Source: Octopus vulgaris
Lineage: Eukaryota
Reading direction: 5' to 3'
Assembly: GCA_951406725.2 (NCBI GenBank)
Contig: OX597814.1
Span: 211,916,001-211,980,000, forward strand
Length of the DNA stretch: 64,000 bases
Part shown: positions 1 to 64,000 of the stretch, piece by piece
Layout: every line of letters starts with the position of its first letter
Position numbering within the stretch: position 1 is the stretch's first letter
Translations under genes and position numbers: made by a program
The notes under the pieces: generated by a model
Told to the model about the DNA's origin: nothing
The model's input: only the letters and a program-made list of their open reading frames with translations
The model's database searches: none

Positions 1-756
1 TCGTATAAAATGTCTCACATTATTCATACTATCCCTTTACATTCACCCTTCAGATACCCCTGAGGGCAAATTGCCTTTTATTCTTATGAGTTCAACAACA
101 AAATGGTTACCAAGTTCTAGTGTCAATGTAGATGACTAACTCCTTCTCCTTAAAATTGCTGGTTTTGTTACCCGGATTCGAAACTATTATTTTGCATATT
201 GTAGATATACTTGTTTTCATATTCTAGATATGCATGCTTTTCTTTCAAATTGCATTTAATGGAATAATAATTTGATGGAATAATAATTTTCCTGCATTTT
301 AATTATACCTATAAAAATGGCTCATACAACATCTTGTCTTTTCTTCTGGTAGTACTCCCTCATTTATAGTTTATGCTTCCTAACTCGTGTTCCCATTCGT
401 TGTTTACTGCTATTTATATAAATTAGTCCATTCTCTTGTAAAACGTGTGTTTGAACACTAAAAATAAGCATCCATTATTTAAAAAAAATTAAATTCAACT
501 TCAGAACATGGAGCGAACCGTTTTCTTTTTCACTCACATTCATATTCTTCAGTATCGTGAACATTGATATATCGAAGAGGAATTTATCGATAAGTCTTTA
601 ACTATTGAATTATAAACCAATGGGAGAAAAGCACCACATACTTCGATATATCCTTAAGATTATTCATCAACAATCTTGTTTGGGTGGGACCTGGAAAAAA
701 TCCAGTGGCCATAAAGTTTGTGATAGGATCGAAAATATCTCCCTAGTGTATATAAC

Positions 757-928
757 CGTTTGCATGCCTTTCTGCAACGTAAATATTTCTGCTGTCGTCT
801 AGAGTCTATCTCTTCCACAATTCTGCATGCGTTCCGTCAACAATTAAATTTTATTGAAATACTGAGGTAGAAATCTTAGATTCAACCAGGATATTTGCTA
901 AGTGTTGAAAATGAATACTTGACCAATA
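757..928. repeat. 172-bp direct duplication, copy 1 (copy 2 at 2142-2313)
   Basis: cgtttg(c/t)atgcctttctgc...tacttgaccaata present twice with about 4 mismatches. Confidence 0.95.
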
Positions 929-2141
929 CCGATTATAGCATTGACTCGCTCAATTCCTAGCAATATAAGAAGAAGGAGTTTCCATTATATCAAACTATGA
1001 ATAATTAAATCATAATAGTTATTATAGTCCATTCTGCACTGTTGTGCCATTCAAGACACGTTATATTTCGCATCCCTCTAGTGATTGTAGTAATTTCCTA
1101 TTGTTTCCTGTGCCTCTTAGACGATTCATAGCTCCTTTATTTAGCAGCTTCAGGTCATATTTCATTTAAACAAATCGAAACTGCCTTGGAAAAGACTATC
1201 AATTCATCAACGTTAATATTCCTAGAAACTTTCGAAAACTTGAATTTTCATCTCATACTACTGATAATAGAAAGGAAGTTGTGAAAGTGATTAAAGTCAA
1301 TGCGGTCAGAAATCACAGAAATTCACGTTAATGGATCTATACTAAAGCATATATGACTTTACAAACAAAATCTAAAGCAAAGTGTAAATGTTGATATTGG
1401 TAACGAACATTCATAACGAAATATCCGTGAGTATGAAACTTGATTCCTATATAAAGGTATTTTCTTTCTGATATTATTTTCTACTGAATCTAGGTTCTTA
1501 ATAAAACATTGTGGTTGCTTCGGTCCTGGCCTCCATATGTATAACAAATGTTCCAGTCTCATATGACACAAAATGGCTCTAGTTACTGGCATGATCAGGA
1601 CAACAAAGTATAAAAGGCGCCCAATGTGATGGAGAGACTATGCCTGAGCAACAGATATCTATTCTTGATACGATTTCTTCGCTCTAATCCACATGTTGCA
1701 ACTATGTGTACACCACTAACGCAGACGTAGGGGCTGCTTCTTTGGGGTCGCGTCACTAAAGAAATAAACCTGTTGTTAACAGTGTGTGTGTTATCAAACA
1801 CACGGTGGTATTCTTTTTGGAAAAGTTGTAGAAGCGAACGTAATTGTAAGGCATATGGCAATGACAACAAATGACATAAAAAGCCTTCCTTCAAATAATT
1901 GTATAGAAATTATATTACACTTTAATCATCGAATATTACTTCAGATCGCATGAAACCTACTTTTGGAAATAGTAATATTTAGCTCCATAGGAAAGAGATG
2001 AACTCTACCAGTTAATCAAGCGGGCACTCTACCAAAATCCCTTGGTGTGTTCTGGGGCTGATGCGTCCGTATTCATTTCCAAGCATTGGGCAAATAGAGT
2101 TTAGGATTGTCATTCCTCAAGCCGTCTATTTGTCAGTACAG

Positions 2142-2313
2142 CGTTTGTATGCCTTTCTGCAACGTAAATATTTCTGCTGTCGTCTAGAGTCTATCTCTTC
2201 CACAATTCTCCATGCGTTCCGTCAACAATTAAATTTTATTGAAATACTGAGGTAGAAATGTTCGATTCAACCAGGATATTTGCTAAGTGTTGAAAATGAA
2301 TACTTGACCAATA
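2142..2313. repeat. 172-bp direct duplication, copy 2
   Basis: Matches 757-928. Confidence 0.95.
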
Positions 2314-3087
2314 TCCCACTGAAGCTAGCTTTGCCACCGAAATGCTTTGTGGCGTATCATCTGAATTTGAAACAGAGAAGAGAAATGCCTGGTGGTATTA
2401 TATTCTCGAGTTTCGCGAACGACGTAACCATTGACAAGCTTCAATATGTTTACTAAATCTCAGGCAAAAATATTTAACTCTGCTTTCATAAAGGGTCATG
2501 TTTCTGAAGGTGTATTTTATGAACTCTTTGTGCGACTCCGTTTGCAATAGAGGTGTCACTGACTTGTTTACACTATAGGGTTTGTTCTCCGTCGGTTCCC
2601 GTTGCAACGAGCGATAAGCCAGAATTCACCAAGTCTAGCATATGAACATAGAACTCATAGTGCATTTCTTAAAAATGCGACTATTTCTCCCTTACACAAC
2701 GGCTCAATTCATTCGATTCTACGTTCATGTAACACGAAGTTTCATATTATTTTCCCTTGGTTCGAGATTGGGTGACGTATACATCTGAACTCATCGTCTC
2801 CAGTCTAGAGTAGACTGAGATCAGGTTGGAATGTGTTGCTGGATAAACACCCAAGTTTGTTTGGAAGTGGTGCACACTTTTCAGCTGCAATACTTTGGGA
2901 ATGTAATTGTACTCCTCTGCTTCATGTTTCAGTATTGACCTTTCCTAGACTTCATGTTTCAAGTGATCGCGAGCCATTTTCGTTGATAGAAATACGTTCA
3001 TGAAACCCTCGATATATGCATGTTCTAAACTTCTCACCAATTTTGTCTCTTCGCTGATATCATGTGGCTCTGATATCATGTGGATAT

Positions 3088-3279
3088 CATTCACTGTATA
3101 TAAACGTATACTGAAATGTGAATTTCAAAGTATCGAACACACGCTGTGTGCTGCTTCAGTAATAGAAGTATCTTCTGTAATAGTTTACTGGTTGAAAACT
3201 AGTATAATTATAACTAGTTTGGCTTTTATCTCACTGATGTAATTTTGCTGCAGAGTTATATCTGTAAGTGACACTGGAA
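3088..3279. repeat. ~190-bp direct duplication, copy 1 (copy 2 at 6096-6287)
   Basis: catt(c/t)actgtatataaa...gtgacactggaa present twice with about 5 mismatches. Confidence 0.95.
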
Positions 3280-4874
3280 GCAAATCTCTTATGTACAATT
3301 TAGCGGAATCATGGTCAGCTTCTGCTGACTGCTGCTGTCATTTGTTGCTTATCCAGTTAGCTAATGTTATTCCTTAAATCGTCTCACTTTCAAAGGGAAC
3401 CTATCTGATTCAAGCTGTTGGTCCATGGCTTTACGAAGTTGGTAGTAGAGATAAAAATAAAAACTGCGGTTGCTTGTTGACAAATATCTGAAAGTGACAA
3501 TAATGTACACTCATAAACTCTACTAAAGTGAGGAATATCCTATGCCCAGAAAAAATGCTTCATCACATATATATTCATATTGGTACATATAGGAGATTAA
3601 ATTAGCTAAATGGACCCCAAGAACATTTGTTAGTCATTTGCACGCACACTCATTTTGGTGAATCCCACACAAACACTACGGGTGGCGAAAATGCCTTTCA
3701 AATCGCTCATATAACCACTGATCCAGCTTTTCGCTCAAGGCGACTAAAGGAATATGTTTTCCCAGCTTGATTCGAGTTATAACCTTGCTGAAGTATGCGG
3801 GTAATGGCACCGGGCTCACCATTCATCACGTCTAAGAAGTAAGTAAAGTAGCCTAGGGGTCTACATGTAATACCATCTGTCTCACAGTTCTTCATGTCAA
3901 CGAAGTAACTGCAGTGGCTAAAATTATTGCTCTAATCAAAAGTGTTACCAGTAGAGATGTGGAGAGGGCCTGCACACCAACACTTGTGCTGCTGTTAATA
4001 TATTGCATTTGCTTATTTCAGCCAACCCAAGAAACGCATCCAAACTTTGAAGAAATTTGTAGGTGGTGCGTTTACCATTGAAATATTTAAAACATATTCC
4101 ATGTGTAATTCTTATTTTGTTGTCAGTTTTCTGTTGCTTCACTTCTTGTACTTCCTACTGTTGATTCGTTTTTATTGTTACATTCGTTATAGGGTACTTT
4201 TTCCTTGATTTTGCTGTTTCTTTATGTAGTTGATGTTGTGCTTTTGGATTTTGCCATCTTTTGTTACCTCTTTTGTACTGCTAAGATAAGTTTTTTTTAT
4301 CTCAATATACTTCACGTAGACGTTAAAAAAATATTTGGGTTTTAGGGATCAGGGTACTGAAATCACCTATGTGTGTGTGCGCGCGTGTGTTTGTTTGTTT
4401 GTGTGTGTGTGTGTGCATTTAAAGGCATATATGTGTGTTTATGTTTCTGTTTGTCACCCACCGTCACTTGACAACCGATGTTGATCTGTGTACATCCCCG
4501 TTCGGTAGAAACAAGTAGTATGAATACCACACTTAAAAATAAGTGCTTTAACGCAGTGCCCCAGCATGGCCGGAACGTAATGACTGAAACAAAAAGAAAA
4601 TGACCGATAAGTAAATTATAGTAAATTTTAACGTAGGTCTTTTTCTTCCTTGGGAATATGACTGACATAGAGAAAATTCTCAATAACTCAGACACCTCAT
4701 TCTGTATAACGTTTGCTGTCATACGAATCAACATACGCCCCCCCCCCACCATAAACACGCGCATGCGTAGGACTGCCAACACAAATTCAGAAGCATTTCA
4801 ATATAGGACTTGATAGCCTAATGCGTTAGCTTTACCGTGCGTTGCAGGTAGCATTTCTAAACCAATCGTCAACA

Positions 4875-5283
4875 GCAGGAGTGGCTGTGTGGTAAGTAGC
4901 TTGCTAACCAACCACATGGTTCCGGGTTCAGTCTCACTGCGTGGCATCTTGGGCAAGTGTCTTCTGCTATAGTCCCGGGCCGACCGATGCCTTGTGAGTG
5001 GATTTGGTAGACGGAAACTGAAAGAAGCCTGTCATATATATGTATATGTATATATATGTATGTGTGTGTGTTTGTGTGTCTGTGTTTGTCCCCCTAGCAT
5101 TGCTTAACAGCCGATGCTGGTGTGTGTTTCCGCCCCCGTCACTTAGCGGTTCGGCAAAAGAGACCGATAGAATAAGTACTGGGCTTACAAAGAATAAGTC
5201 CCAGGGTCGATTTGCTCGACTAAAGGCGGTGCTCCAGCGTGGCCGCAGTCAAATGACTGAAACAAGTAAAAGAGTAAAGAGAG
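4875..5283 (+). mobile_element. tRNA-derived SINE, family A
   Basis: Head ggagtggctgtgtggtaagtagcttgc...gggttcagtc (A/B-box-like), internal TA/TG tract, (aagagta)n tail; multiple copies in window. Confidence 0.9.
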
Positions 5284-5576
5284 CTCAATAAGAGAGATGT
5301 GAAACTCCATATATTACGCGCAAATTTAGATATATGAATGTCTCCATAGTCACCGCAGTGTATATAGAAATTCGTAAGCAAATTTCGGGCATCTGGGATA
5401 CTTAAATATCTGAAAGATATATTTCTCGGTACAGAGACAAGTATTTTGCGCGGTCACTAAAGTAATCCGAAATAATATAAATAAACTCGGGCAACACATT
5501 TTTTTTTATCAAAGACGATATGAAAAAGACATTTGCTCATTCTGGGCATGCGTATTCAATTACACATCAACTCGAG

Positions 5577-5764
5577 TGGAGGCACAATGGTCTAGTGGTT
5601 AGGGTAGCGGACTCGCGGTCGTAAGAACGCAGATTCGATTCCCAGACCGGTCATTGTGAGTGTTTATTGAGCAAAAAAACCTAAGCTCCACGGTGCTCCG
5701 GCAGGGGAGTGTGGTGAACCCCGCTGTACTCTTTCACCACAACTTTCTCTCACTCTTTCTTCCT
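5577..5764 (+). mobile_element. tRNA-derived SINE, family B (3'-truncated)
   Basis: tggaggcacaatggtctagtggttaggg...ttcgattccc head shared with the 14522 and 31465 copies. Confidence 0.85.
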
Positions 5765-6075
5765 ACATCTGCCAAAAAGCAGAGGAACCATGGTGTAACC
5801 CACTATGGTGTGGTAAACTTTCAGACCCTAGTCTAGATTACGAATCATCTGTATCCCAGGATGGTTCAGCTCTCCACCCGTTAAACGCCACCGTTTACGG
5901 AATGAGGATAACAGCGTAACTTTCACGCCCATGCAACCGCCAGTCTCTCGCGTGTGGGAAGTGGATCTTTAAGTTGCCACACGCATTCTTAGTAGCTTAG
6001 AGTAGGCTCGAATTAGAGATTATTCTTTGTGGCTAATGGCATGAGTCCTGATTGGAAGAAGAAGAAGAAGAAGAA
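5765..6075 (+). mobile_element. Probable retroelement 3' end with (GAA)n tail
   Basis: GC-richer segment ending abruptly in a GAA repeat; family not identified. Confidence 0.35.
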
Positions 6076-6095
6076 ATCAACGCGAAAACGTTAAA

Positions 6096-6287
6096 CATTT
6101 ACTGTATATAAATGTATACTGAAATGTGAATTTCAAAGTATCGAACACACGTTGTGTGCTGCTTCAGTAATAAAAGTATCTTCTGTAATAGTTTACTGGT
6201 TGAAAACTCGTATAATTATAACTAGTTTGGCTTTTATCTCACTGATGTAATTTTGCTGCAGAGTTATATCTGTAAGTGACACTGGAA
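6096..6287. repeat. ~190-bp direct duplication, copy 2
   Basis: Matches 3088-3279; on the minus strand bounded by ttccag and gtaaat. Confidence 0.95.
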
Positions 6288-7435
6288 ATGATTTTATGAG
6301 AATTTGACATGTCTTATGCGTTTTTCACATGTTATCATTAACAGTATTATGGATGCTTGATCTAGGATTTTAATACTAAAGAATCATTTACATAACAGAA
6401 ATAAATCTCGTAGTTAGTTTTGATTTTCTTCAACATCAATTTCTTTTCAGCTACGGTTAAAACTAACTTCCTTTAGTGTAGGCAGAAAATGTGAAATCGT
6501 TGTTGATGAAGTTAGCTAACACATTAATGACGTAGGCGAAGTAGAATTAAAACGGTATTACTTTCTTTTCCATTTACCAGAAAGTTACCTAAAGATCTAT
6601 TGTTTTTCAGAGATTGTTAAACAAAAATAAATACTAATTCATCCAAAATGTTTATAATCGTATCAACCACTTAATACATGCAAGTGGGATCCCTTAGAAA
6701 GTTAGAAGCCAAAATTCTAATTATAAGTGTTATTTGAAATTTGCCATATAATCTATTTTATTTTAAAATTGTATGACATTTCATAATATACTGATTAATT
6801 AGATGATTGGTTTTCAAAGTAATTATTGTTGCACATTTATGGCAAAAATTTAATAGATATTTTACTGCTCGTTTAAGAAAAAATGAGATTGCATTTTTTT
6901 ATTAGCGAATAAGGTAGAATAGTTATTCGATAAAATCTACGAAATGTGTAAGAATATTTTTAAATCATTGATACCAATGAAAAAGACTTGATCTAACAAG
7001 TTTTTCTCACGGAAAAGTGTTTTTAAAATTGTTTTTCCGAACAGAATTATATGAATATTGGTTACAGACTTTGTCTTATAGACACATTAACGTCGGTTTA
7101 AGAGTTACTACGAATTTAGTGTTTCTTCTTACACCATTATTGGCACCGAGTGAGGAAATTACATTTTAGGCCATTAACACATATCAAATGAATATAAAAC
7201 TCTTGCATAAAATACACTGTTTTAGTGACTTAGTGTCTTTTGTTTTATATATATATTTGGTTATTGTATTTTACATGAAATCATAAGTGGTTTTTGCTCA
7301 TGCATTTGTCCAATATAAATTTGTGCGAACATATATTGTGTGAATATATTTTCACACATTACTATATATTAATTTGTTTTGTATTGTATCGCCTCTTTTA
7401 TTTCTTAAGTTCACAAAACGTTTGCAAGTCGAAAG

Positions 7436-7747
7436 TTAGGATATTTCCAAATCAATCGGACAATCACTAAATTTGGTGGCTTTATACTTTTTGTATGATT
7501 GTTTCAATAAAATTTTCTTTCGTAGATTTGTGTTATCAATTTTACGAACAGCTTTACTCCGAGTTGATTTACGTTTCAGATCTCGTAATTTCTCACGAGT
7601 TAATTTTAAAAACATCTGCCTTTGATGCTTTTGCAGCTGGCGTAATTTTCTGATAAATCGTCGCTCTCGTGTGAGAAATTTTAGATTTAAATGCGCCTTT
7701 TTCATTTCCCTTTGAAAACACAAACAAAGTTTCTTCCATAATGTTAC
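7436..7747 (-). CDS. Terminal exon of minus-strand gene; basic K/R-rich C-terminus (VTLWKKLCLCFQREMKK...DLEIS*)
   Basis: Acceptor tatttattttcag|GTA, open for 103 codons to TAA in very AT-rich DNA, AATAAA at 7397-7402 (minus); phase 0 matches the donor at 13823. Confidence 0.65.
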   Translation of the reverse strand, partial: VTLWKKLCLCFQREMKKAHLNLKFLTRERRFIRKLRQLQKHQRQMFLKLTREKLRDLKRKSTRSKAVRKIDNTNLRKKILLKQSYKKYKATKFSDCPIDLEIS

Positions 7748-8779
7748 CTGAAAATAAATATAAACAAATAATATATACATTAAGTTTAGTAATAATTCAA
7801 ATCAGATTTTATATATAAAGAAGTCATATAGTGTGTATAAAATGACTGCTGAGTTTGCGATTCCTCGTGCGATCAAATATATCTTCGTCTGTGTAATTAT
7901 ATCTGCACGTTAATGCCTCTTTACCTGTTTTGATTATGGAAATTTTATGCATACGTACAGACGCACATATACAAACGTAACCAAAAATCTCTACTACCTT
8001 GTATTGAGGGGGAATACATGACGGGAGATTTCTCTGGCTCTTTTACGTTTCATCTCTCGAAACTCAAATTTCTATGGGAATACATTTGCTACAACTACAA
8101 ACTTATTTCCACCTAGCATTAGTATTTCAAAAAATATCACTTTAAAATAAATTTCCTATTCAGGATTAGTGAAATAATTAGAGAATAAATATCAGCGTTA
8201 TGTCTCATACTTAACTGGTAAATTCTAGTTAACTGTTCTACATGATGTTGTCATCAAGAATGACGTTTTAGTTCGTATGTAGCATTAGTATTGCTCAACA
8301 TTTAATGTCATTAGCATAAAAAGACATATTTTGCATGCTTATTTATTTTAGATACTCTATGATATTTTATAATTATTAAACGACCATGAGTTTGCAGTTG
8401 GCACTAACACTGAACATTTGATCATAACATATTCTTGAAGCATACTATCAATGTTCATATCTAATGTTTGTGGATTTTAAGATATATGTATGACATAATA
8501 CTGGTGCTCTCTCAATACATACATTTTAGTATGTTGCTAAATACTTCTGTACAACATGGTACGCAAAAAAACAGCTCTCTATATGTGTGTGTGTGTGTGT
8601 TTGTGTGTGTACGTCTGAATGGGAACCTGAAGAATCTTTCTGTGTACAATCATGCAATATACGTTGTACTTATAGACACATCTGTCTGCAGACATAAATA
8701 ATACCTCACTGTGGATTTGCGTTATACATCCTGGAAGATACCACACCAGCAACTCAGATAATACTTACGCATAGTGCAT

Positions 8780-10830
8780 TTAAAGCAATTTAATGACAGC
8801 AACAAATCCCTCGTGAAAGAGATGGAAAATATATTCAGACTCTTTAATAAAAAGTCAAACGTAAGGGTACAAATAATAACCGGGGCGGTGGAAAGTAATA
8901 AAAATGAATCTTAGAGCATTCTACAGGTTTAAAAAGGAATGGCCTGTGGTTAAATACATGGTAAGTTCATTGTTTGAAGAAGAGAGTTCACTAACTGCAG
9001 ATCCCAGGAAGATATTGGAGTGTTAAATAAATCATTTCAAAATGTATTCACTTCTCCATTAGGACATATGATAAGTTTGGAACACCGTATATCTCTATGG
9101 AAAAGAGCCAACCATAGATTAAATTGATTTAAATTTGAAGATGAACCCGGAATTAGCAACGGGTCCAGAGCTATTTCTGGCTGGTTGTGTAAAGCCATGC
9201 AGGAAGGCCAACGCAAAATCAATTCGGATACATTTTTCAGAATTTCTTTACATGTGGAAAACGATCGAAAACCGTGAAAAGAAGGTATAATATGCCCTGG
9301 CCATAAAGGAAAAAGCAGAGCAGATACCAAAGACGTCTGGTTGACTGCTCTGACATCAAATGCTAGCAAGGTCACGAAATGCACTTTCAGACGGAGATGG
9401 ATCTTGGAAGAAAATAACTTGCTCACAAATATGCAACATAAATTACGTCCAGGGAGGAGCTGCTTCACACAGCATCTACAGCATTATGATTAGGTACTCA
9501 AACAGCAGTTCAACCACTCAAATGCAGATGTGAGGTATCTCGACTTTGCTAAGGACATCGGCAATGTTGATCATAGGATGATATAACTCAAACTGTAAGA
9601 CCTTGGTATCACTGTTAACCAAGATCAATGGCTGCATCACATTTTTAAAGGCAAAAATCAGACAGTGTTTCTCTAGGGGTGTATCAACTCTCAGCAGATT
9701 CTTTCAAGGAGATCTATAGGGAAAGCTGCTGTTCGTCGTGTCTCTCTCAGACATGCTGTCAATCGTGCAGTCAGCTATTCTTAATAGTTATGCTGGTGAT
9801 GCAAACCTTTCACATGCAGTCAAGAAACCCAATGACTTATAAAAAAAAAGACACAACAGCAAAAAGACCTGAATGCAGTATACATGTAGGCTGGTGAAAA
9901 CTTACAAGCATTTCAATGATGATAATTTCCAAGCTCTGCAAAACACAGACCACAAATGTAATACACTGTACGAGGGTGTTTTGCGATAACCAGACGAAGT
10001 CTCGGTGTGTGACAAAGGAACCCACATGAGTAATGCAATATTTCATGTGCATATTTATTTCTTTATTGTTTATAAGGGACTAAAAAAAGAGGTGACAAAC
10101 AGGAACAAACAGGGGGATTGAGTCGATTACATCGACTCCAGTGCATAGCTGGTACTTTTTTAATCGACTCCGAAATGATGAAAGGCAAAGTCAACCTCGG
10201 CGGTATTTGAACTTAGAACGTAAAGACAACGTAATACCGCTAAACATTTTGCCCGGTGTGCTAACGTTTCTGCCACCTCACCTTATTCCATGTGCATATT
10301 ACCAGGATGACAACCCTGTATAGGCAAGGAGCTGGATGCATTCTGAGATAATTCTGAACTCAGAAAAAGGATACCATGTGACTAATTTGGACAATTATGT
10401 TCTCAGACTTCTGGATTATTAATCCCAACTGCAGTACACACAGAGCGTTAAATTGGTGGAGGAACTTAAGGCAATCGAGATACACTACATAAAAAGACAA
10501 TTGACTCGGTAAAACAGATACGCAACCGAGGGTGGATAAAGGAACTGAAGCTCTACTCATTAGAGAGAAGACGTTAAGAATAAGAAATGATATGAAAGAT
10601 CCTGGAGGTTCTACCTCAAGGCATCGAAAATGTAAGCTATAACAACCAACGAACGGAACCTTACTGCATATAACCAAAGTGCCTGACCTCTCAATGTAGA
10701 TAAGGGACAATTACTGTAATATTTAAGCACAACTATTGAAAATTCTGCCAAGCAGCATGAGAGTTTTACGCGGTGCACTGTCATGGTCTCAACCTCTTGG
10801 GAAACAGACCAGTAACTTAATGTCTTAGGT
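8780..10830 (+). mobile_element. Decayed CR1-like LINE (RT region), interrupted by a SINE
   Basis: YLDFAKDIGNVDH at ~9535 (YLDFAKAFDKVDH-type motif), YAGD at ~9790 (YADD), CR1-like C-terminal remnants at 10330-10700. Confidence 0.75.
10058..10285 (-). mobile_element. SINE family D (short)
   Basis: gtcgattacatcgac...gaaaggcaaagtcaacctcggcgg...ttctgcca; copies at 18212, 24655, 30262, 60643. Confidence 0.85.
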
Positions 10831-10876
10831 ATTTTTCTCTATCTTTCTCTCCCTCACCCCCTAACTATATATATAC

Positions 10877-10927
<51 letters not shown>

Positions 10928-10934
<7 letters not shown>

Positions 10935-11153
10935 ACCGACCAGACAATCAGATGTTGTTAGCCTTCGAACGACGCCACCCCGCTGGCAAAGCGAGCAGGC
11001 CAACAGAAGAAAGAGTGGTGGAAGAGTACAACAGGGATCACCACCCACTGCCGCAGCGTCGTGGATCTTGTTAGGTGTTTTTCGGTCTGGGAATCGAAAC
11101 CACGATCCTGCGACAAGTCCGCTGCTCTAACCACTATGCCATTGCGCCTCCAC
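10928..11153 (-). mobile_element. SINE family B, alternative-tail variant, in (TA)n
   Basis: Family B head (ccattgcgcctccac on +) with an end reading ...ggtcggtcacgtga; flanked by TA tracts. Confidence 0.85.
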
Positions 11154-11154
11154 T

Positions 11155-11287
<133 letters not shown>

Positions 11288-11544
11288 ACGACAGAGTAAG
11301 AGCGACAGGCAGACAGACAGACAACAGAAAGCTGTTTCTTAAGAAGCGGTGCTCAGTAGCAGTCTTTGAGCCCAGTTAAATGTAACAAACTACTTCAACT
11401 CGTTGTTTGTATATTCACATAAATGGACAGAAAACAGGCTATTCAGTACCAGCATTGAGTAGTAATAACTGCTATAATGTACTTATAAATGCATACAGAT
11501 ATATGTATGTACATGCGTACATACATTCACATACATATATATAT

Positions 11545-11591
<47 letters not shown>

Positions 11592-11615
11592 AGAGAGAGA
11601 GAGAGATAGATAGAT

Positions 11616-11915
<300 letters not shown>

Positions 11916-11929
11916 TATATATATATATA

Positions 11930-12258
11930 AAAGACCCCCTTCGGTCATGAATGACCATGGGATTGCACCTAGAAAGTTACCCTCCTAGACACAAGTCCGG
12001 GCAAGGTTGTTTATGGAAGACCAGCAGTCGCCCATGCATACCAGCCTCCCCTCTCCACGCCACCAGTGTTATCCAAGGGAAAGACAAAGGTCGATACAGC
12101 TTGGCACCAGTGACGTCGCAACTCATTTCTACAGCTGAGTGAACTGGAGCAACGTGAAATAAAGTGTCTTGCTCAAGAACACAACACGCAGCCCGGTCCG
12201 GGATTCGAGCTCACAACCTCACGATCGTAAGCTCGACGCTCTAACCACTGAGCCATGC
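11930..12258 (-). mobile_element. tRNA-derived SINE, family C
   Basis: Minus-strand head gcatggctcagtggttagagcgtcg; near-identical to 44561-44860. Confidence 0.9.
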
Positions 12259-12305
12259 GTATATATATACATATATATATATATACATATATACATACAT
12301 ATATA

Positions 12306-12346
<41 letters not shown>

Positions 12347-12348
<2 letters not shown>

Positions 12349-12633
12349 ATGATCACGTGACCGACCAGACCATCACATGTTGTTACACATCGCTGGTCAC
12401 AATGCGTTCGCATTGTTTTAGCCTTCGAATGACGCCACCCCGCTGGCTAAGCGAGCAGGCCAACAGAAGAAGTGGGCGAAAGAGTGGTGAAAGAGTACAA
12501 CAGGGATCACCACCCCCTGCCGGAGCCTCGTGGAGCTTTTTAGGTGTTTTCGCTCAATAAACACTCACAACGCCCGGTCTGGGAATCGAAACCGCGATCC
12601 GCTACCCTAACCACTGGGCCATTGCGCAGCCAC
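12347..12633 (-). mobile_element. SINE family B, alternative-tail variant
   Basis: Same head and tail as the 10928 copy; adjacent to (TA)n. Confidence 0.85.
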
Positions 12634-13445
12634 TATACATATACACACACACACACACACACACATGTATATGCAACCATATACCCACACTTCATCTATA
12701 TGCATAGTCTGAGACACCTTGCCAAACGGACAACTCATTTTCCTTTTCTTCGTAAAAGTATATTTAAAAGTGTATATTAAAAATTATACATGTATCTAAT
12801 ATTGATTACTGGAATGTATTTCACTTTGTAATCTCTTACAATGAAAAAAATTATTAGGTAAAATTTACATGAATGCAGCACAGAATAAAATCAATTTTTA
12901 ATTCTTTTATTGGAATTCTTCTTCAAATCAGCATATAGCTTTTCAGTTATTGATTACGAAGAGACTAATTGCTAATTACGTTACACAAAATTGTAAATTG
13001 AAAGATTAAAACCCTTGCAACGATTGAAAAATATTATTTGAGCAAATGAAATTTAAGATACGAGAAGCATATTACTGTAAAAAGTATATGTAATAATTCC
13101 ACTGCCATAAAAAATTATCAGCATTTATCCGAACACATGCGTACATACATAGATAGATACATACAAACATATAAAGATAAGCTTATATATACATATTCAT
13201 ACGTATATACACAAACATTATATATGCTTATACTCACACACACACGTATACACACATACATATTTATTATTAAGGTGGCTTGTTCGCAATTTACAACCAA
13301 AGGGTTCAAACATCGCCGTCACTAATGTGACTGAGAGCGGTAGTCAGCACCAGCATTGCTAGAGATAAGAGTCAGAACAACCCTTAGCCACGAAGAAGTA
13401 CTTATCTAATGACTGATATGTATGTATGTATATATATGTATCTCA

Positions 13446-13528
<83 letters not shown>

Positions 13529-13822
13529 CATCTATATATACATATGTGTGTGTGTGTTTGTGTTCTTCAGTAGCTAACTTGGAAATTTCCTTCTAGTCTC
13601 AGAACTCATCATAAAAGTCCACATATTATAGTATGTATTCCCAAGATATGCGCGATTCTTTTTAATTGATTTATTTTGGCAATGTATTCTTGAAAATTAT
13701 ATTCTATATCTGTTTCTAATCATTGGAGGTGATAGCAATCTACTATATTATTTATTCTAACACAAATAGCTTCTAGCATATAATTTTTCTACCGTAGGTA
13801 TTGTTAGAAAAATTCTCTTTAC

Positions 13823-14322
13823 CTTACTCATTCCATTGTTTGTCAGCAATTCTATGAACTCTTTGAGAATGATTTCATATCGCTTCTACACTAATTTGAT
13901 TACTATATGCAGGTTTTCATAGTTCATTGTTATAAATTTAACTGACGGTTGTGTATTGTCAATATTTGCAGGTACACCTCGGAAAATATTACTACACATG
14001 ATATTGTACACCATTAGGAGAGAAAGATAATTGGTAATGCTGAGGAACATTTTAAGCCTATATAAATCTAAGTCTAAAGGGAAACATATGAGAGAGTAGG
14101 GAAGTCTAGAAATGTGTATTCCCAATTAAAGGAGATCGGCTTTAATGCCAATAAACGCGAGTCCTTCCGCAAGTCCGCGGGCGAATCATAGTATCGCTCA
14201 TTATAATTTGGTACGCCTATATGTCGTGTTAGTATAGGCGGAGATTCAATGCTATGAGTTTTTTTACGATTGGCAAATGCATTTCTCTATCACTTTGTCG
14301 TACACGCTTGTTTCCCGAAATT
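13823..14322 (-). pseudogene. Disabled internal exon of the minus-strand gene
   Basis: atttatag|AA TTT CGG (phase 1) to AGT AAG|gtaaag (phase 0); 500 nt fits the phases; two compensating frameshifts and an in-frame TAG at 13886-13888. Confidence 0.55.
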
Positions 14323-14521
14323 CTATAAATTATAACTATTGTTCTCCAGAGATACATTATGTCATTATTTGCCTCTGAAGACTTTACTAGGGAACATACT
14401 TCATGCATCTTTTATTTTATTTTTTTCTTGTTTGTGGTATATTATTAATACATAACTAATAACATTCACATTGTTTTTTTTTTTTTGATTTTTGATCAAG
14501 AGAAAAAGTACGTACGAATAT

Positions 14522-14912
14522 TGGAATGGATGCACTCCGTCGGTTACGACGACGAGGGTTCCGGTTGATCCGAATCAACGGAACAGCCTGCTCGTGAAAT
14601 TAACGTGTAAGTGGCTGAGCACTCCAAAGACACGTGCACCCTTAACGTAGTTCTCGGGGATATTCAGCGTGACACAGAGCGTGACAAGGCCGGCCTCTTG
14701 AAATACAGGTACAACAGAAACAGGAAGTAAGAGTGAGAGAAAGTTATGGTGAAAGAGTACAGCAGGGATCACCACCATCCCCTGCCGGAGCCTCGCGGAG
14801 CTTTTAGGTGTTTTCGATCAATAAACACTCACAAAGCCCGGTCTGGGATTCGAAACCGCGATCCTATGACCGCGAGTCCGCTGCCCTAACGACTGGGCCA
14901 TTGCGTCTCCAC
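14522..14912 (-). mobile_element. Full-length SINE family B with ~13-bp TSD
   Basis: Flanked by acgtacgaatatt / acgtacgcatatt; highly similar to 31465-31848. Confidence 0.92.
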
Positions 14913-17242
14913 GTACGCATATTATGTAGAGACTTGTCTAGATTTATATGGTAGATATTATTTATGTTTGTCAAACATTTGGAAATTCGCGTGTCTGAGA
15001 ATGACTTTATGCAAACCATTTAGATGGTAGTTGCGGAGGAGCTCAGTGATGTATCTAAGTGCAGCTGATGCCTAGACCTAGACAGTAATACTCATGAGTG
15101 TAGGTTACCTGTTTTTTGTACAATTTCAATAATAGCTGACAGCTAAAGTATCCCCTGGCTCTCAAAAGAAGGACCAGTCGCTAGGATGCAATCTTAGCTT
15201 ATGAGGAATGTTGTTTCCTCAGGAGAGATATTCAGCAGTATTAACGCACAACTCATAGATCAATTATATATGCCATCACTGGGTTTTATTCAGGAAAATT
15301 GAAAATATATTTCCTTTGAAGCAATTTTTACTACAACGCATTTTCGTACAAATAACACCTCCTGAACTTGGAGGTTATCATACATGGCAAAAAATTTCTA
15401 TGACAATTCCATATAATTTGAGATCGACGAACTATCACGGAAAGCAATATAATATTTTAGGATATTATATCTATTAAAATGTAGTGAAGATAAATGAAGG
15501 AAAAAATGTTTACATGGAATTGATAGTAAATTTCCAGCACAGATTATTTACGACTTTCACCACAATTTTACTTATATTAACACAATACTAGAATAACTTT
15601 CAGCATTGTGCATTACATTTTATATAGTAATACTTATGACCCCTTGTTGATCATATTTTCTGTTATATATTTGCTGTTTTTAGGATAAAGAAAATTCTAA
15701 AATATTTAACGACATTGTCTTAACAGCACACTATATCTCATGTCACTTTATGCCTAACACTTCACGGAAAATAGAAGCCTCTAGTCTGCTTTTATAATAA
15801 ATAAGGACAATTTATTTATCTCACGTATTTTTCTCCTTTCATAAAGTACATTGTCTAACATTTCGAATTAAAGTGTTTGCCTCCCATGGAGAGCCTTGCT
15901 TGCAAGGTTGCAAAATCTCTTCGGAAGTAGAGGCAGATGAAGTGGAAGAGGTTACATTAAATGTACAATTCGGAATCAAGTAAATTATTGCAATATATTT
16001 ACACGCACGATGTATCTGAAAGAACTTCTAAACATCTACTCATTTATTCCGTTTTTCCTTCATCTGTTAACCGACTATTATGTTTCCAATATAATACGCA
16101 AATACACGCATTAGCTAATTGCTGTTTCTTCAATCTTAAATCAATAGGATCGATGACTTCAATACAAAGAATTTCAAAATAATACTTAGCTATTCAGTAG
16201 ATTTTTATTTCTCCTTTCTTCACTATTAAAATGAAAATTGTTTTCCACTGCCATTTTGTAAGACGCTTCAATCTCATGATTTGTATACCATTTTCAATAT
16301 CATTTGTATCTGATTTAATTAATGTATACTGTTCAAATAATACGCCACAGATCAAGCATAAAATTCGACATACTCATGAAATGCACTTTATTTGTTAGGT
16401 CATCTAAGTATAAATCTATGTGAAACTTACTTTAGTTATATGACACAAATACTGTTCAGTTGCTTTCTCTTAAATCTGATAATTCTGGATAATGATGATA
16501 AAAACTAAGCGTTCTTTATAATGGTCAGTCCAAAAGGAAAGGCAGATCTGGAGCCAATGAGGAATTTGTCCCAAAACATTAATGGTATAAGTGAGAGGAC
16601 ATGTCAAAGAGTAGCATAAAATCTAAACTTTCGAGTTTCGATTCCCAGTATCTTACGTAATATTCACAGTCATTATGAATAACATATTAGTTTAATTACG
16701 GTTAAGATATGTTGAAGATGTCTTTTGTGCCTATTATTGTGCTACTAAGAAGCTATGTCTGATCCATTATGTTTAAATTTTATGTAACCATTAACCATAG
16801 ACGAAGGTGTATATTTTTCGAAATTATCTTCTGCAGCATAATTTAAGGTATGTTTAAAACAGGCTATATGAAATAACAAAAAAATATTGTATTTTGATAT
16901 ATTGCCTGATAAAATGCAAAGTCGACTTCGCTAAGCATTTTGCAGAGCCTGCTAACGATTCTGCCAGGTCGCAGCTTTTCATGAAATAATAATATTAGCC
17001 GAATATTATCCTGCATATACATGGGAGTGATTAATATGCACTTACACTCTCTTTCTCTTTCACTCTCTCTCTCTACCCCACCTCTCTCTCTCTTAATCAT
17101 AAAGCGGCTTTGCTATCATGAATGTCGTCGGAAACAATATTGGCTCCATGCTTTCGACGGTACTGACGCGATGCGCTATGAAACGCTTCCAAGTGGTTTA
17201 TTCACACAGATCTTAGAAGTGAAATGACTTTGAGCACCATAT

Positions 17243-17485
17243 CTCTTTTACTCTTTTAATTGCTTCAGTCATTTGACTATAGCCATCCTGGAGCACCACC
17301 TTTAGTCGAGCAAATCGACCCCAGGACTTATCCTCTGTAAGCCTAGTACTTATTATATCGGTCTCTTTCGCCGAACCGCTAAGTTACGCGGACGTAAACA
17401 CACCAGCATCAGTTGTCAAGTGATGTTGGGGGTACAAACACAGACACACAAACGTATACACACACACACAAACACACACATACAC

Positions 17486-17542
<57 letters not shown>

Positions 17543-17708
17543 CATATAAACGACGGGCTTCTTTCGGTTTCCGTCTACCAAATCCACTCGCAAGGCTTTA
17601 GTCGGCCCGAGACTATAGTGCAAGACACTTTCCCAAGGTGCCACGCAGTTTGAACTGAACCCGGAACCATGTGGTTCGTAAGCAAGCTACTTACCACACA
17701 TCCACTCT
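17243..17708 (-). mobile_element. SINE family A
   Basis: Reverse complement of the 4875-5283 family. Confidence 0.9.
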
Positions 17709-18211
17709 TACTTGTTAGTGTGAGACAACGCCTGCACGACTACGTAAGATTTTATCCTTAAAAGTGAAAGAGTTCTGAGGAATGATAAATAAATCAGTGA
17801 GAGCTCTCTGGTACATATGGTTGTACATTGACAGTAGTGAGAGTAAATACCCGAATAGATGACAAATTGTGTGCTTGCTAACGTTTTTGCTTTCCGTAAT
17901 AGTTTAACAATTTGAAGTGATAATAATAGGTCAGTATTTTGAAAGATGAGAGGAAATAATAATGATTAAGACTGTATGATATATTCCTCTAGAGCAATAT
18001 AAAGACAATAAACTATCAAAAAGAGGAAAGGTATTTGGGTCAGTCTTAGACGGAAACAGAAGACATAATCTGAAAGCCAGCTGTGGGACATACTGTTGCT
18101 CTTGTCCAAGCAACCACATCATTTCAGCCAAACATGATTTAACTGCTAACTATACCAACACGAGTCATTGAGGTTGAACGTTATATCGGACTTATGCTTG
18201 GCCGAATATAT

Positions 18212-18423
18212 ATTTCTTTACTACCCAAAAGGGGCTAAACACAGAGGGGACAAACAAGGACAGACAAAGCAATTAAGTCGTTTCCATCGACCCCAGTGCG
18301 TAACTGGTACTTAATTTATCGACCACGAAAGGATGAAAGGCAAAGTCAACCTCGGCGGAATTTGAACTCAGAACGTAACGGCAGACAAAATACGGCTACG
18401 CATTTCTGCCAGCTCGCCGCCTT
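18212..18423 (-). mobile_element. SINE family D
   Basis: Homologous to 10058-10285. Confidence 0.85.
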
Positions 18424-19430
18424 CATTCATGCCTGGCCGAATATAGTCAATATGACTGTTAATGTACTGAGAACAATTGCAAAGATGTTTGGGAGCAAAT
18501 AATACATCTTGGTAGTAGGTGAAATTTTACTGAGAGTTTTTTTTAATGCACACTAGCAACATATTTTCCACCTAATATATCTATATATGCCAGCGAAAAT
18601 GTTTGATAGAAACATATTTACGTTTCAGAAGAAATGTCCGTCAAGACTCACATGAAATATGATAAAAAAACATTTAGTGAAATTTTCTCAGTATCTTAGA
18701 TAACACTCTTTATCAATCACACATGCTATTTCTATTGAAAGTGATATTTTAAAGAAACGGCATTTGGCATTCATTTCACACTCAAATATTCATCTCCCTT
18801 AAACTAAAAATTAGTTGAAACGAATCTCTAACCTTTGCCCGGTGCTTTTGTAGTTCTAGCAATGATTTAAACCTGAAAGGGCTGGTTATGTTCCTTTTAG
18901 TCATTATCTGAAATAAGATTACCAGCAATTTTGACAGCGGTATATTTGTAATTTTACGGTCATAAAAAATCCGCTTACAGTAATAAACAAGGATTAATAC
19001 TTGATAAAAATAAATGATATGATGTCATAAATGAAATAGGAATTCGACGTTTACGTCAAGTTCATTTATGAATGCAAAGAACATGCAGCTGTAAAATATG
19101 ACGTTCGCGCAGTAGAGTTCGTGGTCTTATCTATAAATATATAGATTATATTTCTCTATATACAAATCTAATTATATTTCGAGAATAGTTCAATATTTTC
19201 ATAATAATCTCAAAACACTTCAGACTCTTCTAGGTCAGATTATTTCAAATCTATCTAGTTTGCTTGATATATTTTGCAATATCAAGTGTGACAGTTGATA
19301 TATACAATATATATATATGCACATACGTAAGGAGAGAGAGAGGTGATTACACTATGAAATCGTGCCATTGCATTAATAAATAAGACAAAAGGGTAACTGA
19401 ATGGGCAATATTTGCTACTATTTATATTAC

Positions 19431-19765
19431 CTACATTATCTAAGGTCGAAATGAATCTCGACCGACATATTCCAATACTCAACAACACGGCTTGATCACT
19501 AAATTCTAAAAACCCGGCGGAATGAATACGGATTTTACACACAATGAGTTTGTAAACTACGCAAAGTTGCGGTTTCCACGCGCGAATATTCTCAAAGAAA
19601 TAATATGGAATGTTCTTGACAAATAGGTCGGCAACTTTTTTTCGCGTTAAGCTTTGAGCCTCACATTTTCCGTAATTGTAGATTATACCGACCATCTTGT
19701 GTGCACCAACTGCCCTTTTAGCACGATCAGCAGTATTAAATGTGAGAAGGTTTTCCATGAACTCC
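19431..19765 (-). CDS. Intact internal exon (EFMENLLTFNTADR...FVKNIPYYFFENIRAWKPQL...TLDNV)
   Basis: gttttag|G GAG TTC ... GTA G|gtaata; 335 nt with 111 open codons; phase 2 in and phase 1 out match both neighbouring exons. Confidence 0.7.
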
Positions 19766-20164
19766 CTAAAACATTCTAAATGCCTATCACCAAAATCATA
19801 TTCGATTTTACAGACGAAAGGAATCGGGTCATGGGTGGAAGAAATTTCCTGGCTCCTAGAAGAAGAAACAGGAATTAGAAAATGTACTCAAAAGCGACGT
19901 GAGCCTTTGGACAGTCAAAACAGAAAAAATGTATCCACTCTCTAGTATCGCAGCATATTTACATGTATAGGTCATCGGATCCCAAGAAATTATCTGTATT
20001 TACACATATGTACAGGCTTGACCAGAACTGAGGTAATACAAATTGTAAGTTTTACATCCACGTAATTTTAACAGCATCTAAATACATCTTTTTACACAAA
20101 GTTAGACGTACCCCGAGAGTTTATATATACATACATGCATACATGCACACACACATACACACAC

Positions 20165-20211
<47 letters not shown>

Positions 20212-20224
20212 TATATATATATAT

Positions 20225-20330
20225 GATTCGTACTTTCGTGGTGCGTCGGATTTCAGATCTTGAACAGAGTCGTGCATTGAGTCGACTCTGGTCAAGATCT
20301 GAGATCTGACACACCACCAAAGTACGAATC
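20225..20330. repeat. ~106-bp near-perfect palindrome in (TA)n (MITE-like hairpin)
   Basis: 48-bp arms gattcgtacttt...cagagtcg with about 5 mismatches, 10-nt loop. Confidence 0.9.
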
Positions 20331-20342
20331 ATATATATATAT

Positions 20343-20670
20343 TTCTGCGTTGGCTGGGTCATGCCCTCCGTCGTCAACCAGGGGAATTCATCAACGAAGC
20401 AATTGCCCCAGCTCCCCTTCAGGGTTGGCGAAAGCGATGTGGTGGACAAGGAAAAACCTGGCTGATGACAGTCAAGGCTGACCTGGAAACCAACCTAGGC
20501 CCCCATATCTATGGCTTTCGCCACTGGAATAAGGAGTGGTTGGAGATCACGCGGTCGTTATCCACAAATCGCCAGGTTTAGTCGGCGTTTGTGAGAGATA
20601 CAGCATTGAGGATGAATGAAGCCAGCTCAACCTACCCCGGGTGAATGCGGTCTCAAGTCAAGCCAAGTCA
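20343..20670 (+). mobile_element. RTE-clade LINE 3' end
   Basis: LRWLGHALRR...GWRKRCGGQGKTW...VKADLE; ends in a (caagt)n-like tail. Confidence 0.8.
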
Positions 20671-20689
20671 TATATATATATAAGCATCT

Positions 20690-21090
20690 TTCATCTACTA
20701 TTTGTTTCACTAAATAGACTGCGGCAATGATGGATCATCATTTTAAAGACTATTTTATGTAATTTTATTAAGCATATGTAATTTTATTAAGGCCCGATGC
20801 TTATTCTAAGGGTCAACTTACGGGAAATTAAACGCGTCAACAGGGAATGACAAGCGATGATGGGGGAAAAACTCACACACAAAGACACATACAGATGCCC
20901 ACACATATATATTCATACATGTATACACGTTTGCCATGTTGCAGTTTCCGTTTCCCTTATCTACTCACAACGCTTTGCTGAGACTGAGACTTTAGCAGAT
21001 GAGACAAGTCGAAGGTGCAACGCTGTGACAATGGAACCGGAGCATTGTGGTTGGGATGCACATTTCTTACCACACACAAACTACTTCCTC
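20690..21090 (-). mobile_element. Old, decayed SINE family A copy
   Basis: gcagtttccgtt...ctactcacaacgcttt...ttcttaccacaca remnants. Confidence 0.6.
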
Positions 21091-21389
21091 TATAGTTACA
21101 CTTCTGACTGTGTATACAAACACACACATACACATACGCGTGCACACACACACATAAATACACACACACACACATACATACACATACACACACACATATA
21201 TATATATATACACACAGCCCACCTGTGTATATATAATATACACTACCTGACCACGTTCCGTCAATTCCTTATTGACGGCTAATTGTAGTATTTTATACAA
21301 GCATAACGTACAAAATACGGTACATAATAATCACACATACAAACATTCACATACTTTCCTTGTACACGTACACACATAGATATACTCAC

Positions 21390-21679
21390 ACAGGGATGAT
21401 AAGCTGTCATAAAATCAGTAAATCTTGCGTAAGCACCGCCTGCTTTAGTAAATACCATTGAATTACCGGCCACCCCATGGTTCCCACAATTATTACTGGC
21501 AACAACGATTCATGTGGCGCAACATTATAAGCCCATAGCATGCTTGAATGTTACGTGCACACTGTGATACCGATTGTCTGAGTATGTTCCGCCATGGCCC
21601 ACGTTCAAACAAATAGTCTGACGGGCGAATCTATTAGTAGAACAGTGAAGATTTCTAAGAAATTCCCAGAACTCTCTAC
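21390..21679 (-). pseudogene. Disabled internal exon (VESSGNFLEIF...SLLPVIIVGTMGWPVIQW...QLIIP)
   Basis: cctcag|GTA ... CCT GT|gtgagt; 290 nt, phase 0 to 2 joins exon 19765; three in-frame stops (TGA, TAA, TGA). Confidence 0.55.
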
Positions 21680-21869
21680 CTGAGGTTTGTATGTGTATAG
21701 ATGCACACACTTGAGCGTAAGTATTGGCAGTTCAAGCAACACAGCAACTCACCCACATATATACAAACACGGGCACCCTCTTGGTCAAAAGATTTTGTCG
21801 TTTTCTTAGCGACCGGCTTAAACACTTTGAAGAAGAAACATACGTACATGTATGCATATGGACATAATG

Positions 21870-21927
21870 CATACATACATACATACATACATACATACAT
21901 ACATACATACATACATACATACATACA

Positions 21928-21957
<30 letters not shown>
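21870..21957. repeat. (ATAC)n microsatellite
   Basis: Direct reading. Confidence 0.98.
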
Positions 21958-21958
<1 letters not shown>

Positions 21959-24376
21959 GTGAATGGTGTTTGCATGTACTAAACTGAAAACCTGCGTGTG
22001 TGTATTATATGCATAATGAACCTTGCAAGATACCAAACAAATATTTCAACACATCAACAATCTTGCAAAATGAACGAAAAGAAAATTTTAGCGTTTGGAA
22101 TAACAGAGTCTCAGTTTTGATTTAATCGCCATTATTAGCACCTCTAGTTTGGAAATATCTTTGTTGAACATATCAATGAAGAACTGGATCTTATAAATCT
22201 CACTTGAAATTCAACGTAAAACACGTTTACCATTCTTGGTGTTATATGGAAGCCAACTTTATGATATAGCTATCATAGACGAAATGAAGCAGCTAATTTA
22301 TGTGGAAATTTATTGTAAAAATTCGCTTTATAGCAATGTACGACTATTTCACTTTAATCAAGGAGTAAAGAGTAAAAAAAAATTATTTGCTATAAAACGA
22401 ACTAAATAACAAATAGATTAGATTTCATTCCATGACATATTGTATGATAAACTATTGATTTTATTACTGTTATTCTGTGTTGATATATATTGTACTACTA
22501 TTAGCTGTATGCTGCAAATAGCATCGCTATTCACGAAGCGACGAAGTGATCCATCTGTAGCAGGTCTGAACTCCAAAAGTTTGTTGCGAGTTTATCTACC
22601 TTTCGCTCTGTTCTGCAGTTATATTAAAACTATATTATGTATTTTAAGTTGTGATTACGGTGCAACAGAATAGATAAACTTTATCCAAATATTTCGATTT
22701 TCTTCATATTATAACAACTTCGGTGGCGGCTTCAATACCCACATCACGTGCACAATTGATTTAAATGACTACATCTGCTCCGTGTATAATAATAGTTGGT
22801 TGAAACATGCCTGGAGAGGATATGTATATATATATATATATATATATAATATGAAGTTTAGCATTCATATTACGTGAGAAATTAAAGACTAGTATTTTAA
22901 TAAAAATAAAATCTTAAATAAAATTTCCAGGATTTTAAAATTTAGTTCACTTTTCATATACACTATACAAGAAATTGCCTCAAGCAATTGGCAGTTTAAA
23001 TAATGTATATTAACCTTTGAATTAGTATGTGAATTTTATATCTTCTAAGGACGCTTCTCGTCAGCATACCCTTTTTCACTGAAAATATAAATTGAAACTA
23101 AGCAATTTTAAACATCACATTAATGAAAAGTTTGTCATATTTATGAACAACGTTACATCTACGATACTTACAAAATTGTACTCCTGGTAAGAACTTTCTT
23201 ATGCCATGTACCATTTAACATGCAAGCAATTTTAAATTATTTTAATTAATATATTTTAAAGTTATAAATCGCTAAGACATTTTATAATAAAACTAGACTT
23301 TCAAAATTTGAAGTTTTTTAGGGGTGAAAGAAAATAAAAGTGAATCTAAATTTAGCATTAAATGTATTCTGAATATAAAGCATCTTGCAGCAATGACAAA
23401 TTATATTGATAAATATTTCTCTGAGCTTGAAAATATTCACGCAAACATTTAAGAATGCATATAATACATTTTCAGTACCATTTTACTATTTTTTAAAAAA
23501 AGAAACCATATGTACATTAAAACAGATAAAAACATAAGAACAAATGGCAGCTGAAAACAACAATCACACTAAGAACACATATTAGTGTAGCGCCCTTGCT
23601 ATCTGTGAGAAATATGTACACAACTCAATACAAATACTCAGACATTCACGCTAAAAATACACGCGTGAAAATGTATTTCATTTCAGATATATCTTGATAA
23701 TCAATTCTATTAATAGCTCGGGGTCTAGCTTAGGCTGCGTCAAGTTTATATGAATTTGAGCATTCTTGATAGAAGGCAGCACGTCCTAAAGGGGAAATCT
23801 TTTATACTGGAACATATTCTGTTCCTCGATCGAACTGAACACGCAAAATTACCGCCAGAAATAAATTACTCACAAAAATGAGATTATTGTATCAATTCAG
23901 AGTACATAAGCATTCCCCACAAGTAGTCCATTGTTGTAAGCTAACAATTTCTTTCCCACACGTAACGTAATGTAAAAAATTAAATAGTGTGAGCTAATAA
24001 TATGGCAATTTTTTTTTTCTCATAAGTATCGGAATGACAGAGGTTTGTAAGACGTATGAAATCTTATTCGCCACAATCTTCAACCGTCTGTATCGAAATT
24101 CACTTAGAGAAAAGGCTACATATTTTGATACTTATATTAGTTACAAATTTTGTAAGAGCATTGGTGGATTTCTGGTCTGTTAACGTATGTATCGTATTTG
24201 AATTATTAACTGACTGTAATAGATTCTGAGATGTATAATACAGCTGAAACGACAGAATTATTCAAAATGCTATCGAGAGAAATATTTTAGTTCCATTACA
24301 GAAATTTGCGAATTAACTCGAAATATCGATAGGTACAAACTTAAATATATATGCATGTATGTATCTATGCATGTAA

Positions 24377-24411
<35 letters not shown>

Positions 24412-24654
24412 CTCAAACACACATGCATACACCCGCACACACACACGCACATAGACATGGGTACCCATAATGTAGTGCACAGTCAGAATCAACTCAAGAC
24501 CGTGTATATGTGCGCGCGTTCGTTTTTGAGACAAGGCATTGTATTTTTACTTGCATGTACAAATTCAACGACGAGATTCTATATTTTCAACTACAGTTAG
24601 TATACAGTTAGTATACAAATGAAAGAAAGTGCTTATTCTTTATTTAAATCTAGC

Positions 24655-24878
24655 CAGCAAGCCGGCAGGTTGTTGGTCAGGCTTAGCCACTTTTCGTCAG
24701 TCTTAGCCACTTTTCGTCAGTGTCTTCATGTCCTAAGATCAAATTCCACCGTGCTCGACTTTCCCCTTCATCTATTACGGGATCGATAATATAATTATCA
24801 GTCAAGTACTGGGATTGTTCAATTGACTCTCCCCACACATCAAAAACTGCTGCCCTTTTGTTAAACTTGAAACCATTC
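24655..24878 (+). mobile_element. Decayed SINE family D
   Basis: tcaaattccaccgtgctcgactttccccttcatc...gatcgataa...caagtactggg. Confidence 0.65.
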
Positions 24879-24879
24879 C

Positions 24880-26052
24880 ATATAAACGTAAATGTTCATA
24901 GGCTGACTAAAGTACTCTCATAGAATGTAACTAAATCAGGTCCACTTACGTTTTTCATCGGTAATGTAATTTTTGTATTTTATTGGTGAATAAACTTTAA
25001 TGGTCTTCGTCAAAAACGTCAAAAATAAATACGACGTCATTATCACTGCGACAATTCCCAGCTAACTGGGTTTTTTTTCATGCTGGGGAACATTTGTAGT
25101 TAGATGAAAGCATATCATGAGAATAGGGATGGTAACTAGTCACGCACAGCAGCCATTGACACTAATGACTTGTGTGCGGGAGTATTGTCCTGATGAAACG
25201 AAACACTTTTGTCACTTTTCCTGGGTACTTGCTCTTGGCAGCCTTTTATAACTGCCGTAACAAGCCACATCATCCAATGGTGATGTGGCTCTGTTCATGC
25301 CATTGACCACAATGCATTTTGCATCCTAAAACCACTGAGGCCATCATCTTCCCTGAAGACGAAACAATGTGGGTATTGTTTGGCGCAGAGTAGCAGGGCT
25401 GTTTCTCCTGAACGGATTGTCTATTTATCCGTAGCTCAACCAGCTGGATCTGCCTCAAATTTTCCTGTCATTCGATGAAGCTGGTGCACTTTTGATCAGA
25501 TGTGAATGGATGTGATGCCTACTGACTAGAGTCCTTCGTTATGCCAAATTCCTTCTGGAGAATATTCTTAAGTCGCTCAGGCGTGACGCTAATACCATTG
25601 GCTAGGTGATTTATAGCCAATAGCCTCCATTGCCATGTGTTGAATTCGATAAATGTTCTCCTCGCTGGTGACAGCCTGAAGACGTCCAGAACTTGGATCA
25701 TATTTAAGAACCTCCCCACCCTTTCTAAATTTAGATACCCACATTTTCACTATCGATAAATTTGGAGTGTCATCCCCTAATGTAGCATGCATATCAGCAT
25801 GAATATCCTTGTGGTCTAAACCTTTCTTCTGCAGGTACCTGATAACACCACGATGCCAAATTCTATCTCTTTTCAAGGGAACTCGCTACCAATTACATTT
25901 GAAGTCTCTTTTGAGAAGTCGAATATCAGTTTACCTGAAAATACACAATGCTATTATTAATAAAGAGAGATAAAATGAAAGCCTGTAAGATTTTCTATGT
26001 CCAGCACCACTCGTTCATATTTAGCGCATAAACTTTTCTCCTATCCTTGTAT
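24880..26052 (-). mobile_element. Decayed mariner transposon
   Basis: HTH-type ORF MKRDRIWHRGVIRYLQKKGL...W..KF (25589-25876), SSGKMMASV motif, HQDNTPAH remnant at ~25180. Confidence 0.85.
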
Positions 26053-26826
26053 ATTACATCATAACAGAATATTTGATCGAATCAAGAAAAATAAAAAGAA
26101 ATAATATTCAAAGTTGGACTTCCACTTCTCCATCATTATTATATATGGAAAATAAAGTATTGATTTCCTTGAAATTAAATAAAAGGCAACATATGTCTCA
26201 AGAAAAATAAGCAATTGAGCCAAGAATAATTAGCAAGCAAGATAAAAAGAAGCAAAATAAAGCATGGGCAGCAATGAATATTGACAAATAATACAAATTA
26301 ATTGACTGGTAAGATAGCTTAAGTTTACTTAACTTAACATTTATAATATTCAGAGAAACATCGTCCTGCTGACAATTCCTGAATTTCATTCATTTCTATT
26401 TCGATATATTGAAATTAGTAACATTATGGGTGAAAATAGTGAATAACATGAATAATTAATACTCATGAATTGTGCAAAGTTGTCTAAGATTATAAAGGTA
26501 TTAAAATCCTGTCCATATTCCAGTAGTGAATGAAACACACTTCGTACCGTTTACAGACAAAACTGGCATATTGTCCTTGACTATGTCTATCCGGTACCCT
26601 GGATATTCCAGTCGCTACGACATATTCATTTTAGTAATTTTACTGACATTTCCAGAGAAAATAATGATTGCGATACAGTTAAAATTACTAAGTCTCTCTA
26701 AAAGAGAACAACGGCAGCGTTCCCGGAAAATAATAGTTATCGCCATACTAATATGGCATTCTTATAAAAATAAGAATAAACCTTCGAGCAGAGATTGTCA
26801 GAAGCGACACCTACTGGTCTGGCTAC

Positions 26827-26868
26827 GCTACATTGAAAAGGGGCAATACCCCGAAACGCGTCTGTAGC
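26827..26868 (+). ncRNA. Minimal type I hammerhead ribozyme (U3-A8 variant), copy 1
   Basis: gctaca-TTGAAAA-GGGG caata CCCC-GAAA-CGCG-TC-tgtagc. Confidence 0.8.
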
Positions 26869-27189
26869 TGCCGGTCAAGTAGTGTGGAGCGACTGACCTC
26901 CCTTGTTCGAAGGTTATATGGATACAGTTTGTGTATCAAATAGCTAACTTAAGGCGACGGCCTCATGGAGCTAATAAGCGGACAGCTTTATTCTTATTTT
27001 TTTAAGAATGCCATATTAGTATGGCGATAACTAATATTTTCCGGGAACGCTGCCGTTGTTCTCTTTTAGAGAGACTTAGTAATTTTAATATTTCTATTAT
27101 TGAAAACAAGTGGATGTATTCCACCGAAGCTAGGTAAATAAAACCTTCGAACAGAGATTGTCAGAAGCGACACCTACTGGTCTGGCTAC

Positions 27190-27231
27190 GCTACATTGAA
27201 AAGGGGCAATACCCCGAAACGCGTCTGTAGC
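27190..27231 (+). ncRNA. Minimal type I hammerhead ribozyme (U3-A8 variant), copy 2
   Basis: Identical to 26827-26868. Confidence 0.8.
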
Positions 27232-27734
27232 TGCCGGTCAAGTAGTGTGGAGCGACTGACCTCCCTTGTTCGAAGGTTATATGGATACAGTTTGTGTATC
27301 AAATAGCTAACTTAAGGCGATGGCCTCATGGAGCTAATAAGCGGACAGCTTTATTCTTATTTTTATAAGAATGCCATATTAGTATGGCGATAACTATTAT
27401 TTTCCGGGAACGCTGCCGTTGTTCTCTTTTAGAGAGACTTAGTAATTTTAATATTTCTATTATATATATATATAGATAGATAGATAGATAGATAGATAGA
27501 CAGATAGATAGGACAAAACACACTACGCGCACACAGCTGTTACATATAAGCGCTGCTCACACACGCGCGCACATACACTTCTGGGTGCCTCACAACTCCT
27601 GTCTATACACATGCACGCGATCACATAACATTTCTGCTCACCCACTTGCTAACACACTCATACAAACGCGCTCACACATACACATTTATAAAATCGCACA
27701 CAATATCTCTCTCCTTCACACCCATACATATGAT

Positions 27735-28010
27735 TGCGTTCCCACATACACTGTTGTCTTCTTTGTCACCGACTCCGCCAGCAACTTTCTTCCGGTCAAT
27801 TCAACAAGTGGCTCCGTTCATTCAGACACGTTTCTTTTTCCTCTCACCATTCCTTATCTCCGTTTACTCTCATTCTTCCCTGTACAAGAATATTGGCGCA
27901 AGACGTCAAAGTCCTCTTCCATATTTATGAACGTCAAAGTAATACAAGTCGTGCGTTTTCTTTTATTTCTTTCTGTATTTTACATTTTTGGTACATTTTT
28001 AGCAAAATTT
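27735..28010 (+). mobile_element. Possible decayed Penelope-like 3' remnant
   Basis: Pyrimidine-rich segment between CA/TA tracts; only vestigial motif similarity. Confidence 0.3.
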
Positions 28011-28068
28011 ACATATATATATATATATATACGTACACACGCACGCACAAGCACACACACGCACACAC

Positions 28069-28134
<66 letters not shown>

Positions 28135-28163
28135 GGTGATGTTTTCGTTGATAATTTTTTATC

Positions 28164-28215
<52 letters not shown>

Positions 28216-28859
28216 TTTCAGTTTAATAGCTGTTTAGTTCTGAATTAAATTTTCTTCTGGAAACATTGAAGAATTAAATATAGACAAATAATTTTCAGCT
28301 AAATATATATATATATATATATATATATAAGTTTAGATTTCACACCGATAAATATTCTGCAGAAAGTTCTTTACTTGCTCATTCGAGTTCTGGACACTAA
28401 ATTATTTAAATTAAATACATAATTCCTTTTTTACATCATATTTGGGAAATTGTTATACTAACTTAAAAAATTGTCTCCATAATTCAATAATCATTAGTGA
28501 CCAACGTTAATTTAAATTTTTTCTGGTGAATTAGATCTACAAAAATCACCCATAGAAGGTACAAACATATATATCAGTGAAGATGAGACCACATTTAGCA
28601 GTTTGTTATTGAATAGTAATATATATTCATAGTACTATCAATTATGGTATCAGTCCAAGTTAATCAACCGTTATAGATTGATAGGACTCTTATGAGGAAG
28701 CATAGATTTTAAGAAAAAATATAACGATTCTAAACTTATGTTATATGTTTCGAATGCACCAAAAAATATAGTTTCAAATCAACCAGCTATACATACATAT
28801 ATACATACATACATGCATGCATTCATACATGCATAAATGCATACATACATACATGATTG

Positions 28860-30225
28860 CACTGTGAATAAAGATAGAGTGGCCAGTGAATATTGCACCT
28901 GACTTAGGAAAATATGGCAGTCGGAACTCTCCTCTTACAACAAAGCAATATCCCACAATGCGTTTGCAGCACCAGTGCTTATCTCAACATTTGAGGTACT
29001 TGATTGGTCTATAGAGGAAATTCATTCCATAGATATCAAAACCCGCAAAATCCTAACAACAATAGGCAGCTTCCACAGAAACAATCATATTGATAGGCTC
29101 TATCTAAGAAGAAATGAAAGTGGTAGAGGCCTGAAATCAGTACAGACGGACTTCGAATGCCGTATGATACTACTCAGGCAGCATCTGCTAAACAACAGCA
29201 GCAAAAATAAGTATATACATGCAGTGAGGAACATTGTACGAGTTGGAGGTGAGCTCCTCAAGAAGTACTCTCTCCCTGATTATCTATACAGCCCCAAAAT
29301 AGCTGTGCTCTCTTACGCCAGAGCAGACCTGGATGGAAAGCACTCTTACAAAAAGAAAGGAAAGAAATGTTATGCATGGGTATATTGCCCGGAAGCTTGA
29401 AAAGGACAGTAGAATTGACAAGAAGTGCAGTCTCTCATGGATACAAGTTCACTACATCACACTTTGAGGGCTATGCGTTTGCAATCCAGGAACAGGAGAT
29501 CGCCACGAAGTACCCAGTGAACAAAAGAAAAAGTGACGTACTTGTGATTCCAAGGTCGACCGTCATGTTTCCGAAGAAGACATCACGTATGTGATTAGCA
29601 GCTGTCCTAAAATTTCGCCACCGTCCTACCTCCCTATTCGGCACGTTGTTGTGGCTAAAACAATTTAGAATGCCATCCGCAAAAATGACTATCCTGAAAT
29701 AAACTTAGAAAACCCTTCTGTTATGGAATACATTCATAAACACAAACTCAAGGAATACTGGTGAAATATTCCCATCAAAACTCCTGTCAAATATAAACAT
29801 AACAGACCGAATATTCTTGAATGGGACAGAGACGCAAAAGTATGTACCATCATTGAGGTCACCTGTCCTGCAGATATAAATGTGTATTTGAAGATCAAAG
29901 AAAAGGAGGATATCTAAGGACAACTGCTTCGAAACCTGCAGCTTCTATATCCAGCCTATCAATTCATATTCGTACCAATAATAATTGCAGCACTAGGTTT
30001 TGTTAGTAAATGCTTAAAGGAGAATTTGGATTGACTGGGATTCTCAGAAATTGAAATCGACCGGCTAATTCGTACATTACAAGTGCAGTCTGAGAGCAGA
30101 ACATTTATGAAGTTCCAAATGTGAATTTGTCTGTGTTAACTACATCCAAAAGATATAGACTTGTCTCTTTGTCAGAAACCGGCTCCTTCCTCAGTGGAAT
30201 AGTTCTAATAATTAAAATATAGAAG
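28860..30225 (+). mobile_element. 5'-truncated R4/Dong-like LINE (restriction-like endonuclease type)
   Basis: DIKTRKILT...IDRLYL.R..SGRGL, FAIQEQEI, SSCP...RH.VVAK, HNRP.I motifs; frameshifted. Confidence 0.85.
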
Positions 30226-30261
30226 AGACACATACATACATAATTATAAATACATATATTA

Positions 30262-30448
30262 GTTTCCAATTTTGGAATAATGTCAGCAATTTCGGGAAGA
30301 AAATAAGTCTATTACATTGACATCAGACACTCATTCTATCGCTCCAAGAAGAGCTACGTCGAATTTGGCATAATTTGAAATCAGATAGTATAGACGGACG
30401 AAGTGTTCTAAGCATTTTGCCCGGCGTGGTATCGATTCTGCCAGCTTG
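30262..30448 (-). mobile_element. Decayed SINE family D
   Basis: aagcattttgcccggcgtggtatcgattctgccagc. Confidence 0.7.
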
Positions 30449-31464
30449 AAGCATTTATATTTAGATGTATTACACACACACACACATACACACACATACA
30501 CATACACATACGCACACATATATATGTATGCATGTATTTTACATAGATGTGTTTATATGTGTATATGTATACGTGTGAGTGTGTGTATGAAAAGTCGATA
30601 CGCATCTGCATTTCATTAAGTATATATCAAATGACATTAAGATCCAGGGAATATTTCAATATCAATGTGTACTTAGAATCCGTTTTAGTTACTTAGGAAC
30701 CCATGTAAAGTTATGTATCGGTACAGATTTGTATATGTATATACGTGTTCAAATGGTTCATCGCCTAAACCCTGAGAGCTCCAACTAATACTTTGACGTC
30801 TCTAAATATCCTTAATATCTCTACACCCACCCTCTCAGCCTCAGTTTTTTTTTATTATAACTACCCGTCTTCTACGCTGACTTTCTTTTTGCTCTTTCCT
30901 TCTTAAACAAGCTACGCGCTATAATTTTTTTCTCAATTAATCTTTGTTCTACGATTCATTCCTGTAATCTACACTATACGATTTGTGATACACCCATGTC
31001 TGGGTTATTTACCCGCTGCCATTACACGCCGACTCTTATCCAACCTGCCCTTTTATAAGTGCCTCTTGTACACTGCATCTTATTAATACAAACCCTTTCA
31101 ACAATTCCCCATCTCTCCTTCCATTGTTACCTCGTCCGCAAGCAACGCTTCATCCGCCACATCCACTGTTTAGCGTGAGAATAACTTTTCACGTTTCCTG
31201 TTTCAATTATTGGACTTTGTCTCCTCTTACACTGATTATCATAAGCCACACGTCTTTATTCTTCTCTTGCTTCTTTCTCTACTACCACACTTAAGCATTG
31301 CATTCATGATACTTATTTAAATGACAGTGAAGTCGCATTATAAGTTCAACAACCTAACCTGTTTACAAGTGTTATAATGTGGTTCTATTTTCAAAGGATG
31401 AATTGTCTATCATCTGATGGACAGGTTAGCGGAACATGTCAGACGTATCCTATTTGGCAACATG

Positions 31465-31848
31465 TGGAGGCGCAATGGCCCAGTGGTTAGGGCAGCGGAC
31501 TCGCGGTCATAGGATCGCGGTTTCGATTCCCAGACCGGGTGTTGTGAGTGTTTATTGAGCGAAAACACCTAAAGCTCCACGAGGCTCCGGCAGGGATGGT
31601 GGTGATCCCTGCTGTACTCTTTCACCACAACTTTCTCTCACTCTTACTTCCTGTTTCTGCTGTACCTGTATTTCAAAGGGCCAGCCTTGTCACTCTCTGT
31701 GTCACGCTGAATATCCCCGAGAACTACGTTAAGGGTACACGTGCCTGTGGAGTGCTCAGCCACTTACACGTTAATTTCAGGAGCAGGCTGTTCCGTTGAT
31801 TCGGATCAACCGGAACCCTCGTCGTCGTAACCGACGGAGTGCTTCCAT
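31465..31848 (+). mobile_element. Full-length SINE family B with 12-bp TSD
   Basis: atttggcaacat on both sides; tRNA-like head. Confidence 0.92.
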
Positions 31849-32194
31849 CATTTGGCAACATATCACATATGTCATTCGACATTTTTCTCAGCCAGTCATT
31901 CCAACAAACAAATGTCGGGCTTCCGCTGGACATTCAACTACAAAATGAAACACGGCCTTGCATTTTCTTGATATTTTCAGCCCTTAATTTATAAAAAATT
32001 CTCACGCTTCTCTCTTGTTTTCCATTATGAAATTGTTTCTAGTTAAACATATGGACGTACACAAATGAACTATATGTTTGTATGCGTGTGTTTGTGTATT
32101 TATATGTATATACATACACTCAACACACATACAAACACGCATACACACACACACATACACACACACACACACACATACACACACGCATATATAT

Positions 32195-32980
32195 AGGGTG
32201 ATATGACTAAATTTACTGCTTACTTATGTCTCTTGTTTTCAGGCACAGCTCGATAAATAAGAGAAGAGTCAACGGCATTGAAGAGTATAAATATAAAAGT
32301 TGAATAATAACAGAAAAAGTTAGCTGACGTGATGGAGGGGAAGCTGTCGGAATACAGGAATACTGTCACCTGCATCATGAAGAATGCTGTTCATTGTTCT
32401 GTGAACAATGAGACATGGACAACTACCACGTCGTTTACGATGATGTTGTTAACGGAAAAGGGAGACAACAAGCATTCTGGCTGTGTCTCCAAGTCGATGG
32501 TCATCCGCGAGTTTTAGAACAGATATTTAGGCTCAATTCAACTACATACGTGACGCTGCAAGAGAACGGTCAATTCCTGGCTTGAGCTGTTTGCTGCTTG
32601 AATGTCATATGCAGGTCTCGGTCAAACACCGGGAATGTGTTACAAATGATTGTCAGAAAGTTTCTACGACTTTGTCAACCAAATTTCGGGCCTCCTAATA
32701 TCCCCGGTTGTAATCCCATGAATTAATGTGGGGTGCGTGCATTTAAGAAAGACAACAGCCCTTTTTGGTTCCAGCACAAAGGCCGAAGTGATGGCCAAGA
32801 TGTAGGAGGTGCTCGAAAATCTTTGCATAGACACCGAGGGGACCCCATGCGCTAGGTTTTGTTTTAAAGGGATGGAGAAAGTTGTTATCTCCCAGCCAAA
32901 ACCTAGTTCATATTTTTAAATGGGATCTTGTATTTTCTTTTCCTTTTAAGCAAACTGGAATATTTAGCCCGGACATCTTT
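32195..32980 (+). mobile_element. Highly decayed Tc1/mariner-superfamily transposon
   Basis: PPNIPGCNPMN at ~32690 (WPPNSPDLNP.D-type motif); ta-gggtg start. Confidence 0.5.
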
Positions 32981-32995
32981 TACATACATACACAC

Positions 32996-33026
<31 letters not shown>

Positions 33027-33164
33027 CATACATACATACATACACACATACATACATGCATACATACATACATATATACATGCATACATACATACATGCA
33101 TACATGCACACATACATACCTGCACGCACACACACACGCACACACCGGTCTATTTGTCAATGTG

Positions 33165-33490
33165 TATGGCTGAGTGTGTAGGACAACGGGATCGCAATCA
33201 CGCGGTAGTGAGTTTGATTTCCGAACCGGGCTGTGTGTTGAGTTCTTGAGTGGGAAATTTTTATTTCACGTCGTTCCAGTTCATACGTCTGTAGAAATGA
33301 GTTGCGACGTCATTTAGGCCATGGTGTATCGGTTTTCACTTTTCACTTGGTTAACGTCGGTGGAATGGACAGGGGAGACTTGTATGTATGGGTGAAGGCT
33401 GTCCTTCCATAAAGAGCCTTGCCCGGAATTATGCATCGAAAGAGAAACTTCTAGGTACAGCACCATGGTCATTCATGATCGAAGGTTGTC
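33165..33490 (+). mobile_element. Decayed SINE family C
   Basis: gtagaaatgagttgcgacgtca...ccatggtcattcatgatcgaagg. Confidence 0.75.
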
Positions 33491-33530
33491 TATGTATGTA
33501 TGTATTTATGTATGTATGTATATATGTATG

Positions 33531-33564
<34 letters not shown>

Positions 33565-33830
33565 TGTATGTAGGTAGGTATGTAGGTAGGTAGGTAGGTA
33601 GGTAGGTAGGTAGATAGGTAGGTAGGTAGGTAGGTATGTATGTAGGTAGGTAGGTAGGTAGGTAGTTATGTAGGTAGGTATGTAGGTATGTAGGTAGGTA
33701 GGTAGGTAGGTAGGTAGGTAGGTAGGTAGGTAGGTAGGTAGTTAGGTAGGTAGGTAGGTAGGTAGGTAGGTATGTAGGTAGGTAGGTAGGTCGGTAGGTC
33801 GGTAGGTAGGTAGGTAGGTATGTAGGTATG
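33491..33830. repeat. (TATG)n/(TAGG)n compound microsatellite
   Basis: Direct reading. Confidence 0.97.
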
Positions 33831-33939
33831 AATATATGTATTCCGAATAAACCAACGGGAATGATATGACATGTGATAAATAAATATCCAATAGTTGCAG
33901 CAGTCAGACTCACAAATGAATGATTGAATTTAATGAGAA

Positions 33940-34560
33940 CCTCTACTCGTTAAGAAAATCCAGTAAGTTCTTAGTTGGACCTGACTACTTGTTAAAGGAG
34001 ATTTTTGAGGAAGAAAAGCAAATGAGAAATGTATTTTGATATCAAAAAAAAATTCTAAAATATGTTGTACTAAATATCATTCAATTTTGGGTGATGCACA
34101 TATTGTCTCCACCCTACAAAATTCCAAATAGATTTACCAGGTAAAAGTGAAATTCATAATGCTTCCAAATATCGACATTGAAATACTTTCGGAAACATCT
34201 TTCATTCTTTATATAGAATAGTAGCAATATGTAGAATTATCTTTGATCATAATTTAGAAATAGTACTTGTCCTTTTTATAGAAAACTTGGAGCTATAGTA
34301 GAAATGTGAGAAACATCTCGCTACAATGATTGAGTTGAGGATTTCTGTTAGGTACATTGGGATCTGGAACAATCACCTCGTTGACCAATTTGAAAATATG
34401 CAAAATAGTTGTCCGAAATATGTTACTCGATGTCTAGCACAATTTTGATACCTATGAAAACATCTAATGATGACTTATGTAATTATAACCCATCATTGTA
34501 TGGAACATTTGGTCAGATCTTTGGTAAACATGTTCTACACTATTATTATGAAAAAGAAAT
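33940..34560 (+). mobile_element. Very decayed CR1-like LINE remnant
   Basis: YIGIWNNHLVDQFENMQ at ~34350 resembles the CR1 W.P....LE.VQ motif. Confidence 0.35.
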
Positions 34561-35719
34561 CTAAATCAACTCTTTGTGTACTTTGATCGATTACGAGGTA
34601 GTGATTGGTCCTGCACTATATGAGTGGCATTTCATGTTTCAGAAAGCGTATCAGTTTCATGACAATATCTCAATATGTCTAAAAACAAATATGAATACCA
34701 GGAAACTACTGGAATCAATATGCTCGTCTTCATCATATGAATCACCTGTAAAGTTTTACCGCAAATAAATTCATTTGAAATATAAAATAGATAGAAAGTG
34801 ATTCCATGCAGAACAGGTCCTCTTAATTAACGATGATCTGAAATTGTATGAAGGATGTTGCTGATTTTGAGTTGGGTGTCTTCTGTGTAAAAATGGCATT
34901 ATAATGCTCCTTAGGGAGCAGTATTGTAATTAAAGGATATGTGAAAACGAGAAACTCTCGAGCATCTTATTTGACATTCCATGGCTGGGAGATAATACAG
35001 AAAATCGATAACCTTGAGCTTTACGGAATACTGCTAGTATATGAGCGGAACCTGTGAGTGGGAAAACGGATGAAGAATAACAGAAAAAGATTCTAGAAAC
35101 CAAAGCGAATAACATTCGAAAAAATAGGTTAGCGGTCAGACCACTATACAACTCTATAAGTATCACTACTAATGTAACATAAAATTGTAATTCAAATTCA
35201 CAAACATTAAGCATAAAATAGTAGCAAGAAGCAACATGTAGATTGTTCTATTGAAGAATATAAAGTCTGTCGGGGTATTTTATGTGGAAAAATAGACTAC
35301 AATTTAATCGTTGCGCTTATTATTATAAATTATCTATTTAGTATTGGAATGGATCAATTACAAACAAAGACTGAAATCGTCTCTGAATTTGCAGTTTGAA
35401 ATCATTAGACATGTTCAAACTGCAAATGACATCACTAAATTTATAAATGTATGTATGGGAATTCGAGAACAAAATTGCAAGTATCACTACACTAATTTGG
35501 CAAAAGTGGAAATAGATTTAGGTAATTGCCATGTTCTTAGCTGCTCACCACAAGTGTTTTCCACCATTCTTATCCCTATTTCATTCGTATTCAAAAAAAT
35601 AAACTATAGTTATAACCTTCTAAAATTTCAATCAATATCAATCATCTGCTATACAAGGATGATCTAAAGTCACACGACACGAGCGTAAAAATTAGAATAA
35701 ACCTCGCAGTACAGTGAAG

Positions 35720-36900
35720 GTGTTTATAATTGAGATCAGAACTGAATTTTCTTCTCAAAATGGGGTATCCATGAAGTCAAAGAAGGAAAATGCCAGAAGT
35801 GACAGAATATATCTATTAAACAAGAAGAAAATACAGAAGATTGATACCGATGAAGGATAAAAACATTTGAATGACTTGGATGCTGATATATAAAGAATAG
35901 AGAAATGAAAGATGAAATCAAGAAATACTATTTCTATAGAGCAAGGAAGATATTAAAATTTAAAGTCAATGATATAAATACCAAAAGTGCCAAAAGCTAA
36001 AAATAATCATTCATCTTCAATATAGCGCTGAAATAATGAAATTGAGACAGGAAGAACTTGAGAACGGAGATGGAAAACAAAGCATTTGCTAACAATCTGA
36101 AGAACCCTACGCCCATGGGCAGTGGTTCACAGAATGTGCTTTGAAAGAAAAAAGACAAGGATCGATAAAAATGAGAAGTCATAAAACTACCGGTATAGAT
36201 GTGGAGTGTTTAAGGAAATACGTTAGTGAGAGTGGATGCGTTGCCTTTAAATTCAGTAAGAAGCGACATGGTAGCTGGATAAAAAGGAAGAAATGAAAAT
36301 CTCAAGAATAAGAAAAGCAAATATACGAACAGAAGGAAATAAACATAAAACCGCTTTCAAAGTATTGTATTTCATTGAATCGAGATTCACATATCAGTTC
36401 AATTGCTAGAAGAATGACGCTTTCAGGAAAGAGACGGAGGCCTTGATCCTAGCAGTAGCATTAAACAGTGGGATCAAGACACATTAGAAAGATTACTGAT
36501 AGGAAGACATCTCAGATGCTTGTGGAATGTAGGGTGAAGGAGAATATATGGTTTCACAAGTAGTATTTGAATGTAAAGAATTGCTCGGTGTACTTACAAT
36601 AAGTAGTAAAAAGAAAACTAATCGCAATTTGGACTCGACAAATTGAAAGTTGGTATGAAAATACAATGGAATATTGCATTAAAACATCCATGACAAAGAA
36701 GCATTAGATATAAAAGTTCAAGCAAATAGATCCAAGTGTCGTCAGTCAATAAAAAGGAAAATATTGTTGCTTAATCACATGTCGTGTGCCTGGTTTAAAG
36801 TAGAAGGAAGTAAAATAGGGGCATCAGAAAACTGTGAATTGCACTATAGCTGTGTTTAACCCAATTGTAACATATCTTTCCAGGTGAAAAAATTTTAATT
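35720..36900 (+). mobile_element. Very decayed R4/Dong-like LINE
   Basis: EIKKYYFYRARKILKFKVN parallels EYLRRVKKVLASKLN of the 58610 element; LAVALNSGIKT-like segment. Confidence 0.55.
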
Positions 36901-39129
36901 ACTGTTGAATATGTATATCGAATAGAATTTTATAGCTCTAGAGGAAGCATGTAGTCTAATGCATAGCAGTAAAATAATGGCAGAAAAAAAACTAAATATT
37001 CAATGAACGAAACAAAACGTATAGTAATAATAATTCTTCAGCTGAACGAAACGTCACTGTCTTATTTCCCCTATACAAAATGTCATGGAATACAAAGGAA
37101 ATTAAAACGCAAATGCATCCGTTAACCTTGATATATAAAACAACTTTTAGAAATGGAGTACTAATCATCCAGCCAGTGAGTATGAAGACAATTTGAATGA
37201 AGATATGGAATTTATTCGTCAATTCTCTCAAACAATAATATGCATTTATTATTAGTAGGAATTAAATTGTACAGTTACATTATACTTTCCCAAGGAAACT
37301 AAAGCATTTTCCTCTGAGAATCAAAAGAAAATTAAAAAGATCCTAATGTATAAGCAAAGTTTTGTCTTAATTGTCTAGCCAGTTTAAGACAACCTAAAAC
37401 TCGAAACATCAAATTTAGAAAAAGAATACTCAAGAGAAAGACAAAATACAAAAAAAAACAACTAATAGCAAAAATAAAACATGACATAGATATAGAAAGA
37501 ATGAGAGCATACATATCTAACATAGACATCACATTTGCAAAACAAACTACTGAAATCATAAAAAAAAATATTATCTTCAGACAGGGACGGACCGTTCAGA
37601 TATTGACAAAGATTGAGACATAGAAGATAAGAGAACGCATATGAGAATACTAGCAAGATAGAAAAAAAAACAAGAAAATGTACAGAAAACTATCAACTAT
37701 GAGAATGAATGGTATGAGAAAAAATAAGAGACAATAATCTTATACGGACATATTTGAAAGATTAAAATGAATACACGATCTTCCTAATAGCTTAGCTAAA
37801 GTGTCTCTCAATATTATTTTGTCTAAAACACAAAATAAAGAAATGCAAAGAATGCATATCACAGAGCTTAATAAAAGTAGACACAAGCATCAATTTTACC
37901 ATGATTAACCAGATAATATATGCACTTACCATAGTAATTATAATGGAATATAAGTATTCACTCATATTTATTCATACAGAAAAATCGAAACAATTATGTA
38001 ATATTGAAAACAAACATCCAGGCAAAACCAGAATATGAAAGACGAGTTCACAATCCTTAAGGAAAAACATAAATAAAAATCTTGAAAGACCGACAACTAC
38101 TAAAGAAATATAACAAAACTAAAAAAGATATTACTCTGATATCAAAGAAAGTCTTCCTCATTATATCACAAAGAATCATCGTTAAAAAAATATGATTCTT
38201 TGAACAAAACAAACTGTTCTACGTAATTGAAAACGATTTTATCAGTATCTATGTAAAAGTGAAATAAAAATTAAAGCAGCGCCATAGAAAGTAAAGTAAA
38301 AGAAATTGTGAATTGGCGAACAATATACATTATAGATACGGTATATAGCCAAAGTTCTGCGGATGCCATCGATACATATCATACAGAAAATAACGTTAAA
38401 AATATCCCAAAGAACAGCAACCGAATTCGAAAACAAACAGTAGCAAGATTGAAGAATAACTGGCATTAGCTTATTATTGCAATGTTATCGATTTTTATCA
38501 GATAAAAATGCATTTGAAACGTAGAATGAATCAAATTAGAAAGATAAAAAAGTTGTAGTTATAAAATTTTGTACGTAAATATGTGAAATTGGAAAGGACA
38601 TCGAACTTCAACGTTTCCATAGAACTAGATGACATCAGTAAAAGTATAGAAACGGTAAGAATACTGTGGGTTAACGAAATTGAAAGGATATCACGGAAGA
38701 GTATGTTCACATCAAGTGTAGTACCTGAATAATTGAAGGGATCCATATCAGCTCATTAAATATCGAGGAAGTTACTGGAAACTGTAGTGAGGAGTCCTAG
38801 CATTTTGGTTGCAATATTTGGCACACATCCACCTGTTGCAGGTAGAAAGAGTTAATGATCTGCTTAGAGAGTCGAACAACAAATCAGAATGTGATGAAGC
38901 AACTGGCTCAATTTTTTCTTAATCTCTGAAACTGAAGAAACACAAAACACAAAATTATACTGATCTATCATTTGTCGGCCCAGAGAATAGAAATGTTAAA
39001 GTAACAATAACGTAGGTAATTAATGATTGCTTAGAATAAAATGGTTTACGATATATGCCCATAAAACTTTGAAATACATACATACACACATTACAAACAT
39101 ATATATATATATATAGTGAGAGAGAGAGG

Positions 39130-39557
<428 letters not shown>

Positions 39558-39956
39558 GATTGGGTTTTGGTCTTCAACGAAATTAAGATATATGAAACAT
39601 GCTGAATGTGGGGGAAGGAAGAAAATTAGACGAATGAAGAAAAAAATGAATTTGATTAGAAGAAAAAGTAACCCATATTCTATGCTAGAAGTGAAGAAAT
39701 AATGTAACATTGCCAAAGAAATCCATTACATGTGTCGTACTCGAGAAAAATATAATAAATCTACAAATATGTATGTAACATGATAAGAATACGGTTACTA
39801 AAAATGTGTTTGAGAAGAAGCAATTAATTGGATTTCTAGCTAAGAGAATATTCACTGATGGCAGAGTTACACGTATGATATTCTTGAAATTATACCACCA
39901 CCATGAAGTAATGCTTTAAAAGAATTAGTCAAAATATGTTTAGACTAACAACCATC

Positions 39957-40018
39957 TCAGGCCGACCAAAGCGTTGTGAGTGGATTTGGTAGACGGAAAC
40001 TGAAAAAAGCCCGTCGTA

Positions 40019-40066
<48 letters not shown>

Positions 40067-40580
40067 TGGAGAAATGGCAGTCAAAGACCGTTTTTCCAAT
40101 TTCGAATGGCAGTCAAACGGTTCTCCACTTATAGAAATTGGAAAAACGGTCTTTGACTGCCATTTCTAATTCCTTCGGTATGAGGTGAAACAGCCTGCTG
40201 TTAGCCTTCTTATTTTTCTTTACTATATACTGAACCTTACAAAGGTCTTGACAATTAATTTGTCGTATTTACATACCGAAATTTACCGGTAAATAATTGT
40301 TGGTTACATGATAAACCACAGGAAAATTATTTACCATTTTTATTGAATATATATATATGCGTGTGTGTGTCTGTGTTTGTCCCCCTAGCATTGCTTGACA
40401 ACCGATGCTGGTGTGTTTATGTCCCCGTCACTTAGCGGTTCGGCAAAAGAGACCGATAGAATAAGTACTGGGCTTCCAAAAGAATAAGTCCCGGGGTCGA
40501 GTTGCTCGATTAAAGGCGGTGCTCCAGCATGGCCGCAGTCAAATGACTGAAACAAGTAAAAGAGTAAAAGAGTAAAGAGT
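39957..40580 (+). mobile_element. 5'-truncated SINE family A carrying a fold-back insertion (40063-40346) in its TA tract
   Basis: SINE halves at 39957-40025 and 40360-40580 flank unrelated sequence. Confidence 0.85.
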
Positions 40581-40787
40581 ATATCATAGCCTATGGTATA
40601 TCAGAGCCTAAACACGAGTGATCTAAACTAATGCACCCCATATTGATGTAAGTCAATAGAAATGAAGGCACTTCCCTAATTAGAAGCTGTATAAAACGAT
40701 AATGCTGCTTTAAAATAAATGGAGGAACTATCCGAATAAAAATATCTTGAAAAATAAGTATACTCAATTTTAGGAATAAAATCCTTG

Positions 40788-40861
40788 CACAATACGTATC
40801 TCAGCCATATACCCTTACACAATGCGTATCTCAGCCATATACCCTTACACAATACGTATCC
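40788..40861. repeat. 30-bp tandem repeat (~2.5 copies)
   Basis: cacaat(a/g)cgtatctcagccatataccctta. Confidence 0.9.
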
Positions 40862-40990
40862 CGGAAATTATTTAAACGAAGTTAAGAAATAATCATAACT
40901 CAGATATCAGGGCATATAATTATGCTTATGTACAGCATAGAGTAAAACAAAATGATACAGAGTCCTGCAGCTTTAGCACATAAACAGGAC

Positions 40991-41395
40991 GCAGGAGTGG
41001 CTGTGTGGTAAGTAGCTTGCTTACCAACCACATGGTCCTGGGTTCAGTCCCACAGCCTGGCACCTTGGGAAAGTGTCTTCAACTATAGCCTCGGGGCGAC
41101 CAAAGCCTTGTGAGTGGATTTGGGAGACGGAAACTGAAAGAAGCCCGTCGTATATATGTATATGAATATATATATGTGTGTGTGTGTTTGTTTGTCTGTG
41201 TTTGTCCTCCCCAACATCAATTGGCAACCAATGCTGGTGTGTTTACGTCCCCGTAAATTAGCGGTTCCGTAAAGAGACTGATATGATAAGTACTAGGCTT
41301 ACAAAAAATAAGCCCTGGGGTCGATTTCCTCGATTAAAGTCGGTGCTCCAGCATGGCCGCAGTCAAAAGATTGAAAAAAATTAAAGAAAAAAGAA
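40991..41395 (+). mobile_element. SINE family A
   Basis: Same head, body and tail as 4875-5283. Confidence 0.9.
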
Positions 41396-42497
41396 TAAAC
41401 TACTCTGAATTTAATAGCAATGCAAAAACCAAACACTGGTTATGTCGATGGCAAAGAAAACTGTCTTAACTTGTGCTGTGGCATCGTGAAAGGAAATAAG
41501 AGTAGGCAAGATTAGAAATGACAACCTTTGGGCTAAACGCTTATAAGCTATGAATGCAAAAGTGGATATATTAATAAGAGTGGATATATTAATAAGAGTG
41601 AATGTCTCCGCAGGCAGTGAAGAAGTACTTTTGAAGATTCGGTCACTCACATCGCATTATCTTTAAATGTATCCGTTGTGTGACATTGCATAATGTAACT
41701 TTCTCTAAGCCTCAATCTTAATCGCATTTATCTGAATTGAAGATAGAATTTTAATGCATCGAAAACATTTTCGTTCTTATTAGAAGTAAATATGTTTGCA
41801 AATTCAGCGTATTTTTATGCAATTTACAAGGGAGGGAAAGAAATTTAAACAAACCATTGTACTGATAGGAGAAGAAGACCAAGTCATTTAATGAAATTGC
41901 ATGACAATTATAGATGATGTTGAAAGACTTTAATTTATATTCATAAATGTATTTATCTACATATATATCGTTTTCTAGGGAGAAAGACGTTGACAGAAAT
42001 GGAGGCCGGGAAGCACATAGAACTTGAAGAAATTATTCGACAAATGAATAGTCAGATTGCCGAAACTGAAATGAAAATGCATTTTGATGATAATGATGAT
42101 GTGTATATATATATACAAACATAAATATATATTCATACTTAAATATATCGTCTCCCCACCTCTATCTCTCTCTGTATATATAAATATATATATATACAAA
42201 CATAAATATATATTCATATTTAAATATATATTCTCCCCCCTATATTCAATATATTGAATATTCCCTGCGTTACCATATGCTTTCATGCGCCGACCCTTGT
42301 CATCTACCGTGAAATATGAAAAAAAACCCATTTTTCAGCTTATCCTACTTCGATACGATAAAACAGCACAAACCCTGTCTCAAGTACTACTGTCTCTGAA
42401 AGTTGATTTGTTTTATATTTACTAGGGATTGCATGAAGCTAACTTTCTTCCTACACATCGACCCTTGGATCTTACATTTATATATATATGTATATAT

Positions 42498-43055
42498 ATT
42501 AATAAATATAAGGGTAGCAAAACATTTTTAGAAAAAATTCCCCGCTACCAGCGGTCTAGTGAGACAGATTAGATAGTCAAAGACTATATAATATACATTC
42601 AACATTATAAAGAATGGCCATAATAGGCCATTCGACTCACTAGAAAGAGCAACCAAACTCAAACCGCTACATAGTTGTAATTCTGAAATTGAAAGAGAAT
42701 TAAAAACATTTACCCCTTTCATCTCTGGACTATGCACAGTTTCGACAAACTTGTAAACAAATTAATTAAATAAAATTAAATTTATTTACAACTGGCGTGT
42801 CTCGTCAGCAGAGAAGCCGAGGACGAGGCGATGGTAAAGAAGCCTCCAGTCTATATGGTCTAAATTTTCAAAATCCACCGCCACCACGCGGTCTTCTCAG
42901 CAGCAAATATAAACTGCTAATTTAATTTCAAAATTAGCCAAAATATCATTAATTAATAAATATAAGGGTAGCAAAAAATTTCTAGAAAACCGGTTTGAGT
43001 TTGGCTGCTCTTTCTAGTAAGTCGAATGGCCTACTATGGCCATTCCTTATATTGT

Positions 43056-43057
<2 letters not shown>
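42498..43057 (-). mobile_element. Penelope-like non-autonomous element (direct plus inverted terminal repeat) in (TA)n
   Basis: attaataaatataagggtagcaaaa at 42498 and 42952; 42600-42666 inverted at 42991-43057. Confidence 0.8.
42722..42814 (-). ncRNA. Canonical type I hammerhead ribozyme with extended AT-rich stem II
   Basis: Minus strand: tctctg-CTGACGA-GACA...TGTC-GAAA-CTGTGCATAG-TC-cagaga. Confidence 0.88.
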
Positions 43058-43102
<45 letters not shown>

Positions 43103-44560
43103 GATCCAGTTCAATTAGGTACTTAAACTGAAACACCAAGTCAGTCCGCTCAGCTGAAAGTAAGGTAAATAAAATCAAAATAAGCAACAGGGTGTCAAGT
43201 CGTAAAGCACTACCAGTAAATACAAAGATTAAACAAACCACATAGGTTGCATATGTAGGATTGCTAATGTTTATGTACTACTTCTGCTTTTAATTTGTAA
43301 TTTAATATATGCATGCATACACACAAACACACATACACACATGCACATACATTATATGTGATTGTATTACCTGTGTGTGTGTGTGTGTGTGTGTGTGTCT
43401 GTGTGTCTGCGAGCAATTTCAGTGGAGGGTGTGTGACTATTACGTCGACTGTCGTCCCTAATGTTAAAATGGTACTTATATTTCCCTTTTCTTGTTATGA
43501 TTGTGTGTCTTGTGTTGTACGTAAAAACGTTATATCTCTATCCGTGTACATTCCAGGAATGTGCATTTGGGCTGAATACCTTAATGCTATGTCGCTTCAC
43601 ATCCTACTTTTGAGATACATAGACAAATATGCATACAGACACGCACGAACGCACGTGCGCACGCACATACGCACATATACACACACACACACACATGCAG
43701 ACAAAACACAGACACACATGTATACAAACATATACGCATACATTGATATTGCGGTCCCTCGTGTTTCTGAACAAGATGTCTTATTGCGTCGCTTCACTTT
43801 TTTCGTACATCCATGGTTCTGAATATACTTCTCTTGGCTTCAATATACAAATTTGTATATTGGTTTGGAGTCTGAATTAATAATGTATTTGAACTATCGG
43901 GTGTAATAACATTTGGTCCCGATATACTTACATTACTAAATCCTTGTCCTCACCTGTTTTTCGTATTCAATTCAATCACTTAGTATGGAATCCTAACGCT
44001 TCAAAAGCCACTAATGTGAGTGCAACTATTAAGAATATCAGCGAATTTGTGGAACCATTCTATCTACGCATATATTTAAAAGTGTATCCATTTATAGTTG
44101 GTGTTATCTTTATATAATTTATTTATAATGCTGTTCCATGTATTTGTTTTAGTTATCAACTGTGAATTGGAGAAAGGACGTACGCTGCATTATACTATGA
44201 GATAAAGAAATATTGAAACATAGACACATTGAATTTATTAATAAATCAAGTTGGTTCCATGCAAGATAGAATATATGGCACCGTAAGTATTACGTTCATA
44301 AAAACGGTGCATTAATTCACTCGATCCTCAACCTCTCTGCGATTATTGTTCCTTCATGCTGCGAGTAGCGTTCTATTACACGTTGACTGTTGTCAAGTTC
44401 AACTATTGTATTAGCCACGGGTATCAGGTTGACAAAACAAATATACATACTTTTGTAAGAAACATATGTTAGAAGAATCGAGGCTGAAAATATCTGATTA
44501 CAAAACTCGATATAATTATCCTAAATGTAATATGTGAAAATAATTTGCATATAAAGGGGT

Positions 44561-44860
44561 AAAGACCCCCTTCGGTCATGAATGACCATGGGATTGCACC
44601 TAGAAAGTTACCCTCCTAGACACAAGTCCGGGCAAGGTTGTTTATGGAAGACCAGCAGTCGCCCATGCATACCAGCCTCCCCTCTCCACGCCACCAGTGT
44701 TATCCAAGGGAAAGACAAACGTCGATACAGCTTGGCACTAGTGACGTCGCAACTCATTTCTACAGCTGAGTGAACTGGAGCAACGTGAAATAAAGTGCCT
44801 TGCTCAAGAACACAACACGCAGCCTCACGATCGTAAGCTCGACGCTCTAACCACTGAGCC
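44561..44860 (-). mobile_element. SINE family C
   Basis: Near-identical to 11930-12258 with a short internal deletion. Confidence 0.9.
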
Positions 44861-45387
44861 AAAACAACGTAGATTACTTGTAGAATGTATAAAGATGAAA
44901 AAGTGGATTAGTGAAACAACGCATGACGGAATAAGGTGAAAATACCAATGATCATCATATAGTTAACAATTACTAAGAATGAAATACCAACTAAATTAAC
45001 ACCTATGTATCAATTAAAGAGGGAGCAAATTTTACTTGGGTGGAGATTTTGTGTACATATCTAACATTAGGTTATTGAAGATACTAATCTCAAACAGCAG
45101 TTTTGAATATATTAATAACATACACATATCTAGGAATTCATATGATACTCTCTCGGTTATCATGCATATATCCAATTTTATGAATGGCTGACTAGGTTGA
45201 GTAATGATTTAAATTTCATGAGATATGAGATTTATGTTAATTGCTCTGAGATATACAGCGAAAGTTCACATATATGTACGTATGTTTATACGCGAATATC
45301 AATGGGATCTATAAACTGAAATACTAGCACAAACGCATACACACATACACACTACCACACATACATTGATATGCCACGTGATACCGT

Positions 45388-45418
<31 letters not shown>

Positions 45419-45421
<3 letters not shown>

Positions 45422-45637
45422 GGTCCCGGGTTGAGTCGGGGTTAACCACAGTAAATAAGGTACTCAATACATAGCAGAGTAAATTAATTTATTATATAGA
45501 AGGAGCTTCTACAGGACTATAACTTTTGAACCTGCCTAAATGTATAAATGCCAAAACAACTCTTGTCTACTAGCTTCCTGATGATTTCTTTTGAATGAAA
45601 CAGTTCTAGTCCTGTAGAAGCTCCTTCTATATAATAA

Positions 45638-45640
<3 letters not shown>
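45419..45640 (+). mobile_element. Penelope-like element (inverted terminus plus hammerhead-bearing segment) in (TA)n
   Basis: 45419-45519 is the reverse complement of the terminus at ~49303-49402; internal inverted repeat atagaaggagcttctacaggacta. Confidence 0.8.
45572..45622 (+). ncRNA. Type I hammerhead ribozyme motif
   Basis: agcttc-CTGATGA-t ttc tttt gaa t-GAAA-CAG ttctagtc CTG-TA-gaagct; U.U mismatch at the base of stem II. Confidence 0.7.
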
Positions 45641-45708
<68 letters not shown>

Positions 45709-46096
45709 TAACTATTAAGTCTTCTTTCATTCTCTCCCTTTGATGATTACATAAATATGTTTTTCTGAACAAATTAGGCTTATAAATTTGTGTTATTCCC
45801 GTATTGATATATTCTTAGGATATCACACATTCAGATACTTTTTCACGTATATCTAATTCATATTTTAGTCATAAATAGGAAACATCTGCTCACAATATTG
45901 CAGATTTCGTTGAAACTGCAAAATAGGTTATATGTATACATTATATGCGAAAATATATCTCCAAATGTGTATGCGTATGCACATACATGCGCGCTGGCAC
46001 ACATACACACACACACACATTCATATATATATATCGTTTATAAAGAAACATAAACCCGAAAGAAGACGTACACTCTGACATGTTGAGCAGTATATA

Positions 46097-46379
46097 TTAA
46101 AAATGGGAAAGGCCAGTTTATATACGATTACCATAGGATACCCGTCCATAAAGGTAATAGCTTCATGGCGTATTGTGAGATCCCCAAAACCTGTTCGCCC
46201 ATGATATCTTAAAAATATGGTGGTGGAAATTGCCTCATTACTCAAAGGTAACAAGTGGGGATTATCTCCCTTCGCTACTGACTATCGACTTCCGGCTATG
46301 CCAACAGGCTTTTCCTAGATGTGTCCTTTATGGACGGGAAACCAAGTTAATCCCATATACCGGCCTTCATCATTTTTAA
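46097..46379. mobile_element. Diverged inverted-repeat element (MITE-like)
   Basis: ttaaaaatg...ggcc...cccgtccataaagg versus cctttatggacggg...ggcc...catttttaa. Confidence 0.55.
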
Positions 46380-46394
46380 CAAACACACACACAA

Positions 46395-46457
<63 letters not shown>

Positions 46458-46793
46458 TATATATATATTATAGAAGGAGCTTCTACAGGACTAGAACTGT
46501 TTCATTCAGATGAAATCTTCATGAAGCTGGCTGTCAAAATAAGTTCTGGTATTTATGCATTTAGGCATATTTAATGGAGTGGTGGTGGGGGACGTTTTTG
46601 GGATAGGTTGGTATTTAGGAGATAAACAGGGCACAAGCTATTGTTCTTAGGGGAGTGGTCAAAAGGCCAGAGTGTTTTTTGAAATGAGAATAATCAGTGA
46701 GAAAATAAATAAATGAATACATATTTATATACATATGTATAAATATACTTATGTATAAATATGTATATACATACGTATATGTTTATGTATGTA

Positions 46794-48063
46794 CGAGGGG
46801 CGTTCAATAAGTAATGCCCCTGATCCACTTCCTCTAGCAGTAGAGCAACAAAACCTGGCACAGTTATTAGTCTTTGTCTACATAGGAAACACCCAGAGTT
46901 ACGCATTTCTCCCTTCGTTTGATGCAGCTCTGGAGACTATTTTTGTGGAAGACCCCAGCTTGGTCCTCCAACCACGACGTGACTTCAGAAATCAAGGCTG
47001 CATCATCTGGGAAATGCGTTACTTTCAAAAACAACTTCATGGCTGGGAAGCGGTGAAAATCAGAGGGTGCAAGGTCAGGAGAGTAGGGGTGGAGTGATCT
47101 GTGCTTCTGATCTGGCGACAAGCAGGTTGTGAACCGGAGCGTTGTCCTGCAGGAGGAGGATGCCATTGCTGATCTTGCCCCGCCTCTTGATTTTGATAGC
47201 TTCTCTTAATTTCCTCAAAAGTGAAGCATAATAGGCTCCTGTAATTGTGGTACCCTTTGCCAGGAAATCTGTCATCACTACTCCGTCCTGGTCCCAGAAG
47301 ACTGTGAGCATGACCTTGCCAGCGGAGGGCTGCACCCTTGCCTTTTGGAGGAGGTGAGTCACGGTGCTTCCACTGCATTGACTGGGCTTTGGTCTCTGGA
47401 TCATAGTGATGGACCCAGGTTTCATCCTGTGTAATCAGTCTTTTGAAAAATGTTGACTCATCTTCTTGGCACATCTCCAAATTCATCCTCGTGCACTCGA
47501 CGCGTTCTTGCTTCTGGAAAGGTGTGAGCAACCTGGGAATCCATCTTGCAGACACCTTTTGCATATCCAAATGGTCATGAATGATAGTTTCCACAGACCC
47601 GGTAATAATCTTGACCTCATGGGCTATTTGGCGAATAGTTATGCGTCGATCTTCCAAAATGGCAGCCTCAACTTGACGGACAGATGCCTCATCAATTGCA
47701 GAAGGGGGCGACCAGATTTGGGAGCTGTTTCCACAGAGTTCCGAACATGTTAAAATTCACGATGCCAGCGTTTTACAAGGTCATATGATGGGGCATCATC
47801 ACCATAAGTTACTTTCATTTCATCAAAAGTCTCCCGTGGTGTGCGTCCTTTCAAATACAAAAACCGGATCACTGCTCGACACTCAACAGGCTCCATTTCA
47901 TACTTGACTCAGTTCAAACACCTGTAAATCAGAAACCACAATTTGTCCAGAGCTTTAATTCGCCACTTCATCTATAGAGATATCAATAATTGCACATGCA
48001 AAATTTCAGCTAGATCAAACGACGGCAAGTGGGTCGGAGGCATTACTTATTGAACATCCCTCG
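46794..48063 (-). mobile_element. Full-length mariner (DD34D type) with TIRs and TA TSD; transposase disrupted
   Basis: TIRs cgaggggcgttcaataagtaatgcc / ggcattacttattgaacatccctcg; MEPVECRAVIRFLY start at ~47898; WIPRLL, TQDETW, QDNA, YSPDLAPSDF; stop and frameshifts. Confidence 0.95.
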
Positions 48064-48682
48064 TATATATATGCATATATGTGTATTTATATGTGTGTAT
48101 GTATGTATGTATATGTGTATATGTGTATATATATATATATGCATGTATGTATTTATGTATATATATGTGTGTGTGTATGTGTATGTATGTGTATATGCAT
48201 GTATATATTTATGTATGCGTATGTGTATTTATATATACATGTGTATTTGTATATAAATGTATGTGTGTATGCATGTATATTTGTGTATGGATGTATGTAT
48301 ATAGATATTTGGACATGTAGATTTATGTATGGGTATGTATATATGTGTATATGTGTAGATATGTATATGTATGTACGTGTATGTATGTGTATGTATGTGC
48401 TTGTATGTATATGTGTGTATGTATGTATACGCGTGTGTGTATTTATATATGCATATATGTATTTATATGCGTATATATACCCTATATATGCGTATATATA
48501 TTTATATACACATATGATTTTATATGTGCATATGTGTTTATATATGCGTGTATATATTTTTGTGTTTGTTTGTGTGTACATATGTATATTTATGTATGTG
48601 TTTATATATGCATAATTATGTATATGTTTATATGTGCCTAGGTATATTTATGTATGTATACTTATGTGTATTTGTATGTGTG

Positions 48683-48728
<46 letters not shown>

Positions 48729-48760
48729 TGTGTGTGTATGTAGGTGTGTGTATGTAAATG

Positions 48761-48807
<47 letters not shown>

Positions 48808-48925
48808 ATGTATATATATATGTATATATGTGTATGTATGTGTATGTACGTATATATATGTGCGTATGTATGTATACATATGTATATTCGCATGTGTATC
48901 TATGTGTGTTTGTATGTATATTTAT
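48064..48925. repeat. Degenerate TA/TG low-complexity tract
   Basis: Direct reading; source of many spurious ORFs. Confidence 0.97.
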
Positions 48926-49399
48926 TTCATGTTTTTTCATGTATATTTATCTATTTATTCCCTCCACCTAACAATAACAAACTGCCTACCTCTGCTTGAC
49001 CACCAAAAAGCAATTTTCTTCTAATTTACCTAAAAATCCCATTCCATATATCTGTTTCTATTCATCTATTTTATTTATTCATTTATTTATTTTCTCACTG
49101 ATTCTTCTCATTTCAAAAAACACTGTGGCCTTTTGACCACTCCCCTAAGAACAATAGCTTGTGCCCTGTTTATCTCCTAATTACCAACCTACCCAAAAAA
49201 CGTCCCCCTCCATCACTCCATTAAATCTGCCTAAATGCATAAATACCAGAACTTATTTTGACAGCCAGCTTCATGAAGATTTCATCTGAATGAAACAGTT
49301 CTAGTCCTGTAGAAGCTCCTTCTATAAAATAAATTACTTTACTCTGCTATGGATTGAGTACCTTATTTACTGTGGTTTACCCCGACTCAACCCGGGACC

Positions 49400-49461
<62 letters not shown>

Positions 49462-49464
<3 letters not shown>

Positions 49465-49800
49465 ACTGAATGATTGAGTATATAATGTATCCGAATAAGA
49501 GTCACTCTATAAAATATACAGCGGCGAAGTATTAATGCATTGAAGTTAATGTCTGGTCATAGAGTGACCAATGGTTTCGCATCAACGAATACTGCAGCTT
49601 TGTGGAGAGCTCATCAAACTCTATACAAAGGCAAATTTAACGCTTCATCCCCACTCCCGGAGGTGGAAAATTGTTACTATCAATTGATTTAAAGGCCATC
49701 AGAAAATGTTAGTCCCGGCGTTGTGGAAAAAATGTTGTCTCCCCTAGATAAGCCAATATTGGGGAATTGGGATGTTAATCAGCGTACAGGGAATCCCAAT
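49462..49800 (-). mobile_element. Short non-coding element in (TA)n with a hammerhead motif
   Basis: Unique sequence between TA tracts; contains the 49559-49624 motif. Confidence 0.55.
49559..49624 (-). ncRNA. Type I hammerhead motif with C3U substitution
   Basis: Minus strand: atagagt-TTGATGA-GC...GC-GAAA-CCATTGG-TC-actctat. Confidence 0.65.
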
Positions 49801-49815
49801 TATATATATATATAT

Positions 49816-50170
49816 AAAGTTAATCCAAACAAGAAAGCACAAAGAACACAACAACGCGAGGGCGTCGAACAAATATAGTGTTATTGGACGCTCAGGAAAG
49901 AAGGAAAGAAGGAGGGTTTAACGTTTCGAGCGGGGCTCTTCGTCGGAAACATAGGAGAAGGAAAGATCCAGAGAAGGGAAGACAGAGGAAAAGAAAATCG
50001 CCAACGGTACACACGAGGTCAGTGGTGAATGTCTGTGTAGGTGTAAGCGGTGGCGACACAAGTGGAAAAATGGAGGTAGAAGAAAGGTTAAAAAGGACGA
50101 GGAAAAAGTACAGGAAAAAATGGTAGAGTCACGGACAAATTTTTTTTTATTTCCAATCACGATTTCAGTT
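49816..50170 (-). mobile_element. Non-coding Penelope-like repeat (same family as 11724) with degenerate minimal hammerhead at 49916-49950
   Basis: Minus strand: gttt-CCGACGA-a-gagc-ccc-gctc-GAAA-cg-tt-aaac. Confidence 0.6.
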
Positions 50171-50183
50171 GCATATATATATA

Positions 50184-50295
50184 TTGGCCTGCTCGCTTAG
50201 CCAGCGGGTTGGCGTCATCCGAAGGCTAAAACAATGCGAACGCATTGTGACCAGCGATGTTTAGCAAAATCTGATGGTCTGGTCGGTCACGTGAT

Positions 50296-50303
<8 letters not shown>
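50184..50303 (+). mobile_element. Isolated alternative tail of SINE family B in (TA)n
   Basis: ttggcctgctcgcttagccagcgg...ggtcggtcacgtgatcacgtga. Confidence 0.8.
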
Positions 50304-50344
<41 letters not shown>

Positions 50345-50709
50345 GAGAGAAAGAGGGGGTGGAGAGAGATAGATAGATGGATAGATAGATAGATATTTAG
50401 ATAACATGGCTCATCAGCTGCAATAACATCAAGTTTCCTGAACGCATGAAGCAGCTCAGGTTCCTATCATTTGATGAGATGGATGTATCCTATTCTCTCA
50501 CAAAACTAAGTTATGTGTCGTAAAGCAAATCCACATCCTATCAAATTTGTTGAGTGTTATATTCATTTGTTCACGGACTCGTGTGTGTATCTGTATGAGT
50601 GCGTTTATGTGGAGAGATTTATAGCTGTCAGTTGCCAGACACGTCTATAATAATATCGTGATGCATATCTGTTTGTGTTCGTCGTTTTCTTGTTAGTTAA
50701 CGATTTAAC

Positions 50710-51345
50710 TCAAAACTGTAAACACTTTGCAGCAGCTATTCCTATATCGTAATATTGAGCGGAAGTGTACCTTATTTGAATAGCAAGTTTCATATTTAAT
50801 TTAGATGCCATGCAAATAGTGAAAATTTTAATCAAACAAGTAATGTAAATAATTAAACCATATATCAGAGAATGAAAATTAGTTTGCTTTTCTTTGATAT
50901 TGGCAGAAAGAAAAGCCAACTTTTAAGAAATAAACAGATATCAATCTACGTCATAAAAAGTTAATAAGAGGAAAATAAATATCCCTATGATCTGTACTAT
51001 GACGTATTACATTTTGTTAACAAATGTATAGTAACAAATTAATGAAAACCATATTAAATATTAGCAGGGAAAATTGCAAGGTATTTATTATAGAGAAGTA
51101 GGATGTTGCAGTTCCTAGGAGAACTGATGAAAAACTATTTTTTCCTTGAGTCGGTGGTTGAAAATAGCATCTTTGCAAGAAACATTCCGTATAATAATTG
51201 ATACGTATCATTGACCGAAATTCGGATAATGCCTTTGGCAAGGATTTCAGGAAATGAATTTTAGAGCAAGGTCACTAAATCTCTCTGATTTCTCTTGGAA
51301 AATTCTGCTTTTTATTCGGTTCAGTTAGTTTACAAAATTGGATAC
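50710..51345 (-). pseudogene. Decayed exon-like block with hydrophobic segments
   Basis: Strong acceptor (t)n cag|GTATCC at 51345; ORFs 51017-51241 and 50710-50919; several stops. Confidence 0.35.
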
Positions 51346-51759
51346 CTGAAAAAAAAAAAAAAGAACGACCAAATGGGCATATCAGGTGATGTGGTTCATT
51401 GCTTAGAAATCTTAGAAGGAACAATGGCAGGAAGAGCAACAGCAGTATCAGCTGCGAGTTTAAAAAACTGTGACAGTGACAACAATATTAACAGTTTTAA
51501 TAACCATAACACATTTCTCTCTCCCTATCCGCAACCATTTCTTCTTTCCTTTCTCCGCAGATTTCATATCTGACTCCATTATTATTACTGCTACGACTAC
51601 TACAACTTCTGCTACTACTACTACTGCTGCTGCTGCCTCTGCCACTACTTTGCAGCCGGCGAGGGGTCGATCGTTAATTGCATGGAATTATTATAATGCA
51701 AGCGCCTTAGCCGAGCAGATTGGAGCAATCGCTACAACCTCCGTGATGATGCGTATCTA

Positions 51760-52815
51760 CAGAGTGTCGCAAAATTAAAGGCAACCGAAGTTTCAGGTTT
51801 TACTAACAATAAATGTGATAAGATATGAAAATTATACATCATTATACATGCTTAGTGTGTCTTCATTTTGTTTCAGACTAAATAAATTAAGATTTATAAA
51901 TTAAGTAATGGCTATAGACCGTAATACAATCGTAGCCCTCGAAGAGTGAGCAAATTATGGTTATAGCAAGAAAGCTTAATGTTAATTGAACAACAATCTG
52001 GAAAATTGTCAAGGAATTTCAAGAGACTGGTCCCACCGCTGTTCAAAAAAGAAATGTGGGGTCCCCTCAGTTTAACAAAATACCAGAGAAAAGATACGGT
52101 GAAGCCTCATCGTTCTGTCAGAAAGATGGTTGCCACGGCTATAATACGCTGAAAACGATGTATCGCATGCTAAACGAGGCACACAGCACCCATCCATACC
52201 AGATGATCCACCGTCGTGCGCTCACGCAAGTTTATAAAGCTATGAAACAGGAGAGAAGACGTCTTATCCTGCATCATATTTTTGAAGGAACACCGCTCAA
52301 CCTGATGTTCACTGATGAAAAGAAATTCATCATCGAACCGACAGTTAACCACCAGAATGATTGGGTTTGGAGTGTATGTGGCTCCATCGAGGGTATACTC
52401 GTTAATTGAAGTCAAGCTCCGGCGGCTGTGGGAGCCACTGGAACGTCTCTCTTCGTTTTTGTACGCTCTAGTGTTATAATTAACCCCTAGCGATAGATTA
52501 GTAACATTCTAGAAGCTGAACGGCTTCCACGACCGAATAAGTACTTCCAAGGTGAACCTTGTAGCCTCCAACAAGACTCAGTACCATGCTACAGTTCCAA
52601 ATAAACACGACACTGGATTCAGATAAACATCTCGTCGTTGATAGGCAAGGAAATATGACCCTGAAGAAGCCCTGATCTCAACCCGTTGGATTTTTCTGTT
52701 GGTCTGTTTTGGAGACTGCTTTCTCGAGCACTCCTCATGCTTGGCTCGACACTCTGAAATCAAAACTCTGCCAGGAATGGGTTTCGATTCTGCAAGAAAA
52801 GCTGCTATGTCATGG
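51760..52815 (+). mobile_element. Decayed DD37D (maT-like) Tc1/mariner transposon, 3' end missing
   Basis: LMFTDEKKF...NHQNDW; QQD-(37 codons)-D ending SPDLNPLD; left TIR ta-cagagtgtcgcaaaa. Confidence 0.85.
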
Positions 52816-52989
52816 TGCAAATGATAGGGATTTTGTTTTCCCTTTTATTAATTGTCTATGGCGTAGATTGACATCTCTTTATTTCTTAACAGTTGACATT
52901 TCTTTCTACCAATATCAAAGAAATGCAAACAAATTATCAGTCTTAAATATATGATTTAATTATTTACATTACTTTTTTGCTTAAAATTA

Positions 52990-55900
52990 TCCAAAGGACC
53001 CGACCCGAAATTTCTCCGGAATAAACCAGCCAACTCGTTCTCGTCGATAGTCAGGATCTCCCCGAGAACGTCATCTCACTTACGCGCCACTAACTCTCTA
53101 CAGAAAACCATAGTGGAACTTCTACGGACTGCATTGCCCGACTGGCAGAGGATTCAGAGCGCCGAAGGACACTCTAGGTACCACACAACCTGCCTTGGTC
53201 TACGTTTGATGCAGGACTGCAGCTTAGTGGAAGATACGAGATGTGGGAAATTGTGTCTGAAAACAGCGACCACTCCTGCTTACAATCTAGGAAACGCAAT
53301 TGATAACGCAGCTTCAGATATTCTGCGCATAAATAGACACGTCTTAACATATCTCCATTTAGCGAGTGCTGATAGAAAATAGAGCTCCTGACCAGTGGAA
53401 CACGTCCCTTCCACAGAAAGCCGAAAAGAAGCATTTCAGTTTGGTAAGAATCGAACTGGAACAGGGCACGGTTGGGTGGTAGTAGTTGACAGATGCGATG
53501 TAAGCATTCGCCAACTTTTACCGACCTTCCAAGTATGATTTTTTTCAGCACATTTCCAGGTCTTGCTCGCTAAGTTCTTCTCCACTTGGAGATCTCGACA
53601 GAACCAGATCGCGACGAATTTAACCGGTCTTTCGGGTAGCGACCAACGACGCGGAAGGCATGGATCTACAACTTCAGATGCCAAGTTGCAGGCCCACTGA
53701 TTTCTCGTTATTTTTTCTCCTTTCACCGAATCGTATTCATTTAGAGCCGTGCTTACCAGGTCTATGTGTCTGCTGTTCGACATATGACAGTGCCGCATTC
53801 TACGTATGCCGACACGGTTCTATCATGTCCTAGTTCGCGCGGGATGACTCTGAACTCATCCAGTTTCTGCAGCAATTGCTGTAGAATCATTACATACAGG
53901 GAAGACTGGATGGGACACCTTTACAGACTGAAGCAATGATACTAAATGATATGGATAGGTAAAAATTCACTCGAACTATCGATCAGCTCTAGCTATATAT
54001 TGCTGCGATCCAGCTACGGAAAACGGGACCGGAAGAGGCCGCCAATTATTGGTAGTCAACCCTATCAAAGGCATTAGATTGATCCAAATTGATTAAAGAC
54101 ATAATCATGTCTGCTTCATTACCCTCTCTGTCTATGATGTGTCCCATGAGGTGTAGGTTGTCGGGGAGGGATCTCTTTCGGTCGGGGCATGTTTGCACAT
54201 CACCAGTTACTTGCTCGACAACAAGCGCCCACTTCTTCGCTTATACCTTGCTCAGATGTTTGGAGTCTACATTCAGCAGTGTTATAGGCCTTAAATTTTC
54301 TATTTGATCCCTCTTATCTAGGCCCTTTCTCAGCAGTGTGACTACACATTGGCTCGCTGAACTAGGAATTCTCCGATTGTGCTGGGAGTTGCGGTAGATA
54401 TCTACTAAAAAGCCGCCAGAAAAGTTTGGCATATAGTAAAGCTCGTAGGGTAGACCATCCAAACCAGGCGATTTGCTCCACCCTGCAGCTTATCATCGCG
54501 GCTTTGTTACTACGTTGAAACTGTCACTCGGGCCCATTGGGCGGCTTTAGTTCCCTCGTTTATTAGAGCACGTACATTAGTTCTGACAATACATCTTTCG
54601 CGCTTGGCGTTCAAGATTTGGCCCAGGTCTAATCTCGCCATCAACACGTCAGTTGCAATACTTCTCCAAAGCGCCTCTTATAAGTTCCTAACTAGTTTCC
54701 TTCTATTCTATTTATCTCTATTGCTAGTGCCCTACTAAACCTCAGCGATTCTATCTTAATTGCTCTTTCCGCCATTTGTTGTTGAGGATTGAGCCAGTTA
54801 ACGCCCGCTTAACTGATTCGCTAACCCAGCACTTGAAGTTTGGAACGCCGGGAGTGATGCGTTCAGCTTCCATTAACCCGGTCCCTATCTACGTAATATA
54901 TCTAAATCGGCCGTACAGTTCATAAATTGTGTCGTCTTAGTAGCCGATGGTATTAAAAACTGGAAAACATACTATCATTATCTACTGGTCTACAGAATGC
55001 TCTATCTATATACGACGTGAATGACTCTGCGGTTAGACCAGGCCCACACTTGCACATTCGGGAAATCCAGCCGGTAACTGTCAGAGAGTTGAAAACATCT
55101 GAGCAGGTCTGAGAAGCTTTTGCAGCCACCCCACTTCTATCCCCTTGATTCACACATTTCAAACGTGCTTCTAAGATAGCATTCCAGTCGCCAATAAGCA
55201 TTAAAGGACGAGGCGTTCCAAGGAAATCACCAGACGCCTAAAAAAGTACGGCTACGGCTATCCTAAAATTAACAGCCACTAATCTGAAAGCAGGCCCGTC
55301 GCTACAGCTTACATTCAGGACCAACAACTTACCTTTTGAGTCTAGGAAGATAGGCCGTATCTTGAGATTCAAGCCACTCCAGATTAGCATCGCTGTTCCA
55401 CCTATAATTCTCGGCTGACATGGAGACAGATATATCTCGTATCCAACGAAAATTGGCATAAAAGCCTGTAGGTCAGAGGGTCTGGTTTCACTGATAGTCA
55501 CTATATCGACGCTTAATGACCTGAGGTCGTTGAGTAGATGACCTTGTTTCAGAGTCGACCCCGGCCCACGTGCTTTTATATTACCCACTCGGAGCAGGGT
55601 CATGTAAGATCAAAATATAGGAGCGGAAGAGGGTACCTACTGTGATTTAGTAGAAGAAGAAGGGACGGATGTTCCATACCCAGTAGTATGTTCGGATGAT
55701 TCCATGAGCAGCACTTCATGTAAATGTCTATTTCTGTCCCTCTGGAAAGCCCCTTCTCCTTCAGGATATTTTGCTTTGATGATGTTATATGAGTTTTGTG
55801 ATGATTGTATGACTTTAATATATTTTGGTGTGTTGTTTCTCAATGTGCTGAGATTTGTGTGTGTTATGTGTGTACTGTTAAATTTGTGAGATATTAGTTT

Positions 55901-57100
55901 TGCTTTGTGTTTATTGTTGATGTCTATTGCTATATAGTTAATTTTGTTTTAAATAGGTTGTGCTCGGGGTGATGGTGTTTCTGATGGCGGTGTTTGTAAT
56001 GGTGGTTGTAGTGATTGTAGTGACTGGGATGTTTTTGCCGTTGACAGTAATGGTGTGAGTGCTGTTTGGAGAGGTGTGCTTGTCTTTAATTGCATCTCCT
56101 CTCTTTCATCATACCCATCAGATTTTGTTTTGTTGGTGACGATGCCGTTTTGGTTCTGTTTCTTTTTCTCTCGTTTGTCCTGACTACTGATTGCTATTCA
56201 GGCTGTTCCTCGTCCTCCTCTGTACATGACGTGCCTGAGTGTTCGGAACAGGGCAAAGACAAATGGTGTGGACATTTTTGGTGTTGTCCTGTGGATAAAG
56301 TGGTTGTTTTGTTTGGGAGGGTTCTGTTGCTGCTGTTCGTGTTGCGGCTGGAGGCTGTGTTGTTGCGGTAGATGAGGCTGCTACTATTGTGACTGTTGTG
56401 TTCGCCTGTCCCTGTTGTTATTTTTGTTGTTGTCGTTGTGGTGGTAGTAAAGGTGGCGGCGGCGGTGGTGGTGCTTGTGGTGGTGGTGGTGGTGATGGCG
56501 GCAAAAGTGTAGGTCTCTTTTCTCTCCTTTACTGTGGGGAGAAAGCCTTTAGATGGTTTTTGTCTCCGACCAGATGACGGCTTGATTTTCCGCCCTCGAC
56601 AGCCACGGGAAGTATTGTGCCATCTAGTGGACTTGTATATCCTGACACAGACTCCACGCTTTGCTAGTCAGCTTGCATTAGAAGCTGCATCCTCTGTCCT
56701 AACCAGTTCTACTTGTGAATTTCCTGTATTCGTCGAATTGCAGCCACTAACCAGGTATGTTAATTTCTGGTGGATGCTGAATATTTTAACTCCGAATACT
56801 CTTCGACCAAGGCAGATGGGATGAGAATGCTTTCATCCCTCGTTAAGATAGCTCTCGAGTGTTGTTTTTTATCATTTCCTCTGAGGTGGACATCGCCTCG
56901 ACAGTCCAATATTTCCTTCCCTATGCACATACGAATTGGTTTTAAGTATTCCTCTATTTGCTGCAGTGTTACTTGCTCCACTTTCGTACTTGTGACACCG
57001 ATTAATTTATATATTTGTTTGGTAACTAAGTTCCTGCCGCTTTTTCGGAATTTTGGAATTTATTGCGTTTTTAGATTTTTGAATATATTTTTTATGAGAA
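52990..57100 (-). mobile_element. Decayed L1/Tx1-clade LINE (ORF1, APE endonuclease, RT)
   Basis: ORF2 start 55603 (ARG, ISETR, LIGDWNAIL, YIDR); KSPGLDGLPYELY, NLRPITLLNVDSK, NLDQSNAFDRVD; low-complexity ORF1 upstream. Confidence 0.9.
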
Positions 57101-57169
57101 TTCTATTTTTGAATCATTATGAAATCTATTTTGTTATTTTTCCAGTTAATTTTAGTTAATTTTTATTTT

Positions 57170-57436
57170 ATTTTCAGATCATTAAAAGGGAATGTGAAGT
57201 TAACAAAAATGAGCATTTTCGACACCTCGTTCAGAGCTTGGTTGGATCAATTTTTCGAGTCGAAATCGGGTGATTTGTATCAACGACGTATTGAAAAACC
57301 TTGTTGAACGTTGGTAAGAAATTGTAAACAACAAGGGTGAACACATTATTGATTAATTAGTTGTTAATTTTTATTAAACCTTTAAAAAAATTTAAATTAA
57401 AAAAAAAAGCGAAGGGAACATAGTTACCAACTGAAT
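57170..57436 (+). mobile_element. Mariner 3' fragment with right TIR remnant
   Basis: FRSL...WLDQFFESKSGDLYQRRIEK/LVERW..IVNNKGEHIID*. Confidence 0.8.
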
Positions 57437-58039
57437 ACAACTGTCGGCAAATTAATTTCTTTTATACAGTTCTAAAAATGTGTAACTCCCCTTTTGGCAT
57501 TCTTGAAATTATTTTAATCAAAGAGAATATCTTCACTTACTTGCCAGGTCGCTTGTGCATAACCGAAAAAGTTCCGACAGGATATGATCGTCTCGATTTC
57601 GTTGTATTTTTTCGTTAATTATCTTGGTGAAGGTCGTGGTGCTGGATCTGCTGCTGGCACCGGGAGTGGACGTGTTCACGACTGTGTTGTTGCTTTTCAT
57701 TTCATTTTCTTTTGTTCCTGTGATGGTTAAGTGGAAGGCAGGAGCAAGAGAAATTCGTTTTCATGTTTAACGTAAGTTATTGTCGTTAGCGTTGTTGTTG
57801 GTTGCGGTTGCTGCTGCTGCAACTGCTGATGCTACTGCTGCTGCTGATACTACTGCTGATGTTACTGCTGCTGATGATGATACTGCTGCTGCTAGAGCAA
57901 TCAGCGTCTTTCACGACTTGGTCGTTCTCTTTCCCAGACAACCAGCTGTTGTTTCTTCCAGCAGATAGGAAATTGTTGTTCGTCATCTGTGATTTTAGCA
58001 GTGTTGATAGTGAATAACCATAATGAATTATAGCTATAG

Positions 58040-58260
58040 TAAATTAAGGTGAAGATAGTTCCAATTATTGTTGGAACTTTGGGATGTGTTTCAGAAGGAA
58101 TCACGAGGAATATAAAGGAAATTGGAACAGAGTGCCCAGTAGAAATGTTTCAAAAGTTTTGCCTCCTTGGCACGGCAACAATAGTCAGGAAAGAATTAGA
58201 GAGCTGAAAAGAAAGGATAACCTGTTATCGTGGGCTGCATGTAGCAAGACCGCTACACAT
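58040..58260 (+). mobile_element. 3' fragment of R4/Dong-like LINE (same family as 58610-59910)
   Basis: VKIVPIIVG...QKFCLLGTA; shared 3' UTR ggctgca.gtagcaag.ccgctac. Confidence 0.75.
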
Positions 58261-58304
58261 GCTAAACTCCAGGAGCGCCAACAAAATATGCGATAAAGCG
58301 AAGT

Positions 58305-58610
58305 AATAATTAGAATACTTTGTCATGTGAAATTTTATCGTTGCAATCATGAGATTTCAGTTAGTGAAAAGTCAATTTTGAGAGGTAATTATTTAATAAA
58401 GTTAATGCGTTATGGTTTTTATATTATCAAACATTAATAAATATATTCGATGGCACCAATTGTCATTTACATTGGCATCAGTTGTCAGATATAATTCTCT
58501 TGTAAGACAAAGCAATTATAACTCTCATATAATTGTGAACATGAGACAAAAAGGGGAAAGTTGCGGCAAACTACTGTAAATACAATCCAATCTTTAATTC
58601 AGATGTGACC
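58305..58610. repeat. ~305-bp diverged direct duplication, copy 1 (copy 2 at 61060-61369)
   Basis: catgagatt.cagttagtgaaaagtcaa...ctactgtaaata...agatgtgacc in both copies. Confidence 0.92.
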
Positions 58611-59910
58611 TCAACCTCAATCCAGCTATAGATACCTGGGAAAACTTGATATGGATGGAATCAAACAGAATGACATGGAGGAAAAGACAAACAGAGAGTA
58701 CCTGCGACGAGTGAAAAAAGTTTTGGCTTCAAAGCTGAATGTCAGAAACATAATTACGACAATAAACTAACGTGCAACAGCAATAGTTCGCTATGACGAT
58801 GGAATCCTGAAGTGGACAGAGGTGGAACTAAAGGTGACGGACAGTTAGTCAAGAATGCTTCTAGCGATGCATGGTTTCCATCCTCCATATGCGGACACTG
58901 ATCTCATATACATGAAGAGATCAAATGAAGCAAGAGTACTGATAGTTATGGAAAACTGCGTGCGTATCGAGCTCGAGAGTTTAATGAGACACCTAGCCCA
59001 AATTAAGGAAACTTTGCTAATGACAGTTAGGAGCAAGGGAGCATTCAAAGCAGAGTAAAAAAAAACAAAGGATGAAGTGCAAAAATGACATCAAGAAGAA
59101 GTACGCACGAAGAGACTAAGCAATCAATGCAAGCAGCCACAACGGAAGCTGCTGAAAAAAAATAGGTGGGATTGGCTGATGAAAGGAACCCTAAAAAAGA
59201 GACCATGAGCACTGTACTGGCAGCACAAGACCAAGCTGGGGTCAGGAACTGCAGAGTCAACCTGAGGAATGAGCAAGAGTCTCAGCAATAGGGTGGGTGA
59301 AACAATTGCCCCTATCAGGAACGAATGCCCTAGACATTCCCCAAGCTTCTAAAAGATGTGGCGACACGACCAAGTAGCAAAAGTGCTACACTGTAAACTG
59401 TGAGAAAAGTCTGAGCTAGAGAGATGGAAGACGTGGTATGAGCACAAAACTCAGAGGGTGACAGAGTCGAAGACTAACAAAAGCCTCTGGGATTTCTCAA
59501 ACCAAACAGATCAGGTGGTAGAGCATAACAGGCCGGATCTAGTTGTGGTGGACAATATGCAACACATATGCTATATAGTTGATGTAGCATGCCTCTCTGG
59601 CCAAAGAATATTCGAGAAGAAATGCCAAAAGATTGAGAGATATAAAGCTCTTAAGTGCGAAATAACCCGGCTATGGAAAATGAAGAAGGTGAAGATAGGG
59701 CCAATTATTGTTGAGTTCTCCGGAAGCGTATTAGAAAACATCAAGCGGAATATAAAGGAAATTAGAAGAGACTGCCCATTAGAACTCTTACAAAAGTTTT
59801 ACTTTCTTTGCACGGCCAGAATAATGAAGACCGTATTAGATTGCTGAAAATGATGGATATCATAGTACCGTAGGCTGCAGGTAGCAAGCCCGCTACGTAA
59901 TAATAATAAA
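58610..59910 (+). mobile_element. 5'-truncated R4/Dong-like LINE
   Basis: YRYLG, EYLRRVKKVL.SKLN, AAQDQA, RHDQVAKVLH, LWDF, HNRPDLVVVD, K..KY-type motifs; (TAA)n tail. Confidence 0.88.
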
Positions 59911-59914
59911 GATG

Positions 59915-60038
59915 AAAAGAAGAAGACGAAGAAGAAGAAGAAGAAGAAGAAGAAGAAGAAGAAGAAGAAGAAGAAAAAGAAGAAGAAGAAGAAGAAGAAG
60001 AAGAAGAAGAAGAAGAAGAAGAAGAAGAAGAAGAAGAA
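59915..60038. repeat. (GAA)n microsatellite
   Basis: Direct reading. Confidence 0.99.
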
Positions 60039-60642
<604 letters not shown>

Positions 60643-60765
60643 CCTTTCTAGTATAGGCACAAGGCCAGTTATTTGGGGGAGGGAAAGAGTCCATTTCACT
60701 GACCCTAGTACACAACTGGTACTTATTTTATCGAACGGAAAGTGATGAAACGCGATGTTACCTCC
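60643..60765 (-). mobile_element. Partial SINE family D
   Basis: gaccctagtacacaactggtacttattttatcga. Confidence 0.6.
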
Positions 60766-61059
60766 ACTACAACTACTATTCCCCAGTAAATTAAAACGAC
60801 AATCGCTATTGTATGTATGAATAACATTAATTATAAATTAGAAGAAAATAGCTTATATCTATGTATTGATATGAATAAATGATAGCAGTGATACTTGAGT
60901 GTATATTTGTGCCTCGAGTGATGCCTGTTCACTTTGCAAAAACAGTGTATTAAAATTTAAACAATATTGTTGCTTTTTTAAAGATATAAATACTATGCAA
61001 TTTTATGCATTTTCTCTATGAGAATATACATCTTCCAAGGAAATTATTTATAGTAGTTT

Positions 61060-61369
61060 AGTAATTAAAATACGTTGCCTTGTGAAATTTCATTGTCGCA
61101 GTCATGAGATTCCAGTTAGTGAAAAGTCAAGTTTGAGAGGTAATTATTAAATAAAGTTAATGAATGTGTTATGGTTTTTATGTTATCAAACATTAATAAA
61201 TATATTCGATGGCACTATTTATCATTTACATTGACATCAGCTGTCAAATACAATTCTCTTGTAAGACAAAGCAATTATCCCACTCATATGATTGTGAACA
61301 AGAGACAAAAGGGGAAGAATAGCGCCAAACTACTGTAAATAGAATCCAATATTCAACTGAGATGTGACC
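61060..61369. repeat. ~305-bp diverged direct duplication, copy 2
   Basis: Matches 58305-58610. Confidence 0.92.
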
Positions 61370-61794
61370 AAACGAGACACCAATTATAACAACGGAAAAT
61401 GATTAATATTTTATGAATATAAATAAATAAAACACAATATGTAAAGAAAATGACTTCGGATTCTAATAGGCTGATAATTGCCAAATTGTGAGATAGTATT
61501 TCATTCAAAACTGATTTAACCTCAAAGAGTAATGCCTACACAAGCTTTCTGTTTCATCTCTAATTATAGGAAATCAACCATTAAATTAGCGATCTGACGA
61601 ACATAAAGTGGCCTCTCGGTACTAACTTTATTAAATACATACGTTCGACATTTAATTACGACGTATATTAAATGTAAAATTTGTCTGTGTTATAGTTTAT
61701 GCATTTTCAAATTTCACTTAAATTATTTCGAATGTTTACCCATTTGCCGTGATCTGATTGTAATGTAGATTATGCCAGGTACATGGTACTTTAC

Positions 61795-61983
61795 CTATAT
61801 GTAAGCTTTCATTTATTGCTACTGTTTATTATTCTACGGGTGTTAATTCTTCATCTTCGTTTCGCATTTCTTTAACCAAGCGCTTATTTCAAGGCTTTCC
61901 CGCAGTGGCCATCTCGAAGTTCGTTGGATATCCAGCGCCATATCATAGAATTTATTACTCTATTCTTGTCTGAAAGATAGTAT
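61795..61983 (-). pseudogene. Decayed exon-like block
   Basis: ttttttcag|ATA ... ATATAG|gtaaag; stops in all frames. Confidence 0.35.
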
Positions 61984-62662
61984 CTGAAAAAAATCAAGCA
62001 ATATTTGGAATAATATTTAGTGAAATGACAGATGAGTTTTCCAATATTAATATAGAAGAATAATCTATTCAAATAGGAAGTTCTTGCCGTTATGTTTGCC
62101 AAGGTATAAAAGCAACATAAAGAAATGAAAGCATGTGGTTTCTTATGTAGTATTGACAATTCAATATTCGAAATTAAAATGTACCCACAACATCTGAAAG
62201 CGGGAAAACAGCATAATTATGCATCATTATGAGAATATATTTCGGTTGAGAACCTAACAAAGATGGAACATACTAGGAGAATTGCAAATATTCGTGACAC
62301 ATCATGTTTGAAGAAATGTTTCCGAAATTAACGGAAATTAGATAAAATTCCTAAAATTATATATGTTGTTGCAGTAGTCAAAATTAGATTCATTAAAACA
62401 AAAATTAAAGAGAACCAAAATAAAATGAATGAATATATTAATTAGCTTTCATAAAAATTAGAATTCCAGAGCTTTAAACCCGAAAGTTATGGAAATTAAA
62501 AGAGACAGGGTAAACTTTTAAATAAGGCTGGGGATCGATAATACGTTATTGCTAGATAGAATAATTGATATCTCTTCATATGTTAGTGTGTGATTTCAGT
62601 GACTATTTAGCTGTTATTCATAGTAGGATGATTGACTACCTAACGAAACCTCCATTCATTAC

Positions 62663-62956
62663 TTTTATGTTAAATATGAGTATTTAATATGACATGGTGT
62701 ATAAAGTTATAATAACAATGATGAATTGCATTCAGAATCCGGAATGAAGTTGTTCATATCTTTCTTGTTTTTCAGCCTTTTATCATCAAAAGGAAATAAT
62801 GCAAGTGAAATTTATGCTAGCATTTTCTGTTGTATTTCACTAACAATTCATGATTTGTGTCTATTTCTTGGAAGCATTTTTGAAATAAAATATTGCATAT
62901 GCGGTACCACTTAGGCTATAGAAATTTTCAAAAAGCTTCTCTGGTTTAAATATCTC
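62663..62956 (-). pseudogene. Decayed exon-like block (EIFKPEKLFENFYSL...)
   Basis: ttttaattatag|GAG ... AAAA|gtaatg; internal stops. Confidence 0.3.
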
Positions 62957-63542
62957 CTATAATTAAAAGTCCCAGTGACAATAACGTAAACATTCTTCTC
63001 ATTGTCTGATATTAACAGGGCAAATGGTAGCGTCATGTTTATTTATTATTCATTTAATGGACACTACATGACTTGATGGAATATTTGAATAGTGGAAAGA
63101 ACTAACTATATTCAGCTCTTTTCCATCCATGCGTCACAGATACACATTGGCATACACACACACCCATAGATATATACACACACATACATACATATATACA
63201 CACAAGCATACCTACATATACTTATATGCGTGTGTGTATGCATATGTATGTACACACACATACACATATGCGCGAACAGATGTGCATTAATTTTCCATTA
63301 GGAACATGATGTATTCTACATTATTAGCAGTCAAATAACGGGAATTCATATATAGATATCCATGAAAAAAACACGACAAGATTGTCATTGGAAGAAGGAA
63401 TATTAAGTTCGAATCCTTCGAAATCCTTGGGCTACATCTCCATAGTATCATCCGATTCTATGGATTTTTATTGCAAAATAAATGTCTTACCCTAATTCGC
63501 AATTAACAGCGATAAAAGTAAGCTTTACACCCACAATGTTAC

Positions 63543-63830
63543 CTTTTCTTTAATTGTGACAAGACTTTGTTTGAGAGAAAATTATTTTTTGATTTTCGTA
63601 TTAGGTCGGAAACATAATTCTGATGCTAAAAACATATTTTGGTCACTCTAGCACGGCGGTATTGCATAGTAGGATAATCGAGGTATTGTGTGAAGTGAAT
63701 GCAGTTATTAACACATATGTTAATATGTATTGATATCCTATTGTCTGAAGATAGATACACTGTGTTAGTATCGAGTAATGCTCTAGACGTCCTTGATTTT
63801 ATTGTGTTTGACAATGTCAGAGAAATCAGC
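63543..63830 (-). pseudogene. Exon-like block with one in-frame TAG
   Basis: ORF 63626-63814 continues past the TAG to donor AAAAG|gtaaca; acceptor unclear. Confidence 0.3.
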
Positions 63831-64000
63831 TCATTTAACTGATATATACATTAGTGGCATTAAATGATTTACAAATATGTTTAAGCGTTAAGGACAGAAC
63901 ACTCAAATGTATCGACCCCATACTTAACACGAATAAATACCTATTAAGTTTAGACGTAGTTTCCCTCTACGCCACTGTATCCGCTCCCCCGGTCGTTGAT

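What the first reader, a model, noticed from the sequence alone, without database searches (positions are those of the whole stretch)
26679..27463. Tandem hammerhead dimer with compensatory U3-A8 core and palindromic stem III
Seen: two identical motifs 363 nt apart: stem I gctaca/tgtagc, core UUGAAAA instead of CUGANGA, stem II GGGG/CCCC, GAAA, palindrome ACGCGT, GUC cleavage site. Both C3 and G8 are changed so the 3-8 pair is kept (established: this pair forms in the active fold). A palindromic stem III suits dimeric folding of two copies. Inference: cleavage at 26862 and 27225 would release a 363-nt monomer able to circularise. The units differ by only a few bases, so the insertion is young.
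Basis: partly seen in the sequence, partly recalled or inferred. Interest (0 to 1): 0.75.

Follow-up and report, generated by a model that had tools for sequence, protein, structure and literature searches.

The report
Penelope-inserted retrozyme with U3-A8 hammerhead
This is one young copy of a widespread, protein-free jumping repeat whose units carry a predicted self-cutting RNA with a rare but already published base swap, and whose back-to-back insertions, ending at two fixed points, suggest that a Penelope-type enzyme likely pastes it in from a single small RNA.

Summary
Observation confirmed: two identical type I hammerhead motifs 363 nt apart with a U3-A8 core. The locus is one insertion of a dispersed non-LTR retrozyme family (1,184 exact core matches; three subfamilies 85-88% alike). 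U3-A8 is family-wide and published for Penelope-like elements (PLEs; PMC4209133). Copies are head-to-head arms ending in (AT)n at unit positions ~260 or ~323, one of each in 60 of 74 pairs, the PLE 'tail' pattern. Units of one locus mostly share one haplotype (30 of 809 marker sites discordant), and arms run through the cut site up to five times. An autonomous PLE in this genome has a U3-A8 motif, an (AT)n target and two ends, but no shared sequence was found. Obligate dimer folding is doubtful: the full RNA is predicted to favour two single hairpins by 8.4 kcal/mol. Cleavage, circles and expression are untested, and plain junction reads cannot show a circle. The scan reported this kind of element before, in this genome and others. 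New member of a known kind.

The parts
26679..26783 (-). Inverted arm, unit positions 207-311, joined head-to-head to the direct arm over a few A-rich bases; ends at 311, off the two usual end sites, against single-copy DNA without (AT)n
26778..27140 (+). Unit 1, a full 363-nt retrozyme unit; carries all four differences of this locus (unit positions 11, 181, 225, 257)
27141..27463 (+). Unit 2, positions 1-323; ends at the long ('T', tailed) end site
26827..26868 (+). Hammerhead 1, type I, U3-A8 core, predicted cut after 26862
   Evidence: sequence; folds; covariation
27190..27231 (+). Hammerhead 2, identical, predicted cut after 27225
26779..26914 (+). Long interrupted extension of stem I (repeated at 27142-27277), with compensatory pairs at unit 36-103 and 45-94
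26863..27225 (+). Predicted 363-nt cut-to-cut monomer; ends held together by stem I; circular form untested
   Evidence: (z -8.43)
27011..27037 (+). Hairpin and short ('S') end site at unit position ~260 (also ~27374-27400); inferred reverse-transcription start 1
27070..27124 (+). 55-nt segment (unit 293-347) identical in the majority sequences of subfamilies A, B and C; contains the long ('T') end site at unit 323 (27100); inferred reverse-transcription start 2 and protein-binding site
27464..27511 (+). (TA)n/(TAGA)n microsatellite, the inferred target at the 3' end
   Evidence: 148 of 172 S/T arm ends run into AT repeats

Best explanation
The locus is one insertion of a dispersed, non-coding repeat family with a U3-A8 type I hammerhead motif in each 363-nt unit, likely a non-LTR retrozyme that a Penelope-like retrotransposon enzyme copies into AT microsatellites from a likely circular monomer RNA. 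Shown: the family, the motif, the head-to-head arms, the two fixed end sites used one per arm, the shared haplotype within a locus and the read-through of the cut site. Inferred cycle: a multimeric transcript is cut at the hammerheads and the monomer is ligated. A PLE reverse transcriptase/GIY-YIG protein cuts both strands of (AT)n DNA, primes one strand at unit ~260 and the other at ~323 on the same RNA, and copies round it for variable lengths. The two cDNAs are then joined head-to-head by microhomology. The palindromic stem III probably allows double-hammerhead cleavage, but the long stem I may let single hairpins cut as well.
For: 1,184 exact core matches genome-wide. 172 of 185 arms from 107 loci end at ~260 (90) or ~323 (82), and 148 of those 172 run into AT repeats. 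Of 74 head-to-head pairs, 60 are S+T, 3 S+S, 0 T+T and 11 have another end (p 4.5e-15 among the 63 classed pairs); subfamily C gives 10 S+T of 15 pairs. The inner junction overlaps by 1-8 nt in 49 of 74 pairs. A tail at one end only, inverted 5' copies, microsatellite targets and two RT start sites are PLE hallmarks. In subfamily A, 30 of 809 marker sites are discordant within loci, and 46 of 63 loci are fully concordant; polymorphic sites differ 4% within and 29% between loci. 28 rare variants are carried by all overlapping units of a locus, 17 of them across both arms. Arms cross the cut site 2-5 times in 48 of 185 cases, and 5' ends fall at the cut in 3 of 212 encounters. A resident PLE (781-aa RT + GIY-YIG) has a U3-A8 minimal hammerhead motif with the same ACATGT palindrome as subfamily C in 31 of 46 GIY-YIG loci examined, two 3' ends into (AT)n, and an S+T pair in the one inverted copy seen.
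Against: No cleavage, circle or transcript was shown. Uncleaved multimers of homogeneous donors give the same footprint, and in vitro an anole PLE uses unprocessed RNA and needs no hammerhead activity. Only 1 of 9 Xenopus retrozyme dimers cleaved in vitro. L016 is a haplotype chimera (6 of 17 markers), 5 of 63 loci have 2 or more discordant markers, and L010 has A6G in 2 of 3 units, which a single circle does not explain. In subfamily B the within/between contrast is weaker (25% against 48%, sites affected by alignment gaps). No nucleotide match above noise links the unit to the PLE loci (best E 0.085), so the partner is not identified. Loci were sampled by requiring a full unit or a hammerhead core, which favours read-through. 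The window's own inverted arm ends at 311, not at S.
Confidence: 0.62

Rival explanations
1. Same PLE-driven insertion, but the template is an uncleaved linear multimeric transcript of a homogeneous donor array. The hammerhead is slow or acts at another step, and no circle is needed.
For: PLE RT uses unprocessed RNA in vitro and hammerhead mutants insert normally. Core-defective A6G units were inserted at three loci on two haplotypes, in 2 of 2 units of L012 and 2 of 3 of L010. Chimeric L016. The double-hammerhead fold is disfavoured in the full RNA.
Against: Copying a linear donor from an internal start with 5' truncation can only shorten arrays, yet many haplotypes each have homogeneous multi-unit arms, up to 5.5 units. 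Rare variants fill all 3-6 units of one arm. The core and stems are conserved across subfamilies that are 12-15% diverged, which implies selection on cleavage.
Confidence: 0.25
2. The template is the cleaved but unligated monomer, whose two ends are held together by stem I; the reverse transcriptase jumps the nick each round.
For: The linear monomer folds with its ends paired, and this gives the same homogeneity within a locus. End-to-end jumping by retrotransposon RTs is recalled, not checked here.
Against: No pile of 5' ends at the cut (3 of 212). The bases around the cut site were unchanged in nearly all copies listed, whereas jumps often add or lose bases (recalled).
Confidence: 0.08
3. 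A local tandem duplication or satellite with a relic hammerhead, spread by DNA-level processes rather than retrotransposition.
For: Li et al. 2026 discuss local amplification by unequal crossover. Genomic copies show singleton drift at core positions.
Against: Fixed 3' ends, variable 5' ends, AT targets, S+T pairing and dispersal over many contigs are retrotransposition marks.
Confidence: 0.03

Closest known systems
Metazoan non-LTR retrozymes (Cervera and de la Pena 2020, PMC7229834: passages and Discussion read; Li, Clavereau and Pollet 2026, bioRxiv 10.64898/2026.07.22.740005: parts 1-3 of 5 read)
   Same: Tandem non-coding units of 150-450 bp (mussel 350-390 bp), one type I hammerhead per unit, GC under 45%, highly self-paired monomer, many dispersed copies. 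Axolotl HHR_Amex1 also has a one-pair helix III capped by a palindromic tetraloop. PLEs are proposed as the mobiliser.
   Different: Core is U3-A8. The passages read describe no two-armed S+T footprint and no AT target for retrozymes. Cleavage and circles were shown for coral, mussel and axolotl, not here.
Hammerheads of PLE pLTRs, including the U3-A8 variant of Schistosoma mansoni Cercyon elements (Cervera and de la Pena 2014, PMC4209133: parts 1-2 of 4 read)
   Same: U3-A8 core (about 1,300 hits reported in S. mansoni), palindromic helix III, proposed dimer activity, proposed circle template.
   Different: Those are minimal motifs with a short helix I and long helix II, mostly single. This one has canonical helix sizes (6 and 4 bp), a long stem I extension, and lies in ORF-less tandem units.
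Endonuclease-bearing PLE insertions (Arkhipova 2013 PMC3846280 and Craig 2021 PMC8557442: passages; Frangieh 2024 PMC11167929: parts 1-2 of 4)
   Same: Partial tandems, an inverted 5'-truncated copy, a tail often at one end only, microsatellite targets, cleavage and extension of both strands, two internal RT start sites bounding the tail.
   Different: No ORF. The tail is about 63 nt rather than 30-40 nt. Both arms are often longer than one unit. The one-site-per-arm rule is counted here (60 of 63 classed pairs).

Membership tests
Type I hammerhead ribozyme | Three helices around the conserved core (positions 3-9, G12 A13 A14, A15.1-U16.1, NUH triplet), helix I open | tested here: met
   Sequence; folds; 93% of cells paired and 6 of 35 pairs with changes on both sides, none or one for slid controls
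Type I hammerhead ribozyme | Watson-Crick pair between positions 3 and 8 | tested here: met
   U3-A8 in 326 of 329 GCTACA-type cores (two C3-A8, one U3-G8, no C3-G8) and 801 of 813 GCTGCA-type cores
Type I hammerhead ribozyme | Stable helix III in the monomer, or a palindrome allowing a double hammerhead | tested here: inconclusive
   One A-U pair plus a CGCG loop; isolated motifs cofold as a double hammerhead; the full RNA favours two single hairpins by 8.4 kcal/mol
Type I hammerhead ribozyme | Self-cleavage after the triplet | not testable with these tools
   Needs in vitro transcription
Metazoan non-LTR retrozyme | Tandem 150-450-bp non-coding units, each with a type I hammerhead, at least two consecutive, low GC | tested here: met
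   no ORF of 100 aa or more lies inside the element (one 113-aa frame starts in the flank)
Metazoan non-LTR retrozyme | Dispersed multicopy family | tested here: met
   1,184 core matches; loci on many contigs
Metazoan non-LTR retrozyme | Highly self-paired monomer | tested here: met
   z -8.43, 0 of 100 shuffles as stable; circular folds of three subfamilies share the long rod
Metazoan non-LTR retrozyme | Expressed as linear and circular monomer RNA | not testable with these tools
   Only assembled contigs were available, and a circle junction equals the genomic tandem junction
Non-autonomous PLE-mobilised element | Partial tandem plus inverted 5'-truncated copy, tail at one end, AT-rich or microsatellite target | tested here: met
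   the window copy has the inverted arm and T end but an off-pattern 311 end
Non-autonomous PLE-mobilised element | Terminal sequence shared with an autonomous PLE | tested here: inconclusive
   No nucleotide match above noise to 50 GIY-YIG loci except an unrelated inserted retrozyme copy; shared U3-A8 core and ACATGT palindrome only; 50 of more than 6,000 candidates seen
Autonomous PLE | RT plus GIY-YIG ORF | tested here: not met
   No such ORF in the element

The most novel reading that the evidence does not exclude
A PLE protein dimer cuts both strands of (AT)n DNA and primes two fixed sites, one per strand, on one and the same 363-nt circular RNA, rolling round it from both ends. The rare U3-A8 core and palindrome mark the resident 781-aa PLE family as ancestor or partner of this retrozyme. 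The retrozyme in turn is the landing site of a Tx1-like retrotransposon whose close relative sits at the start of U2 snRNA genes: a three-tier parasite chain.
Probability: 0.35. Interest if true: 0.62.

Novelty: new member of a known kind. Interest (0 to 1): 0.4.

Why it matters
Retrozyme mobilisation by PLEs through a circular RNA has been proposed from co-occurrence and phylogeny but not shown. This family gives countable scars (two fixed start sites used one per arm, one haplotype per insertion, read-through of the cut site) and a candidate intact PLE protein in the same genome, so the proposal can be tested with defined reagents. It also offers a natural U3-A8 hammerhead of canonical size for asking whether a long stem I removes the need for dimer folding. 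The headline features (U3-A8, palindromic helix III, tandem units) are already in print.

Tried and rejected
Rfam scan of the window at gathering scores: 0 matches. Sequencing runs: no RNA holder listed; contigs of three guessed-RNA runs and one other run were laid but cannot show strand, ends, circles or which copy is read, so they were not used. Whether this locus's private alleles and left junction occur in other samples stays open. A-to-I editing of the template: no A>G excess among locus-wide variants (A: 4 A>G, 4 T>C; B: 1 and 0) or single-unit variants (10 and 14; 9 and 14); rejected as a general feature. A6G is 4 of the 12 deviant cores among 813, at 3 loci; too few to call recurrent. 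snRNA-type promoter in the unit: a matrix from 9 distinct U2 upstream elements scored the candidate at unit 325-344 at 0.9 against 21.7-29.0 for the elements themselves, and best unit scores were reached by 37, 11 and 134 of 300 shuffles; local alignments were not significant; not supported. Direct sequence link to PLE ends: none. Left flank as a repeat that would show the empty site: single copy. Selection on genomic copies: not claimed, because exact-flank patterns favour young copies. One search had a pattern one letter too long and gave a meaningless zero. Paper searches: U3-A8/C3-G8 gave 2 papers, only PMC4209133 with U3-A8; retrozyme/twin priming/Penelope/inverted gave none with both 'retrozyme' and 'twin priming' among 9 listed of 10; newt double/single hammerhead and C3U/G8A gave 0. 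The library lacks most subscription papers, and supplements were not read (the supplementary hammerhead alignments of PMC4209133 and PMC7229834 may hold U3-A8 retrozymes). Rows dropped: 26 of 133 loci as overlapping duplicates; hits under 35 nt; L215; 4 duplicates. L061-L063 were fetched as core variants and inflate the subfamily B deviations.

Full report
1. Observation. The window holds a direct arm of 686 nt (26778-27463, 1.9 units of 363 nt) and a 105-nt inverted arm (26679-26783). Each unit has the same type I hammerhead motif: stem I of 6 bp, core UUGAAAA, stem II of 4 bp with loop CAAUA, GAAA, palindrome ACGCGU, and a GUC triplet with the cut predicted after 26862 and 27225. The units differ at 4 of 323 bases, all four in unit 1 relative to the family or its haplotype. 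The arm ends in a TA/TAGA microsatellite. Rfam gives no match. The cut-to-cut monomer folds at -126.4 kcal/mol, z -8.43.

2. Family. A DNA search of the own genome gave 913 candidates; the 40 scored gave 173 matches on many contigs. Exact patterns count 329 and 813 cores of two stem I types and 1,184 with a looser loop II; reversed controls give 0. Three subfamilies emerged: A (the window's), B and C, 85-88% alike. C was found by chance beside a PLE, and its search gave 2,724 candidates that partly overlap A and B. U3-A8 is the family state: 326 of 329 and 801 of 813 cores. In the first class the exceptions are two C3-A8 and one U3-G8, with no C3-G8; the 12 deviants of the second class were not all listed. 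Position 7, which is free in hammerheads (established), varies as A, C or U. In fetched loci the 13 core bases are intact in 133 of 144 A rows and 48 of 60 B rows (three B loci were fetched as variants). Across 12 copies from the three subfamilies, 93% of cells pair and 6 of 35 pairs change on both sides. Five of these are shared by several copies: stem I 53-88, the base of stem II, the middle of the palindrome (ACGCGU to ACAUGU) and two pairs of the stem I extension. These are few independent events; 33 of 500 shuffles reach the pair count.

3. Dimer or monomer. Two isolated 42-nt motifs cofold exactly as the double hammerhead (-31.9 kcal/mol, against -11.8 for each monomer with open stem III). 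In the full tandem RNA the long stem I extension makes two local hairpins better by 8.4 kcal/mol, and the double form has a probability near 1e-5 (tertiary contacts and proteins not modelled). The palindrome is kept in subfamily C by a double change, a single event that chance would give about one time in four (inference). The architecture matches axolotl HHR_Amex1, and amphibian hammerheads are reported to cleave efficiently as dimers. Dimer cleavage is therefore possible but not shown to be required.

4. Insertion footprint. In 107 non-overlapping loci there are 185 arms. Their 3' ends fall at unit ~260 (S, 90) or ~323 (T, 82), 13 elsewhere; 148 of the 172 S/T ends run into AT repeats. The 5' ends are scattered. 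74 loci or sub-loci have two arms head-to-head, overlapping by 1-8 nt in 49 cases. The pairs are S+T in 60, S+S in 3, T+T in 0 and 11 with another end; subfamily C gives 10 S+T of 15. Either arm can be the longer (33 and 27). The T site lies in a 55-nt segment (unit 293-347) identical in all three majority sequences. This is the PLE pattern: inverted 5'-truncated copy, tail often at one end only, microsatellite targets (passages), and two internal RT start sites bounding the tail, with both strands cut and extended. The window's copy is slightly atypical: T at the right, but the left arm ends at 311 against single-copy DNA, perhaps by later deletion or off-site priming (not resolved).

5. Template. 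In subfamily A, units of a locus share one of many haplotypes: 30 of 809 marker sites are discordant, 46 of 63 loci have none, 12 have one and 5 have two or more. Polymorphic sites differ 4% within and 29% between loci; B is noisier at 25% and 48%. 28 rare variants fill all overlapping units of a locus, 17 across both arms, against 287 single-unit variants. Arms cross the cut site 0, 1, 2, 3, 4 and 5 times in 42, 95, 36, 8, 3 and 1 cases, and stop at it in 3 of 212 encounters. Sampling required a full unit or a core, which favours read-through. A step that multiplies one monomer is needed to give many haplotypes homogeneous arrays, and rolling-circle reverse transcription is the simplest (inference; proposed). 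Against it: L016 is chimeric, L010 has A6G in two of three units, and a PLE protein uses uncleaved RNA in vitro. No A>G excess was found.

6. Partner. A GIY-YIG search gave 6,136 candidates, 150 scored, many in 781-aa frames. These encode RT plus a C-terminal GIY-YIG domain behind a 479-aa frame of no clear family; the clade was not tested. 31 of 46 distinct loci examined carry a minimal hammerhead-like motif with UUGAUAA and an ACAUGU palindrome in most, shortly before two 3' ends into (AT)n. The one inverted copy seen (L175) is S+T. The stem I of this motif is weak and AT-rich. Other PLE loci show candidate C3-G8 motifs or none. The retrozyme shares no alignable sequence with these loci (best E 0.085), so the shared core is a lead, not an assignment.

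7. Comparison and novelty. It works like, and meets the testable features of, a metazoan non-LTR retrozyme (PMC7229834; bioRxiv 10.64898/2026.07.22.740005); cleavage and circles could not be tested. U3-A8 is published for S. mansoni PLE hammerheads. My searches found no paper with U3-A8 in a retrozyme or with twin priming for retrozymes, but the library is partial and supplements were not read. The scan has noted the same kind of element repeatedly, including what appears to be this family; those notes are unchecked and are not counted as support. I had the S+T result before the first look-up.

8. A lead from earlier notes was partly confirmed. L108 holds a 5,391-bp L1/Tx1-like retrotransposon inserted in a unit with a 16-bp duplication of positions 24-39, L008 has the same 5' junction, and an 84%-identical relative ends directly before U2 +1 in 2 of 25 U2 loci. 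A promoter match to U2 upstream elements was not supported. The name Tx1 is recalled from the domain layout and the listing, not from a tree.

9. Verdict. A real, young copy of a U3-A8 retrozyme family, most likely inserted by PLE machinery with two primed strands. The circle step is likely but untested. New member of a known kind; interest 0.4.

Noticed in passing
L108:1774-7164 (-); L008:1-1461 (-): A full-length L1/Tx1-like retrotransposon (515-aa zinc-knuckle ORF, 1140-aa endonuclease-RT ORF) is inserted into a retrozyme unit with a 16-bp duplication of unit 24-39; a second locus has the same 5' junction.
   Followed up: partly
L225 and L232:1-1500; L234:2349-3194: A relative of that retrotransposon (88% nt, 84% aa) ends directly before +1 of U2 snRNA genes in 2 of 25 U2 loci; L234 holds the 5' end of another relative.
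   Followed up: partly
L010, L012, L184: Hammerheads with A6 changed to G at three loci on two haplotypes; both units of L012 and two of three units of L010 carry it. Unexplained under a single-circle model.
   Followed up: partly
L164-L175: A young autonomous PLE family with many open 781-aa RT/GIY-YIG frames, an upstream 479-aa frame without a clear Pfam family, about 1 kb of 3' sequence with repeated CCAAT- and TGACGTC-like motifs, and a U3-A8 minimal hammerhead motif.
   Followed up: partly
L016: An array chimeric for two haplotypes (6 of 17 markers), suggesting a template switch or later conversion.
   Followed up: no
L036, L045: Two subfamily B arms end at unit ~227 into AT repeats, a possible third minor start site.
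   Followed up: no
L220-L244: U2 snRNA genes of this genome have several promoter types sharing an ATCAGT-like element at -57 to -61 in 23 of 25 loci.
   Followed up: partly
window 46789-47657: Overlapping frames that look like a broken mariner-type transposase (resemblance recalled, not searched).
   Followed up: no
window 28975-29400, 55238-55603, 59458-59847, 52056-52409: Short frames resembling fragments of other transposable elements (resemblance recalled, not searched).
   Followed up: no
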